A DNA stretch of 62,755 nt, the filler included, from Porpidia crustulata (lineage: Eukaryota): NCBI GenBank assembly GCA_964255105.1. It is 5 parts of 5 records of this genome, joined end to end, with 100 filler letters (N's around TTAATTAATTAA, not from the genome) between each part and the next. Parts side by side here need not be neighbours in the genome. Positions count along the whole stretch, not along the records: positions 12,580 to 25,052 come from CAXUWE010000531.1; 4 more parts are not named here. One strand, written 5' to 3'. Of this stretch, positions 1-62,755 are shown one piece after another. A program made the position numbers and the translations under genes. Within the stretch, counting starts at the first letter, position 1; each line of letters begins with the position of its first letter. The notes beneath the pieces were generated by a model. The model was not told where the DNA came from. It searched no databases and saw only the letters and a list, made by a program, of their open reading frames with translations.

Positions 1-1413
1 GTCGGGGAAGGCGCGGCCGTTTTCGTTAAAGAAGGGTCGGAAGTAGTTCAAGGCGGATTTGCTGATGTATTTTGTTAGGTACATGGATACAGCCTTGTCC
101 TGGTGTTTGGGGCGTTTGAAGTAGTTACTGAAGCCTCCGGAGCTGGCCACCCATGCTACTTCGGGGCTGATGGATTGCGTGCCGCCGACGGCTGTGATGT
201 AGGGGCATGTTGGGGGGAACTGCGGAGTGTATTGACGGGTCTTCTTGCCGTCATTTGAAAGACATGGTGCGCCGACTCCGGTGTCTCCTGAGCTTTCGAG
301 GATGGAGAAACCGCGCAGGCCGAGTTGGCCAATCATGTTGCAAACCCGACGAGCGTACTTCTCCGGGACTGTCTGCTCGTCATCGCTGTACGAGTTTGTG
401 ATGACTTGAGGTAGCTCGCTGTTTTGCTTTGAGAGGAGATAGGCATAGTAGTTGAGGTATGGTTCGTTTGTGTTGTTTGCAGCAGTCGGCTCGTCGAGAT
501 TGGGAATGAAAGGCGGGGATCCTCCTGTGATATAACTGACAACAGGCAATGGGTGTGCAATACCAACTATATATTCAACATCGAGATTTGCTTCACCGTG
601 GTTATTACTGACACTCTGGTCGTTGGTGCCACCGTTGATGAGTTCGACTGAAAACACCTGCTGAGGGATGTTGTACTTGGTCTCAAATTGCTGGAGATCT
701 GCAGTGCGTGCTGACTGATTTAAAAAGCTACCGAATGCAATCCTGCTTCCTGACTTTGGATCTGGAGTATAATTGACGTTGTAAAGTTGCTTGAGACATT
801 GTGGGGTGATTAGTGTAGCACAAGACGCGTCAACCTGGCGAGCGGCGATTTCATGTACATTAGCAACCACAGGCGCTTGAGCCTTGGTTTTCCCAAAGAA
901 TGTGGTTGGTGTGATTAGGTCGATATGTTGACTGAGATAATCCGGGACCGAGTATTGGGTTGTCCGAAGCTTTGTGATGCCCTCGCTGCTGTAGTAGTTG
1001 AATTGAGTATTCAATAACTTGTTAGCCGTTGCAATGGTGGTTGCAAAGTTCACCCAAGTCCCATCGCTATATACTGTTGTCACGCCAGCTTGTTTCAACC
1101 AAGACAAGACAGCGTCATTTGCCTCGCTAGTCGGTTGAAGTAGCTTTTTTACGTCGTCGGCTTCCATGAAATCGCCGTACTTGGCGCTACCGGGTGTCGA
1201 GACATCGTATATCAGGGGCTCCAGTTGATCAATATTCTGCTCTTGCAGCCCGATCTGTAGTATTATGGTGCCACTGTCATCAGGCGTAGCCACATGAGCC
1301 CATCCATTTGGAGTGGTCGCCAACTGCTCGTGGATTGCACCGAAAGCTGGAAGTGTAAAGAAAGAGAAAATACCGAGAACTGGAAGCACAGCTGCTAAGG
1401 GAATTGAATACAT
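1..1413 (-). CDS. Secreted sedolisin-family (S53) tripeptidyl-peptidase, 3' end truncated at the contig edge
   Basis: Manual translation from ATG 1413 stays open to base 1 (471 codons; absent from the ORF track because there is no stop). Signal peptide MYSIPLAAVLPVLGIFSFF, prodomain (VSTPGSAKYG), catalytic GEANLDVEY, oxyanion ESSGDTG, FPPTCPYITAVGGT, SSGGFSNYF, GRAFPD. Confidence 0.92.
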   Translation of the reverse strand, partial: MYSIPLAAVLPVLGIFSFFTLPAFGAIHEQLATTPNGWAHVATPDDSGTIILQIGLQEQNIDQLEPLIYDVSTPGSAKYGDFMEADDVKKLLQPTSEANDAVLSWLKQAGVTTVYSDGTWVNFATTIATANKLLNTQFNYYSSEGITKLRTTQYSVPDYLSQHIDLITPTTFFGKTKAQAPVVANVHEIAARQVDASCATLITPQCLKQLYNVNYTPDPKSGSRIAFGSFLNQSARTADLQQFETKYNIPQQVFSVELINGGTNDQSVSNNHGEANLDVEYIVGIAHPLPVVSYITGGSPPFIPNLDEPTAANNTNEPYLNYYAYLLSKQNSELPQVITNSYSDDEQTVPEKYARRVCNMIGQLGLRGFSILESSGDTGVGAPCLSNDGKKTRQYTPQFPPTCPYITAVGGTQSISPEVAWVASSGGFSNYFKRPKHQDKAVSMYLTKYISKSALNYFRPFFNENGRAFPD

Positions 1414-1959
1414 GAGGACAGATCAGGATCGAGACCACTATACACAGAGAAGAGATTTCGAATGAGAAAGTAAAGACGAAAGTACACAGATTTAATGACA
1501 TCTTAAGAAGCACAGGATCACAGTTGGAAAGCAGATAGCGAGATGTTGTTCCTGTGGCATCCTCCGTCATTCAGATCTGCGGAGCCGCTTCAGGAAGGCG
1601 GTTAGAAGTGGATGAGGAGACATCAGACCTCCCATGTTTGATTTAGGAAGGACGTTAGGCTTAATAGGAAGGACACACGACTCTGACTCTGGTACCTGCG
1701 TTAAGACACTCCGTGTACTTCGGAGATGAAGGCGACCGAAGCTTGCCATCACGAACAGATCTCTGTCTACCTCGGCTGACTGCTCAAGTCCTGCGAACCT
1801 TTCATCTCCGCACGATAGACGAAGATTCGGACCTCAAGCAGTCCAGTCATGAGCAATCGAGCGTCATTCAATCTCCACTCGCTTGACGAAGAAGTTAGAA
1901 GGTGAGGTAAAAGTGGACGATTGCGACGATGCAGGATCAATGATCCTACTAGTACGTCA

Positions 1960-2500
1960 CTGACTAAATAACTGAGATTTCGCCTTAATATTTCATTCAA
2001 CTCAAGATCTTCTACGAATACGCTCGTATTAGTCTATTTCTTTATAATCTTTGCAATTGATCAATCTACAAGTCTTGAGAAGCAGACAGCCTTGCATTTA
2101 ATTTATTAACGTTCAGTGAAGTGATTATGACGATGCTATCGATTTCTTCAACTGTGTACACTCTTAAATCGTCCCGATTCTACGACGAAGGATTAATGCG
2201 TCTCTCTTATTCGTCGACGATGCAGAACTTTACGTTAAAGTACGTCGTATTCATGTTATCATTAAACGATGATAGCGAAGAGTTGTTGAGAATTTCATTT
2301 TGAGCGACATTAAAATCAATTTTAACACTTTAGATGCTGATCGAGCAGCTAACAAATCAGATTCAGAGCAGACTCGAGATAATAAAATGAATGTGACTTC
2401 AGACAATACTCACGAGAAGCGAATGATGTGCATCTGATGATGCAGTAGCATAAAATCTGACACTTGCGTTCGATAACTTCAGATCGTAAAATGTAGCCAT
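1960..2500. repeat. AT-shifted, CC/GG-depleted tract; probable hypermutated repeat or transposon relic
   Basis: No CC or GG between 2192 and 2496 and very few from ~1990 onward. CG, CA and TG are retained. No intact ORF. Confidence 0.5.
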
Positions 2501-2502
2501 AG

Positions 2503-4265
2503 CTGCTAGATGACCTGTTCTTCACTTGCAGCGACGGTCGCCGACTGTCATCTTATGATGAGTTATGTAAGCTTTTTTTTTTGCAATGATCAATAATGTC
2601 GGCGAGCTGTGCATCGTGATCGATGCGCTTGACAAGAGCACGAGTCGACAAGGTGGCAGCACTGCGAACTTGGTTGGCAGCGATACTGGGAACTAAAGCT
2701 GTGACGATTCGAATCGTTGCGACGAGCCGACCGGAGCGTGACATCGAATGTAGAATGGATAACCTAGGGAGGTCTGCGAAACGGGTCTCTATCAGGGCGA
2801 GAGGGTTGAGCAAGACATTCGTTCATATACGCGTTTCTGTCTACACAAGGACCTGGAGCTTCGTGTATGACAAGCCCAAAGAGAGGTACAAGATGAGATC
2901 GATTCATCGACGTTATGTAACGCGGATAGCATGTGAGTGTGAAGTAAAAGCTAGGAAGCCTTCTGCTAACTTATATGGCAAAGGTTCCGTCTGATTGCCT
3001 GCTGATTAAATGTGCTCCGAGACTGTATCAGCTTGGAAGAACGTCGGAAAGAGCTGTCTTGTCTTCCTCGGGACCTAAACGAGGTATTTGAAATAATGTT
3101 TTTAAGTATCCAGACCTTTCGGCGCCAAGCCGCTATCAGGATAGTACAGCTACTGCTCTACTCATCACGGCCATTGAAAGTGAGTGAGCTTCTTGACGCT
3201 GTTGCATTAGATACCGAGGGCGATATCCCTGTTGACAAGAGTCGTGGGCCGATAAGAGCAATGGATATTGCAGTTTACTGCTCAAGTCTGACTGTCCTAG
3301 TAAGAGATGAGGAGGTACCTCAGTCTCTGATAAAGGCACGTTATCGTCGAAGTAACAACTCTGAGCCTATTCTCCAGCTAGCGCCCTTTTCGGTGAAGGA
3401 GTATCTGAAATCAGCGAATATTAAGATCGGCTTTTGTGGCGATTCACAAGAGCAAAGGGCGGAACAAACCTTCGCAGAGGTCTGTGTGACCTGCCTGCTC
3501 CGGATTAAAGATAACAATACGGCTGAGCTTATCCGACATCAATTTCCCTTTGCGCAGTACTGTTCAGAGAACTGTTATATCTACATTGCCATGCCAAGAA
3601 CGGAGCCTAATAGACTTCATACTAGAATAATGGAGCTGCTGAACTGGAACGAAGTTTCTTTTGCTAACTCGATCTGTCTTCACCCAATGGATCGGCGCGG
3701 GCGACTCAAAGACGCAAGCCATGGACTTGCACCTCCGCTATATTATGCCTCGTTTTCAGGCCTGTCCATTGAGGTAGGGGCACTCCTTGACCAGGGCGCA
3801 AATTTCAATGCAGAAGGGGGAGAGTACGGCAATGCTCCACAAGCTGCTTCTTTTAAAGGGCATAATGAGATCGTGGAGATGCTCCTAGCCAATGGCGCAA
3901 ATGTCAAAGCGCAGAGCGGACTTTGCGGCACTGCTCCACAGGCTGCTTCTTCTAAAGGGCACGATAAGATTGTGAAGATGCTCCTAACTTGTGACGCGAC
4001 TGTTAAGGCGCCAAGCAGATGCTATAGACCCGATTGTGATGCTCTGCAGGCTTCTTCTTCAGGAGGGCACGATAAGATCGTCGAGATGCTCCTAGCTAAG
4101 GGCGCAAATGCTAACGCCCGGAGCAGACGCTATAGCAGTGCCCCCCAGGCTGCTTCTTCAGGAGGGCACGACAAGATTGTCGAGATGTTTCTAGAGGGCC
4201 AGCACACGCACGGTCGTAGGCTAAGGGACTATAGCAACCTTTTCACGGTCAGAACTTCTGCATGA
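2503..4265 (+). pseudogene. Fungal NLR-like NACHT-WHD-ankyrin gene, 5'-truncated and frameshifted
   Basis: NACHT remnants lie in shifting frames: LDDLFFTCSDGRRLSSYDELCKLF, Walker-B ELCIVIDALDK, RIVATSRPERDI, EQDIRSY..., ADSM|intron|FRLIAC*LNVLRDC. ORF 3012-4265 then gives a winged-helix region (RPLKVSELLDAVA) and ~4-5 ankyrin repeats (GANxNAxGxxYGxAxQAASxxGHxxIVEMLL). Confidence 0.8.
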
Positions 4266-4496
4266 CACGTCTGCTTATTCTGCGCAACTGCAAAGGTTCG
4301 ATATTCCTCCCTAGGAATCTTGCAGCTATGTTAGTGCAGCCCGTTTCTCTCGCGCTATAACGTAAAGAGATTCGTGTGTCCGTTCTGGTCTCGTATAAAT
4401 CTAGGTAGCAAGACAATGTCTTCTCGAATCTCATTAGATGCTCCGAGTACGGCATAGTATATCCGTAATGCGTGTGTGCCGATTCCCAGTCAGAGG

Positions 4497-5281
4497 CTAA
4501 GGCCTGCGAGCCAAAGCAATGCAGCTAAAACGAAGGCTCTCTCCTCCTCCATCCGCGTTCAACTTGATGATCCTCTTGATGCCCATGTCAAGCGTTCGCG
4601 GACTGAGAACGTCCTCGTCATCAGCAAGACTTCCTCTCTCCAAAGGACCCTTCCTCGACCCTTCAAGCTCCCAGAGCTTCCCACCGGTCGTGACAAAACT
4701 CACAAAATGCCCACCATTACGCTCACTCGTCGGATCCGCATAGCTGTCGCCGGCCTGCTCGACCGACTTGTGAGCAAGTTCGAATGGCTCGCTGTTGTAC
4801 AGCATTTCGGCGCGTTTGGTCATATTCAGCGGTATGGCGAGGCTTCGTATCGCCGCGAGATCGGAATCACGCTTGATAAAATCGACGGCCGGACCGTTGA
4901 TCAAGCTATGGAGCAGACCGATCGAGCCGCAGGCGTGGCCGATGGTCTGCTTGAACCAGATGACCGGCTCGTCAGGGCCGGAGCCAGTGTAGGGTTCTTT
5001 GTTAGCGTCTTCGGCCTTGCGACTTCGATCCCAAGCTGATGTGAGCGGAATGATGACCAGCAGAGCCAGGGCAGGTCGAGGGATATGTGCGAGTTGTTCA
5101 GGTCCATCCAGGGAATAGACGTCATAGAATTGGAGCTCGGATGAGAGACCCAACTTCGTTGCCAATTGGTTCATTACTTCGGGGTTGTTCTCTGCCATTT
5201 GCGATGAGTCTCTACTCAAAAACAATTCGTCCATGAGAGCTTAGGTCCCTTACCAAGCATTGCCCATGTCTTCTTTTCCAT
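4497..5281 (-). CDS. Ubiquitin C-terminal hydrolase, peptidase C12 (UCH-L3/Yuh1-like)
   Basis: Exon 1 5281-5254 (MEKKTWAML), intron 5253-5192 (GTAAGG...CAG), exon 2 to 4497. Motifs LENNPEV, KQTIGHACG, GHFVSFV, LWELEG. Confidence 0.9.
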
Positions 5282-6116
5282 TTTGGGGAATCAATAGACG
5301 GAGGAAGTCGAAAAGTCAGAAATGTTGGCAGGAAAGAGATGGTGTAGAGATTGCAGGATCTGATTTCTTAGAGCTATCGCAAAACAGGGCACCCAACAGT
5401 AGCTGTACTGTGCAAGGTCAGCTGACACCCCTTCCTGTAAGGTCAGCTTACACCATGTTGGCATATCAGCACTCCATGGTGCTGATTTCATTGGGATTTC
5501 CGGCCCTACCAGGCTAGCCTTATCTCATTCGCTTATCTAGCGCTAGTGGGACTGCAGAGTTTTCACCTCTCCAGGCCCCCTGTCGATATAAACCACATTC
5601 ATGATCATCATAATTGCTTCATTTTTGACTAATTGCATGTACTGCTATACTTGACCTGCCAACACACCACACGGAGATTCTGGACAGACAACTGCCAGCG
5701 CGTAATCGCCTCCCGGATCTCGCTTGATGACGAGCCGCCCTCGCTTCTGTTCGGGCGGATCTCGTCAAAGGCTTCATTGGCGCTACAGATTGGTGATCTG
5801 CACCCATCTGCTCTGTCCTTCACTTTCTTGCAGTAGCAGACACGCATATACGATCAGCGTGCGTCTCCCGAAGAACGTAGCCATGTGCGCATATTTCGGC
5901 ATCACTCTCGTGCCTCTTTGAAATAGCCCTTCGCCATCATGATGATGATCGTAGCACACACGCCGCAACGATCCCCTACGATGTCGAGAGCGTTCGACAA
6001 CACTTTCCAGCATTGCGCGGAGAGAGGATTCCCCTCAACAATGCCACAGCTAGCTTGGTGTATGAAGGCGCTGTCAAGGCGTAAGTATGGTTCATTCACC
6101 TTTCAATATCTATAGT

Positions 6117-6390
6117 TCACACTGCTTTTTCTGGAAGGAGAAGCGAAAAAAACTTCTTGCCTTGCATCGACCATGGACCGTCAGTGGTTGTCACTCTTGA
6201 GAAACTGGCACATTTAAATCTTACCCATTTGAACCCTTCCTCGATCGTCTCTGCGGTAATTGAAGTGTTAATGAGGCGCATGACACCGTGTTTTTGAAGT
6301 TCTGCAGTAATCGTAGCGGCCAATTTAGCGCGGTCAGCTTCGATTGCATTGTAGAAGGTGGAGAAATCAAAAACCGACGTAGTAACCATG
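6117..6390 (-). pseudogene. N-terminal fragment of a 2OG-Fe(II) dioxygenase (DIOX_N / IPNS-like)
   Basis: MVTTSVFDFSTFYNAIEADRAKLAATITAELQKHGVMRLIN...EEGFKW|GT-AG intron|GKKFFSLLLPEK then a stop. No recognisable HxD...H catalytic domain downstream. Confidence 0.55.
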
Positions 6391-7232
6391 CGTCGCACGG
6401 AGTCAATATTGTGTCTCACCATTTTGTGCATCCACCTTTGACGCCTGTTGAATTCAAAGCTGATGGCTGTCTTTGATCCGAGTTGAAGTTAAGCCAGTCA
6501 AACGGATCCAGTTTTACAAAATGTCAAGCTCCAATAATACATCAGAGCTATACGAGAACCTGAGATAATGTCTGTTAGTCCGTCTAAGTTATCAATATTC
6601 TCCCTCCCCTATGCATTGTGCCCGGCTCATGGCGATGAACATGGGCACCGGCAAAGAGGGTTTGTTGCATGATGTCTTGGTCTAGTTGATATTGATACGA
6701 CAAGGTAGCCAGACAGTATAGCAAAGGAAACACCGTAGTCATTCAGATTTGTAGCTGGGTCTAAGAGTGCGAATAGAACACACGCGATCGCCCGGATCGT
6801 GTAGTCTTTGTGCGAATGACAAAACTTCTTGGACCGGCAAAGGAAACATGGAGATCTCTTTAGAGTTCTTCACAACTGACAAGACGCTTCGCGACAGAGT
6901 ACAACAGAGACTTCTGTATGATAATATCGCATTTTCCGTCACTATGATGCTGCCACTGTAAGAGGCGCGAGAGGCTATTGCCATTGACAGATGTCTTGAA
7001 TCTCATCTAGCGTGTCGGGTATACCAGACATCTCTCAGTCATGTGTTGAGACACGGTTGCTTGAGAACCATTTATCAAACATGTGTATCTTGATAAAAAC
7101 ACTAGGGTAAGGTGTAGGGTCGGCGCTAGAGTAGATGTTCTCGTCGATCTCCCGAGATCTTTCAGCCTCATGAGATTCCGTCCCACCGAAATGGATTTCT
7201 GTGTCTTTCTGGAGTCACCCAGTTGGTGATAT

Positions 7233-10200
7233 ATGCCTACTACAAGACTGACCGCATTCACTCGCTCTGTCAAATTCATCCCTTATTCCTTATTCACTCG
7301 AACCCCAAATAAATCGGCATACACCTCTTTACATTTCCCATCTCCCAACCACGCCTGGACGCGTCTCGCCTCCGTCATGGCTCCTATAGAGAGGTTGGCG
7401 GACAAACTTGAAACCTCAGAGCTCGATGATAGATCCTATAGAGTTGTAAGACTACCAAATAAATTGGAGGCACTCCTCGTTCACGACCCAGACACAGACA
7501 AAGCTAGCGCGTCCGTCAACGTCAAGGTTGGCAGCTTCAGCGATGCGGATGACATGCCTGGCATGGCCCATGCAGTGGAGCATCTCCTCTTCATGGGTAC
7601 TGAAAAGGTGGGTGCCCCTAATCACTCCAGGTGACGTTCTAATGCTCGTTAGTATCCCGTCGAGAACGCTTACAGCCAGTACCTAAGCGCGCATTCTGGC
7701 TCTTCCAACGCGTACACAGCTTCCACAGAGACAAATTATTTCTTCGAGGTAGCAGCGTCCTCGGGAGTAGGATCAGATTCCACCCCTAACGGTTCTATCA
7801 CCAATGGTTCTGCTACCAACGGTACAATCTCATCACCATTATATGGAGCCTTGGATCGCTTTGCCCAATTTTTCATAGCCCCTCTGTTCCTTTCCTCGAC
7901 TCTTGACCGAGAGCTGAAGGCTGTCGATTCTGAGAATAAGAAGAATCTACAAAGCGACAACTGGCGTCTTTCACAACTTAGTAAATCGCTATCGAATCCG
8001 AAGCATCCCTACCACCATTTCTCTACCGGCAACTTAGAGACACTTCGAGATGAACCTAGAAAAAGGGGCGTCGAGATCAGAGAGGAGTTCATGCAGTTTC
8101 ATGACAAGCACTATTCGGCCAACCGGATGAAGCTGGTTGTGCTGGGCCGCGAATCTCTGGATAAATTGGAATCATGGGTTGGGGATTTATTTTCCGGTGT
8201 GCAGAACAAGGACCTACCCCCGAATCGTTGGGAAGGAGTGCTACCCTATTCTGAGAAGGAGTCTCTGACCCAGATATTCGCCAAGCCTGTGATGGACTCA
8301 AGACTGTTAGACATTTACTTTCCATTTCAAGACGAAGAAGACATGTACGAATCACAGCCAAGCCGCTACATCAGCCATCTCATTGGTCACGAAGGCCCTG
8401 GTAGCATCCTTGCGTACATAAAGGCCAAAGGCTGGGCGAATGGTCTGTCCGCAGGTGCGATGCCTGTTTGTGCCGGAGCTGCCTTTTTCACGATCTCCAT
8501 ACGACTTACCGAGGATGGCTTAAAAGAGTACCAGGAGGTAGTCAAGGCTGTTTTCCAATACATATCCTTGATCAAGGAGGTCCCTCCTCAGCAATGGATA
8601 TTCGACGAAGTCAAAGGAATGGCCGAGGTTGATTTCAGATTCCAAGAAAAAAGCCCCGCGAGCAGTTTCACAAGTAGAATCAGTAGTGTTATGCAGAAAT
8701 CCTTGCCCCGGGAGTGGTTATTGAGTGGCTCTAGCCTTCTCAGAAAATTCGATTCCTCGGCAATCACCAATGCTTTGTCGTATCTCAAGACTGATAATTA
8801 CCGGCTTACAATCGTGAGCCAGCAGTTCCCTGGAGACTGGGATCAGAAGGAAAAATGGTACGGCACGGAATACAGATTGCAGCAGATTGATGCCGATTTC
8901 GAGGCCGCCGTAAGAAAGGCTGGCGAAAGCACAGCGAGAGACCGAATTTCAGATCTATTTCTACCACATAAGAACGAGTTCATTCCAACAAAGTTAACGG
9001 TAGAGAAGAGGGATGTGGCAGAACCGTTGAAGGCTCCTAAGCTTATCCGCAACGATGAGACTGTTCGCACTTGGTGGAAGAAGGACGATCGATTCTGGGT
9101 ACCAAAAGGCAATGTCTTTGTCACTCTCAGAAACCCGCTGGTGGGTGCAACACCTGCTACTTCTGTCAAAGCGAACATGTTCTGTGAGCTCGTCAAAGAT
9201 GCTCTAATCGAATACTCGTATGATGCTGAAATCGCTGGACTGTACTACGGACTTGGAGCTTCTAGCATTGGATTGGACATTGATGTCAGCGGATATAGCG
9301 ACAAGCTCAGTGTATTACTAGAAAAGGTCCTTGTGAGCATGAGAGACCTCAAGGTTGATGAAGACCGTTTCAAGATTGTAAAGGAGCGTGTCGTCCGAGG
9401 GTATCGAAACAGAGACTTTCAAACCCCTTATCATCAGGTCGGCGACTTCTCGCGCTGGCTTGCTTCAGAGAAGGGATGGATCAGTGAGCAGTATCTAGCC
9501 GAGCTTATCCATATTACAGCAAGCGACATCTCTACCTTCTTTCCGCAACTTCTCCGTCAAATGCATATCGAGGTCCTTGCCCATGGGAATATCTACAAAG
9601 AGGACGGACTTCGAATGACGAACCTTATAGAATCTACATTCAGACCCCGTTCACTACCTCAAGCATTGTGGCAAGTCCGTAGGAATCTTATCCTACCGCA
9701 AGGTAGCGACTTCACGTATCAGCGTATACTACGAGATCCCGCCAATATCAATCACGCCATTGAGTACTACGTATATGTCGGCGACGCTGCCGATCGAGTT
9801 TTGAGGGCAAAACTACTACTTCTAGGCCAAATGGCCGAGGAGCCAGGTTTTGACCAACTTCGCACCAAAGAGCAGCTCGGCTACGTCGTATGGACCGGCC
9901 CAAAGTTATCGGTAACAACTATGGGCTTTCGAGTGATCATACAGTCCGAGCGTCCAACGGAATACTTGGAGGAGCGCATCAATGCATTCCTGGTATTCCT
10001 CGCTAAATCATTCGAAAAAATGCCGATGGACGAATTTGAAAGCCACAAGAAGAGTCTCATCAATAAACGATTGGAGAAGATTAAGAACCTCAATCAAGAA
10101 GGCGATCGCTTTTGGAACCACATTGGATGTGAATACTTTGATTTCCTTCAAATTGAGCATGATGTCGAAAATTTAAAGCCATTGATAAAGGAAGAAGTAA

Positions 10201-10733
10201 TAGCTTTTTTCGATTACTATATCCACCCCACCTCTTCAACTCGTGCAAAACTGTCAGTACACATGATTGCACAGAGCTCGCCTAAGACAGTAGCGGGTAG
10301 CATGACTGGGGAAGAGAAGAAGGAAAAAGTAATTTCTCTATTAGTGAAATACCTTACCGCTATGGGCATCCAAGCAGATATCGAAATTCTGTCCCAGCGT
10401 CTCGGTCATGTCGACATCGCTGCCGGTGACCAAGCCGGCATCATTACCGCTGTATCGAAATACCTCCATTCCGATGCCTCGGTGGCAGAAGAGGAGTCCT
10501 CGCAAATCCTAGAGCAAGGCCAACAGCTGCTTGCAACCGCATTACCAAGTCTCGGTATCGAGGTGCGCCAGGAGATTGATGGGGAGGCGGGGGACCTACC
10601 GGAAGTGCCGGTGATGACGAAGACGACGTTCATCGAGAATGTGCATGAGTTCAAAGCAGGATTGGTCGCGAGTCAAGGACCGAGGGCTGTGGTGGATCTG
10701 AGTGAGTTTGAAGAGAGCGAGCCAAAGTTATGA
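7233..10733 (+). CDS. STE23: Insulin-degrading enzyme / a-factor processing metallopeptidase Ste23 (M16A)
   Basis: HAVEH inverted zinc motif (PGMAHAVEHLLFMGTEK). Intron 7608-7652; exon 2 joins in frame to ORF 7851-10733 (FDQLRTKEQLGY). Second in-frame ATG at 7377. Confidence 0.95.
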
Positions 10734-11213
10734 GCGAGCTGTTGTTTTCGGCTTCTTTTCGACCTGGTATTGTATATGACGGAAATGGGCATAGTAGACG
10801 AAGAACCTACGGTATTGGAGAGACTCTCGGTGACAACCGATTTCGGTTTCTGTTATGAATAATATGACTAGTTTGTAAAAAGTAGTTGAAGACAGGGAAA
10901 AGTTTACGACTGCCTTATTTCCAGGGAATTAGGTTGGTAATTTTGAAAGTAAGCGCTAGATAGATTACAGTAGTGTAATTAATTGAGGCTTGCGATGCTC
11001 GGCAATTAGCCGCGTGCCGCCCTAATATAAACGCACCCGTGGCATACCGAACCGAGACGAGTCACTTTAACTATCGGCCTCCGATGCGGTCCATCGTTGA
11101 AGCTACTACCCAAGTAATCAAGTGTTACTAGGATGACAGCTTTCAATCGCTGAAGTACACTTTGAACATCTCGTTCCGCTTTTGGCGGCGGCCTCTTCCA
11201 GCAATTAGATACA

Positions 11214-12226
<1,013 letters not shown>

Positions 12227-12479
12227 CATTGGGAGAATCTACCTGTTTTTGAGGTATCTACTTTCATGAAAGTGATTAGCGCCAGGTATTTAGAATATTA
12301 GAGATTCGTGAGCATGAAGATTAAGACTTTTCCTGTATCTTCAATCTGTGAAATCTGGTTTTAAATGGAATAAACAAGTCTACAAAAAATGCAAGTAACG
12401 ATTAGAGCGTGTTGACACAATACTCGACTCTCCGCCCCGCAGACCTGACTTCCTCTAGTCGCCGCAACAATCTCCACCC

Positions 12480-12579
12480 NNNNNNNNNNNNNNNNNNNNN
12501 NNNNNNNNNNNNNNNNNNNNNNNTTAATTAATTAANNNNNNNNNNNNNNNNNNNNNNNNNNNNNNNNNNNNNNNNNNNN
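12480..12579. other. Artificial contig linker (N44-TTAATTAATTAA-N44)
   Basis: The identical 100-bp spacer with six-frame stop codons occurs four times. Confidence 0.98.
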
Positions 12580-13423
12580 TGGTATTTGTGTCCCAGAAAA
12601 GGTTGGTTCTCTTTTGGCGGTGATCTTCTTCGGCTTTGCGGTCGATGGTGGCAAGTTGTGGTTGGGCTTCGGGGGACTTTATTTCCGTGTCGCAGACCTT
12701 GTTGCAGTCAACGGCGACGATATTGAGGCGGTCAAGGGCGATTTTATTCATGGTCAATGGCGCTTCGCTGGGACAAGTGCAGTCGAGTGTTTGGAGCTCG
12801 CAAGCAGCATGGTGCTTGTCCGACCATCCGCTGTGGCCTTGAGGGCTTCTGGGTTGAACTTTGGGTTGGAAATTTGGGTCTACCGCTACTGTTGTACGTT
12901 TCAGTGCGGCCAAGTTAGCTTGGTTGTGAAGTATTCTGTCCTTCAGTTCGGTCGATGAACCAATAACTGCGGTAACGGCCTCGATGGGAAATTTTCCAGA
13001 AGCGATAGAGACCTCTGCTACTTTCAGTGTGGTGCCTGCTACTTTCAATCTTATTGGCGCTTCGGAGAGTAATTTATTTGCTTTGCGAAGCTTGACAGCG
13101 TGTATAGCAGCCGGCTCAAGGAAAAGGTTTATCGACATAGTAGTAGATACTATGTTACCTGACATTAGATCTGCTACTCTTGAGCTACTTGAATCTGGTA
13201 CTGAAGCATTGTCCGTCATGTTTGTGTCAATGGCAGAATCTGCAGTCATCTCACATACCACTCTTGTGGTAATTAGATTTGTTAAGGTATTTTTGCCCCC
13301 AGAGGCTGATGTTTTGGAATTGCGCAATTGCTTTGCCAAGAAGAGAAGAATTCTTGATATGGTAGATAATGAAGAGGAAATCGTAGACCGAATCTTGACG
13401 GCCATGACTTCAGAAAGTGACAT
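12580..13423 (-). CDS. Hypothetical protein, truncated at the contig edge
   Basis: Open frame of ~280 codons running into the linker. No recognisable motif; start uncertain. Confidence 0.35.
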
Positions 13424-13914
13424 TGATATGAACGGAAAGGAAAGTGGTAAGGAGCGATGAAATTTATATCAGCGGAAAGCGGCTTCGCTACCAAAGAAAC
13501 ATGTGAAGTACCCTGGTCAATTTCTCATTGATGATATGAATGTATTGTTCTTACCTTCACTGGTTTCCAACATTACCTAAGTTCTTGAGCTTTTGCTGAA
13601 GTAGGTATTGAGCAATTCGGCAGAACGCTGTACACCTTTTACGAGTGAAAAGCAATTGCCTTGAAACCAGTGTTTCCAGCCGATTAAGAGAATCTTTCCT
13701 ATTTCCAAGCTTTGCCTCTTTTTATTAGATCTATTGAATTAACACCAAGTAAAGGCTTGACAGAGCTTTCTGTGGGGAGGCAGTGGACTCGTCAAATTGG
13801 GATATTGGGGATAGGTCCTATGATGACTAGAGATCCGTCTTGCGTGATGGATTTGAGATCTTGACGTTGCAATGCGGATCAATTGCGATGACTCGTCTTC
13901 GTTCCAGTTGAAGA

Positions 13915-15231
13915 TCAAGACTGAACATCATCGCCAGTCCCCTCTTCTTTGATTATGGTCTCCTCCTTTAGTACTTCACTTTTTACGCCCTCAGCAGTGA
14001 TCTCCTCTTCAGCCTTAACAGCCACTTCCACAACTTTGCCTTTCCTCTCCCCACCAACCTCTTCTCTCTTCACACGCTTGACGCTTTTAATTTTTCTTTC
14101 CACAACAGCACTGGGACATAATCCTTTGACACTTAATGTACAGTTTCCGCACTTCCTCCCTACCGGCAAACAAATCGTTTGCCCAAACCCCACTAAAAGG
14201 TGATTGATCTCATGCCATCTCTTTCTTGGCAACCAATTCTGTAATGTGATTCTCGTCTCCTCTGGCCCCTTCGTCTTATGCCATCCCCACAAATTGGTAA
14301 TCCGATGAACATGTACATCTACCCCGATACCCTCTGTCTTATCCCAGGCCGCGCTGAGGCACAAGTAGGCCATTTTGGGACCCACACCAGGAAGGCTCAT
14401 AAGACCGTCAATAGTGTCTGGGATATCTCCAGCATATTGATCACGAAGTATCAGAGCGCTAGCTTTGATATAGCGGGTCTTATTATTGTGAAAGCCGACC
14501 ACGTAGATCAATTCATTTAGCTTGACAGGATCGACGGCGAGAATATTTTCGAGGGTAAGTCCAGGTGCAGGGAGCTCGGTTTGGAGTTTGCGCATGGCGA
14601 TGGCGTTGGTCGTGTCTTTTGTTTGGGAACTGAGCATGAGCGCGATCAGAGTCTGGAAGCGCTTATCCCGTGGAGTCAGATGTTCTTCGGCAAGCGTTTC
14701 GCAGCCCATGGTATCCACAGGCGCCAAGTGCAGCTTGCGCATCTCTCTTACAGCGTCGTAGATCTCCTCCCAGTTCCCTGGTGGATGTATCTCCACTTCG
14801 CCGGCTTCGTTCGCTCTAATTCTCGCGGGCTGCCGCCGCCCTTTCTTATTTCTTGTGATACCGTCATCTTCAGTCTTGAGATCTGGCTTGCGAGGTGAGC
14901 TTCGAGCGGTTATGACCGTAGAGCTGCTCCTGACGGTGGTCGAAGGGGTTTCAAGTCCGCGCTTGCGCTTTCGGGAGGGTGAGATCTTCAAGGGGGTATC
15001 TTCGATATCAAATAGTTCTGGCGATGTTATGGACGAGAGGGAAGAGCCATTGTCGCTCGAGTCAAGTTGCTTTACGCCAATATCAGCTTTCTCCTGTAGT
15101 GGCAGATCTGACGCGTTGAATGCTTGAATTGATGCTTCGAACGATCTTGTATGTCGGCGAGGGGCATAATCCGCATGGGAGATGGATTTGACAACTTTTG
15201 CCGTCTCTCTCGCAATACGAGAAGTCTTCAT
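13915..15231 (-). CDS. NTH1: Endonuclease III-like DNA glycosylase/AP lyase
   Basis: LMLSSQTKD, HhH motif LPGVGPKMA, GVDVHVHRI, 4Fe-4S cysteines CLPVGRKCGNC...LCPS. Confidence 0.95.
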   Translation of the reverse strand: MKTSRIARETAKVVKSISHADYAPRRHTRSFEASIQAFNASDLPLQEKADIGVKQLDSSDNGSSLSSITSPELFDIEDTPLKISPSRKRKRGLETPSTTVRSSSTVITARSSPRKPDLKTEDDGITRNKKGRRQPARIRANEAGEVEIHPPGNWEEIYDAVREMRKLHLAPVDTMGCETLAEEHLTPRDKRFQTLIALMLSSQTKDTTNAIAMRKLQTELPAPGLTLENILAVDPVKLNELIYVVGFHNNKTRYIKASALILRDQYAGDIPDTIDGLMSLPGVGPKMAYLCLSAAWDKTEGIGVDVHVHRITNLWGWHKTKGPEETRITLQNWLPRKRWHEINHLLVGFGQTICLPVGRKCGNCTLSVKGLCPSAVVERKIKSVKRVKREEVGGERKGKVVEVAVKAEEEITAEGVKSEVLKEETIIKEEGTGDDVQS

Positions 15232-15390
15232 ATGGTTGATTGGACACAGGGAATATACTCAGGAGCTTTTGAATTTTGTCTCTAGATCCCTACGATTATT
15301 GCCCGAATCTCAGCCCTACGATTCTGCTGGCATCCAAACTGACCCCCCCCCCAAATCCTGTCGCAACACCCAACTGTTCCGCATTCCACC

Positions 15391-15961
15391 ATGCCTGCCG
15401 AAGATTATATGCCTGCCACCTCAGGCTCTCTAAAACTGAAAGGTGTGCAGAACTCGAAGATATCTAAGAAGAAGAAACGGTCCAAAGCTCCCCCGCAAGC
15501 CTCCAGCACTCGGGACTCCGCAGCGTCACCTTCGCCGCGAAGACAGCTTACCGCCGGCGAGCAGAAGCTCCATACCGGGTCTCAGTTGGAGAAGCGCGAA
15601 GAATTAGAGACGGCCAGCGATACCGAGAAGCAGGACCTACCACTCCACGGTAGAGGCAAGACGGAAGCGGAGATTAGGCACGAGGAGAAACGGCGGAAGC
15701 GGGTATGGTTCGTCTGGTTTGAGGGTTCGAGCTACATATATTGAGGTGGGAATAGCTGGACGAGCGCCTTAAGCGGGAAGGCACCAAGACGCACAAGGAA
15801 CGTGTGGAGGAGCTGAATCGATATTTGAGTAATTTGAGCGAGCATCACGACATGTACGTCCCCTAAATGAATGCCTCGCTACTTCGAAGAAGGGGGCAGC
15901 GGCTTGATGTAAGTTTACTGACGATAATGCGTTGCTTAGGCCTAGAATTGGACCTGGATAA
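15391..15961 (+). CDS. FAM32A/DUF1754 family protein
   Basis: Three exons: GSLKLKGV...KTEAEIRHEEKRRKR|LDERLKREGTKTHKERVEELNRYLSNLSEHHDM|PRIGPG*. Confidence 0.88.
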
Positions 15962-16330
15962 AATGGATGAATTAGTGTGGACTGGAGTTATGTTTTGGGT
16001 GGGTATGGAATTATGGCGTCTCCATTCATGTTTAGATGCATGAGAGTAGTAGAGGGAGATCGATTGTTGAACAAGAAAATGTAGTCTAAACCGCCATGAA
16101 ATGCCTCTATACCCACGCCTCGTATATTCGTACATAGAAACATGACCCATATTCTCGTTTCACGTTTCCAATACAAAAGCCCATCGTTCAACACCAGGGT
16201 ATATGTACGCTCACATATAGACGCTACAACGTTGTAAGCCACTCAATTGTGTGCGTAGAGCCAGATTCGGGAATTATAATGTGTCCGTCGGGTGTACCAG
16301 CACCAGTTCGTTTTCGTGTGAAGAGTTTAC

Positions 16331-18333
16331 TCAAAAAGCCACCCCTTCGGCCATCTCCAGCTGTTGACGTTCATACTCACCCCTCTCTACCGGAGTCACG
16401 TAAACATCTTGAAAGTTCTCCTCGTCCGTGTCTGTTTCGTCTCCAGAATAATTACTTGACCGGCCGCGTTGTTGTCGAAGGCCTGGCGACAGCCCCCGAA
16501 CTCCTGTGTTCAAAGAGCTTGGTGATGGGGGTTTCAAAAGCTGAATCTGCCGTTGCAACAGTGCAACTTGGTCTTCCAACTGGTGACGAGCGGACTGCTC
16601 ATGCCTTATCAATGTTATAAGAGTTGAGTAGTGCTCGAGAGTGAGACCACCAAGACTCACCCGCTGGGCCATGGGACCAGGTTTGAGAGTGGCGGCAACG
16701 CTAATGGGCCGGACAGTGGGTTCAGAGCCCCGCTGGTCATCTTGGGCCTTGAATACGCTTTGTCGAGTAACAGGTGTATTGTCAAGGCTTGACCCATAGA
16801 TAGTTGCGGGAGAGTATTCCATGTATGGAGCTGCAATGCGTTCAATCGAGTGTTGCTGAGCGGAAACAGCGGGGGAATGTTCATATTCTGAACCTTTGGC
16901 GGCAGGGAATTGGCCGGATTCGCGATCAATTGGCAAGGTTGAGTCGGCCTGAAGTTTCGAGATGGCATATTCAAAGTCCATGAGTTTAATCTCAAGCGTG
17001 ACCATCCTCTCCTCCAGACCTATGTGCTCTTGACTCTGTATATCGCCTATTGGAATATCGAAATTGAAATCGCTGTCCTCTGCGACTTTGTCACCATCCT
17101 TTCCAGCAACAGCGGGTACAGATTTCACGAAGTTTGCAGCAACTGGAAACCCTGTGTCGGCCGCCAGTGGCTTAATCTCATTACTAGGGAATCCAGTCAT
17201 ATCCAAGGCAGGGGACATCGCATCTGTACTTTCCCTCCAGTGTCTTATCTCGTCGCTTCTTCTTCTCCACCGATGCCATTGAATAGGTGACATTCGATGC
17301 TCTCTGTTGGCATCTTGAAAGGCACCGACGCTTCTAGATCGCCGTCGAGGGTTACTGCCACTGGTGACAGCAAACCCAATGTTCTCTCCGTCTACGGTTT
17401 GTTCATTGCCATCTTGGAGACCGAGACCTATCAGCGCACGATTGACGGTCTCGGCCTCTTGAGCGCTGAAAATAATGCTTGGTAAGGTTGCACGACGTGG
17501 TCGCGTAGGAGATTCCGGCGGCGTACGTGCGGGTCGCGGGGGCTTTGCCTTACTTGACACACGGCTGCTGGGAGGTATTTGTAGGGCAAATGGAGAATGC
17601 GAGCCAAGTGCGCTCGAGCGTAGCACTTCGTGAGTAGGCGCTGATACTGACCGCTGGGGGGTGGTAGGTAGTGGTGGTCTGGCTGTACCGGGCTTCTAGG
17701 AGTCAAATTAGCGTTGAGTGAGGCCTCTGGACTGGATTCGCCCGTCGGAAGTTCAGTTTGTAAAGTGGAATGGAAGATGTGAATTTCTCTCGAAAAAGTC
17801 TAATCATTCAGCTGCTAACTTACATGATTTTGGGCTACTGCCGGAGCAGGTAAGCTAATCCTATTCTTCGCGGATTTCCTGCCAAAGATACGGCGGAGAG
17901 TAGTCCGTAGTCCACTGCTCTTGCGTTTCGGGGTATCTGCAGGTTTTGAAAGATCGTCTGCCATTGAATCACGGTAGATCCCATTGCGTTGTGGTGTCAC
18001 TACACCGTCCGATCCCTTCACCTGTTCTTGGCTGTTGGGTATGGATTGCCTGTACGGAAGCCGGTGTGATGACTGCTCAGGTATCTTCTCGCTGGAAACT
18101 TGCCCTACAAAGCTGCCAGGACTAGCATCTCGAGACCAGCTCGTTTGAGGAAAATGCGTGCTCAATGGTTGCCCGTTGATAGTTGAGTCGTTGGAGGAGA
18201 AAGGGTCATCAGAGCTGTGATTGCACGCAAACGCTGGCTGCGGCTGCACAGCATTGATAGCGCCAATGTTTTTGGGCGCGATGGTCGGTACAAATATATT
18301 CTGATTAGTAGGACTTATCACATCGGCCATCAT
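16331..18333 (-). CDS. Conserved-looking fungal hypothetical protein (Ser/Pro/Arg-rich, C-terminal coiled coils)
   Basis: Two long ORFs joined by an intron at ~17823-17697 (GTAAGT...GCTAAT...TAG). Motifs RRATLPS, RRRSRS, LEERMVTLEIKLMDFEYAISKLQ, LIRHEQSARHQLEDQV. Confidence 0.75.
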
Positions 18334-20606
18334 ATCAGCACAAACCCCGGGGGACTCGATTAGAGACTTCGTCAAGCGACTTGAATTCTCCGACCACCAA
18401 GCTCATCGTGGAGCAATAGTTTCCAACAACACCGCCTTGCTCCGTAGGATCCCGTCCGGACCCAAGGACACTCGGAAAGATATTTGTCTGGCTGTTCAAA
18501 CGAAGGATGAATCTGGAAGGGGCAATTCGAGATGCATGCATGCATGCATGCAATAGAGAGGCGGAAGAGGGGTGTTTCAGACGATATATATTATTATCTT
18601 TGCCGGACGTATCATCATATGCAGACCTGCATTGCCAAGATAGGGGAGGGTGGTCAGACGAGAAGGCGTTCGTCTAGCCACTAAATTAATCGACCAGCGA
18701 GTGGAAATAGAGAGTGTGATCAAATGGAGAAGAAGACGTCAAGGCGCAATCGGTCCTATCGCGTCTGATATGGCGATCATCCGCCGTCGGTGGGTGGTTG
18801 ACTTGCATTGGGCATGGGCCGGAGGGGCTCAGTTAGAGATCGCCCTCATCCCTGTGCGGGTTTTCTTAATGAGTGCCCAATCAGCTCCCCCACATCCGCT
18901 TCTCACCAGTGCCACCCCACCAGCTCGTCGATCAAGCGCCAGTCCCAACGCTTACCGCAAAACCAAAGAGGCTGTCGAGGCTGTGCACATACCAAGTTCC
19001 AAGTCCTTCTCATGAATCCTTGACCTCAGGTAGAGAATGGAGCAGAGATGGGCATGAGATGGGCATTGCACCTTACAGAACGGTTCGAGGCTGGCGGCTT
19101 TCTAGTGACTCCGACTGGTCCATACTGGTCCATCATGAGTGACGATCCTGAAGTCTATCGACTACTACCTTACTATCGCCAAGAAGTGAGTTTTCCAAGT
19201 CGAGTGCAGGCGGTTCTGGCGGATGCTAGAGTATCTTTCTACAGTAGCATCCGCTGATCTTCCGCTAGAGGTAGTTGTTCTGTGAGTGCGCGAGAGCTTT
19301 GCTAGTTGATTGGCCAGCGATCACTTGGTGGTGCGATGATTAGAGATACTCCATGGAACTTGATTCCTCAATTAATTTGGTTGGAACGTGTATCTCGAAA
19401 TCAACCAGCATGTTATCATGATTTTTGACATGATCTATGACACATTTCTCTTTGTTAACAGATAGAGGAACATGAGGGGCTATTGGTCTCACCATGGACT
19501 AGGTTTCTCCACAAGGCCAGAGGGAAAGTCAATTTCAAAGTATGGGGATATTTAATCAACACGTCCTATTTTGTCTGTGTACTAAGCTGCTAGGAATATG
19601 GGCATCTTGCAGCCGACATCATCATGGAATGATAAAATGCTTGATGCGATCTATTGGAGCTACACCCCCGTCCTTCGTTACTATCATCTCCTTGTCTATA
19701 TATATCCGAATACAAATGCTCAAACGCCTTCTCCAGAATTCTGAACTTGAAAGAGAGGCGAGAAATACAACAAGAATGTCCTCCTAGCCTCACACGCATG
19801 TCCACGGTTTTGTTGGCTTCAAGGGCTCATCCTAACGTGTGAAAATCAGTCCTGAAGCGATTCTTCTCCGAGGAAGTTCTGCAGTTGACATCCAATTGAA
19901 ACACGGACGTTTCAATTACAAGATGTTTGTACCCCTTTAACGACAGACATAATTTCTGGCCCACAGCAGAATGTGGTTTTCCTTCCTCAGATAGGCGAGT
20001 AGGCGTTGACGGAGTCTTTTGTTCCAAAGAAAATTAATAAGGTATCGCCGAGGTAAAGCAGGAGCTCATCTCTGATGCGCGGTATCATGGCCATGCGGAG
20101 ATACTCGGAGGGCCTCTGTTTCACCAAGCCTATCGAAATCTTGTGTGCTGTTCAATAGGCTACGTCGGAGCAGTTCCCTCCGAATTTATACGTACATTAA
20201 CATGCGCAAAGACCATATGCGCCTGAGCACTCTCTACTTACTCACGGTAGATGAATAACATGCACCTGCATCATTTGGTAATCTCACTTCCTCACCAGTG
20301 GTCGTCTTGTAGTATTCGCCCATTCTGCATTGGATATGCACAGAAGTTGAGGGTGTATTACGGTAGGTGTAAATCGCAGTTTAATTATACACCGATAAAG
20401 CAGTAAAGCGACAGAATCCCTGTGCCAGATCCAGAGTCCCGCGTGTAGCACGTTTCGCTGCCACATTGATGTCCACGTACCCACCTTCCTTGCTCCTACT
20501 CACACACTGCAACTCTCCTCCCAAAAGACGTACGGTATCTTCGCGCAAATGCAAAATTCGTCTGTACTAGCCGCGAATCGCAAAACACACGCATCTGCCA
20601 GTCTTT

Positions 20607-20825
20607 CTAGACCCCTGAGATCACTTGAACCTCTTCCGCTTGCATGCCTTTCTGACCTGCCGTCGGAATGAACGAGACTTGCTGCCCTTCTTTCAGGCTT
20701 TTGAAGCCGTCGGATTGGATCGCTTTGAAGTGGACGAAAAGGTCATCTCCGGATTGGGGGGTGATGAAGCCGAAACCCTTCTCGTCGTTGAACCATTTCA
20801 CAGTTCCGGTCTGACGGTTAGACAT
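20607..20825 (-). CDS. Bacterial-type cold-shock protein (CspA family; Pseudomonas CapB-like)
   Basis: 72 aa single CSD with RNP1 KGFGFI and RNP2 [57 protein letters not shown]. Confidence 0.95.
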
Positions 20826-20831
20826 TTGAGG

Positions 20832-21049
20832 CTATAAAGATTTGGTCAACATCTACCTCTGCAGACAAGGCATCTTGCGCAGAAGTTCTGACATACCGAT
20901 TGATATTAATGGCAGTTGGACAGTTTCAATATCCCTAGCAGGCCGACCTAGATTCCAAGAAAGTCCGTGCTCGAATATTTGGGTTGGAAATTTTCTGAGG
21001 CAGTTCCAGCACTAGAAGATGTCAAACGGAGGACATGTGGCCATTTATA
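20832..21049 (-). promoter_or_regulatory. Putative 5'-UTR spliceosomal intron (20896-20832) and TATA box (21049-21044) of the CSP gene
   Basis: Minus strand: GTATGT...GTTGAC...TTTATAG ends 6 nt before the ATG (CCTCAA-ATG). TATAAA lies ~150 nt further upstream. Confidence 0.65.
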
Positions 21050-23119
21050 GAGGAACTGATGAAAGTGGATCTTATTCGGCATAGCGTGCTTGGTGCACGA
21101 AGGTACGGATACGGTAAGGGCTGCAGCGAAGATGAATACTGCGTTTCGCATATGGCCCAGACCTGTGAAGGGAAGTAAGCCAGCTGCAAAGAAGTCTATG
21201 CAGCGTCGCGTGTATGAGTCTCTTGCGCAGGTCAAACGGCTTTCATGTAAGCCAGCCGCAATGAATTTGTTGCACGGTCCTTTAAGTGCCATTGCTACAG
21301 AGTCTAATGACCTTTCTTCTACCGCCATTACCTCAACATTTGTGGAGGCAAAGTCAAACCAGTGGCTCAATCAGTAGCTCTTGCTGTATGCAGCATCATA
21401 GTCGACAACGCTATGGCACGTCAACCTCACAATATAATTAGTCCCACACATGGCGCAAGGGCCCGGATAACCGATTTGGGACTTCAATCCTGCAGAGTTG
21501 AAGCAGCCCGCCTATTGCTACCTTGCAGTCCTTCTCGTCGAGACGTTTTGACACGCTTCGTTCCAAGTCTTGCTGACGAACGACGATTCTTTAGCTTTGC
21601 TATCAAACGCTGCCGATGTATCCTGCCGAAGCTATCAGTCCTTTCGCATGCTATTTTCAGTCGTTCCTTCTCTTCATCCTAAACCGCTCTCCTAATTCTC
21701 TACTTCAAAGAACAAACAGCATCCATGGTGCAACATACTTCGCTAGATCTCTTATACGAATTATTGACCAATCGTAAATTTTTTGCACTCCGTCTAGCCC
21801 AGATTATCCAAATTTCCCCAATCAATTCGGGTCGCTTCGGGCTTCGATAAAAGGCATAACCAGTCATTGATACACGCTTCTAGCCTCAACACGGACACAT
21901 TTTACACGAGAATGTGAGAGAGGTAGCATGTGGTCGAGTCTCTGATACATATGCTTTATGATTAAGCATTACAGGCCATTTGCCCAATTGCCACTTGTCA
22001 ACTGATATGGTGAGTCATGCTGATATAGAGTGTGCCGAGGGCGCCATAGGCGTCGACATTGAGTTCCTTTGCTTTGTACCATGTAAGCTGTTGAGGATAC
22101 TCGCTGAGACCTCGCATCATTTCAGCGATTCCGATGTAGAGAAGCTTTCTCCGCCACTCGTCAAGGGAGATTCAACTCGACACCACCCACCAACCCTATG
22201 AATCCAGTCTTGGCTGCTTCTACACTCAGTACTCGCATTCGACATTGGACTCCGGCTGAGCCGTCCCGGCGAAGGGTGTGTCCGCTTGAACCATTACCCT
22301 GGGGACTAGTCTGTAATAACTTCGTTAACAGTTTGGGCATTGGCGCGTATCTTTCCGATAGACTCTGCTAGAATCCTACGTGGGGGCATGGCCTGCGCCA
22401 CTTGCGCCTTGACCTGGACTTTGGAGTTTGGAGTTGCTTTGTTTAGAGAGTAACCTGTTATAGCATAGCACGGAAGGCTATCTTAACCGCTGTTCCGCTG
22501 AATAAAGTCATTACCATACATGTACTCATGTTGTCGATCATCGAACGCCCTCTTCCCAACAACATCCACTTCGACTTACTTCGTCGACATACGTTGCGTA
22601 CCACCGACAACGCGCTCCTTACTCACTCGTTATCTTATTTACTTTCGAGACTAGATGACTTGTTAATGGCCATAGATCATGGTTCGCTTTTCTATGTGCG
22701 GGCCTTGTCAATAGTCTCCAACATCCTGCGATCAGTAATTTCTACCTTTGACAGTACTTTGTATCTCATACGGACTAATTTAGAGGTCGCAATAAGCTGA
22801 TCTCGCTCTTTGTTGCCATGTTTGCTCGCCCTGGAGAGTGCTAGTGATTCCAAGCGGTGTATTAGGATTAATATACGCCTATTGCTGATCCAAGCATAAT
22901 GCAGCGTACTACTCATGACGAGGCTCACGGAACACATGTCCATACCAGACTTGATTGATTGGTGATCATTGGCCGTTAGATTATGATGTGGGGTTTAAGA
23001 TATTCAATTACCCCACCTATCAGGCATTGGCTTGATGTAACCACGATATATATATCATATCAAACAAACAAATGTAAATATCGTCTTATCTCAAATTATC
23101 TAGAAGAATTTAGATAGCA

Positions 23120-23993
23120 ATGGCAGACCACCGAGTCGAGGATCTTCTAGCTCGTAATAGGTACCACGCACTTCTCATCTAACATACGCCATCACTAAAA
23201 ATTAACTACAAGAGAGTATTCAAAGACATATAAAGTCCCCCGGTCAATTGCTGAAATTCGAGCCCAACCACCTCCTCCACACCCTGGGATTGCCATCCGT
23301 AATCCCTCCATTCCTGAAAACCATTCGCTGTAATTAACGAAAACTTGCAGTCTGTTGCGTTGACGGACGCCTGTGGCCCGATGACTTCTTCCAACTATCA
23401 AAGGGCGGTTAGTCGTCTTCCCAAGATAACTCTGCCCTACTGTAGCTTTGCTGAGCTTCGTGAAATCCATAGAGGCTCCTGTCATCCGTACAGCCGGCGG
23501 CCGAGCCATGGACGCCATGCGTTCTCTAATGTCGTTGGATGTTATCATTGGCCTTGGAACTGTCATGGTCATTCATCACACTGGTAATTCTTCTCTCTGG
23601 ATTTTGCTATGTCAAGCCATCGCAAGCGCACCATCGCAGGCGCACAGCAAGAGAAAAACTGACCGCCCCCAGACTGTGGCTTAACCCACGTGACGGACGA
23701 GGGAATCCGCGAGAGCTTGAGAAACACAGCGCCTGATCACGCGCACGAAATAGATGGCATGGAGTTTGGGGAAATCAAAGAGTTTGTTCCACAGCTTCAC
23801 TTCACTTATCGTGGCCTTATCAGGAGTTGCCCGAGCAGATTCACTAACGCCTGCTCTCCGCAGTTTGACCGAGACTGTCAGGGAGGACGTGGGGTTCATC
23901 AAGGCATCTCCGTACTTCAAGAACGACCTCAAAATTCTGGGGTACATTTTCGATTTGACGAAAGGAACTCTATCGGAGGTGACGCCGAAATGA
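23120..23993 (+). CDS. Beta-class carbonic anhydrase (short, clade D / Cab-like)
   Basis: Six exons splice into one frame: MADHRVEDLLARNREYSK...LCCVDGRL...VIRTAGGRA...VIHHTDCGL...VREDVGFIKASPY...GYIFDLTKGTLSEV*. Zn ligands CxD and HxxC. Confidence 0.88.
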
Positions 23994-25052
23994 TATATTT
24001 GGAGGATAGCTACCGATCTACGTGGAAACAAGAGTGAGATGCCTATGCAAAGGCATTCACAAATCCGACTTGCCTACATTTGCTACTCTTGAAATCAGTT
24101 GGGAACACCCAAGACGCTCGAATACATGTCTATCATACGCATTCGCTACTACTACTCGTTATGCGCCCTCTTGCAACCCTTTTCTTTCAAACTACCCACA
24201 CCAGGCCCGCAAGTTTCTGACTCCATCTTCAGCCACCCAAAACTGTCTTCATAAGAAGGGACTTGTGTATCCCATGAGAAAGCCAAGCTATCGCAGTGTC
24301 CTGATTGTCATGTATCTGCAAGTTCTACCTAGGACATTAAGCTATCATACCAAGACTAAGTTCCCTTGTGGAAAGAGCGATATGATACGCCAAATCCCAA
24401 AGGTGCCATCATAACAGATCTGCTGCATTTGATCTATTTCTCTCGAACTCCAGCAGCAACTTGGCCTCTGCATATGCCAGATGAGTCCAGTCCTCGTAAA
24501 ATTTGGTGTTTTGCATTAATATCGTTCAATGAAGCTTTCTTTCGGGGATGTGGAATCCTTAGATCCACTCGAATTGCTCATCTTCTCACTTCATCACCAC
24601 GTCGGTATACGTACCATCAGTTTCTAAGGAGAAAACCGAAGTATCACTTTATTACCTCTACCTACTACAGAGTCCTATCCTATTCATTCCTTTTCCACGG
24701 TATGGGTACTTCGCTTATTAGTTTTCATTCTCTTCTCATCTTCTAAATTGATCAACCACAAATACCGCAATCTAAATCCTCGCCCCGAGGGATCACGGCT
24801 ACAGCCAGAATAGATTACAACATCTACATCATCGGAGATCCGAACGCCGTTCATACGTCCGACCCACCTCCAGAGACGTCCAGCCCGGTTTTCTCCTAAG
24901 CAGAATGGTGCGTAAGGCGCTACCTTGATGGCAGCCGCTCCGTCGACATCTCTATGCACAATCGGCGAGCATGAAACGTGGCTTCCAACCACCAATTTCT
25001 CACATCAATATATCATTCATAGCACCCCCACCACTCCCAAATTCCACGTCCC

Positions 25053-25152
25053 NNNNNNNNNNNNNNNNNNNNNNNNNNNNNNNNNNNNNNNNNNNNTTAA
25101 TTAATTAANNNNNNNNNNNNNNNNNNNNNNNNNNNNNNNNNNNNNNNNNNNN
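25053..25152. other. Artificial contig linker
   Basis: N44-TTAATTAATTAA-N44. Confidence 0.98.
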
Positions 25153-25182
25153 TAGGCTTAGAGCCTCCGGGCGGAATGAAAT

Positions 25183-25208
25183 CTACTACTACTACTACTA
25201 CTACTACT
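25183..25208 (+). repeat. (CTA)8 microsatellite within an AT/TA-rich contig end
   Basis: ctactactactactactactacta. Confidence 0.85.
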
Positions 25209-25587
25209 TAAAATACTTGCGTGTAATCTGTAATATTAATATCAGCCTTTGTGAGAGCCATGCAACCATGTATTATCCTTAAACCTGTAATTAATATCAA
25301 TGTTGCCGTCTCTTACTACTATCATTACTTACTATCTCCTTACACTGAGCCTACTGTGTACGTACGAAATCGCAATAGACAGACGTGTTGGAATATAGTA
25401 GAAGCGGAACTACTTTTCTCGTTCCTTGTTTTCCATAGAGCTTACGTTATTTGTGCTTGGCGCTCGTGACTTCTTTCATGAAACCCATTTATTATAAAAA
25501 GCATTCCAAGAAAAAACTTCAACGCCTTGCGACTACATTATGGGTATCTCATCGTTCACATGCACGGCTCCGTGTTAGAAAGCCAGC

Positions 25588-27990
25588 TCAAAATCTTGTC
25601 TCTTTCACCTTGCCTCGTCTTGACTTTGTGTCGTACTCCATCCATTGTGCAAAGCCTCTCCTACCATGACACAACAAGGGCCCAGGGTTCATGACATGGC
25701 ATCCCTCGTAAGTAAGTGAAAACGGGGTAGCCTCGGGATCCACAATTACCAGTGCTGAAGGTAGTGGATACAGTTGAAGAGCCCCTGCGTAGTCCCAAAG
25801 TATGGGACGATCAGCGATTGGAAACGGTGATAGAAATCCTTGGTCGAGTATTGTCTTCACTAATTTACGAGCTGTGAGGAGATCAGAAGGAATAGATCGC
25901 TCCGGGGTTTCTTTGGCTTTCGTTATTGGTAAGTGAGACCCAGCGGTCTCTACCGCATAGTCAGCGTCAACCCTCTCGTTTTGGCTTTGTTCACGGCTCG
26001 GTCGTGATAGGTCCATATACTGGTCAAAATGATTCGCATTCTTCGTATCTGAACCCTGTTGTGATTCCAAAGGCCTGAATCGTATAGCACCACGGCGAAG
26101 CCTACCGGAGGTGTCATCCCGGAAGATTACTACTTCCTGAGCAGGACCAAACAGTGTCAGGCGTGAGGGATTGGTGGACCATATGGCCTCGCCGTCTATC
26201 TTCTTACCCCCAGACCTGCCAACATTAGCGTTGGCAGCTGCAAAAGCTCGTTTGATCCGAGAAGTAAATATTTCAGGAACCTCTTTCTTTGGCAGAGCTG
26301 TGGCAGCACCTGCTGAGAACGCAGAAGCCCATGCGTCGTTATCCCCGGGAACAAAAATGAATGTAGCAGCCTGGAGTACGGTTGGGTAGTCTGAAAGGGT
26401 AGAAGCGAGGGAATCAAAATACTCCTTGTACTCGATGCTACCACTGCTGCCGCCGCCTGCCAAGACCGCATGGTGGACAAAATTCCCAATGAGCACGAAG
26501 ACCATTGGTGTCTGCTCGACAGGTTCGGCAGCGTAAGATCCCAGTACTTTCTTCAATGCCTGCAAGGTCTTCATATTGTCGAGATTGACCTCGCCGACAA
26601 TAACTACTCTACGCCTACCTTCAGTTAACGTCTCCGCTTCAGTTCGCCCAAGAACTCTTTGCTCCAATTTTCTCATCGCCGAGCCAGAGGCCCTCTCACT
26701 TCCGACGCCAAGAAAGTCGACCCACCCGAAGCCTCCTCCGGAATTGAAACTGCCGTCCCCACTCAAGCCACTCACCCCAAGCGTGACTTCTCGACGCTCA
26801 CATGGCGGACCACCCACAGAAAAGCCAATAAATTTACCTCCTACAGTGCCCCCTACCCCGTTATCAACACCGAGCTCAGGGCCAGCTAGCAACCCTTCGT
26901 CCTCGTATACCCCATCCACCAAGACGATCATTCCTGGCGTGAACCAAGCTCCATTTTCTGGTATAGGCCGAGCGTGTGAGAGATCAAGTGCAATGCTACC
27001 AGTCAGATCACCCAAAGTTAAGGTTCCAGTAGGAGAAATTGTCAAGAGTCCCAAGAGCAAATGAGTGCTTCCGCTACGGCCTAGTAAGTTTGCAATGGCC
27101 GTGATTTTGTATGCTTGCTGGGTAATCGTTGTTGGTGAGGATAAGCGTCCAAAAGAGTGAGTGCGTGGGACCATGGCCATTGAGGATTGAAAGGATTCAT
27201 TTCTTAGCAGGCGCTGATGTAAAAGATCATAACGATGGCGGAAAAGGTGTGTCTTCTGCGACGGATCAGACAATAAGGAGGGAGGCTTTCTTGCTATTTC
27301 AAAGTGCTTTTGAACTACATTGTACACCAATCGCGGTTGCTTAAAAGCTCCAACAACCTTAAGCCATTGTCTAGGGTTTTTTGACTTGTCGGAATCCACG
27401 TCTCCATCAACGCCTAAAGACGACAAGCCAAGGCTAATCTGGCTATCTGCTTCAGCTGTTGCTGCTTGGTTTTTATCGTAGCTGGCTGAGTTATTGTCGA
27501 GTCCCTGCAAATCCAACGCAAAACTTGCTTGCCCTTTAAGTCCTTTTCGCTGGACAATCCTCCCTCCACTTATGGATCCTTCGATATTGTGTAATATATT
27601 GGTAAGAGCTTCTCCTTCCGCAGGAAGAATGATACCACCTCCATTGTTCTTCCAAGTTTTGGCAACTTCGTCGAGAATGTTCTCTGCAAGACCTTCCTCC
27701 TTCCACCCTGAGCCACAATGCTTGCCTATGAAAACTGCAAGGGTATGCAGTGCCGGTGATGTGAGCGTAAGGCTGTGTTTTTTGGTGAAAATCCTGAAGG
27801 CCAGAGGACGTAACGTAGCCAGTGGTAGCGAGATGGGCAGTATCGATGGCTTTGCGGGTCCCGAGGGCGTTCGAATCCGCGTAGTGTGTACCTGTGTAGC
27901 AAAAGCTGGTGAGGATGATGGTGTAGGATCTGCGCTTGCTATTGTTTGGGCAGGGAGAAGCAAAGGCGCGGCACGAGCGGGGTCCTCCAT
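25588..27990 (-). CDS. DPB2: DNA polymerase epsilon subunit B
   Basis: 800-aa ORF: LRPLAFRIFTKKHSLTL, QRLLRNESF, DLTGSIALDL, FTPGMIVLVDG, FVPGDND, KLVKTILDQG.LSPF, LYPLPSALV, EGCHVMNPG. Confidence 0.95.
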   Translation of the reverse strand: MEDPARAAPLLLPAQTIASADPTPSSSPAFATQVHTTRIRTPSGPAKPSILPISLPLATLRPLAFRIFTKKHSLTLTSPALHTLAVFIGKHCGSGWKEEGLAENILDEVAKTWKNNGGGIILPAEGEALTNILHNIEGSISGGRIVQRKGLKGQASFALDLQGLDNNSASYDKNQAATAEADSQISLGLSSLGVDGDVDSDKSKNPRQWLKVVGAFKQPRLVYNVVQKHFEIARKPPSLLSDPSQKTHLFRHRYDLLHQRLLRNESFQSSMAMVPRTHSFGRLSSPTTITQQAYKITAIANLLGRSGSTHLLLGLLTISPTGTLTLGDLTGSIALDLSHARPIPENGAWFTPGMIVLVDGVYEDEGLLAGPELGVDNGVGGTVGGKFIGFSVGGPPCERREVTLGVSGLSGDGSFNSGGGFGWVDFLGVGSERASGSAMRKLEQRVLGRTEAETLTEGRRRVVIVGEVNLDNMKTLQALKKVLGSYAAEPVEQTPMVFVLIGNFVHHAVLAGGGSSGSIEYKEYFDSLASTLSDYPTVLQAATFIFVPGDNDAWASAFSAGAATALPKKEVPEIFTSRIKRAFAAANANVGRSGGKKIDGEAIWSTNPSRLTLFGPAQEVVIFRDDTSGRLRRGAIRFRPLESQQGSDTKNANHFDQYMDLSRPSREQSQNERVDADYAVETAGSHLPITKAKETPERSIPSDLLTARKLVKTILDQGFLSPFPIADRPILWDYAGALQLYPLPSALVIVDPEATPFSLTYEGCHVMNPGPLLCHGRRGFAQWMEYDTKSRRGKVKETRF

Positions 27991-28063
27991 TGTTCACATT
28001 TGTTGAGGTTGTCTATCGGATGGTCCGCTGCAGATTTTGTGCGCATATCAATCATCTTCACTA

Positions 28064-28080
28064 ACGCGTTCGTGACGCGT
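28064..28080. promoter_or_regulatory. Two tandem MluI cell-cycle boxes (MCB, ACGCGT)
   Basis: ACGCGT at 28064-28069 and 28075-28080, in the divergent DPB2/NASP intergenic region. Confidence 0.7.
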
Positions 28081-28386
28081 AGGCGCCATAGCTACCAAGT
28101 GACCTGCAATATCTAGATATTACCAGCAAAGCTCATTTGCCACAATGGAGAATCATGGTATAGATTCTTCTCCCGAGACCGAGTATTCCCCCTGACCGCA
28201 ATGTTCATTTGCAACACCTCCAGACACCCTCTTTTTCGCCTAGCTTCTACAAGGCTAAGGCATACCAAGAAAGCTAGAGTGCATCTATTTACTCTTAAAC
28301 AATATTGCCACCACTAGGATTCTCAAATAAGATACAAAGTTATCAGGTGCTTGTCTGAGCGACTCCGGAAGGTACGCTCAGCAATA

Positions 28387-29874
28387 ATGATAGAGCCATC
28401 AGAGCCACGGCTTAAGGGTCCCAATGTTGAATTCAGCCAGGGTATGGCCGAGGACAGCACAGCTCGTCTAAGTGACGCCATAGCTCGAGCGACCCTCAAA
28501 TACTCGATAAAGGACTACAGCAGTGCGGCAGAACTCTACTCACAAGCGACAGAGCTACAGGCTGAGCTAAATGGGGAAATGTCACCACAGAATGCCGATT
28601 TGCTCTACGCTTACGGAAGGTGTTTGTATCATGTCGCAGTACCAAAGAGCGACGTTTTGGGGTCTAAAATAGCAACCGGAAAGCGTGAAGAGAAGAGGGC
28701 AGATACATGGAGCAAGAAGCAACAGATGGAGAAGGTCGATAGAATCGAAGGCACGATAAGTAGCGTTGACAAGGTGACTATCCCCCAAGCTGTTGGGGAA
28801 GCCGAGCCCATCATAGACGATGGAGAAGAGAATGGTAACGAGAGTAAACCTTACTTCAATTTTACGGGGGATGAGAATTTTGACAATCCAGATGATGAGG
28901 ACGATGGTCCTGAAGATGAGGATGATGGAGTAGCGGAGGAGGATGATGACGATGACGACTTTGTTAATGCTTACGAGGTACTAGATCTTGCACGTGTCCT
29001 TCTCCTGAAACGGCTCAATGAGGTAGTCGGAGAAGAAAGTGGCAGGGTAAAAGACGACGCACAAACAGCCAAGCTACTCAAAGAGCGTTTGGCCGACACT
29101 TTCGACCTGCAAGCAGAGATATCATTAGAGGGCGAAAGGTTTCCCGATGCGGTCGTCGACCTGAGATCCGCTCTAGCGTTGAAAGATGAGCTATTTCCTC
29201 AGGAGTCGAGCTTGATCGCCGAGGCTCATTACAAGTTATCCTTAGCACTAGAGTTTTCTTCAGTGACGCAACAAAGGCACAAAGATGAAGACGCCGGCGT
29301 TGAGGGAGAAGCGCTTGTGGACGAAGCCATGAGAGAAGAGGCGGCAAAAGAAATGGAGGCGGCGATTGCCAGCTGCAAATTAAGGACACAACAAGAAGAT
29401 GCCAGAGCAGCTGCGGACGACCCTGAAATTTGTGACAAGGAAAAGATCTCCAGGGAGAATATCGATGAGGTGAAGGGGATGATTAAGGAAATGGAGCAAC
29501 GGGTACTTTCTATCACCCTCACTCTACTAGAACTACTAATAATGCCACAGCTTATCGAGCTCCGACAACCCCCAATTTCTATTAACGATCCTACCAATAC
29601 CGGTAACGTCCATAGCAGTGCTGATCCTCTCCGCGGCATCCTCGGCTCTATCGTTGGCGAATCCCCTGCCACACAGAGAGCCCGGATGGAGGAAGCATCG
29701 AAAGATGCCAACGATCTTACGATGTTGGTGAAAAGGAAGAAGCCCACGAATGGCGCTTCTATAGAGGCATTTAAAAGTGGCCCAGATATCAGTATGGGGA
29801 AGAGGAAGGTAGGAATTTCAGATAATAGGGAGGACGCTGGGACAGTGAAGAAGTTCAAGTCGACGAGGGAGTGA
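28387..29874 (+). CDS. NASP/Hif1/Sim3-family histone chaperone (SHNi-TPR)
   Basis: YSQATELQAELNGEMSPQNADLLYAYGRCLY, acidic insert, AYEVLDLARVL, LQAEISLEGERFPDAV, IAEAHYKLSLALEF, ANDLTMLVKRKK. Probable 48-nt intron 29503-29550. Confidence 0.92.
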   Translation: MIEPSEPRLKGPNVEFSQGMAEDSTARLSDAIARATLKYSIKDYSSAAELYSQATELQAELNGEMSPQNADLLYAYGRCLYHVAVPKSDVLGSKIATGKREEKRADTWSKKQQMEKVDRIEGTISSVDKVTIPQAVGEAEPIIDDGEENGNESKPYFNFTGDENFDNPDDEDDGPEDEDDGVAEEDDDDDDFVNAYEVLDLARVLLLKRLNEVVGEESGRVKDDAQTAKLLKERLADTFDLQAEISLEGERFPDAVVDLRSALALKDELFPQESSLIAEAHYKLSLALEFSSVTQQRHKDEDAGVEGEALVDEAMREEAAKEMEAAIASCKLRTQQEDARAAADDPEICDKEKISRENIDEVKGMIKEMEQRVLSITLTLLELLIMPQLIELRQPPISINDPTNTGNVHSSADPLRGILGSIVGESPATQRARMEEASKDANDLTMLVKRKKPTNGASIEAFKSGPDISMGKRKVGISDNREDAGTVKKFKSTRE

Positions 29875-30142
29875 AGCTAATTGTATCGCGGGAAGTATCA
29901 GTGCCCTGCGGTGATGGCTGAAAGCGCTACATCACTATCTTCGTGGAGCGAATTCAGGATATACAAGCGTCTGCGGAACCCATGATTTCATCAAGGCATA
30001 TTAGAGAAATCAGATCTTTAAAGAATTAGCGTCTTCAATGCTCTATTGGTATCAGAATCATGGACGCCAAGTTTAACCCCCTTAGCGTAACGCCGTTAAC
30101 ATCCTGATAGATGCTCAATTGCACCAGCCCAAGACATTGCCA

Positions 30143-30835
30143 TCATCTCCAATTCACATTCCGAGAACCAACTCTCCCAAATCGTTTCGCCCTTCTCCGC
30201 TTCGTTGCCAGACTTGGGCTCCATAACCCAGCGAACAAATCCTCACACTCGTCTTCATCCTGGCTATCGAAATCTACACTTGTCTGTGGACGGCTGCCGA
30301 GTGTCGCAGGTGGTACTTGCAAGATGACGTTGTCGTCCCTAGTCTCGTTCTCCCACCTTGAAGAAGAAAATATTCTTTTTGTCTCTAGTATGAACTTGCC
30401 AACTTTATAACTCTGCGTCTCTTCCTCCGCCGCATCGTATTTCCACCCAATCACTGATCCGCAAATAGTACAGCTGATGTCGCTTACTGTATGTTGCCCC
30501 GTCACAAGTTGTCGCTTTACAGGCTGGCCTGTCTGCGTATTTGGCAGATATGTAGCACTGCTTGTTCTCGAAGTTGGGGAACCGCTGACGAGATATGCTC
30601 TACCGTGGCGGCCGGTAAATCCTTTGCTGATGATTTGAGACGTAGGGCAGAGATCAGCCGCGCATTGAGCGCAGTGGAGATGACATATATCCCCATTCAA
30701 GTACTTATCCGTGACGGGATCTTTGTCCGCGAGGTTCGTGGAATTGGCGCTCGGCTCACGGCGGCGGAATGGAATTGAGGGAAGGAGGAAAATGGGAAAT
30801 ATCGAACGCGAGGAGGGTTGCTTTGATAAAGACAT
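30143..30835 (-). CDS. Yippee/Mis18-type zinc-binding protein
   Basis: CAQC...IISKGFTGRHGRAYL...LVTGQHTVSDISCTICGSVIGWKYDAAEEETQSYKVGKFILE. Confidence 0.92.
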   Translation of the reverse strand: MSLSKQPSSRSIFPIFLLPSIPFRRREPSANSTNLADKDPVTDKYLNGDICHLHCAQCAADLCPTSQIISKGFTGRHGRAYLVSGSPTSRTSSATYLPNTQTGQPVKRQLVTGQHTVSDISCTICGSVIGWKYDAAEEETQSYKVGKFILETKRIFSSSRWENETRDDNVILQVPPATLGSRPQTSVDFDSQDEDECEDLFAGLWSPSLATKRRRAKRFGRVGSRNVNWR

Positions 30836-31745
30836 ACTGACAAGCCCGGAACTGAGTCTTAAAGTAAAGCTTTTTCAGTATTACCTCGAAAGCTCGGTAG
30901 ATATACGATCAGTGCGCATTACTCGACCATGTCGTACCGCGATCACGCATGGCCGTGTAAAGTGCAGATAGCGCAATAGCCAAAGCTAGGTACATTTCAT
31001 GCTCTATAGTCCTCGCATGTTCTCAGGCGCCCTTACAGTACGCGCAAATAGAGCAGGTGATGCTTTATCGAATGCAGTGTCAGCATCAAGAGGGGCACAT
31101 GACCGGTATCATTACATGGTTAGCTAGCTTGACCGTTCACGGTGGGGGCTTAAGGACTGAACGGTACGCTAGGTAGCTAAGTAGCGTGGCAGCTAGTAGA
31201 GTACGAGAGCTATAGCACCACGGGTTCGTGGGGTTCCTAATTATAGCCGGTTTATATGGTGTATACAGTAAAGTGATATCAGCGTCAGAGATTCATCAAG
31301 CCCTCCTGGCTGATGACTTTGTAGGACTACGGGCAAGCAATTTTCATGGGGTGTTTAGCAGAAGCAACAAGCACAATCAAGGTCACCCTGCTACACAAAA
31401 TATCCGTGCCTTTGGTCATCCAGTGTGATGTTACAGTGCACTTTACGGTGCTAGTAGTTTACATAAGTAGTATTCCAAACGCGTGTACATAGAAAATCTC
31501 ATACCTTGAAGATACAGGAAACGATGGTCTTTTCCTTGCGAGATAAATCAAGAAATCAAAATATATTTATTCCCCAGACCTATACCAATCCCAGGGTATC
31601 ATCCCATGAGCGCCACTAGCAATGCGTTGCCGAACACGACGGATCCCTCTAAAGGTTGGACATCCTAGCTCCAACGCCGGAGAAAACATCCAACTTTGCT
31701 CGCTTTTCCTGGCTCTGGCGGCGATTGTGACTCAGCCTACCAAAT

Positions 31746-33793
31746 TTATATCTCACGATAGTCCGTGGGCCGATTGACATTGCGTCGAGCCTGATGACGA
31801 TGTGGGTTCACTGGCTTTCTGAAGTATGCACTGTCCTCTTCATTTTGCATAGCCGCGCTGAATGCATTCCGTTGCTGATTTACAAATGATCCCGTGCTTT
31901 GGCCATTCGGCCGCATACCGTTTCTGATATATCCATATGTTGTCGGGATTTGCATATTCTGCTGCCTATTAAATCCGTTCGGCATCAATCCTTCAGATAA
32001 TCCGCCTCCGTTTAAGCTAGTAGTCGACTGGGGAAAGCCGGCTCCCCATGTCCCATTCCAACTGCCATTACTGATGCCCATCATCGATGGGTTCTGCATT
32101 ATGGTCGGATCAAACATGCCCGAGTTCGTATTCATTCCAGAAGCCATGCTCACCGGCGTTCCCATAAATCCATTTGCCATCGGGAACGAAAGTGAGTTCA
32201 TCCCTTGGGGAAACATGAAGTTCCCACCAGGGAAAGGTAGCTGGTTGCTGGAAGATAGTTTTAAAGCTGTCTTGCCGGCTTGCTTGGGTGGTTGCACGTT
32301 CATCCCGTTACTGTTAGTTGGCTGAATGTCTAGTGCGCCCGTTTTGAACGGCGTTCGATTATTTGTCAGCTCCGCTTCTGCTGGTCGTTTCGTGGAAGAT
32401 TTATCACCGGCTGGCCTGGAAGTCTCGCGATTCAGAGGCAGAAAAGGCTTCTGGGAGGCAGATTGAGATATTTGCTTCTTGGGACTCTTGGAATTCACCT
32501 CCAGTGAGCCGGCCGTGTTTTCCTCGTCCTCATACTTGCGAATATCGGCAGCTTTGGCAGTGTCAGGTATCAGATCATCAATTAAAATATCATTAGTAGA
32601 GCAAGCGGGGCATTGCAAATCATTTTCCAGCAGCGCATCCGTTATGCATTCGAGGCAATAAGTCGCTTGGCAACATGGGGTCTTTGTAGGTTCTACAAAG
32701 AGGCGCTTGTCGATCGAACACTCTAAGCCCCTTTCCTGCAATTCCCTGCTACCGCGGGCGGCAATCTCCTGAGCAGCCGCAGAAATCTTTGCTTTGGCTT
32801 GATACTGATCCCAGGATGCCTTATCTGGCTCTGCAACAACCCATTCGCCATCAGCGTTGACCATGACCCCAGAGGGCTGCTTTGTGTCATCCACAGTTCC
32901 GTCATTTGCTAGAGCGATTGGCTTTTCTATTGTCTTCAGAAACGACCGCGGAATACCGGTTGTACGCTTCACTCTTGGCTTCCCATCAAAATTCGGGTCG
33001 TCGTTAGTCGGACATGATTGAATCCAATGCCCTAAATGGTCAGTAAAGTATGAGGAATTACAAAGGAACTCGAGATATGCTTACCTTTCTCGCCACAACG
33101 ATAGCACAAGTATCCGGGTGGTGGGATACCATCACGACCAGAGGCATTTGGGACTTTGCCTTTTGGTGCAGCACCGCGATGTATTGGAGTGACACTACCA
33201 GCATTCTATGTTAGTCGATAAGGGGATTGGCGTAAACGTGGTCAGGGTCACTAATGAGTAGTGTCAACTTACTTTGCCATGTGTTGTTGCTGCTTTTCCC
33301 AATGATCCGCACCCATCTTGAACATAGCGGCGATTTTCTGCTCTTCAGTCTGATCCCCATCGACATTGGAAAGACTAGAGGGACCAGGGACTGCTTTTGG
33401 AGCAGATTTGGAGCTAGACATCTCAGATCTATGTGTGTTCTTTGCGCTTTGAGGCATTTTGCCAGATACGTATCGAGCAGCACCTCCCCGTCCTGGTTTT
33501 GCAGCGGGGAGCCTCCTAGCAATCACCGTTGTGGACCGGGGAATGATAGATGTATCATCATCGTAGACTAAGTAAACGCAGTATTAATGTACTGAGCCTC
33601 CTTTTCGTCATATTAACATACTTTCGTTGGTGTCCTCTGAACTGATAGAAAGCTCGAAGTCGGTGCCATCTCCTAGTCGATTCATGACGATGATCTCCCT
33701 TTTCAATTCAAAGACCGAAATACCTGTCCCATCAAAAGTAACGCGAGTGGGTTCTTTCTGAGATTTGAACCGGAAGAATACAGAAGAAGACAT
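31746..33793 (-). CDS. MPE1: Mpe1/RBBP6 cleavage-polyadenylation factor (DWNN, Zn knuckle, RING-like)
   Basis: MSSSVFFRFKSQKEP..FDGTGISVFELKREI; PPPGYLCYRCGEK|HWIQSCPT; RVKRTTGIPRSFLK; CSIDKRLFVEPTKTPCC..C..CI..CPAC; multi-exon. Confidence 0.93.
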
Positions 33794-34792
33794 GATTTTG
33801 GAGGCGATTATCACAAATGTACCTCGATGATGCTTGATCTCGTATTTTATGACAACGATTTGGAAGTCTCTACTAATTTTGGTGAAGACAGGCAAGCCAG
33901 CCAAGGTCAGACTGAGTTAGAGCGCGATTTTTATATGCTTGGCTCGGTAGGTTCTTTCAAGTGTCGGTCTCGTAGTGCAGGTTGGTATGATCAGTAATTT
34001 GCAATGAGCAGTATAACTGCCCTGTAGCAATCTTCGGAGTTGTGTTTGGATCTGGCTAGTACAATTCGTGTCCTTGAATTTGGTAGGAATAAAACCAAGC
34101 ACAAGCTTGCGGTACAACTGATTACAAGATGCTTTCCACATGCACGACAGAAAAATGTACAGAGGGCAAGAGAAGAACTCCAAGATTCCCAAAGTGTTTG
34201 TATAATCCAGGTAACCGCAATCCCGAATTCCAACAATCTATACACTGCACTCAAGCTTTACCTCATGCCGCAACGCAGACTTGCTTTTATTTGGATGGGA
34301 ATATGAGGCGCGGCAAGTATCAGGATGTTGGAGACAATCGGCGTTCGGGAGAGTAGGTCATATGGTACCGAGGCGTGCTGTTTTCTGATAAAGCAGCTAC
34401 GCAGAGATATGACAATAAGGAAGTAGCTGTAAACAAGGGCGTAATGAGAGTCGAAACGAATACGATGGTTGGAGAAGCTGCAAGCGTTTCATGAGCATGA
34501 AAGGAAGGTGGAGTGCGAGATCCAGGCTTTGTATGTGCAATACTGATGAGGTGCTTTGATTTAGGAAGATGCCTTATTTAAGTTACCTTACTTTACCTCA
34601 TTGAGTAAGCGTTAGGATCTAGTCACGTGCATGGTTTTCTCACACAGAAATCCCCTCGTGGAAAATCCCTACCACGTAAGCAACTTTGGTTTTAGGGAAA
34701 GCAAACGCTATACTTTACTCTAAGGTAAGTTTTTACCATGCGTGGACTAATTAGGTAATGGCTACCGTCAAGAATCCTACCAATCAGGATTA

Positions 34793-36610
34793 TTATCCAT
34801 CACTTGAGACAGAATGACCGATATTCCCATCCCTTTCAAGGCGTCTGGTCGGAGACCCCCTTTCAGTCAGGTAATCCTTCACATCCATGATAGTATAATC
34901 ACCACGGTGAAACTGGACAGTATGTCAGCTTTTGGCTTAATTTCTCCAAACAGTATTATAAGTTCAATAGTAGTAGACATACCATGCCTGCACCTAGAGC
35001 AGCGTCTGCACCAGTTTGAGTGAAAACCTCCTGAAAATGCGCTGGATTGCCAGCACCACTCGAGGCTATCACTGGGATCTTGGTCAGTGCCCTCACATGG
35101 CTAATTAATTCAAGATCAAATCCGCTATTGCTTCCATCCTTGTCTATGCAGTTCAGTAAGATCTCGCCAGCGCCCATGGCTTCGACAGCTGACACGAGCT
35201 GGCATACGTTAACATCGCGCCCCTCACGCCCGCCCTTCATAGTGCATTGATACCAGCAGAACTCTTGACCAGATACACTGGGATATTTGGTTTGTATTGT
35301 GCGATGTGCTGTCTCATTAGGCGACTTAACATAAACTCGCTTCGGATCAATACTGACGACCACGGCTTGATTACCGTATGCGGCAGATATCATTTCAATG
35401 GCAGTTGTTCCTTTAAGTATCTTCCCGTTCGCAAGGTATTCCTCAGTAGCCGTGACGGCATCTGACCCGATGCTAATCTTATCAGCTCCTGATTTGAAGT
35501 ACATTGTAGCAACGTCAAGTGCAGACACTATTCTTCCATCGGTGTCAACGGTATCACGTATACCACCACCGATAGTCAGTGGAACGAAAACATTCTCTGA
35601 CGTTCGCCGCAAAATTTCTAGCATTGGGAGGTCTGCAACGGGACAATTACGAAAGGAAGTAATATTGAGAAAAGTGATCTCATCAGCCCCTTGTTCATAA
35701 TATGTTTGTGCCATATCCACGGGTTTTCCCAAATTTCTCACATGTCCACCTATAACAGTTCCAACCTTTTCACGGACGTCATATTGATCACCTTTTGTGA
35801 CAACAAGATCCCCTTGGTCGTTTGTACGCACGTCAAGGCATGCTATAATTCGCCGCGTCAGGCCTTGAGTGTTTTCATATGTTGCACAATCAAGTGCCAT
35901 TTCCCATTGTTGACCTCTTAAAAAAGCCTGCAGTACTCTGAGCCCTGCTACTCCGCTTTTCTCCGGGTGAAACTGCGTAGCGAACACATTTTGCCGTCCA
36001 ATCGCACCTATGAACCTTTCCGTACCATATTGAGAAACTGCAACGGTCCAGCCATCATGTTCTAAAAGCCCTTGCTCGTATGGTGCTGCATAAGAATGGA
36101 CGTAATAATACTTGCTTCCTGCTTGCAGGCCATAATAGTTTTTGCTTTGGCCATCTTTCTCACTTGATGTTGCCGCCGAGTTCCATCCGATATGAGGTAC
36201 GCTTTTGTCTGCATCGTTAAATCTCCTCAGGTTTCCAGGAATAATACATAGGCCAGGTACACTAGGATCCTCAGCAGAGCCACCGAATAGTGCTTGTAGG
36301 CCAACACAAATCCCCATGAAAGGTTTACCCGATTCGATGTGTTTTCGAATCGACTCTAGGTGGCCGCTGCGCGAGAATTGTTTGAGACAGTGCCCAAAGT
36401 GGCCAACCCCAGGAAGTATGAGCCTCTGCTCATTTCGGAGCGGAATTATCAATGGCTGCTTTCCGAGACTAAGACATGGCTACGTACCTCTGCATTATCA
36501 ATGTCACTCGGCTTCTTAACCCATTCTATCTGAAAGCCAATCTTTTCAATTGCATTTGCCAACGAGCGTACGTTACCAGCAACGTAATCGAGAAGATGTA
36601 CTGTGGGCAT
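34793..36610 (-). CDS. HIS7: Imidazole glycerol phosphate synthase HisH-HisF fusion
   Basis: Exon 1 [63 protein letters not shown]; last exon FHRGDYT...*. Confidence 0.96.
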
Positions 36611-36836
36611 CACCAATCATGCTCACAAAGGCTTGTGGATTTATCTACGAAATCTGTATACTCCAATGACAATTTGCTTGACCAGGTGGGATACTGATTA
36701 ATAAACGCTGAGAGTGGTTGGTTGTAATGCTGATCTGTTGTGTGACACAATTTACCACATCGCCAGTGAATAGTGCTCTTTACCCTAAATGTTCTGACAC
36801 CCAAATTCAGTACCTTATAGCTGATTAATTGTCTCT

Positions 36837-36912
36837 CGGTACTGGTACCCACCCCTAGCTCGGTCACTATACCAAGCGAAGATGGCCGAACTAGGGGTAT
36901 TCATGGGTATGC
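36837..36912. mobile_element. Degenerate short inverted-repeat element (same family as 37239-37375)
   Basis: ACCCCTAGCTCGGTCA ... TGGCCGAACTAGGGGT imperfect inverted pair. Confidence 0.5.
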
Positions 36913-37238
36913 GAACTACCTAACCTGAAAGCGTGCTTTTACCCCTACGTGCTTACAGCGACGCGAATGTGATACCTCAACTTCAATTACATGAACAGTG
37001 ATCAATGACAGAACCTAGGTTTACTAGAGACTCATCCTTGGGCTTTAAGTCGATGACTGTATTGTTTTTACATAGCTCTTTGCAGAACCAAGCTAAGTAT
37101 GCGTTGCAGTCCGTCTTGAGTCGATTATGAAATGGATTTTCCGTAGCACGTTATCATACACGTCCAATAGGTCCTTTTTCGCCTCTCGTTAAAGCTGAGA
37201 TCATAAGTTAGAATCGCTTGCACAAAATTTAATCAGCG

Positions 37239-37375
37239 ATCTACTCGTACTCACCCCTAGTTCGGCCACGCTCGCTTGACGTCGATTGTATAACCCTAAC
37301 CCTTAGTATGATGGCCGAACTAGGAGTGTAGCCGAACTAGGAATGTAGTCGAACTAGGGGTGAGTATGGGTACGT
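37239..37375. mobile_element. MITE-like element with ~28-bp TIRs (possibly pogo/Fot1-derived)
   Basis: Left ATCTACTCGTACTCACCCCTAGTTCGGC versus right (reverse complement) ACGTACCCATACTCACCCCTAGTTCGAC. Three tandem (C/T)CGAACTAGG units at the right end. Internal TAACCCTAACCCT. Confidence 0.65.
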
Positions 37376-37452
37376 GTTACTCGTCTAAATGCAGTATCGT
37401 ATACTCTTGTCATGTTAGACCCGCCCGAACCCTGTTCTTATAGCTACGCGGG

Positions 37453-37600
37453 TAGTGTGTAACTACAGGCACGCTCTGTAGGATCTGTCTACAGAGCAAG
37501 CAGAGCATGATGTTCTGCCCGCTCTGGTAACAGAGCAACCAGAGCAAGAGTTGCTCTGGGCGCTCTGTTCACAGAGCAACAGGAGCATAGGCTCTTGGCA
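37453..37600. repeat. Array of direct and inverted CAGAGC(A)/GCTCTG motifs; possible subterminal repeats of a DNA transposon end
   Basis: Several CAGAGCA and GCTCTG copies within 150 bp, immediately before the contig break. Confidence 0.45.
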
Positions 37601-37624
37601 CGATTCTCCTATGTCTATATAATG

Positions 37625-37724
37625 NNNNNNNNNNNNNNNNNNNNNNNNNNNNNNNNNNNNNNNNNNNNTTAATTAATTAANNNNNNNNNNNNNNNNNNNN
37701 NNNNNNNNNNNNNNNNNNNNNNNN
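37625..37724. other. Artificial contig linker
   Basis: N44-TTAATTAATTAA-N44. Confidence 0.98.
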
Positions 37725-38290
37725 ATTGTTTGGTGTGTGAGAGGAACACTCCGTCTCTTCGATAATGTTCGCTAATGACGTCTTCCGCCCCCACAGCGAA
37801 AACAATTAGTTCAGTATTGATCAAGATATCAAAGTTTTCCAAATCAGTAGCATCTGCGACTTCTCCGAGATCGAGCCAAGAACAACAACATGTGAGCAGG
37901 ATCACAAGCATATCGAATCCGATTTCAACCGCAAGTCATTATCCATATTGGAAGGCTACCTACAAAAGGAACCGACCTTCCATTAAGCGTCTTTGAGCGA
38001 CGCTCAACCCCTTGTTATCTTCGAGGTCGCTGCTCTTTCGCTGTCACTGGTTGACGATAAAGTATCGTTCATCAAAGGGAACAAAAACACTACTGAAAAA
38101 AAATGAATGTCCTCCCCGAAAACAGCATTGACAGGGAATTTCCTGCCGAGGTAAAGGCAGGATACCACGATCTTAGATATGATGAGGAAAGGGTGGTCGG
38201 CAGGTTCCTACGGCTGTTACCGCTCAATTAGCTTCGAAATCTTGTGTGTTGTACAAAGATTTGGAGGGGGAGTGTACCTCAGGCATCGTT

Positions 38291-39373
38291 CTATTGACGG
38301 CTGTACTTCCCAAAGAGCTCATCATCCGCAGCTTCTTGCTCAGCATAATCTTCGTACATGCCATCATGGTGCGCCAGAGGCTCCGAAGCACTGGCGGCAT
38401 CTCGTTGGGTCAACAGCGCCAATGCGGTCTCAGCGGTGTCGGCAAGGGACTCTTGCTTGACGTTGGCGGACTTGGCACGCTGCTGCTTAGGACGCTGCTC
38501 CGTGGCCTGCTTCACGGTTGCATCGTCATGAGTCCGGTTGCGAATGTCAGCCTTGTCATCCGCATCGAGTATATTGCGTTGTAAATTCTTCGATGAGTCA
38601 ATAGCGGCGGCGAATGCTGGATTGGAGGCTGCCTGGTCCACGTTATCCGCACTATCAAAAGCCCCCCCAATATCAGGATCACCTTTTTTGGAGCGCTTGG
38701 TTGATGTCATGCTCGACTCTGTCTTTGCTTTTGCTGGACGGCCACGTTTTTTCGGGGTAGGAGGCACGGACACTTTGCCTTCCTCCTCCTCGAATTTGAC
38801 TGTGTTCTTTGGCTCAAGTTTACGATTTTCGGCGGCCACAAAAGCAATAGCAGCATCAGAATACGGAGTGAGCGTCCGATTTTCAGGATCGATTGAGTCC
38901 GGAGAGGGAGCTGTTCCACGCTCGATAGCACTAGCAAAAGGGGACTTATCCTTAGCCTTTTTGCTGCTTGTCGGGATTTTAGTTGCGGCCTTCTTCTTAG
39001 GAGTGCCGGAAGAAGCAACAATGTCAGTGCCGGTGGATTGAGCAAGCTTCTTCTTGAGAGGGGCGAAGGACGCTCTAGCCGAAGCCACGCTGCCGTAGCC
39101 AGCAAGAGCCGCAAATTTTTCATAATCAATCTAGAAGATGAAATAAGCTTGCAGTCAACTAAAAATATACATCTAACAGTGATCAACTGAAAGGAAATTC
39201 AAAGATGCATGTAAAGAACGAAGTGAAAGGGAAAGCTTGGTGAGTGGGCTAAGGGGAGGCTTCGCGAAGAGGCAATGATTAAAGCTCACCTGAGGTTCTT
39301 TGATAGACTGAAAAGCCATGATAGCGAGCTCACGGTCACGCTCCGTCAACAACACTGGGGATTGGTCAGACAT
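38291..39373 (-). CDS. Fungal chromatin-type protein with N-terminal helical/Myb-like domain and AT-hook
   Basis: Exon 1 39373-39290 (MSDQSPVLLTERDRELAIMAFQSIKEPQ), intron 39289-39131, exon 2 IDYEKFAALAGYGSVASARASFAPLKKKL...TPKKRGRPAK...acidic tail. Confidence 0.75.
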
Positions 39374-39918
39374 ATTGAGTGATCGCACAAAAGAGTATCT
39401 AAACAATCAGATCGATTAAATTGAATTTGAAGTAGAGTTTGCTCATTCGTGGAGGTGTAGTCGGCAGTTCGTTGGCAGGTGTAATATTTCAAAGTAGTAT
39501 CGGAAAGTGGATGTGTTCACGGAGCTAGCGTGTGTGTAGAACTCCTGATTCGGGACAACACCAGCCGCTTTCACAACCTATGAGGATGATGCTTAGCACT
39601 GGAACTTTACCATACACCTCCTCTTGATTCGAGAATGAAGCTTAAGGACCGATGAGCATTGCACCATTGTCGTAGTATCTCTATTATCAATGATAAAAAC
39701 CAAAGTGCCCTCCAGATATCGAAGTAATACCCTAAAGGGCCTAAAGGAGAGAACAAAATGTTCCTTCTCAATCACGCCTGGCAAGTCTTGGCGCTCTCGC
39801 AGAGCCTTATCCCTTGGCCGAAAGTAATTCATCAAGACAATAGACTTCGAGTATCTGCTGATCGTATTCGCTTCAGTTGTAACTCTCAGTTCTGTGGCTT
39901 ATATCAAATAATGTAGTT

Positions 39919-40724
39919 TTAGACTTTAGGAATCCTATCGAATATCATCCGCCATACTGAGGCTTCACGGCTCTTTCCACGCTCTTTACCCACATAGAAT
40001 TCCATTCGTGGCTTCGGCATCCACCAAGGTCTTTCCAGATTGGGCTGAAGAGGCTTTTCTGTTCTGACCAGGTTTGCGACACTGAAATTTGTCTTGATCT
40101 TCCTCAAATCACTAAGAGGCATACGGGAGACACTTGGACGACCGTAGAATCGCATGGTAGTTAGATCAATCTCAGTCGAGGGAGACACTCTCTTTGCCCA
40201 TCTGAGCAATTGTTCTCTCGAGCGACGAGCAAAGATAGGTAATCGAACGTGCACATAGCTCACAAACGGGGCACTGAAATACGTGACATATAACATTGGA
40301 ACTGCTCCACAAGCGATGGCTGGCCCACGCATTAGCTGCGGAGGTTAATGGATTTATATCTTTGCATACCTGCAGGGGCAGCCCAGATGGGTTGGTCTTG
40401 GGCACTGTAATAGGTAGGAGCAACAAGGAGACACGAGAATGAGAAGAGGAAAATTGTAGTGAGCTTCAAGCAGCCAATGAAGACAATCCGACCGGTACCA
40501 GCATGGTACACCAAAAGTCGTTCCGGATAAGCTTATACATGCAGTGAGCCAAGGGCCCTTCTGTGATCTGAACAAAGGCTTCTACCTGATTTGGTTGCAG
40601 TTGGGACAATGGAGGCAGATACGCGGCTTATCGGCCGGAGCTTGGCAGCTTGAAAAGCTCTATTCAAACAGCTTCTTCCGAACCATGGACATCCTGATCG
40701 CCAGAGGTATCTTCGAAAAATCAT
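39919..40724 (-). CDS. Conserved fungal putative mitochondrial membrane protein
   Basis: Three exons. Arg-rich presequence-like N-terminus, YPERLLVYHAGTGRIVFIGCLKLTTIFLF, two hydrophobic segments, APFVSYVHVRLPIFARRSRE. Confidence 0.75.
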
Positions 40725-41021
40725 CGACGTCTTGACTTTGTTCTTAAAAGGCCTAGGAAGAAGTAGAGTTGTAATATAATATCTGGATCGCTGAGAGGTT
40801 AAGGTCGAGGTCGGACTTTGAAGGTTGAAGAAACCGACTGATCGACAGCAGGGATCTTGGAATCTGATTGCTTAGGCGAGATATGCGATGGCTGTTGCAA
40901 CATCCCCTTTCCCACGTATTCCAGTATCTTCGACCATTGAGCTTCATGACTCTTGGTCGCGCCAGTCTTTTCTGTTGGCAGTGCAAGGCAGAATCTGGTC
41001 AAGAGCTGTAAGACGAGTCAA

Positions 41022-42242
41022 ATGGCTAAAGTACTGTCCATTGTTTACATACTACGGCTCATACTGTTTGCCTGCTACACAAAAGCTTACACACTTCTTT
41101 CTGATGGAAGCCTAATAGCTCTTCCTGAATCTGGAGATGACTTCGACATAAACAATGGGAAATTGCTTGCTCCAATCTTACGCCCTCGAGTTCCTGGCTC
41201 ACCGGGCTCCACTTATGTACTCAATCACTTTGTGGACTTCTTCAAAACCATTCTACCAAAATGGGACATAGCCTTTCAAAATTCGACTTCTAAAACCCCA
41301 GCAACTGGCGACAAGGATATCCCGTTCACTAACCTAATAGTCTCCCGCGACCCTCCATGGACAACTCCTGGAGAGGTGGGTCGTTTGACGTTGGTAGCTC
41401 ATTATGACAGCAAACTTAGCCCAGCTGGGTTCATTGGAGCCACAGATAGTGCTGCGCCGTGTGCTATCCTCATGCACGCCGCCAGGAGCGTAGACTCTGC
41501 TCTGACGAAGAAGTGGGAACACATGCAGGCGGAAGGCGTGGGAGACGGTGGATTTCTCGGGATTGAAGACCAGAAAGGCCTTCAAATTATCTTCATGGAC
41601 GGCGAGGAAGCATTTTTAAACTGGGATCATCACGACTCTATCTATGGCGCCAAAGCTTTGGCCTCTGAATTAGAGGCTACCCCCCATCCCGCTATGTCGA
41701 CCTACCATAACGCTCTCTCATCAATCTCTTTATTTCTACTGCTGGACTTGCTTGGTGAAAAGAATCCAAATGTCCCGTCGTGGTTCAAAACAACCCATTG
41801 GGCGTACCGCAGCATGGCAACTCTAGAGAATCGACTTCGCTCTCACTCCCTGTTTCTCTCATCCACGGAGCACCCCAAAAGCGGCATTATTCATCGGAGG
41901 AACAAGAGAGCTGACTCGCTGTTCCTACCGCAAGCAGAAAAGGGCGAGACGGAATGGCTCGAGGTCAAAATGGAAGACGATCATCTGCCCTTCATGGAAA
42001 GAGGAGTTGAGATTTTGCACATAATACCTTATCCTTTCCCAAGAGTGTGGCATAATATGGACGATGATGGGGAACATTTGGATTTGGATACTGTAAAGGA
42101 TTGGGCTACTCTTACGACTGCATTCATTGGAGAGTGGATGGATCTGGAAGGATTCTTTGAAAACAAGATTTTAGAAGGATCCCACAACAGAGATCTGAAC
42201 AAGAATATGGATCAGGTGGCCACTAGTAAAACAGAGTTGTGA
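41022..42242 (+). CDS. Glutaminyl-peptide cyclotransferase (peptidase M28 fold), secretory pathway
   Basis: Signal peptide MAKVLSIVYILRLILFACYTKA; PRVPGSPG, VAHYDSK, FIGATDSAAPCA, DGEEAF, LLDLLG, EDDHLPF, VWHNMDD; C-terminal KTEL. Confidence 0.92.
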   Translation: MAKVLSIVYILRLILFACYTKAYTLLSDGSLIALPESGDDFDINNGKLLAPILRPRVPGSPGSTYVLNHFVDFFKTILPKWDIAFQNSTSKTPATGDKDIPFTNLIVSRDPPWTTPGEVGRLTLVAHYDSKLSPAGFIGATDSAAPCAILMHAARSVDSALTKKWEHMQAEGVGDGGFLGIEDQKGLQIIFMDGEEAFLNWDHHDSIYGAKALASELEATPHPAMSTYHNALSSISLFLLLDLLGEKNPNVPSWFKTTHWAYRSMATLENRLRSHSLFLSSTEHPKSGIIHRRNKRADSLFLPQAEKGETEWLEVKMEDDHLPFMERGVEILHIIPYPFPRVWHNMDDDGEHLDLDTVKDWATLTTAFIGEWMDLEGFFENKILEGSHNRDLNKNMDQVATSKTEL

Positions 42243-43200
42243 GTGCGTCTATTGTTGCTCTGGAAAGGGACTGGATCAATGCTTACTTTTCAAAAGCTTT
42301 TGAACCCCTTACTCAAACAACGAGTCTACAGGATTGTATCAGAAAGCACGCTGAGCCGTGGGGTCGCTTCGCAGACCTAAGTATCGACAGCACGTCTGGT
42401 TCTGTGAGGTTTATAAACTACACATCCCGGTCCCAAGCTCTAGTGTTGCTTTAGGACAGACGGACACCTCCGAGTTCCCTTTCAAGCTGCCCCCTGATCA
42501 ATGATCCCTACTGGCGACTTAAGGAGGAACTTCAAAGAAAGAGGCCCGTTGTTTGATCACGGCGTCAAAACGATCGTGCTCTATGGAAAATTACCCACCT
42601 CCGGTAACCTCGACGTACCAGTAAATGTTACGTTGATCCGTTGAAGACTTGGTCGGTCATTCATCAGCAAACTTATGGAGCCCATCATCCACAGGCTACT
42701 TCCACTTCGTCTACGGCACCATAAAGCCAAGAATAAGGGGATGACCGAGATAGTAGAGGTACAAGATGCCTTCTTACCTGTTCAGGGAACATATTTGTGG
42801 AGCTAAAGGACCCGTTTCCAGATTTTAAATGCCCTGGAAGGACTTGAAAGGGGGTTATTGGAATGAGAATTTCGCTTTTCTGTTGGTGAGCGAACATACT
42901 TAGATACATCATTATCTATATCGTTCTTTACAACCCAACATTAATTATTACTCCCACGCTGAACATTTCTCATAAGCTATCCCCTCCCCGAAAGCACGGG
43001 AACTCACCGGCATTGAGAATTGTCTTTTTTCTGGTACTTCTTGGAACCAACCACTGCAGCTGGGAGTAGAGAATTGTTTCAAGTTATGAAAGGGGTCTGT
43101 AGACGATGAAGAAAAGGGCATGGATAATATCAGTTCAGTCCTATTAGCAAGTACTGCCCGTCCTGTAATAATGAGTATATAAAACCCTACATATTTAGAG

Positions 43201-43208
43201 TGACGTCA
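43201..43208. promoter_or_regulatory. CRE/ATF-type palindrome TGACGTCA upstream of SSADH
   Basis: Perfect palindrome ~180 bp upstream of the first ATG. Confidence 0.35.
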
Positions 43209-43379
43209 GGGTTTGCATTAGTAATACATGACCTTCACGTTCCATGCCTCAATTGCCGATGTGTGATGGTCCGCACAGGCCATTAACCCGCCATCGAATG
43301 CCCGCTTTCTGGTGGGGCATGAAGCTGCCATCGATGGCCTAGAGTGAATCCAGTGACTTTCCTCTTTCTGCTTTCTACA

Positions 43380-45222
43380 ATGCGAATCATCTTCCTTCCA
43401 TGTAGGACAGTATTCAAACCACGGTTCCAACCAAGCACTTTACCAAGAATCATATCCAGAGCCTACGCGATGCCGGCCCACAGTGTACCAAAGGTAAGAC
43501 TATGTACTTTTCCTTAGCCTTATCTTAAATGGGCGTTGTCTGTATTTACGTATCATCACCTCCGCATGCTCACAAACGGTGTTAGCTCAACGACCCATCC
43601 TTGTTCAAGCAAGACTCATGCTATGTCAATGGAGAGTGGATCAAAGCGAGTTCCGGAAAGACATTCGAAGTCACAGGTATGACCTGCAAGGTTCAAGGCA
43701 AGATCAGACATTCATAAAGTGAACCGCAGATCCATCGACGAGCAAGCTCATGGGCACATGCCCTGAGTGCTCGAAAGAAGATGTAGAAAATGCTATCAAG
43801 GTCGCTGCTGCGGCTTTCCCAGCCTTCCGCAAAACAACCGCTCGAGAACGATCACGTATGCTCAGAAAATGGTATCAATTGATGATGGACAACCAAGAAG
43901 ATCTGGCAAAGCTTATAACATGGGAGAACGGTAAGCCTATGGCCGACGCAAAAGGCGAGGTTGCATACGCTGCCGGCTTTTTCGAATGGTTCAGTGAAGA
44001 GGCTCCGAGAGCGGATGGAGATACCATTAGTGCTTCTGTTGCCGGTAACAGAGTCTTCACAATCAAGGAACCTATCGGCGTTTGTGGCCTCATTACTCCG
44101 TGAGTGTGACTCGTCCACGTCAGTGACACTACTGATTAGTTTACGCAGATGGAACTTTCCTGCGGCTATGATTACTCGAAAAGTCGGCCCTGCACTCGCA
44201 GCAGGATGTACGGTGGTAGCCAAATCGCCTGGTGAAACCCCTTTCACATCTCTCGCCATTGCTGAGCTGGCTCACCGTGCTGGCATACCCAAAGGTGTCG
44301 TAAACATTGTCAGCGCTTTGAAGAACACGGCAGAGGTCGGGGAAGCAATCACATCAAGTCCGACTGTTCGTAAAGTGTCATTCACTGGATCGACGGGTGT
44401 TGGAAAGCTGTTGATGAGGCAGTCTGCAGATACCCTGAAGAAGCTCTCATTTGAACTCGGTGGAAATGCACCATTCATCGTTTTCGACGACGCCGATCTT
44501 GATGTTGCGGTTGCTGGAGCTATAGCCAGCAAGTTCCGAAGTTCAGGACAGACTTGTGTCTGCGCAAATCGAATTTTCGTCCAGAAGGGCATTTACGACA
44601 ATTTTGCCGACAAGTTTGCGGAGAAGGTTAAGGAGTTTAAGGTTGGCGGCGGCTACGAAGAAGGAGTCACCCATGGCCCGCTAATTCATGACCGCGCCAT
44701 TGACAAAGTCGAAGCTCATGTTCGAGACGCAGAGAAGAAAGGGGGGAAAGTTATAGTAGGGGGGCACAAGCTACCAGACATGGGACCCAACTTCTTCGAG
44801 CCTACCGTAATCACTGGCATGAAGATGGATATGCAGCTGGCATCGGAAGAGACCTTTGGGCCCGTCGCCGGTCTCTTTCCCTTCTCGACTGAGAAAGAGG
44901 TAGTGGATATGGCCAACACGGCCGATGTTGGCCTGGCTGGCTACTTCTTCAGCAAGGATGTGCATCGCATCTACAGGGTTGCCGAGGCTCTTGAAGTTGG
45001 TATGGTCGGAGTCAACACCGGCCTGATCAGTGATCCTGCAGCACCGTGAGTGCCTTGCTTTTTCGCTCGGTCCTACATTTTTGCTGATTTGTTGTTCGCA
45101 GATTCGGAGGAGTCAAGCTGAGCGGGTTCGGTCGAGAGGGTAGCAAATACGGTATGTCAGAGTACCAGATCACGAAGATGGTCACACTCGGAGGTATGGG
45201 GCAGCCACTCCAGGGCTCTTAG
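43380..45222 (+). CDS. UGA2: Succinate-semialdehyde dehydrogenase (NAD(P)+), GABA shunt
   Basis: Five exons; [66 protein letters not shown]. Second in-frame ATG at 43470. Confidence 0.95.
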
Positions 45223-45747
45223 ACCAACCATGTAAATTCAATGTACATATCCAGCCATCTACTAGCGGACACGTTGCCACATGTGAGTGATCACTTGGTG
45301 ATCCTCTGCCAATGTGAGCGATATTAAAGTGTAGCAATTGAGGAGCTTACCTCTATCTTACTTACGCCCCTCGACTGCTTTTTGACTGTAGCTACCTTGC
45401 TTATGCAAAACCAAGCGAGATCATATTTACGATATCGAACGAGCTGTATAGCAAGCAACAGGTAGGTGCGATAAGGTATTGGATGCCTTTCCCCTTTACT
45501 TGAGACGTCCAGGGGGTACGTGGCATGTGAAAGTTTCCATAGTATACAGTAGCGCCAATGTAGGGGTGCGCTTGCGGTCCGGAATTACGCAGTCAAGCAG
45601 TCAATAATTGGACATCCCTGCCGCTATAATGATAGGGATTATCCAAGCTCTAAAAGAGTAGGTATCACACCATTACTTTCCTGAATAAATTCCCAGGCAG
45701 CGTTCAAATGCGGGACATACACTCATGCCCTCACTCACAAAGATGCT

Positions 45748-48700
45748 ATGTCTAGTAACGAGACCCCGAGGTCCTCAAGCTCAAGACCTTCGGCCTCCTC
45801 TGCTTCAAACTCAGAAAGCCAATCAGGCACCACTCGAAACGGTGCATACCAAGACGACGATACAACGACCCAAACATCATGGAGAGCCGATGACGAAATC
45901 CGAGATAGTCCCAGGCGCTTTGCAACCGTGATCGATGCAGAACTGGCAGGGGTCGACCAAAGCTATGAAGTACAGGGAGAGCGAAGGCGGAGACCCAGGA
46001 ACTCGGGTGGATTCCTATTACCATCTGCCACAGTGCAATCTACGAGTGCTGGACCTTCCGGAAATTCTACATATGGAATTGTAGATGGGGCAAAGGGAAA
46101 GAGGAAGGTTCAGGATGAAGATCTCTTAGTCCCGAAAGTTAGGATGAATGGTCGTCGTCACCGCGTAATGCCATCGCTGGGAAGCTCGCCGTTGTCAACG
46201 GAAGTCTACAATGTTGCTCGCCCGAGGGGCTCGGCGGAGACTGGCAGATCTGATCCGGATGCCATTCTGCCACTTCCGTCAGGGACATCAAGAACAAACA
46301 GCAGTCTCCGCTCGGCACTTAGTACAGATTCAGAGATGGAGTCAATTCAAGGAAATCGAGATCAGCATGCAGAATTAAATATGGGGAATGCCTTGGGACA
46401 TGACACAGATCCCATGCAGATTGTCCATCTTGCTCTGAATCTCAGCGAAAACCGCCGAAGGAACTTTAGCGGTGGTCGCCTTTCCCCTCTATATCCTGCT
46501 ACTAGTAGACGTGTTATTTCGTCCCATCAATCAAGCGCTGGTATATCTAGCGGGTTTCCTGTTGTCACTGCTGGTGGGAGTCTGCGACAGCATTTACAAG
46601 ACCAGCGACGCATTTCGAGGAAAATTTCCCCCAGGTCAAGCAAGCTTCCCCGTCACGGCTTCGAATCACCCCTTCATCTGCATGATGCAAATCTAAACCC
46701 CCAATCTCTTACAGCGACTACATACGATGTCAGCCTAGCCGATGGCATGGTTTTTAATCCTACGGAAGCTACCTTGGCACGGGCAGAGAAGGCGAGAATT
46801 GCAATAGAACTATCTTATGAATACAGAAGGCTACTACAGTATCTACCAAGGATACCTGTCCGTCCAGGCAGCAGGTCTATTCCAAGCAAGTCCACGGCGA
46901 AGGCAAGTGCTGAGATGTCCGACATTCTCGGACGAAATTACAACCCCCTACAATATATTCGTAATCGTAGAACGCGGGCGCGGGAGAAGAGAACGCTCGA
47001 TGCTGATGCTGATGGTTGGGGAGACGTTGCTAAAGTCAGGGATTGGGTGAGCGCTGTAGCTAGCGAACGGGAAGCTGGTGTATCCAGGGTCGACGACCGT
47101 TATCCGTTACTGCCTTATGATGTTGTTTCTTCCCATCAAGCTTCGTTGGACTCGGTCCATGCCATGGGTAAGTCGCACTTGACAGGGCAATCAAATAGTA
47201 AATCACGAACACTGCCAGGGAATTGGACCATCACTCCCTGGGATTTGCTCGCTGACGCATATTGGCTACGGCTTGATGAGAATATGAGGCGTATTGAAGA
47301 TTCTGCTGGTAACAAGCCTTTCGAAAGTGCCGCCATACTTAGCGAAGCACGACCAAGGTCAAGCCAAGAAAGTAGGAGAGCGCAGAGACGACCTATGGAA
47401 ACCATAAACAAAAAGTCTTCAGCAGAGAACCTCCAGGCACCGACGGCAGCCGTGCACGAAAGTCCTAAAGAACGGGGTCGTACTCGCAAACACATGCATG
47501 AGCTACAGTCGCCTATGCACAGCCACAATAGTTCTCTTGATCGAAAGAGCCGGTGGACTAGAAACATCATCCGTTCTCGAAGCTCTTCTAACTCCGATTA
47601 TTCTCCGACAGAGCCATTGATCGGACGTGGGCGAAGCCATGTAGGACAAGACGGCTTCGACAGCGCGGCGCTTGAGAAGCAAATGAACGACATTCTTAAA
47701 AAGGAGGCTGAGGAGGATTTGTTGAAGAGGAAAGATAATTCAGATCGAGCTCAAGCAAAGCCAACTGACTACACTCAATCCAATGGTACCGTTCCCCAAC
47801 AAGACAGCCTCAGAACAAAGAAAACAGACAGACAAGCAACAGAAGCGATACCGGGTTCCGCAAGTATAATTCTAGATAAGGTAAAGGATCGGCTGAGCCG
47901 CACGTCTTTTGAGAGTACGCGCGATACTCCAAGTCTCCATGGGTCATCACCCAAGATTGCTATCGACGCAGCGCCACTCAGCGACCCTTCCTCGTCGCCG
48001 AAGAAAAGTTTGCCGTCCCTCCTCGGATCCCTTCGGTCTAGCCGCAGCAAAGACAGGCATGCCATCAGTTACTATGACTTTGCATCTGAATCGATACCAA
48101 CGTTTCATATTTCTGGACAAGAGACTACCGGATTGAAGCCCGACAGCAATGTTCAATTGCACGAGGACGTGACCACTAGAGACGGCCTACTTTCGCCAGA
48201 TTCAGCCGAAACCTCAAACCCCCGATTACGAAACAATGAGAATAACTCACTTCGAAATATAAGGATTGCAAAAGACTCTGATTCAAAATTCAGAGGATTC
48301 CTAAGAGGGGGTAGAATAGCAGAGCTAGTGGGCAATGAGGTTTCGAGGGTCGGAGATTTGTTCTCAAGGAAAGACAGAGACAATCAAAGTTCTCCAATTT
48401 CACCAACAATGTCCAGTTTTGCAACAGAGGATTCTGAATATGATGATGATACAAGCGAAATAGATAGCCCACCAAACGCGCCACTTTCTCGCAAGACCAC
48501 TAATAATGAGGACACGGCAAGGCTCTCCCAGAATTCGACCAATGTCGATGGACCAAAGTATCATATGGACCTTCCAAGCTTTCGCTCTTCTTTTGGTAGA
48601 GGTGAACACTCTGTGGACTCCGGAAAGACTCCATCTGAGCCCGACCATATTACTCGGCAGCAGTTGGAACAACGTCAACGAGGGCGCTCACAAAGGTTTG

Positions 48701-49609
48701 ATCGGCTCGCACCACCTAGGATAGACATGAGGAACGTATCACCATCTGCATCGCCGCCAATGACTCCGTCCCAAACAAAAGAGACGGATATATCGCCTGA
48801 TAATTCTCGTCAAAGTAGTACCAGCCGTTCAGACTACCGCGCGAGAAGTACGGACAGGAGACTCAACAAGGTCCTCGGGGCACCAGGCACCGTAAATAGT
48901 GTACCTGGACCATCTATCTTATCGGGTCTTGATAGCCGCCAGAACGGTCGGAGCCAGCGTCCAGATCTGGGGAAGGGTCGGCAGTGGAGCATCTGCAATC
49001 GTGGCGTTTTCGGTGTGCGTGGAACGGTAACGAAACGCGACATAGCACACGTCAGAGCATTGCTCCTCTCCTCGGGTGTCAAGGCAAATGAGATAGTCCG
49101 TCGCGCACATGCCGTGGGCGAGGCTCCATCATTGTTTTTGAAAGGCCTCCAGGATGTGTCTAGCGGTCCTATCCCTTCTGTGCCGCGACGGCAGGAACAC
49201 CGTTTAGCTGCTCGCATACTCGTCAATAACACTGAGCTCACAAATCAAAAGGTCCAAGACGCGGCGGAAGCTTTCACCCATACCACGGTTGAAAATCTAC
49301 ATCGTCAAATTAAAGCCATCGACGAGCGAGTAACACACAGGCTGACACCGACGGTCCGGAGGGCGGCAGATGACGCTGATGATTTTAGCACGCAGCTTAC
49401 GACTACACACACTCTGGCTGTCAAACAGCTACACGACGCTGTAGATGTCATACTGAGAAGACGTCGACGCAGGCTGAGATGGCTGAGACGGGGAGGCTAT
49501 GTCCTGCTCGAGTGGACCTTACTTGGAATCATGTGGTGGGTTTGGTTTGTCGTTGTAATTATAAGGCTGATCAGGGGGGTGGTGGGTGCTCGGGCGCTCC
49601 CCCCCCCCG

Positions 49610-49640
<31 letters not shown>

Positions 49641-49675
49641 GGGTTTCCGGGATCAGATGGTTTCTTTGGTTGTAA
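45748..49675 (+). CDS. Mtc4-like (maintenance of telomere capping) protein with C-terminal TM segment
   Basis: 1300-aa ORF; GRNYNPLQYIRNRRTR, LLLSSGVKANEI, RRRRRRLRWLRRGGYVLLEWTLLGIMWWVWFVV. The true end is probably GIRWFLWL* at 49675, with a poly-C artefact upstream. Confidence 0.72.
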
Positions 49676-50194
49676 ATATTATCTTTGCATTGTAATCGTC
49701 AAGCGATTTAGCGAGCATGTTCTTGTACTGGTGGGTGGCATAGGAGCTTGAATATTTATGCCAGACAATAGATTGTCAATTCGCGCTATAAAATGCAAGT
49801 ATATGAAGACTTACGCAAACATAAACATTGGGTACTTCGAAATTAAGAATCGTGGGCGTAAAAGCACCAGGGGGTGACAAAAGTCAGTGGACTAAGCCTT
49901 ACTGAAAACATTGAATTCGAATGAGACCAAATTAACATGAAGACAATACGGACATGCATTCAAGAATGCTCTGACGATGCGTTTATGTAAATAGAATTTG
50001 ATAGTAAGCTCATGAAATCAGATTTAAGATGATGGCTTCATGTAAATAGCTATTCAATGTTTTGGTGGGGCTGGAGATATCTCTGTAAGACTGAGTCCAC
50101 TGACTTTTGTCACCTGGTGAAGTCTCAACATCGCTTACGTAGGAGTATTCCCGGGCCTGTGCACGTTCCGGTCCCGTGCACACCCCACTTTACT

Positions 50195-50294
50195 NNNNNN
50201 NNNNNNNNNNNNNNNNNNNNNNNNNNNNNNNNNNNNNNTTAATTAATTAANNNNNNNNNNNNNNNNNNNNNNNNNNNNNNNNNNNNNNNNNNNN
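50195..50294. other. Artificial contig linker
   Basis: N44-TTAATTAATTAA-N44. Confidence 0.98.
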
Positions 50295-50672
50295 TATTGA
50301 AAGGGTGGTGTACGGGTAGGGTAGGGTGGTGTATCGTTATTGTGACCCTAGATATACAGTTATTCTAATGAACTTACTCTTCAAGTATTGAAGTTTCAGA
50401 AATTCGGCTTGCCTGCCAGCTCTACTGCATTGATTTGTCTTCCGGATGGTGCTACTTATCTATAAGGGGCCATATTCCTGAACGTTTACGGAAATACATG
50501 TAATACAATTCGCTTGGCTGACATGTAGCTTTCCTAGAACGATGTTGGCGCGTCTTCTAGATTTAGAACTCATAAGATAGCATCCATATTAAGCCAATTA
50601 CCTTGATTATCAAATAATATGATATATTGACAGAAAATTTTATATATAGCTGTAGCGCCGAGTTGTGATCAC

Positions 50673-50766
50673 GACACAGTGGCCGAGTGGTTAAGGCGAG
50701 TGACTTAAGACAGATCAGACATCACTTGAGCGAAAGCTCTCACGAGTTCAAACCTCGTCTGTGTCA
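50673..50766 (+). tRNA. tRNA-Leu(TAA) with an 11-nt intron (50710-50720)
   Basis: Acceptor GACACAG/CTGTGTC plus A73; A box TGGCCGAGTGG; anticodon stem AGTGA/TCACT with CT-TAA-G; long variable arm GAGC-GAAA-GCTC; T arm ACGAG-TTCAAAC-CTCGT; upstream TATATATA, downstream TTTT. Confidence 0.9.
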
Positions 50767-51257
50767 AATCCAAAAATCCCTTTTGCGAATTAGAAATAGT
50801 AGCATTTACACGAGACACTCCGATTGGGAGATGAGTGCAAACTCCTTTTGGGGGCCTGTCCGAATACCTTATTGTGAGTGCCTTAAATCAGTCAGCGATC
50901 ACGTGTTGATCTAGGTACGGGGAAACGATAGGTACCTATTTATAACATATGCACAGTTCGACTCCGTACCGTTGTGGCTTTCTCTTGTCTCGAGTGTTGC
51001 ACTAGTCCTTTGGTCAGACCGATTGATTTAGTACGTCGTGATATCTTGAACTTGACCGATTAATAGAAAATCCCTTCCATACCATTGGTGCACCATCGCC
51101 AGGTGGCGTCATCATCATCATTTTCACCCGTTGGATTTCACAGGGGGCAGGTACTCTCCACAGAGGATTCTTCACTGCACCTGCTTTATATTACTGCAGA
51201 TCTCCCCCTCCACTCTGTGGAAGTTGTCTTCCAAATGTAAAGTCGCTACTTAAAAAC

Positions 51258-52622
51258 ATGAATCCTACCTTAGGGACGGGACTTCACTCGTCCACATCCA
51301 AAAGACCTCGTTCAACTGACAGCCAGCGCTCATCGAGCAATCCGCCTGCTTTGAAGGCATCAAAAACTGAAGACGACGGTGAAGTACGTGAGGGTGAAGG
51401 CGATGCTAGCGTTCCTGCGTTCTTGCGTCAGACAAAAGCCGGTAAGCTGCATACGCGAGGCTAACCCGCATATCGCGACCATTGGCATACCAATTTTCAC
51501 TAACGATCGAAAAGAGATTCATACAAAATTCGAAGAATTGGAATGGCAGCAAGGGCTTCGCATTGCCCTTGGCCGCGCCGACCCTTCTTCACAATGGGTG
51601 CAGGAGACAACTGCCCAGGTCAAACTACGAAACCGCTACGCCAACGTCCAACCTTGGCAAAAGTCCCGAGTACATCTCAAAGTGGCACAAGGGCAGTGTG
51701 ATTATATTAACGCCTCGCCCATCTCATTGAAGGATCCGCATACAGGTGTAGTGACTACCTATATAGCAGCTCAAGTAAGTTTATTCTCCTCCTGCCCCAC
51801 GCGACATAATGTTGAGACCAAGTATCGCAGGGTCCAAAGCAAGCAGATTTGAGTCATTTCTGGCAGATGATATGGCATGAGACCACAGATGTCGCAGTAA
51901 TCGTAATGCTCACCCAAACAGCAGAATCCGGTAGGGAAAAATGCTATCAATACTTCCCGTTGGAAGTTCAAGGAGAAGCGTTCCCATTGGACCCAATCAA
52001 TGAAACAGTCACGGCGACGGATACGCCCATTGAACCGGCTGCCGGCAGCATTAAACTTCTTCAAACTGACTTTAGCGAGAGATCCAAATCAACTGTCCGC
52101 AAACTGCTTCTTACCTATGGGGAGAATTCCAAAATTGTCTGGCACCTACTCTACGGTGGCTGGCCGGATTTTGCCGTACCAGAGGACGAGAACCGTACTG
52201 CGCTACTGGAGCTCATCAAAATTTCCAGAGAGAAGAACTCGACTCCCAACAATCCAAGGATAATCCATTGCAGTGCTGGCGTCGGCAGATCCGGGACATT
52301 CATAGCTCTTGAGTACCTCTTGGGCCAGCTGCATTCCGGAGCACTTGAAAATTCCGAAGTCCACGGAGATCTGATCTTTGATGTTGTGAATCGACTACGC
52401 GAACAGCGTATGACAATGGTCCAAAGCGAGGTCCAGTATCATTTCCTTTACCAAGTTGTCAGGGAGCAGTTCCTCGAAAAAAGGGGCTCGACAACCACAG
52501 CCGATGGGAGCGGAGAACCCTCCCCAAAGCTTAGAAAGACTGCGAGTATAGCATTCTTCGATGGAGAGGGTGGAGGAAATAGTGCAACAAGAGCGGGCTT
52601 ACCTAATGGAGACGTACCGTAG
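51258..52622 (+). CDS. Classical protein tyrosine phosphatase (Ptp1-like)
   Basis: Three exons; RNRYANVQP, DYINAS, YIAAQ|GP, HFWQMIW, WPD loop, HCSAGVGRSG, REQRMTMVQS. Confidence 0.93.
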
Positions 52623-53108
52623 GACGAAGTCACGGTTCAAGGTGCACTATAAATCGCTTGTGTACATGTTTGGCGTTAGCGATGATTTTTTCCTCGTTGA
52701 GGGCTGGTTATAGCGTTCGTAGCAGGCGTCATTGTCATATGTTTAGTTTTGGTATTAGGAGGTACAGCTTTTGCAGCAGGAACTTTCATGGCATACGATA
52801 AGCAACTCTGGTGGTTGCAATATGGGTTTGGCGCTGTTTGGAAGGTATAAGGATCCGATGTCGAAGCATTTCAGGCGTCGTTGGCCGGGAGGAGCATGGC
52901 ATACCCCAAGCATCATATTAGTATATTTTTCAATCCTGCAAGTACGTTGTCGGTATTTGGATATGATCGCTTTTCAATTCTCAAGTATCGCGGCATGAAT
53001 GTCAAGCAATGGCCAATGAGTCTTGGAAATCTTTTTTCTTAGTGCATTTAGAGTTTACAAGCCCTATCAAGTCAGGAAGTCTAGCCCATAAAAACTCCCT
53101 CATTGCCC

Positions 53109-53689
53109 TCAAACCACAGCCGCACTGGCCGTCTTCGCCGCATTGGCTGCTTGTTGTGGATTGATCTTTTTCCCGTCTTTGTTAAATCGAACCCTAGGAG
53201 GAGGAGCACGGTTACGGCGACCTTCTCGTGAGCGGACGCTAATTGCCATGTATCAGCGCGCTTTGATTTCTTTTAGAGGGGAGGAATAGGACTTGGGGCA
53301 GAAGATACCGAACGATTTTGCCGTGGATTGCGCAGGAAACGCAGTATTGGAGCTTAAGATACATCTTTGGGACGGCGTATTCGGGGAAAACAGATGCATC
53401 AGAGATATCACCTATTTTCGTATTAGATTTCACTTGCTCTGTAGATCACAGCTGGACGTCGCGTAGTCAGGAGAACATACGGATGGCAGCGGACTCAACC
53501 ATGTTGCGGATGGTAAATCTCTTTATTGCCTTGTCCTTAGGCGTACACCTTGAGCAGTTGGAGCATCGAATCGGCTTGACGTGACCGCGTCCTTTCTTGT
53601 TGCGCCCACTAAGAGGACAGAATCAGCTTCCAGAGCCTTCAAGGTACGATTTGAAGGTTGCTATACTTTGAGGCTCGCTTCTTAACCAT
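53109..53689 (-). CDS. RPS26: 40S ribosomal protein S26 (eS26)
   Basis: Four exons: [39 protein letters not shown]...[28 protein letters not shown]. Confidence 0.96.
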
Positions 53690-54030
53690 TGTGATGAATC
53701 TAGATCGGGTAAGTCTATATTTTCTGTAGAAGAGAGCTATAGGTATCATATCACTGCTTACTTGACTTGATAGCGCTCACGGTGAGGTTAATTGTAGATT
53801 GGTGTGCGCAACTCAAAGTGTGCTCGCTTAGATGGCCCTTATCGGATCCTTGCTAATAGGGATCTTATCACCTTGAAGGGGGAAAGACTGATCTGTTAGC
53901 TTTATTGACTGAACTTGTTGCTAGAGCACCTAATCCATTTATCTTCGGCCTTCAGACTTCCCCCAATTGAATTTACGTTTGCAATTCTGATACAAATTCC
54001 AAGCACTTTATTAGAATTCCGAGTGCTGTC

Positions 54031-56159
54031 ATGTCTGCTGCGGGCGGAACTTTCAGGGGCACCCCTAATAGGGGCCAGGGCAGGGGACAAGTTCCTGCGT
54101 TCGAGAACAGCCCCTCAAACATACCTCGACCCAAGCTAGAATCGCAAATAAGCTCCGCAGCACAAAGTGACAACGGAATGTCAACGTTAAGTGCCAGCAG
54201 GCAAAAGCAGTCTAAGCGTGATGAGGTGAGTTGGATTGAGGCTCTTCCATCCACGTTGTCTATGTGCTGACGTTCACGATTAGGCGATTCGAAAAAGGAT
54301 GGAGGCCGATCTAAACAAGAAGAAAGGGAACCCGTCGCGTGCTCGCCATACACGAAAGGCTCCACCTGGTACCGTCCTAGCCTTAAAGCCGAGTCTAGCC
54401 CTCCAAATTAAGCCAAACACCACCGTTGCCGAGGCCTCACAGCTTATGGCTGCCAAGCGGGAAGACTGCGTTCTGGTCACGGATGACGACGATCGGATCG
54501 CTGGGATATTTACTGCTAAGGACCTTGCATTTCGTGTTGTAGGTGCTGGTATAAAAGCGCGGGATGTAACGATTTCAGAAATTATGACAAAGAACCCCCT
54601 TTGTGCCAGAACAGATACCAGTGCCACAGATGCTTTAGATCTTATGGTCAGAAAAGGCTTTAGACACTTACCAGTCATGGATGAAAATCAAGACATATCT
54701 GGCATATTGGACATCACGAAATGCTTCTACGACGCTATGGAAAAGCTTGAGCGTGCCTATAGCTCCTCCAGAAAACTCTACGATGCCCTTGAAGGCGTGC
54801 AGTCAGAATTAGGATCCAGCCAACCCCAGCAAATCATACAATACGTCGAGGCTTTAAGACAGAAAATGTCGGGGCCGACCCTGGAGTCAGTACTCAACGG
54901 ACTTCCACCAACAACAGTGAATGTACGGACGACCGTGAGAGAGGCAGCAGCATTGATGAAAGAGAATCACACCACGGCTGTGCTGGTGCAAGATCAGGGT
55001 TCTATCACTGGCATATTCACTAGCAAAGATGTTGTCCTCCGGGTCATTGCTCCTGGGTTGGACCCTGCGAATTGCAGCGTGGTCCGGGTAATGACTCCGC
55101 ACCCAGATTTTGCACCAATGGATATGAGCATACAGGCTGCGCTGAGAAAAATGCATGATGGTCATTATCTCAACCTACCAGTGATGAACGACCCGGGAGA
55201 GATTGTTGGTATGGTCGATGTACTCAAATTGACATATGCCACCTTAGAGCAGGTAAGTTTTTTACAGTCGATTCGAGTGAGAAAGCGCGCTTACTGGACT
55301 GAAGATCAACACTATGTCAACCGGAGACAGTGAAGGCCCTGCATGGAGCAAATTCTGGCTTTCTCTAGATAATGAATCCGAGTCCATGGTGTCTGGCGAG
55401 GGCAGCCATCGTCCGCATACGCCAGGGCATAGATCTCGAATGTCCCCCGATGTATCCTCGCGCCCTCTTGTGGAACGTGTAGATAGTGTGCAGCCGCATG
55501 AGTCAGCGTCACACAATGGGGACGATTCCCACTCAGATATAGCTGAGCTGCCATTCCACTCATCGACCGTCGAGGACTCGCCGTTCCCTTTCAAATTCAA
55601 AGCACCGAGTGGACGTGTTCATCGACTACAGGTCACTGCATCAGCTGGTATGGCAGAACTTGTTGCCAATGTGACTGCAAAGCTCGGCTCTGAAGTAAAT
55701 GCCGTTGGCGGGGAACCCATCTTGGAAGACGGTAAGCTGGGAAAATCTGGATATGCACTGAGTTATCTCGACAACGAAGGTGACACTGTCTCCATCACTA
55801 CCGACCAAGACCTCTTGGATGCCATTACGCTTTCTCGTAAGAATCATCTTGATAAAGTCGATTTATTTGTGCATGACCCGGAGAAGCCGCCCCTCTCGGC
55901 GACAGTTGATCCTCATCCTACTCTAGCAAAACCTCTCTCGCCACCGCCATCAACCGTCAAGGAACGAAGAAAATCACCTGAAGACGCCGAGGAAATGGAA
56001 ACGTCCGTTAAGAGGGGGCGAAAAGGTACAGCTGCACAAGTCAAACAACCAGACCAGCTAATTCCAGGGGTCTCAAACGACTTGCTTCTGCCAGGAGCGG
56101 TTGTGACATTGGCGGTGGTCATTGTTGCTATGTTTACATTCAGTCGCTCTAGTCGTTGA
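54031..56159 (+). CDS. CBS-CBS-PB1 domain protein with C-terminal membrane anchor (Mug70-like)
   Basis: Three exons; two CBS pairs (GIFTAKDLAFRVV, GFRHLPV; GIFTSKDVVLRV, GHYLNLPV), PB1 (FPFKFKAPSGRVHR...YLDNEGDTVSITTDQDL), hydrophobic tail. Confidence 0.92.
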
Positions 56160-56733
56160 TTCAGTGATACCACAGTGTCTTTGTAAAACCCCGTCTCATA
56201 TTATTCGGTTATCAACGACCTGCTTTAGGGCCCGGCGCTGGTGGCAGTTGTAATTCTATCATATACTTGGCATTATGAGTTGCTCAGAGCGTTTAGTATT
56301 TATGCCAGTATCATTAAGGCGAAGCTTCGACTGTGTAGATCTACCTACTCATGCACGCCTCGATATATATCCAATTAGACGGTTGGATATCTATCTACAA
56401 GCGGAAGGCTTCGTGCTTCCCGAGTCCCGCCTTGCAGGCCAACTGGGCCGAGGGATTTGCGACGCGAAGAAACACTACACGCGAGGACCCCCACCATGAG
56501 GTAGAGAGCATTCTTCCTGCATTCTTCCTATTCCCCCTCGTCATCTCACCAACATTTGAGAACAATAGACTTAGATCTGCCCATTTTATCCTTCTTACTA
56601 GGCACGACGACTACACCACAGTCGCTGTTCCGCCCTCATACTTGACTATTCGCATACTTTCTTCACGGCAGTTTTTCAGTGGCATTCAGATATTTTCCCA
56701 CTGCTTTCGCACAGACTTCAAGTTCTTGAGGTC

Positions 56734-59700
56734 ATGTCTATCCTACCAAACGAAATACTTTCTGCTTTGGCGCAGCTTCTACAAGGTCTTGCCTCAGCAG
56801 ATAATACAACGCGGTCATATGCAGAAGAGCAATTGAATACGGAATGGGTCACAGCACGGCCAGACGTACTGTTGATGGGGCTAGTGGAGCAAATGCACAT
56901 TGCTCAGGATGCATCGGTAACCATCTACGCCTCTTAACAGCAAGCTAAAGATTTGAGTGAGCGCTTGCTAACTCTGGATAATGTTGACAGTCACGCTCGT
57001 TCGCTGCCGTTCTCTTTCGACGAATCTCCACAAAGACAAGGAAGCTTCAAGGGAGCGACGAATCTAAAGAGCTATTTTTGACCTTACAGCAGGCACAAAA
57101 ACTAGCGATAAGGCAGAAATTGCTTGAATGTATGCAAAATGAACAACTTCCGCAGGTCCGACACAAGATTGGCGATGCCGTAGCTGAGGTTGCGAGGCAG
57201 TATACAGATGACGGTATGTTACAACAGTATCTCTGAAGTTCGAGAGCGTCGGAACCACGGGCTGATGCGAGCGAATCTTAGGCGAGAATTGGCAGGAGCT
57301 CCTACAATCCCTATTCCATGCTAGCCAATCGCCAGATGCTGGCCAGAGAGAGGGGGCTTTTCGAATATTCACGACTACCCCTGGCATCATCGAAAAGCAG
57401 CATGAAGACACAGTTCTGACAGCCTTCACTAAGGGCTTTAAGGACGACAATGTTTCGGTGCGATGCCGAAGCCGAGTCTTCCTACCAATTTTACTGACGA
57501 CCAGCTAGGTGAGGATAGCAGCTATGGAAGCTTTCGCATCGTTTTTTGGGTCGATACACAAGAAGGGACAGAAGAAATACTACTCCTTGGTTCCCGAAAT
57601 TCTAAATATCTTGCCACCGCTCAAATCTGCAAGTGATTCCGACAATCTTTCAAAGGCGCTTGTCGCACTTATAGAGCTTGCAGAGGAGGCGCCGATGATG
57701 TTCAAGCCTTTATTCCACAACCTGGTTCAGTTCAGCATCACTGTAATTCAGGACAAAGACCTCGGAGACCAAGTCCGCCAAAATGCACTTGAGCTGATGG
57801 GTACCTTCGCGGATTATAGCGCAGCTATGTGCAGGAAAGATCCTTCTTACACCTCGGATATGGTAACCCAATGCCTGAGCTTGATGACGGATGTTGGTAT
57901 GGAGGATGATGACGCGTCAGAATGGGTTGATTCAGAAGATGTAAGCGCTCAACATATTCTGACTCTTCTTACTGATGCCAGTACAGCTTGATGTCGAGGA
58001 GAGCGATCTCAACCACGTCGCAGGTGAACAATGTATGGACCGACTCGCCAATAAATTAGGAGGCCAAGCTGTACTTCCACCCACATTCAATTGGCTCCCT
58101 CGGATGATGACTTCCTCGGCCTGGCGTGATCGTCACGCCGCCTTGATGGCAATCTCTGCAATCTCTGAAGGTTGTCGGGATCTAATGATCGGCGAATTGG
58201 ACAAGGTACTAGATCTTGTCATTCCAGCACTTAGGGATCCTCACCCTCGAGTGCGCTGGGCAGGCTGCAATGCTTTGGGCCAAATGAGCACAGATTTTGC
58301 TGGCACCATGCAGGAAAAGTATCACCAGGTGGTATTGACAAACATTATCCCGGTATTGGATTCGCCCGAGACTCGAATACAATCACACGCAGCAGCTGCG
58401 CTAGTGAACTTTTGCGAAGAAGCTGAGAAGGCCACTCTTGAGCCTTATTTGGACGATCTGTTAAGTCATCTATTACAACTACTACGGAGTCCGAAACGTT
58501 ATGTGCAAGAGCAGGCTCTCTCGACTATTGCAACAATCGCCGATTCAGCTGAGACTGCATTTGGGAAATACTACAATACTTTGATGCCTCTGTTATTCAG
58601 TGTATTGAGAGAAGAACAATCAAAGGAGTATCGACTATTACGCGCCAAAGCCATGGAATGTGCGACTTTGATTGCGTTGGCTGTTGGCAAGGCAAAAATG
58701 GGACAAGATGCGCTAGATCTCGTGCAGCTGCTGGGCTCAATACAGGAGAAGATAACTGACGCCGACGATCCGCAATCCCAGTACCTCCTACACTGCTGGG
58801 GCCGGATGTGCCGAGTCTTGGCCCGCGATTTTGTACCATATTTGGCCGGCGTTATGCCGCCACTGATGGAACTTGCCAGTGCCAAAGCAGACATCCAACT
58901 TCTCGATGATGATGAACAGATCGCCAATGTCCAGCAAGAGGAAGGTTGGGAGCTCGTACCCCTGAAGGGGAAAGTCATAGGCATCAAGACTTCTATACTA
59001 GAAGATAAGCACATGGCTATTGAGCTTATTGTCATTTATGCGCAACAACTCGAAGAAGCATTTGAACCCTACGTTGTGGAGATCATGGACAAGGTCGCAT
59101 TGCCTGGTTTGGCGTTCTTTTTCCACGATCCCGTACGAATTGCATCTGCCAAAAGCATACCAATGCTTCTCAATTCATTCAAGAAAGCTCATGGCGCAAG
59201 ATCTGCACCTATGGCAAAACTATGGGAGCTTGCAATCGATAAGATCCTTGAAGTCCTGAGTGCTGAGCCAGCAATCGACACCCTCGCTGAGATGTACCAA
59301 TGTTTCTACGAATCTGTCGAGGTTCTTGGTAAAGACTGCCTTACCCCGACTCACATGGGTGCTTTCATTGAATCCGCCAAATCTACACTAGAAGACTACC
59401 AGGTACGTGTAAAGAGGCGTGCAGAGGAGCATCAAGACATTGAAGACGGAGAAGAGGAATCAGAGGAAATGCTGTTCGCAATAGAAGATGACCAAAGTCT
59501 GCTCTCAGACATGAATAAAGCTTTCCATACAATCTTCAAGAACCAGGAAACTTCCTTTCTGCCGGCATGGCAGCGCCTAACCCCTTTTTACCAAGACTTT
59601 GCAAGAAGCCCAGACTCGACCCAACGTCAATGGGCGCTTTGCATTTATGATGATGTTCTTGAATTCTGCGGTGATCAGAGCTGGAGCTACCAAAATCACA

Positions 59701-60329
59701 TTCGGCAGCCACTTGTCGACGGGATGCAAGACATGGTTCCAGCAAATCGGCAAGCAGCATGCTATGGTGTCGGTATAGCTGCGCAAAAGGGCGGGGCGCC
59801 TTGGTCAGACTTTGTAGCTCAGAGCTTGGAGGTCTTATTCAGCATCTGCCAGACTCCTTACGCCAGGGAAGATGATCATGTTTACGCAACCGAGAATGCT
59901 TGCGCGAGTATATCGAAGATTCTTCAGGCCAATGCAAGTAAAGTAGCAAACATTCAAGAATTTGTCGCAATGTGGATCACCACCTTACCGGTGGTCAACG
60001 ACGAGGAAGCTGCGCCTTATGCATATATGTTTCTCGCCGGGCTCATTGATCAGTAAGACCCGCTCTTTTCTATTCATTTGTGCCCGATTTTGTTTTTAGA
60101 GTTGCTGACGACAAGGTACAGACGGCATCCTGCTGTGATCGCTGCCGCCAGCACGGCATTCGTATTTATTGCATTAGCCCTCGAGGCAGAGACATTGCAA
60201 GGAGCAACGGCGCAGCGGGTGGCGGCCGCTGGTAAGGTTTTGATGCAAATAGCAGGAATCGATGCGGACAGAATTCTTGCAACATTAAGCCCAGAAACGC
60301 AGCAGACTGTGAGAAGCTACTTTGTCTAA
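56734..60329 (+). CDS. KAP121: Importin beta-3 / importin-5 (Kap121/Pse1)
   Basis: Six exons of HEAT repeats: RSFAAVLFRR, WRDRHAALMAISAISEGC, HPRVRWAGCNALGQMSTDF, HAAAALVNFCE, LLRAKAMECATLIALAVG, ATENACASISKI. Confidence 0.95.
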
Positions 60330-60854
60330 GGAAGATACCCGTATGATGTGCACGATACCAAGGAGGTATGAGGAACTTAGGAACATGATTGATGGCGTTA
60401 GTTATGGGAGATTGAAAAGATTTCGCTCAGGATCAAAAGATCTAGAGGATCATTTTGTTGGCTATGATGAAGCGCGATAGGGGGTTTTCGGGAAGACAGG
60501 CTTAGATATTATCAGAAGTTGCAGTTGAGAATCTCAGGGCCAGTTCCATTCCCTTTGTTGCTGTTGCTCCAGCATCTAAAGGGATAATGTAGCTGTAGGT
60601 ATACTGATAGTGGTCGATCAATTGTCGGTATATAGTGACTGGCAATCTCAAGTGTTTTGTACCCATGGAAAGGAAAGTAATCACGTGATCAATTAATTTG
60701 ATAGAAGTTCAACCCGGTGTCGATCACCGTTCAACTCTACACATTCTACCCACGTTCAGCGACCATGGCTATGGCTTTGGCTTTCGTGTCGAGTGGTCAG
60801 TCCGAATTTCGAGTGTTGGAACTATCGTGAGGCTACGTGCAATCTGTTGCCGCC

Positions 60855-62755
60855 ATGGATTCTACCAAGCTATCTGAGAGTCCTGTTCCGCCGCTGGAAA
60901 TCGCTGAAGGGAATTCCGCGCCTAGCCAAGACGCGATCAAGGACGAGCAATGGCGGGCAATGAAAAGAATCATCGATGCAACGTATGATTTCAGACAGCC
61001 CGAGTAAGCAGCTAACACGAAATAGCAAATGACAAGACTGACAGGTTGCAGTGGTCATGATCCGTCGAAAGTATTTCATCGAAAACCGAACAAGCGCGCG
61101 TTGCCAGACTACTACGATGTAATTAAAGAACCTGTGGCTTTGAGTACCCTTAAAGCAAAGGTAGCTGGCCGAGAATACAAGTCTATTGCCGAATTCGTCA
61201 GAGATTGCGCTTTGATTCCTCACAACGCTCAGACATACAACCGACCAGAGGCTGGTGCTTATCAAGATGCCGTTGTCCTTAGGGACTTTTTGGAAAAGCT
61301 ATTCGTAAAACTTGCAGAGGAAAAGGTTATCAGCCCAGATGACGCCGCCCTTCCAGACCTTGGAGAGATACCGCCTGCATCTCCGCTACGGATTGTCGAA
61401 GAGGAGGAAGAGGAAGATGACGAGGACGACGAGGACGACGAGGACGATGAAATCGACGATTCGGATGAAGAAGGGGGGAAGCGAAAGCGGAAACGTGCTC
61501 CACGATCTCTCGTAGCTATCACCAAGCGTGACGGAGGTTCGAAGGAGGATGGGGGCCAGAAAGAGGACCCAAGAAAGAGAAGAGGTCGACCTCCTCGCGT
61601 TGATACGCCTATGGAGTCTAGAATCAAAGCTGTCCTGAAGGGAATTCGAAAATATAAGAATGATTCAGGGCAGATTATGATTCATCAATTTGAAAAGCTC
61701 CCTGACAAGAGTGCCATGCCAGAATATTACCAAGAGATCAAAGAACCGATTGCCATAGAGTTGATAAAGGTAAACCTATCCGATCGTGAGAGTATAGAGG
61801 GGATTGCTAAATCTGCCCAGCGCAAGCAAAAACGGAAGAAATATCAGTCTGTAGACCACTTTATGCGAGATATCGATACAATGTTCAATAACGCGAAATC
61901 ATACAATACCGATGAAAGCCAAATTTACAAAGAGGCCGCTCGCTTGCAGGTAGGCTCATGTGGCAGCTTCATTGACAAATCTTTGCTCATCCATACAACA
62001 GAAGGTAGCACACAAGCTTGCAGATGCGGAGAAGAGTCGGCCTGACTCCGACTACGTAATGGAAGAAGGTCGCTTACCCTTGCCAAATGGTATCCTCCAT
62101 AATGGTGAACTGTGGAAGGTGGGAGATTGGATCCATATCCAGAACCCCAATGATGTGACAAAGCCCATTGTTGCCCAGATCTACCGCACTTGGCAAGATA
62201 ACGAAGGTCAGAAATGGGTGAATGCATGTTGGTACTATCGGCCAGAACAGACTGTTCACCAGTACGAGAAACATTTCTACCCCAGTGAGGTTGTCAAGAC
62301 TGGCCAATACAGGGACCACCGGATCGACGAGATCGTTGACCGATGCTTCGTCATGTTCTGCACACGATACAGTCGGGGTCGACCACGAGGTTTTTCAGCT
62401 GACAAGGAAGTTTATGTATGTGATTCAAGGTACAACGAAGAAAAGCACAAGCTCAACAAAATTAAGACTTGGGCAAGTTGCTTGCCTGATGAGGTTCGGG
62501 ATAAGGATTACGAGATGGATCTGTTCGATGGTCTGAAAAAGGTCAAGAAAGTACCAAGTCCAATCCTTCATACCATGAAAGAAGACGCGAAAGAGACAGA
62601 TGATGTACCGAAACCCCAATGGGGCGCAGAGAATGCGCCACCAATTATAGGTGCTGTGTACAAAGGACCTCGGGATGAAAATGTAGGTGAGATGAAAATC
62701 TAATTGAAAACACAATTAACAACAGCCAAGCAATCACCCCCTCCCGAACCAACAC
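60855..62755 (+). CDS. RSC1: RSC complex subunit Rsc1/Rsc2 (bromo-bromo-BAH), truncated at the window end
   Basis: Bromodomain 1 (PDYYDVIKEPVAL...HNAQTYN), AT-hook RRGRPP, bromodomain 2 (PEYYQEIKEPIA...NNAKSYN), BAH (VGDWIHIQNPNDVTKPIVAQIYRTW...WYYRPEQT). Confidence 0.93.

Follow-up and report, generated by a model that had tools for sequence, protein, structure and literature searches.

A Pseudomonas capB-type cold-shock gene in conserved fungal synteny in the lichen fungus Porpidia crustulata

Cold-shock proteins of the bacterial type are, as such, already known from fungi. Metarhizium possesses CRP1, a bacterial-type cold-shock protein that protects cells from freezing, as reported in a review; CspA (IPR012156) genes have been recorded in Epibryaceae (Chaetothyriales) in a 2025 paper that also cites an expansion of CspA in Antarctic Dothideomycetes (PMC12750107); and a tabulation of genes with cold-shock domains (CSD) gives two in the lichen fungus Cladonia grayi, one in Aspergillus nidulans and none in 12 other ascomycetes (PMC6652019). 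The gene described here, found in a genome assembly of the lichen fungus Porpidia crustulata, resembles each of these in part. CRP1 is likewise a bacterial-type single-domain cold-shock protein encoded by an ascomycete genome, but Metarhizium belongs to a different fungal class, and the two proteins are compared here by description, not by sequence. The genes of Epibryaceae and Antarctic Dothideomycetes are likewise CspA-type genes of patchy occurrence in cold-dwelling ascomycetes and are read as an adaptation to cold, but in the accessible text of the source (PMC12750107) they appear as domain counts, without donor, synteny or gene structure, and this comparison, too, is by description. Cladonia grayi is also a Lecanoromycete with CSD genes, in a family counted as expanded, but the accessible part of that source lists the family as stress-related transcription factors with reference to eukaryotic CSD proteins and mentions no bacterial origin (PMC6652019). 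In the openly accessible full-text literature that was searched, no account of a csp gene of Pseudomonas origin in lichen fungi came up. The present locus is a new and unusually well-resolved case.

The window, meaning the whole stretch of DNA that was analyzed (62,755 bases), consists of five pieces of about 12.47 kb each, joined by runs of N around the spacer TTAATTAATTAA; the contig that carries the gene occupies positions 12580-25052 (12,473 bases between spacers) and comes from a metagenome assembly. All five contigs carry eukaryotic housekeeping domains (DNA polymerase epsilon subunit B, importin, bromodomain/BAH, M16 peptidase). The best named relatives of the endonuclease III (Nth) encoded on the contig of interest are all from lichen-forming Lecanoromycetes: Letharia columbiana (89%), Dirinaria and Lecanora helva (86%), and Cladonia borealis (85%). 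Between Nth and the cold-shock gene sit the FAM32A-like gene and the two long ORFs of the downstream neighbor, hereafter ORF454 and ORF195, and on the other side of the cold-shock gene lies a divergent gene whose exons are separated by short GT...AG introns. Pfam searches with single exons of this upstream neighbor (23120-23993) gave no match; it contains C-x-D-x-R and HHT...DCG, which we presume to be motifs of beta-class carbonic anhydrases, and may be such an enzyme. An earlier note, made from the sequence alone, had placed the cold-shock gene in the middle of a contig beside intron-containing fungal genes, and the identities of Nth, the FAM32A-like gene and the multi-exon upstream neighbor agree with that placement. 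The coordinates of all features are given in Table 1.

Table 1. Features of the window and their identity to orthologous loci (L081, L101 and L108) in metagenome contigs
Feature	Coordinates	Strand	Details
CDS of 72-aa cold-shock protein	20607-20825	(-)	ATG start; stop TAG at 20609-20607
Serine codon TCA at site of bacterial TAA stop	20616-20618	(-)	followed by GGG GTC TAG
Coding region			164/196 identical to L101
Putative 65-nt 5'-UTR intron	20832-20896	(-)	GTATGT from 20896; TTGAC 20849-20845; TAG ending 20832
Around putative donor			9/12 identical to L101
Interior of putative intron			14/40 identical to L101
Branch point to acceptor of putative intron			13/19 identical to L101
Putative first exon, stretch after TATA block			59/123 identical to L101
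TATA-containing conserved block	21030-21055	(-)	TATAAA 21049-21044; 22/26 identical to L101 and L108
Promoter region upstream of TATA block, with conserved blocks	21056-21275	(-)	132/216 identical to L101, conserved bases occurring in runs
First 105 nt after stop			81/105 identical to L101
Conserved 3' flank, likely 3'-UTR	20261-20606	(-)	blastn block 20848-20261, 72.7% identical to L101
Endonuclease III (Nth)	13915-15258	(-)	Pfam HhH-GPD 6.5e-20; longest ORF of the contig
FAM32A-like gene, first exon	15343-15744	(+)	Pfam FAM32A 1.9e-11
Downstream neighbor, two long ORFs (454 and 195 aa)	16331-18402	(-)	fungal gene without known domain
Upstream neighbor, multi-exon fungal gene	23120-23993	(+)	divergent; exon-wise tblastx to L101 and L081 (54-68% aa)
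N spacers	12480-12579, 25053-25152, 37625-37724, 50195-50294

The cold-shock ORF encodes a protein that matches the Pfam CSD profile (PF00313) with an E value of 6.6e-29 and 100 bits, against a cut-off of 27, the match covering residues 6-68 and profile positions 2-65 of 66. Its closest solved structures are those of bacterial Csp proteins (E 8e-24 to 1e-18), compared to only about 1e-8 for the eukaryotic Y-box and Lin28 domains, and unlike Y-box and Lin28 proteins it is a single domain of about 70 residues without auxiliary domains. With the leader either spliced or intact, an in-frame stop directly precedes the ATG, so that the protein has no N-terminal extension; the lone 72-residue cold-shock domain noticed at the outset is thus what both the ORF and the Pfam match describe. 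The sequences KGFGFI (residues 16-21) and LFVHF (residues 29-33), which we take to be the nucleic-acid-binding motifs RNP1 and RNP2, are both intact when aligned to 3cam, 2lxj and 2l15. By analogy with the family, the protein is likely to be a five-stranded beta-barrel of the cytosol, which would bind single-stranded RNA by way of RNP1 and RNP2. Such binding would keep RNA unfolded and counter the secondary structure that cold stabilizes, and by doing so may help translation to continue in thalli that are cold, frozen or drying.

A protein search returned thousands of matches of the CspA family, of which the top ones were of the Pseudomonas type (up to 96%). Among 80 bacterial loci fetched with their flanks as a comparison set, 18 Pseudomonas species share one identical protein of 69 residues, named CapB by the database sources, and the protein of the window is identical to it at 67 of 69 residues, which accords with the approximately two mismatches given in the earlier note; the substitutions A54P and R56A produce the sequence IPTAG. 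A degenerate DNA pattern for the window-specific peptide found 0 matches in metagenome contigs, so these two substitutions seem private to the lineage of the window among those data. Pseudomonas CapB/CspA thus has the same length as the protein of the window up to the old stop, and shares both RNA-binding motifs, but differs from it by A54P, R56A and a three-residue C-terminal extension in the fungal protein. At the nucleotide level, the 18 Pseudomonas capB genes are identical to each other at 199-207 of 207 positions, and the gene of the window is identical to them at 171-175 of 207. The ORF of the window differs from the consensus of the 18 genes in 31 codons, 29 of them synonymous, and 15 of its bases are absent from all 40 close bacterial genes. 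Its top bacterial DNA match is 84.6%, and this DNA is present in no sampled bacterium.

Within Pseudomonas, capB was observed to be almost invariant in DNA over 18 species (L001-L020, positions 1320-1770), silent sites included, and this, together with conservation upstream of the gene, suggests strong constraint on the mRNA itself. Genes and proteins of the CapB type were also observed under other names. A contig titled Streptomyces sp. (L023:155-361) contains a CapB-type gene with a GC3 of 0.89 and 24 private bases that sits among Pseudomonas in the tree on a long branch, and several proteins named as Streptomyces are among the close protein matches; the gene in L023 looks like a csp gene of the Pseudomonas type that moved into actinomycetes and was recoded there. 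The EukProt entry P0012 of Spumella vulgaris (116 residues) is identical to Pseudomonas CapB in its first 66 residues and continues with unrelated sequence; a bacterial contaminant or a wrongly called frame in that data set is the probable cause.

The end of the frame reads ATC-TAA in the 18 Pseudomonas genes and ATC-TCA-GGG-GTC-TAG in the window, as expected from the suggestion that a change of TAA to TCA at the bacterial stop had added the residues SGV. The orthologous genes in L101 and L108 have TCG aligned to the TCA of the window and the same aligned TAG, but their proteins end in EEV-S-P-I, with a gap of 9 nt relative to the window; another variant of the fungal-type protein ends in S-R-V-L, near the S-G-V of the window. 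Judged from this alignment, and subject to the placement of the 9-nt indel, the serine codon that took the place of the old stop was probably already present in the ancestor of the fungal clade. The most economical account has the stop lost, and the new TAG in use, before the fungal lineages diverged, after which one lineage would have dropped three codons, but the alignment is ambiguous at this point and would also accommodate another placement of the gap.

The similarity of the DNA to Pseudomonas spans the distance from ATG to stop, and blastn similarity to the 80 bacterial loci is confined to 20829-20615 in the best 60 alignments. In Pseudomonas, approximately 180 nt upstream of capB are 84-96% conserved between L012, taken as the reference locus, and 17 other species with the identical protein, and both the upstream region and the terminator are still detectable in more distant Pseudomonas; neither has a counterpart in the flanks of the window, where the best E values are 1.2 upstream and 0.5 downstream. 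In the reference locus, AAGGAG lies ahead of the ATG, the frame closes with ATC-TAA, and a hairpin-U terminator is clearly present. The ATG of the window has no AGGAG in front of it, and consensus scans of 20200-21300 found 0 hairpin-U terminators (1.0 in shuffled sequences) and 0 sigma-70-like promoters (1.3 in shuffled sequences), in keeping with the absence of a Shine-Dalgarno sequence and terminator that had been claimed. Of seven HSPs that extend outside 20590-20840 in a tblastx comparison of 18940-23120 with the 80 bacterial loci, five merely overrun the ends of the ORF, and the other two (22 and 30 residues, 43-50%), considered as bacterial remnants, were taken as chance extensions linked to the main match. 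The gene of the window thus differs from Pseudomonas capB in having a fungal chromosomal context without the bacterial promoter, 5'-UTR, Shine-Dalgarno sequence or terminator; it descends from the capB group of Pseudomonas, yet its regulation is no longer that of bacterial capB. Because the mRNA leader in which bacterial temperature control resides is gone, that control was not carried over, and any regulation of the gene must be fungal. The only Rfam match, to the bacterial cspA thermoregulator, was recorded at 20653-20969 on the minus strand with 27.3 bits, below the gathering score of 78 bits; it shares bases with both the ORF and the putative intron and is attributed to the coding part.

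A scan of metagenome contigs with the Nth protein yielded 56 loci, in six of which (L081, L101, L103, L106, L108 and L135) a cold-shock ORF is located, as it is in the window, some 5.4 kb upstream of Nth and on its strand, with the gene order between Nth and the cold-shock gene kept in all six. Protein identity to the window in these six orthologous loci is 56-58% for FAM32A, 72-73% for ORF454 and 64-66% for ORF195; with L105 included, where these two ORFs occur in the same order, it is 72-73% for ORF454 and 64-67% for ORF195. The DNA of the window is collinear with that of L081, L101 and L108 on both sides of the gene, at 23994-23270, 20848-20261 and 18939-14025, the first of these blocks being only a short remnant in L108. 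One orthologous locus belongs to a contig of 495 kb, whose nearer end is approximately 100 kb away. The two protein types of the orthologues are on record from 35 and 9 contigs, of up to 664 kb and 495 kb, respectively, the exact 72-residue protein of the window is on record from one ENA contig, and five further variants of the fungal-type protein are present in the protein collection. In the protein collection searched, no variant of the fungal clade is listed under a fungal name or has an entry in UniRef or nr, so the gene has apparently been missed by current fungal annotations. The Nth proteins of loci that carry the gene are nearer to the Nth of the window than to that of any named species. 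Six other loci (L082, L083, L097, L118, L124 and L126) keep the order Nth-FAM32A-ORF454-ORF195 and contain no cold-shock ORF in the 4-6 kb upstream; the upstream neighbor gene is also missing from these more distant Lecanoromycete loci, and because synteny ends there too, they offer no clean empty site by which a gain could be distinguished from a loss or relocation. A separate observation in L108 (8330-10000) is approximately 1.5 kb of extra DNA between the FAM32A-like gene and Nth by comparison with L101 and close relatives, which is possibly an insertion.

The flanks that replace those of the bacterial gene contain signals of fungal type. The earlier note had described an intron with GTATGT, TTGAC and TAG ending 6 nt before the ATG, and a TATAAA upstream of it; these signals are indeed read there, and they are conserved between fungal lineages, the orthologues having GTAGGC, CTGAC and AAG where the window has GTATGT, TTGAC and TAG. 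The introns of the upstream neighbor are of the same size and have the same kind of signals. An intron-like pattern (GTATGT, 25-55 nt, YTRAC, 5-25 nt, YAG) occurs six times in the window compared to 1.16 expected, and 0 of 100 shuffled sequences reached six; thus, a chance match that ends 6 nt before the ATG is unlikely, the pattern having been chosen after the sequence was seen. Judged from the sequence, the element at 20832-20896 is probably a 5'-UTR intron, and transcription of the gene by RNA polymerase II and splicing of its leader are predicted. Beyond the stop, a second conserved block was noticed at 20310-20399 on the minus strand (67/88 identical to L101), 200-300 nt past the stop and following a stretch of poor conservation (49/99); this block might serve as an element of the 3'-UTR or in polyadenylation.

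Since the contig comes from a metagenome, and since the same sequencing run contains short contigs of low depth with other bacterial csp genes that match 20757-20795, it has to be considered that a cold-shock gene of the microbiome was wrongly joined into a fungal contig. An assembly break at the gene was looked for as the outcome that would speak for such a chimera, and none was found: a Logan contig of 8,075 bases, made by an independent assembler, spans 16976-25050 with 0 differences and reproduces the join, at an even depth of 10.8 that equals that of its neighbor. Among the three public runs listed, with no RNA run listed for the locus, one, a DNA run, contains it, and because that run is probably the source sample of the window, the Logan contig is a check of the assembler and not of the reads; the other two runs of that study yielded nothing beyond short fragments, from Nth and from different csp genes. 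The gene is linked to host genes in the contig of the window, in the Logan contig and in six more contigs of up to 495 kb, where the same insertion has alignable fungal flanks; there is no bacterial flank of any length, and the sampled bacteria contain nothing closer than the best match given above. A chimera is extremely improbable. The ascomycete CSD counts for Cladonia grayi and Aspergillus nidulans (PMC6652019, Additional file 9) would be compatible with an ancient eukaryotic or fungal CSD that was inherited vertically and is Pseudomonas-like by constraint, and the direction of transfer might also have been from fungus to bacterium. These possibilities are addressed by the gene tree that had been proposed as a means of telling nesting within Pseudomonas from a broad, vertically inherited fungal clade. 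The tree, built by maximum likelihood from 52 DNA rows and 198 columns, unites the three fungal sequences in one clade (support 100/98, stem 0.17) that is nested in a 36-row Pseudomonas clade (99/93) excluding Stutzerimonas and Thiopseudomonas, which join it in the enclosing clades, and no broad fungal clade lies outside the bacteria. The nearest row is P. abietaniphila (95/84), but the branch that supports this placement is very short (0.011). Common to the three fungal sequences are 13 derived third-position bases, each seldom or never seen in 49 bacterial genes, which points to a single acquisition. In addition to this nesting, eukaryotic CSDs are far more distant than bacterial ones (about 1e-8 versus 1e-24), and more distant Lecanoromycetes showed no such gene next to the conserved block, so that vertical descent of a fungal CSD, or transfer in the reverse direction, has a probability close to negligible. 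The transfer from bacterium to fungus that the earlier note had claimed is borne out by collinear fungal DNA in seven contigs together with the nesting inside Pseudomonas.

If the transfer was genuine and old, the present copy might nonetheless be a decaying, unexpressed relic, since expression of the gene in the window is predicted from its sequence and its silent changes resemble drift more than adaptation to fungal codon use: relative to the codon use of four neighboring ORFs, which is a small and weakly biased reference, 10 synonymous changes are toward and 19 are away, so that no clear shift toward local codon use appears. No RIP-like bias was seen among the changes (T>C 6, C>T 5, A>G 5, T>G 5 and others). 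The rates of substitution argue against decay. Between the window and Pseudomonas locus L012, by the method of Nei and Gojobori, 29.0 of 43.2 synonymous sites differ, for a dS of about 1.7, which is near saturation, and a dN of 0.019. Between the window and L101 or L108, a path that lies wholly within fungi, Sd is 23-24 and Nd is 8-9, for a dS of 1.0-1.15 and a dN of 0.053-0.060, and the dN/dS between fungal lineages is 0.052, which is strongly purifying. Random change in this ORF, as expected of a neutral relic, would be protein-altering in about 76% of cases and would introduce a stop in 4%, but the frame is open in all seven fungal copies, and blocks of the promoter and 3' flank are also conserved between lineages. 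A relic is very improbable. The near-saturated dS and the low dN/dS within fungi imply that the transfer was not recent and that the gene has long been kept by selection; of the alternatives first offered, "recent or strongly conserved," only the latter stands. A functional transferred gene might still have an unspliced 5'-UTR, in which the GT...AG element would be no intron and the conserved blocks would be elements of the promoter or UTR. The orthologous acceptor is AAG instead of the usual YAG and the orthologous donor is GTAGGC, and the position of the element outside the coding frame permits no test by reading frame; but conservation peaks at the donor and from branch point to acceptor and falls in between (Table 1), the length and signals match those of the neighboring gene's introns, and the pattern is rare by chance. 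An unspliced leader is accordingly rather unlikely, though it is to be reckoned with more seriously than any of the preceding alternatives.

Beside the observed location, synteny, nesting inside Pseudomonas and purifying selection within fungi stands the preferred reading, which is very probably correct: a gene of the capB/cspA type passed from Pseudomonas of the P. fluorescens lineage to the ancestor of a lichen-forming group of Lecanoromycetes, was inherited vertically ever since, and acquired fungal signals. By this account, the bacterial promoter, long 5'-UTR, Shine-Dalgarno sequence and terminator would have been replaced by fungal DNA, leaving only the reading frame donor-like, and the replacing DNA would now provide a conserved TATA box, a probable 5'-UTR intron of 65 nt and a conserved 3' flank. 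The bacterial stop would have become a serine codon, with the frame ending three codons later.

Bacterium-to-fungus transfers in which the donor genus is resolved, synteny is conserved and selection can be measured are uncommon. Because the donor gene is nearly invariant in Pseudomonas, even at silent sites, the fungal copies display the changes that followed release from bacterial constraint: silent sites were randomized, the leader and terminator were replaced and the stop was moved, and the protein was hardly altered. A broader interpretation, possible but put forward tentatively, is that Pseudomonas from the bacterial community of the lichen itself donated its major RNA chaperone of cold acclimation to the fungal partner, and that the gene, recast in eukaryotic form by gaining a promoter, a 5'-UTR intron and a different stop, now aids tolerance of freezing and drying across an entire group of lichens. 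If this is true, then the lichen gene, along with those of Metarhizium, Epibryaceae and Antarctic black fungi, would make the gain of bacterial csp genes a recurrent and convergent event in stress-tolerant ascomycetes. For the biology of lichens, the gene is a concrete candidate for a contributor to tolerance of cold and desiccation that is open to tests of expression and complementation.
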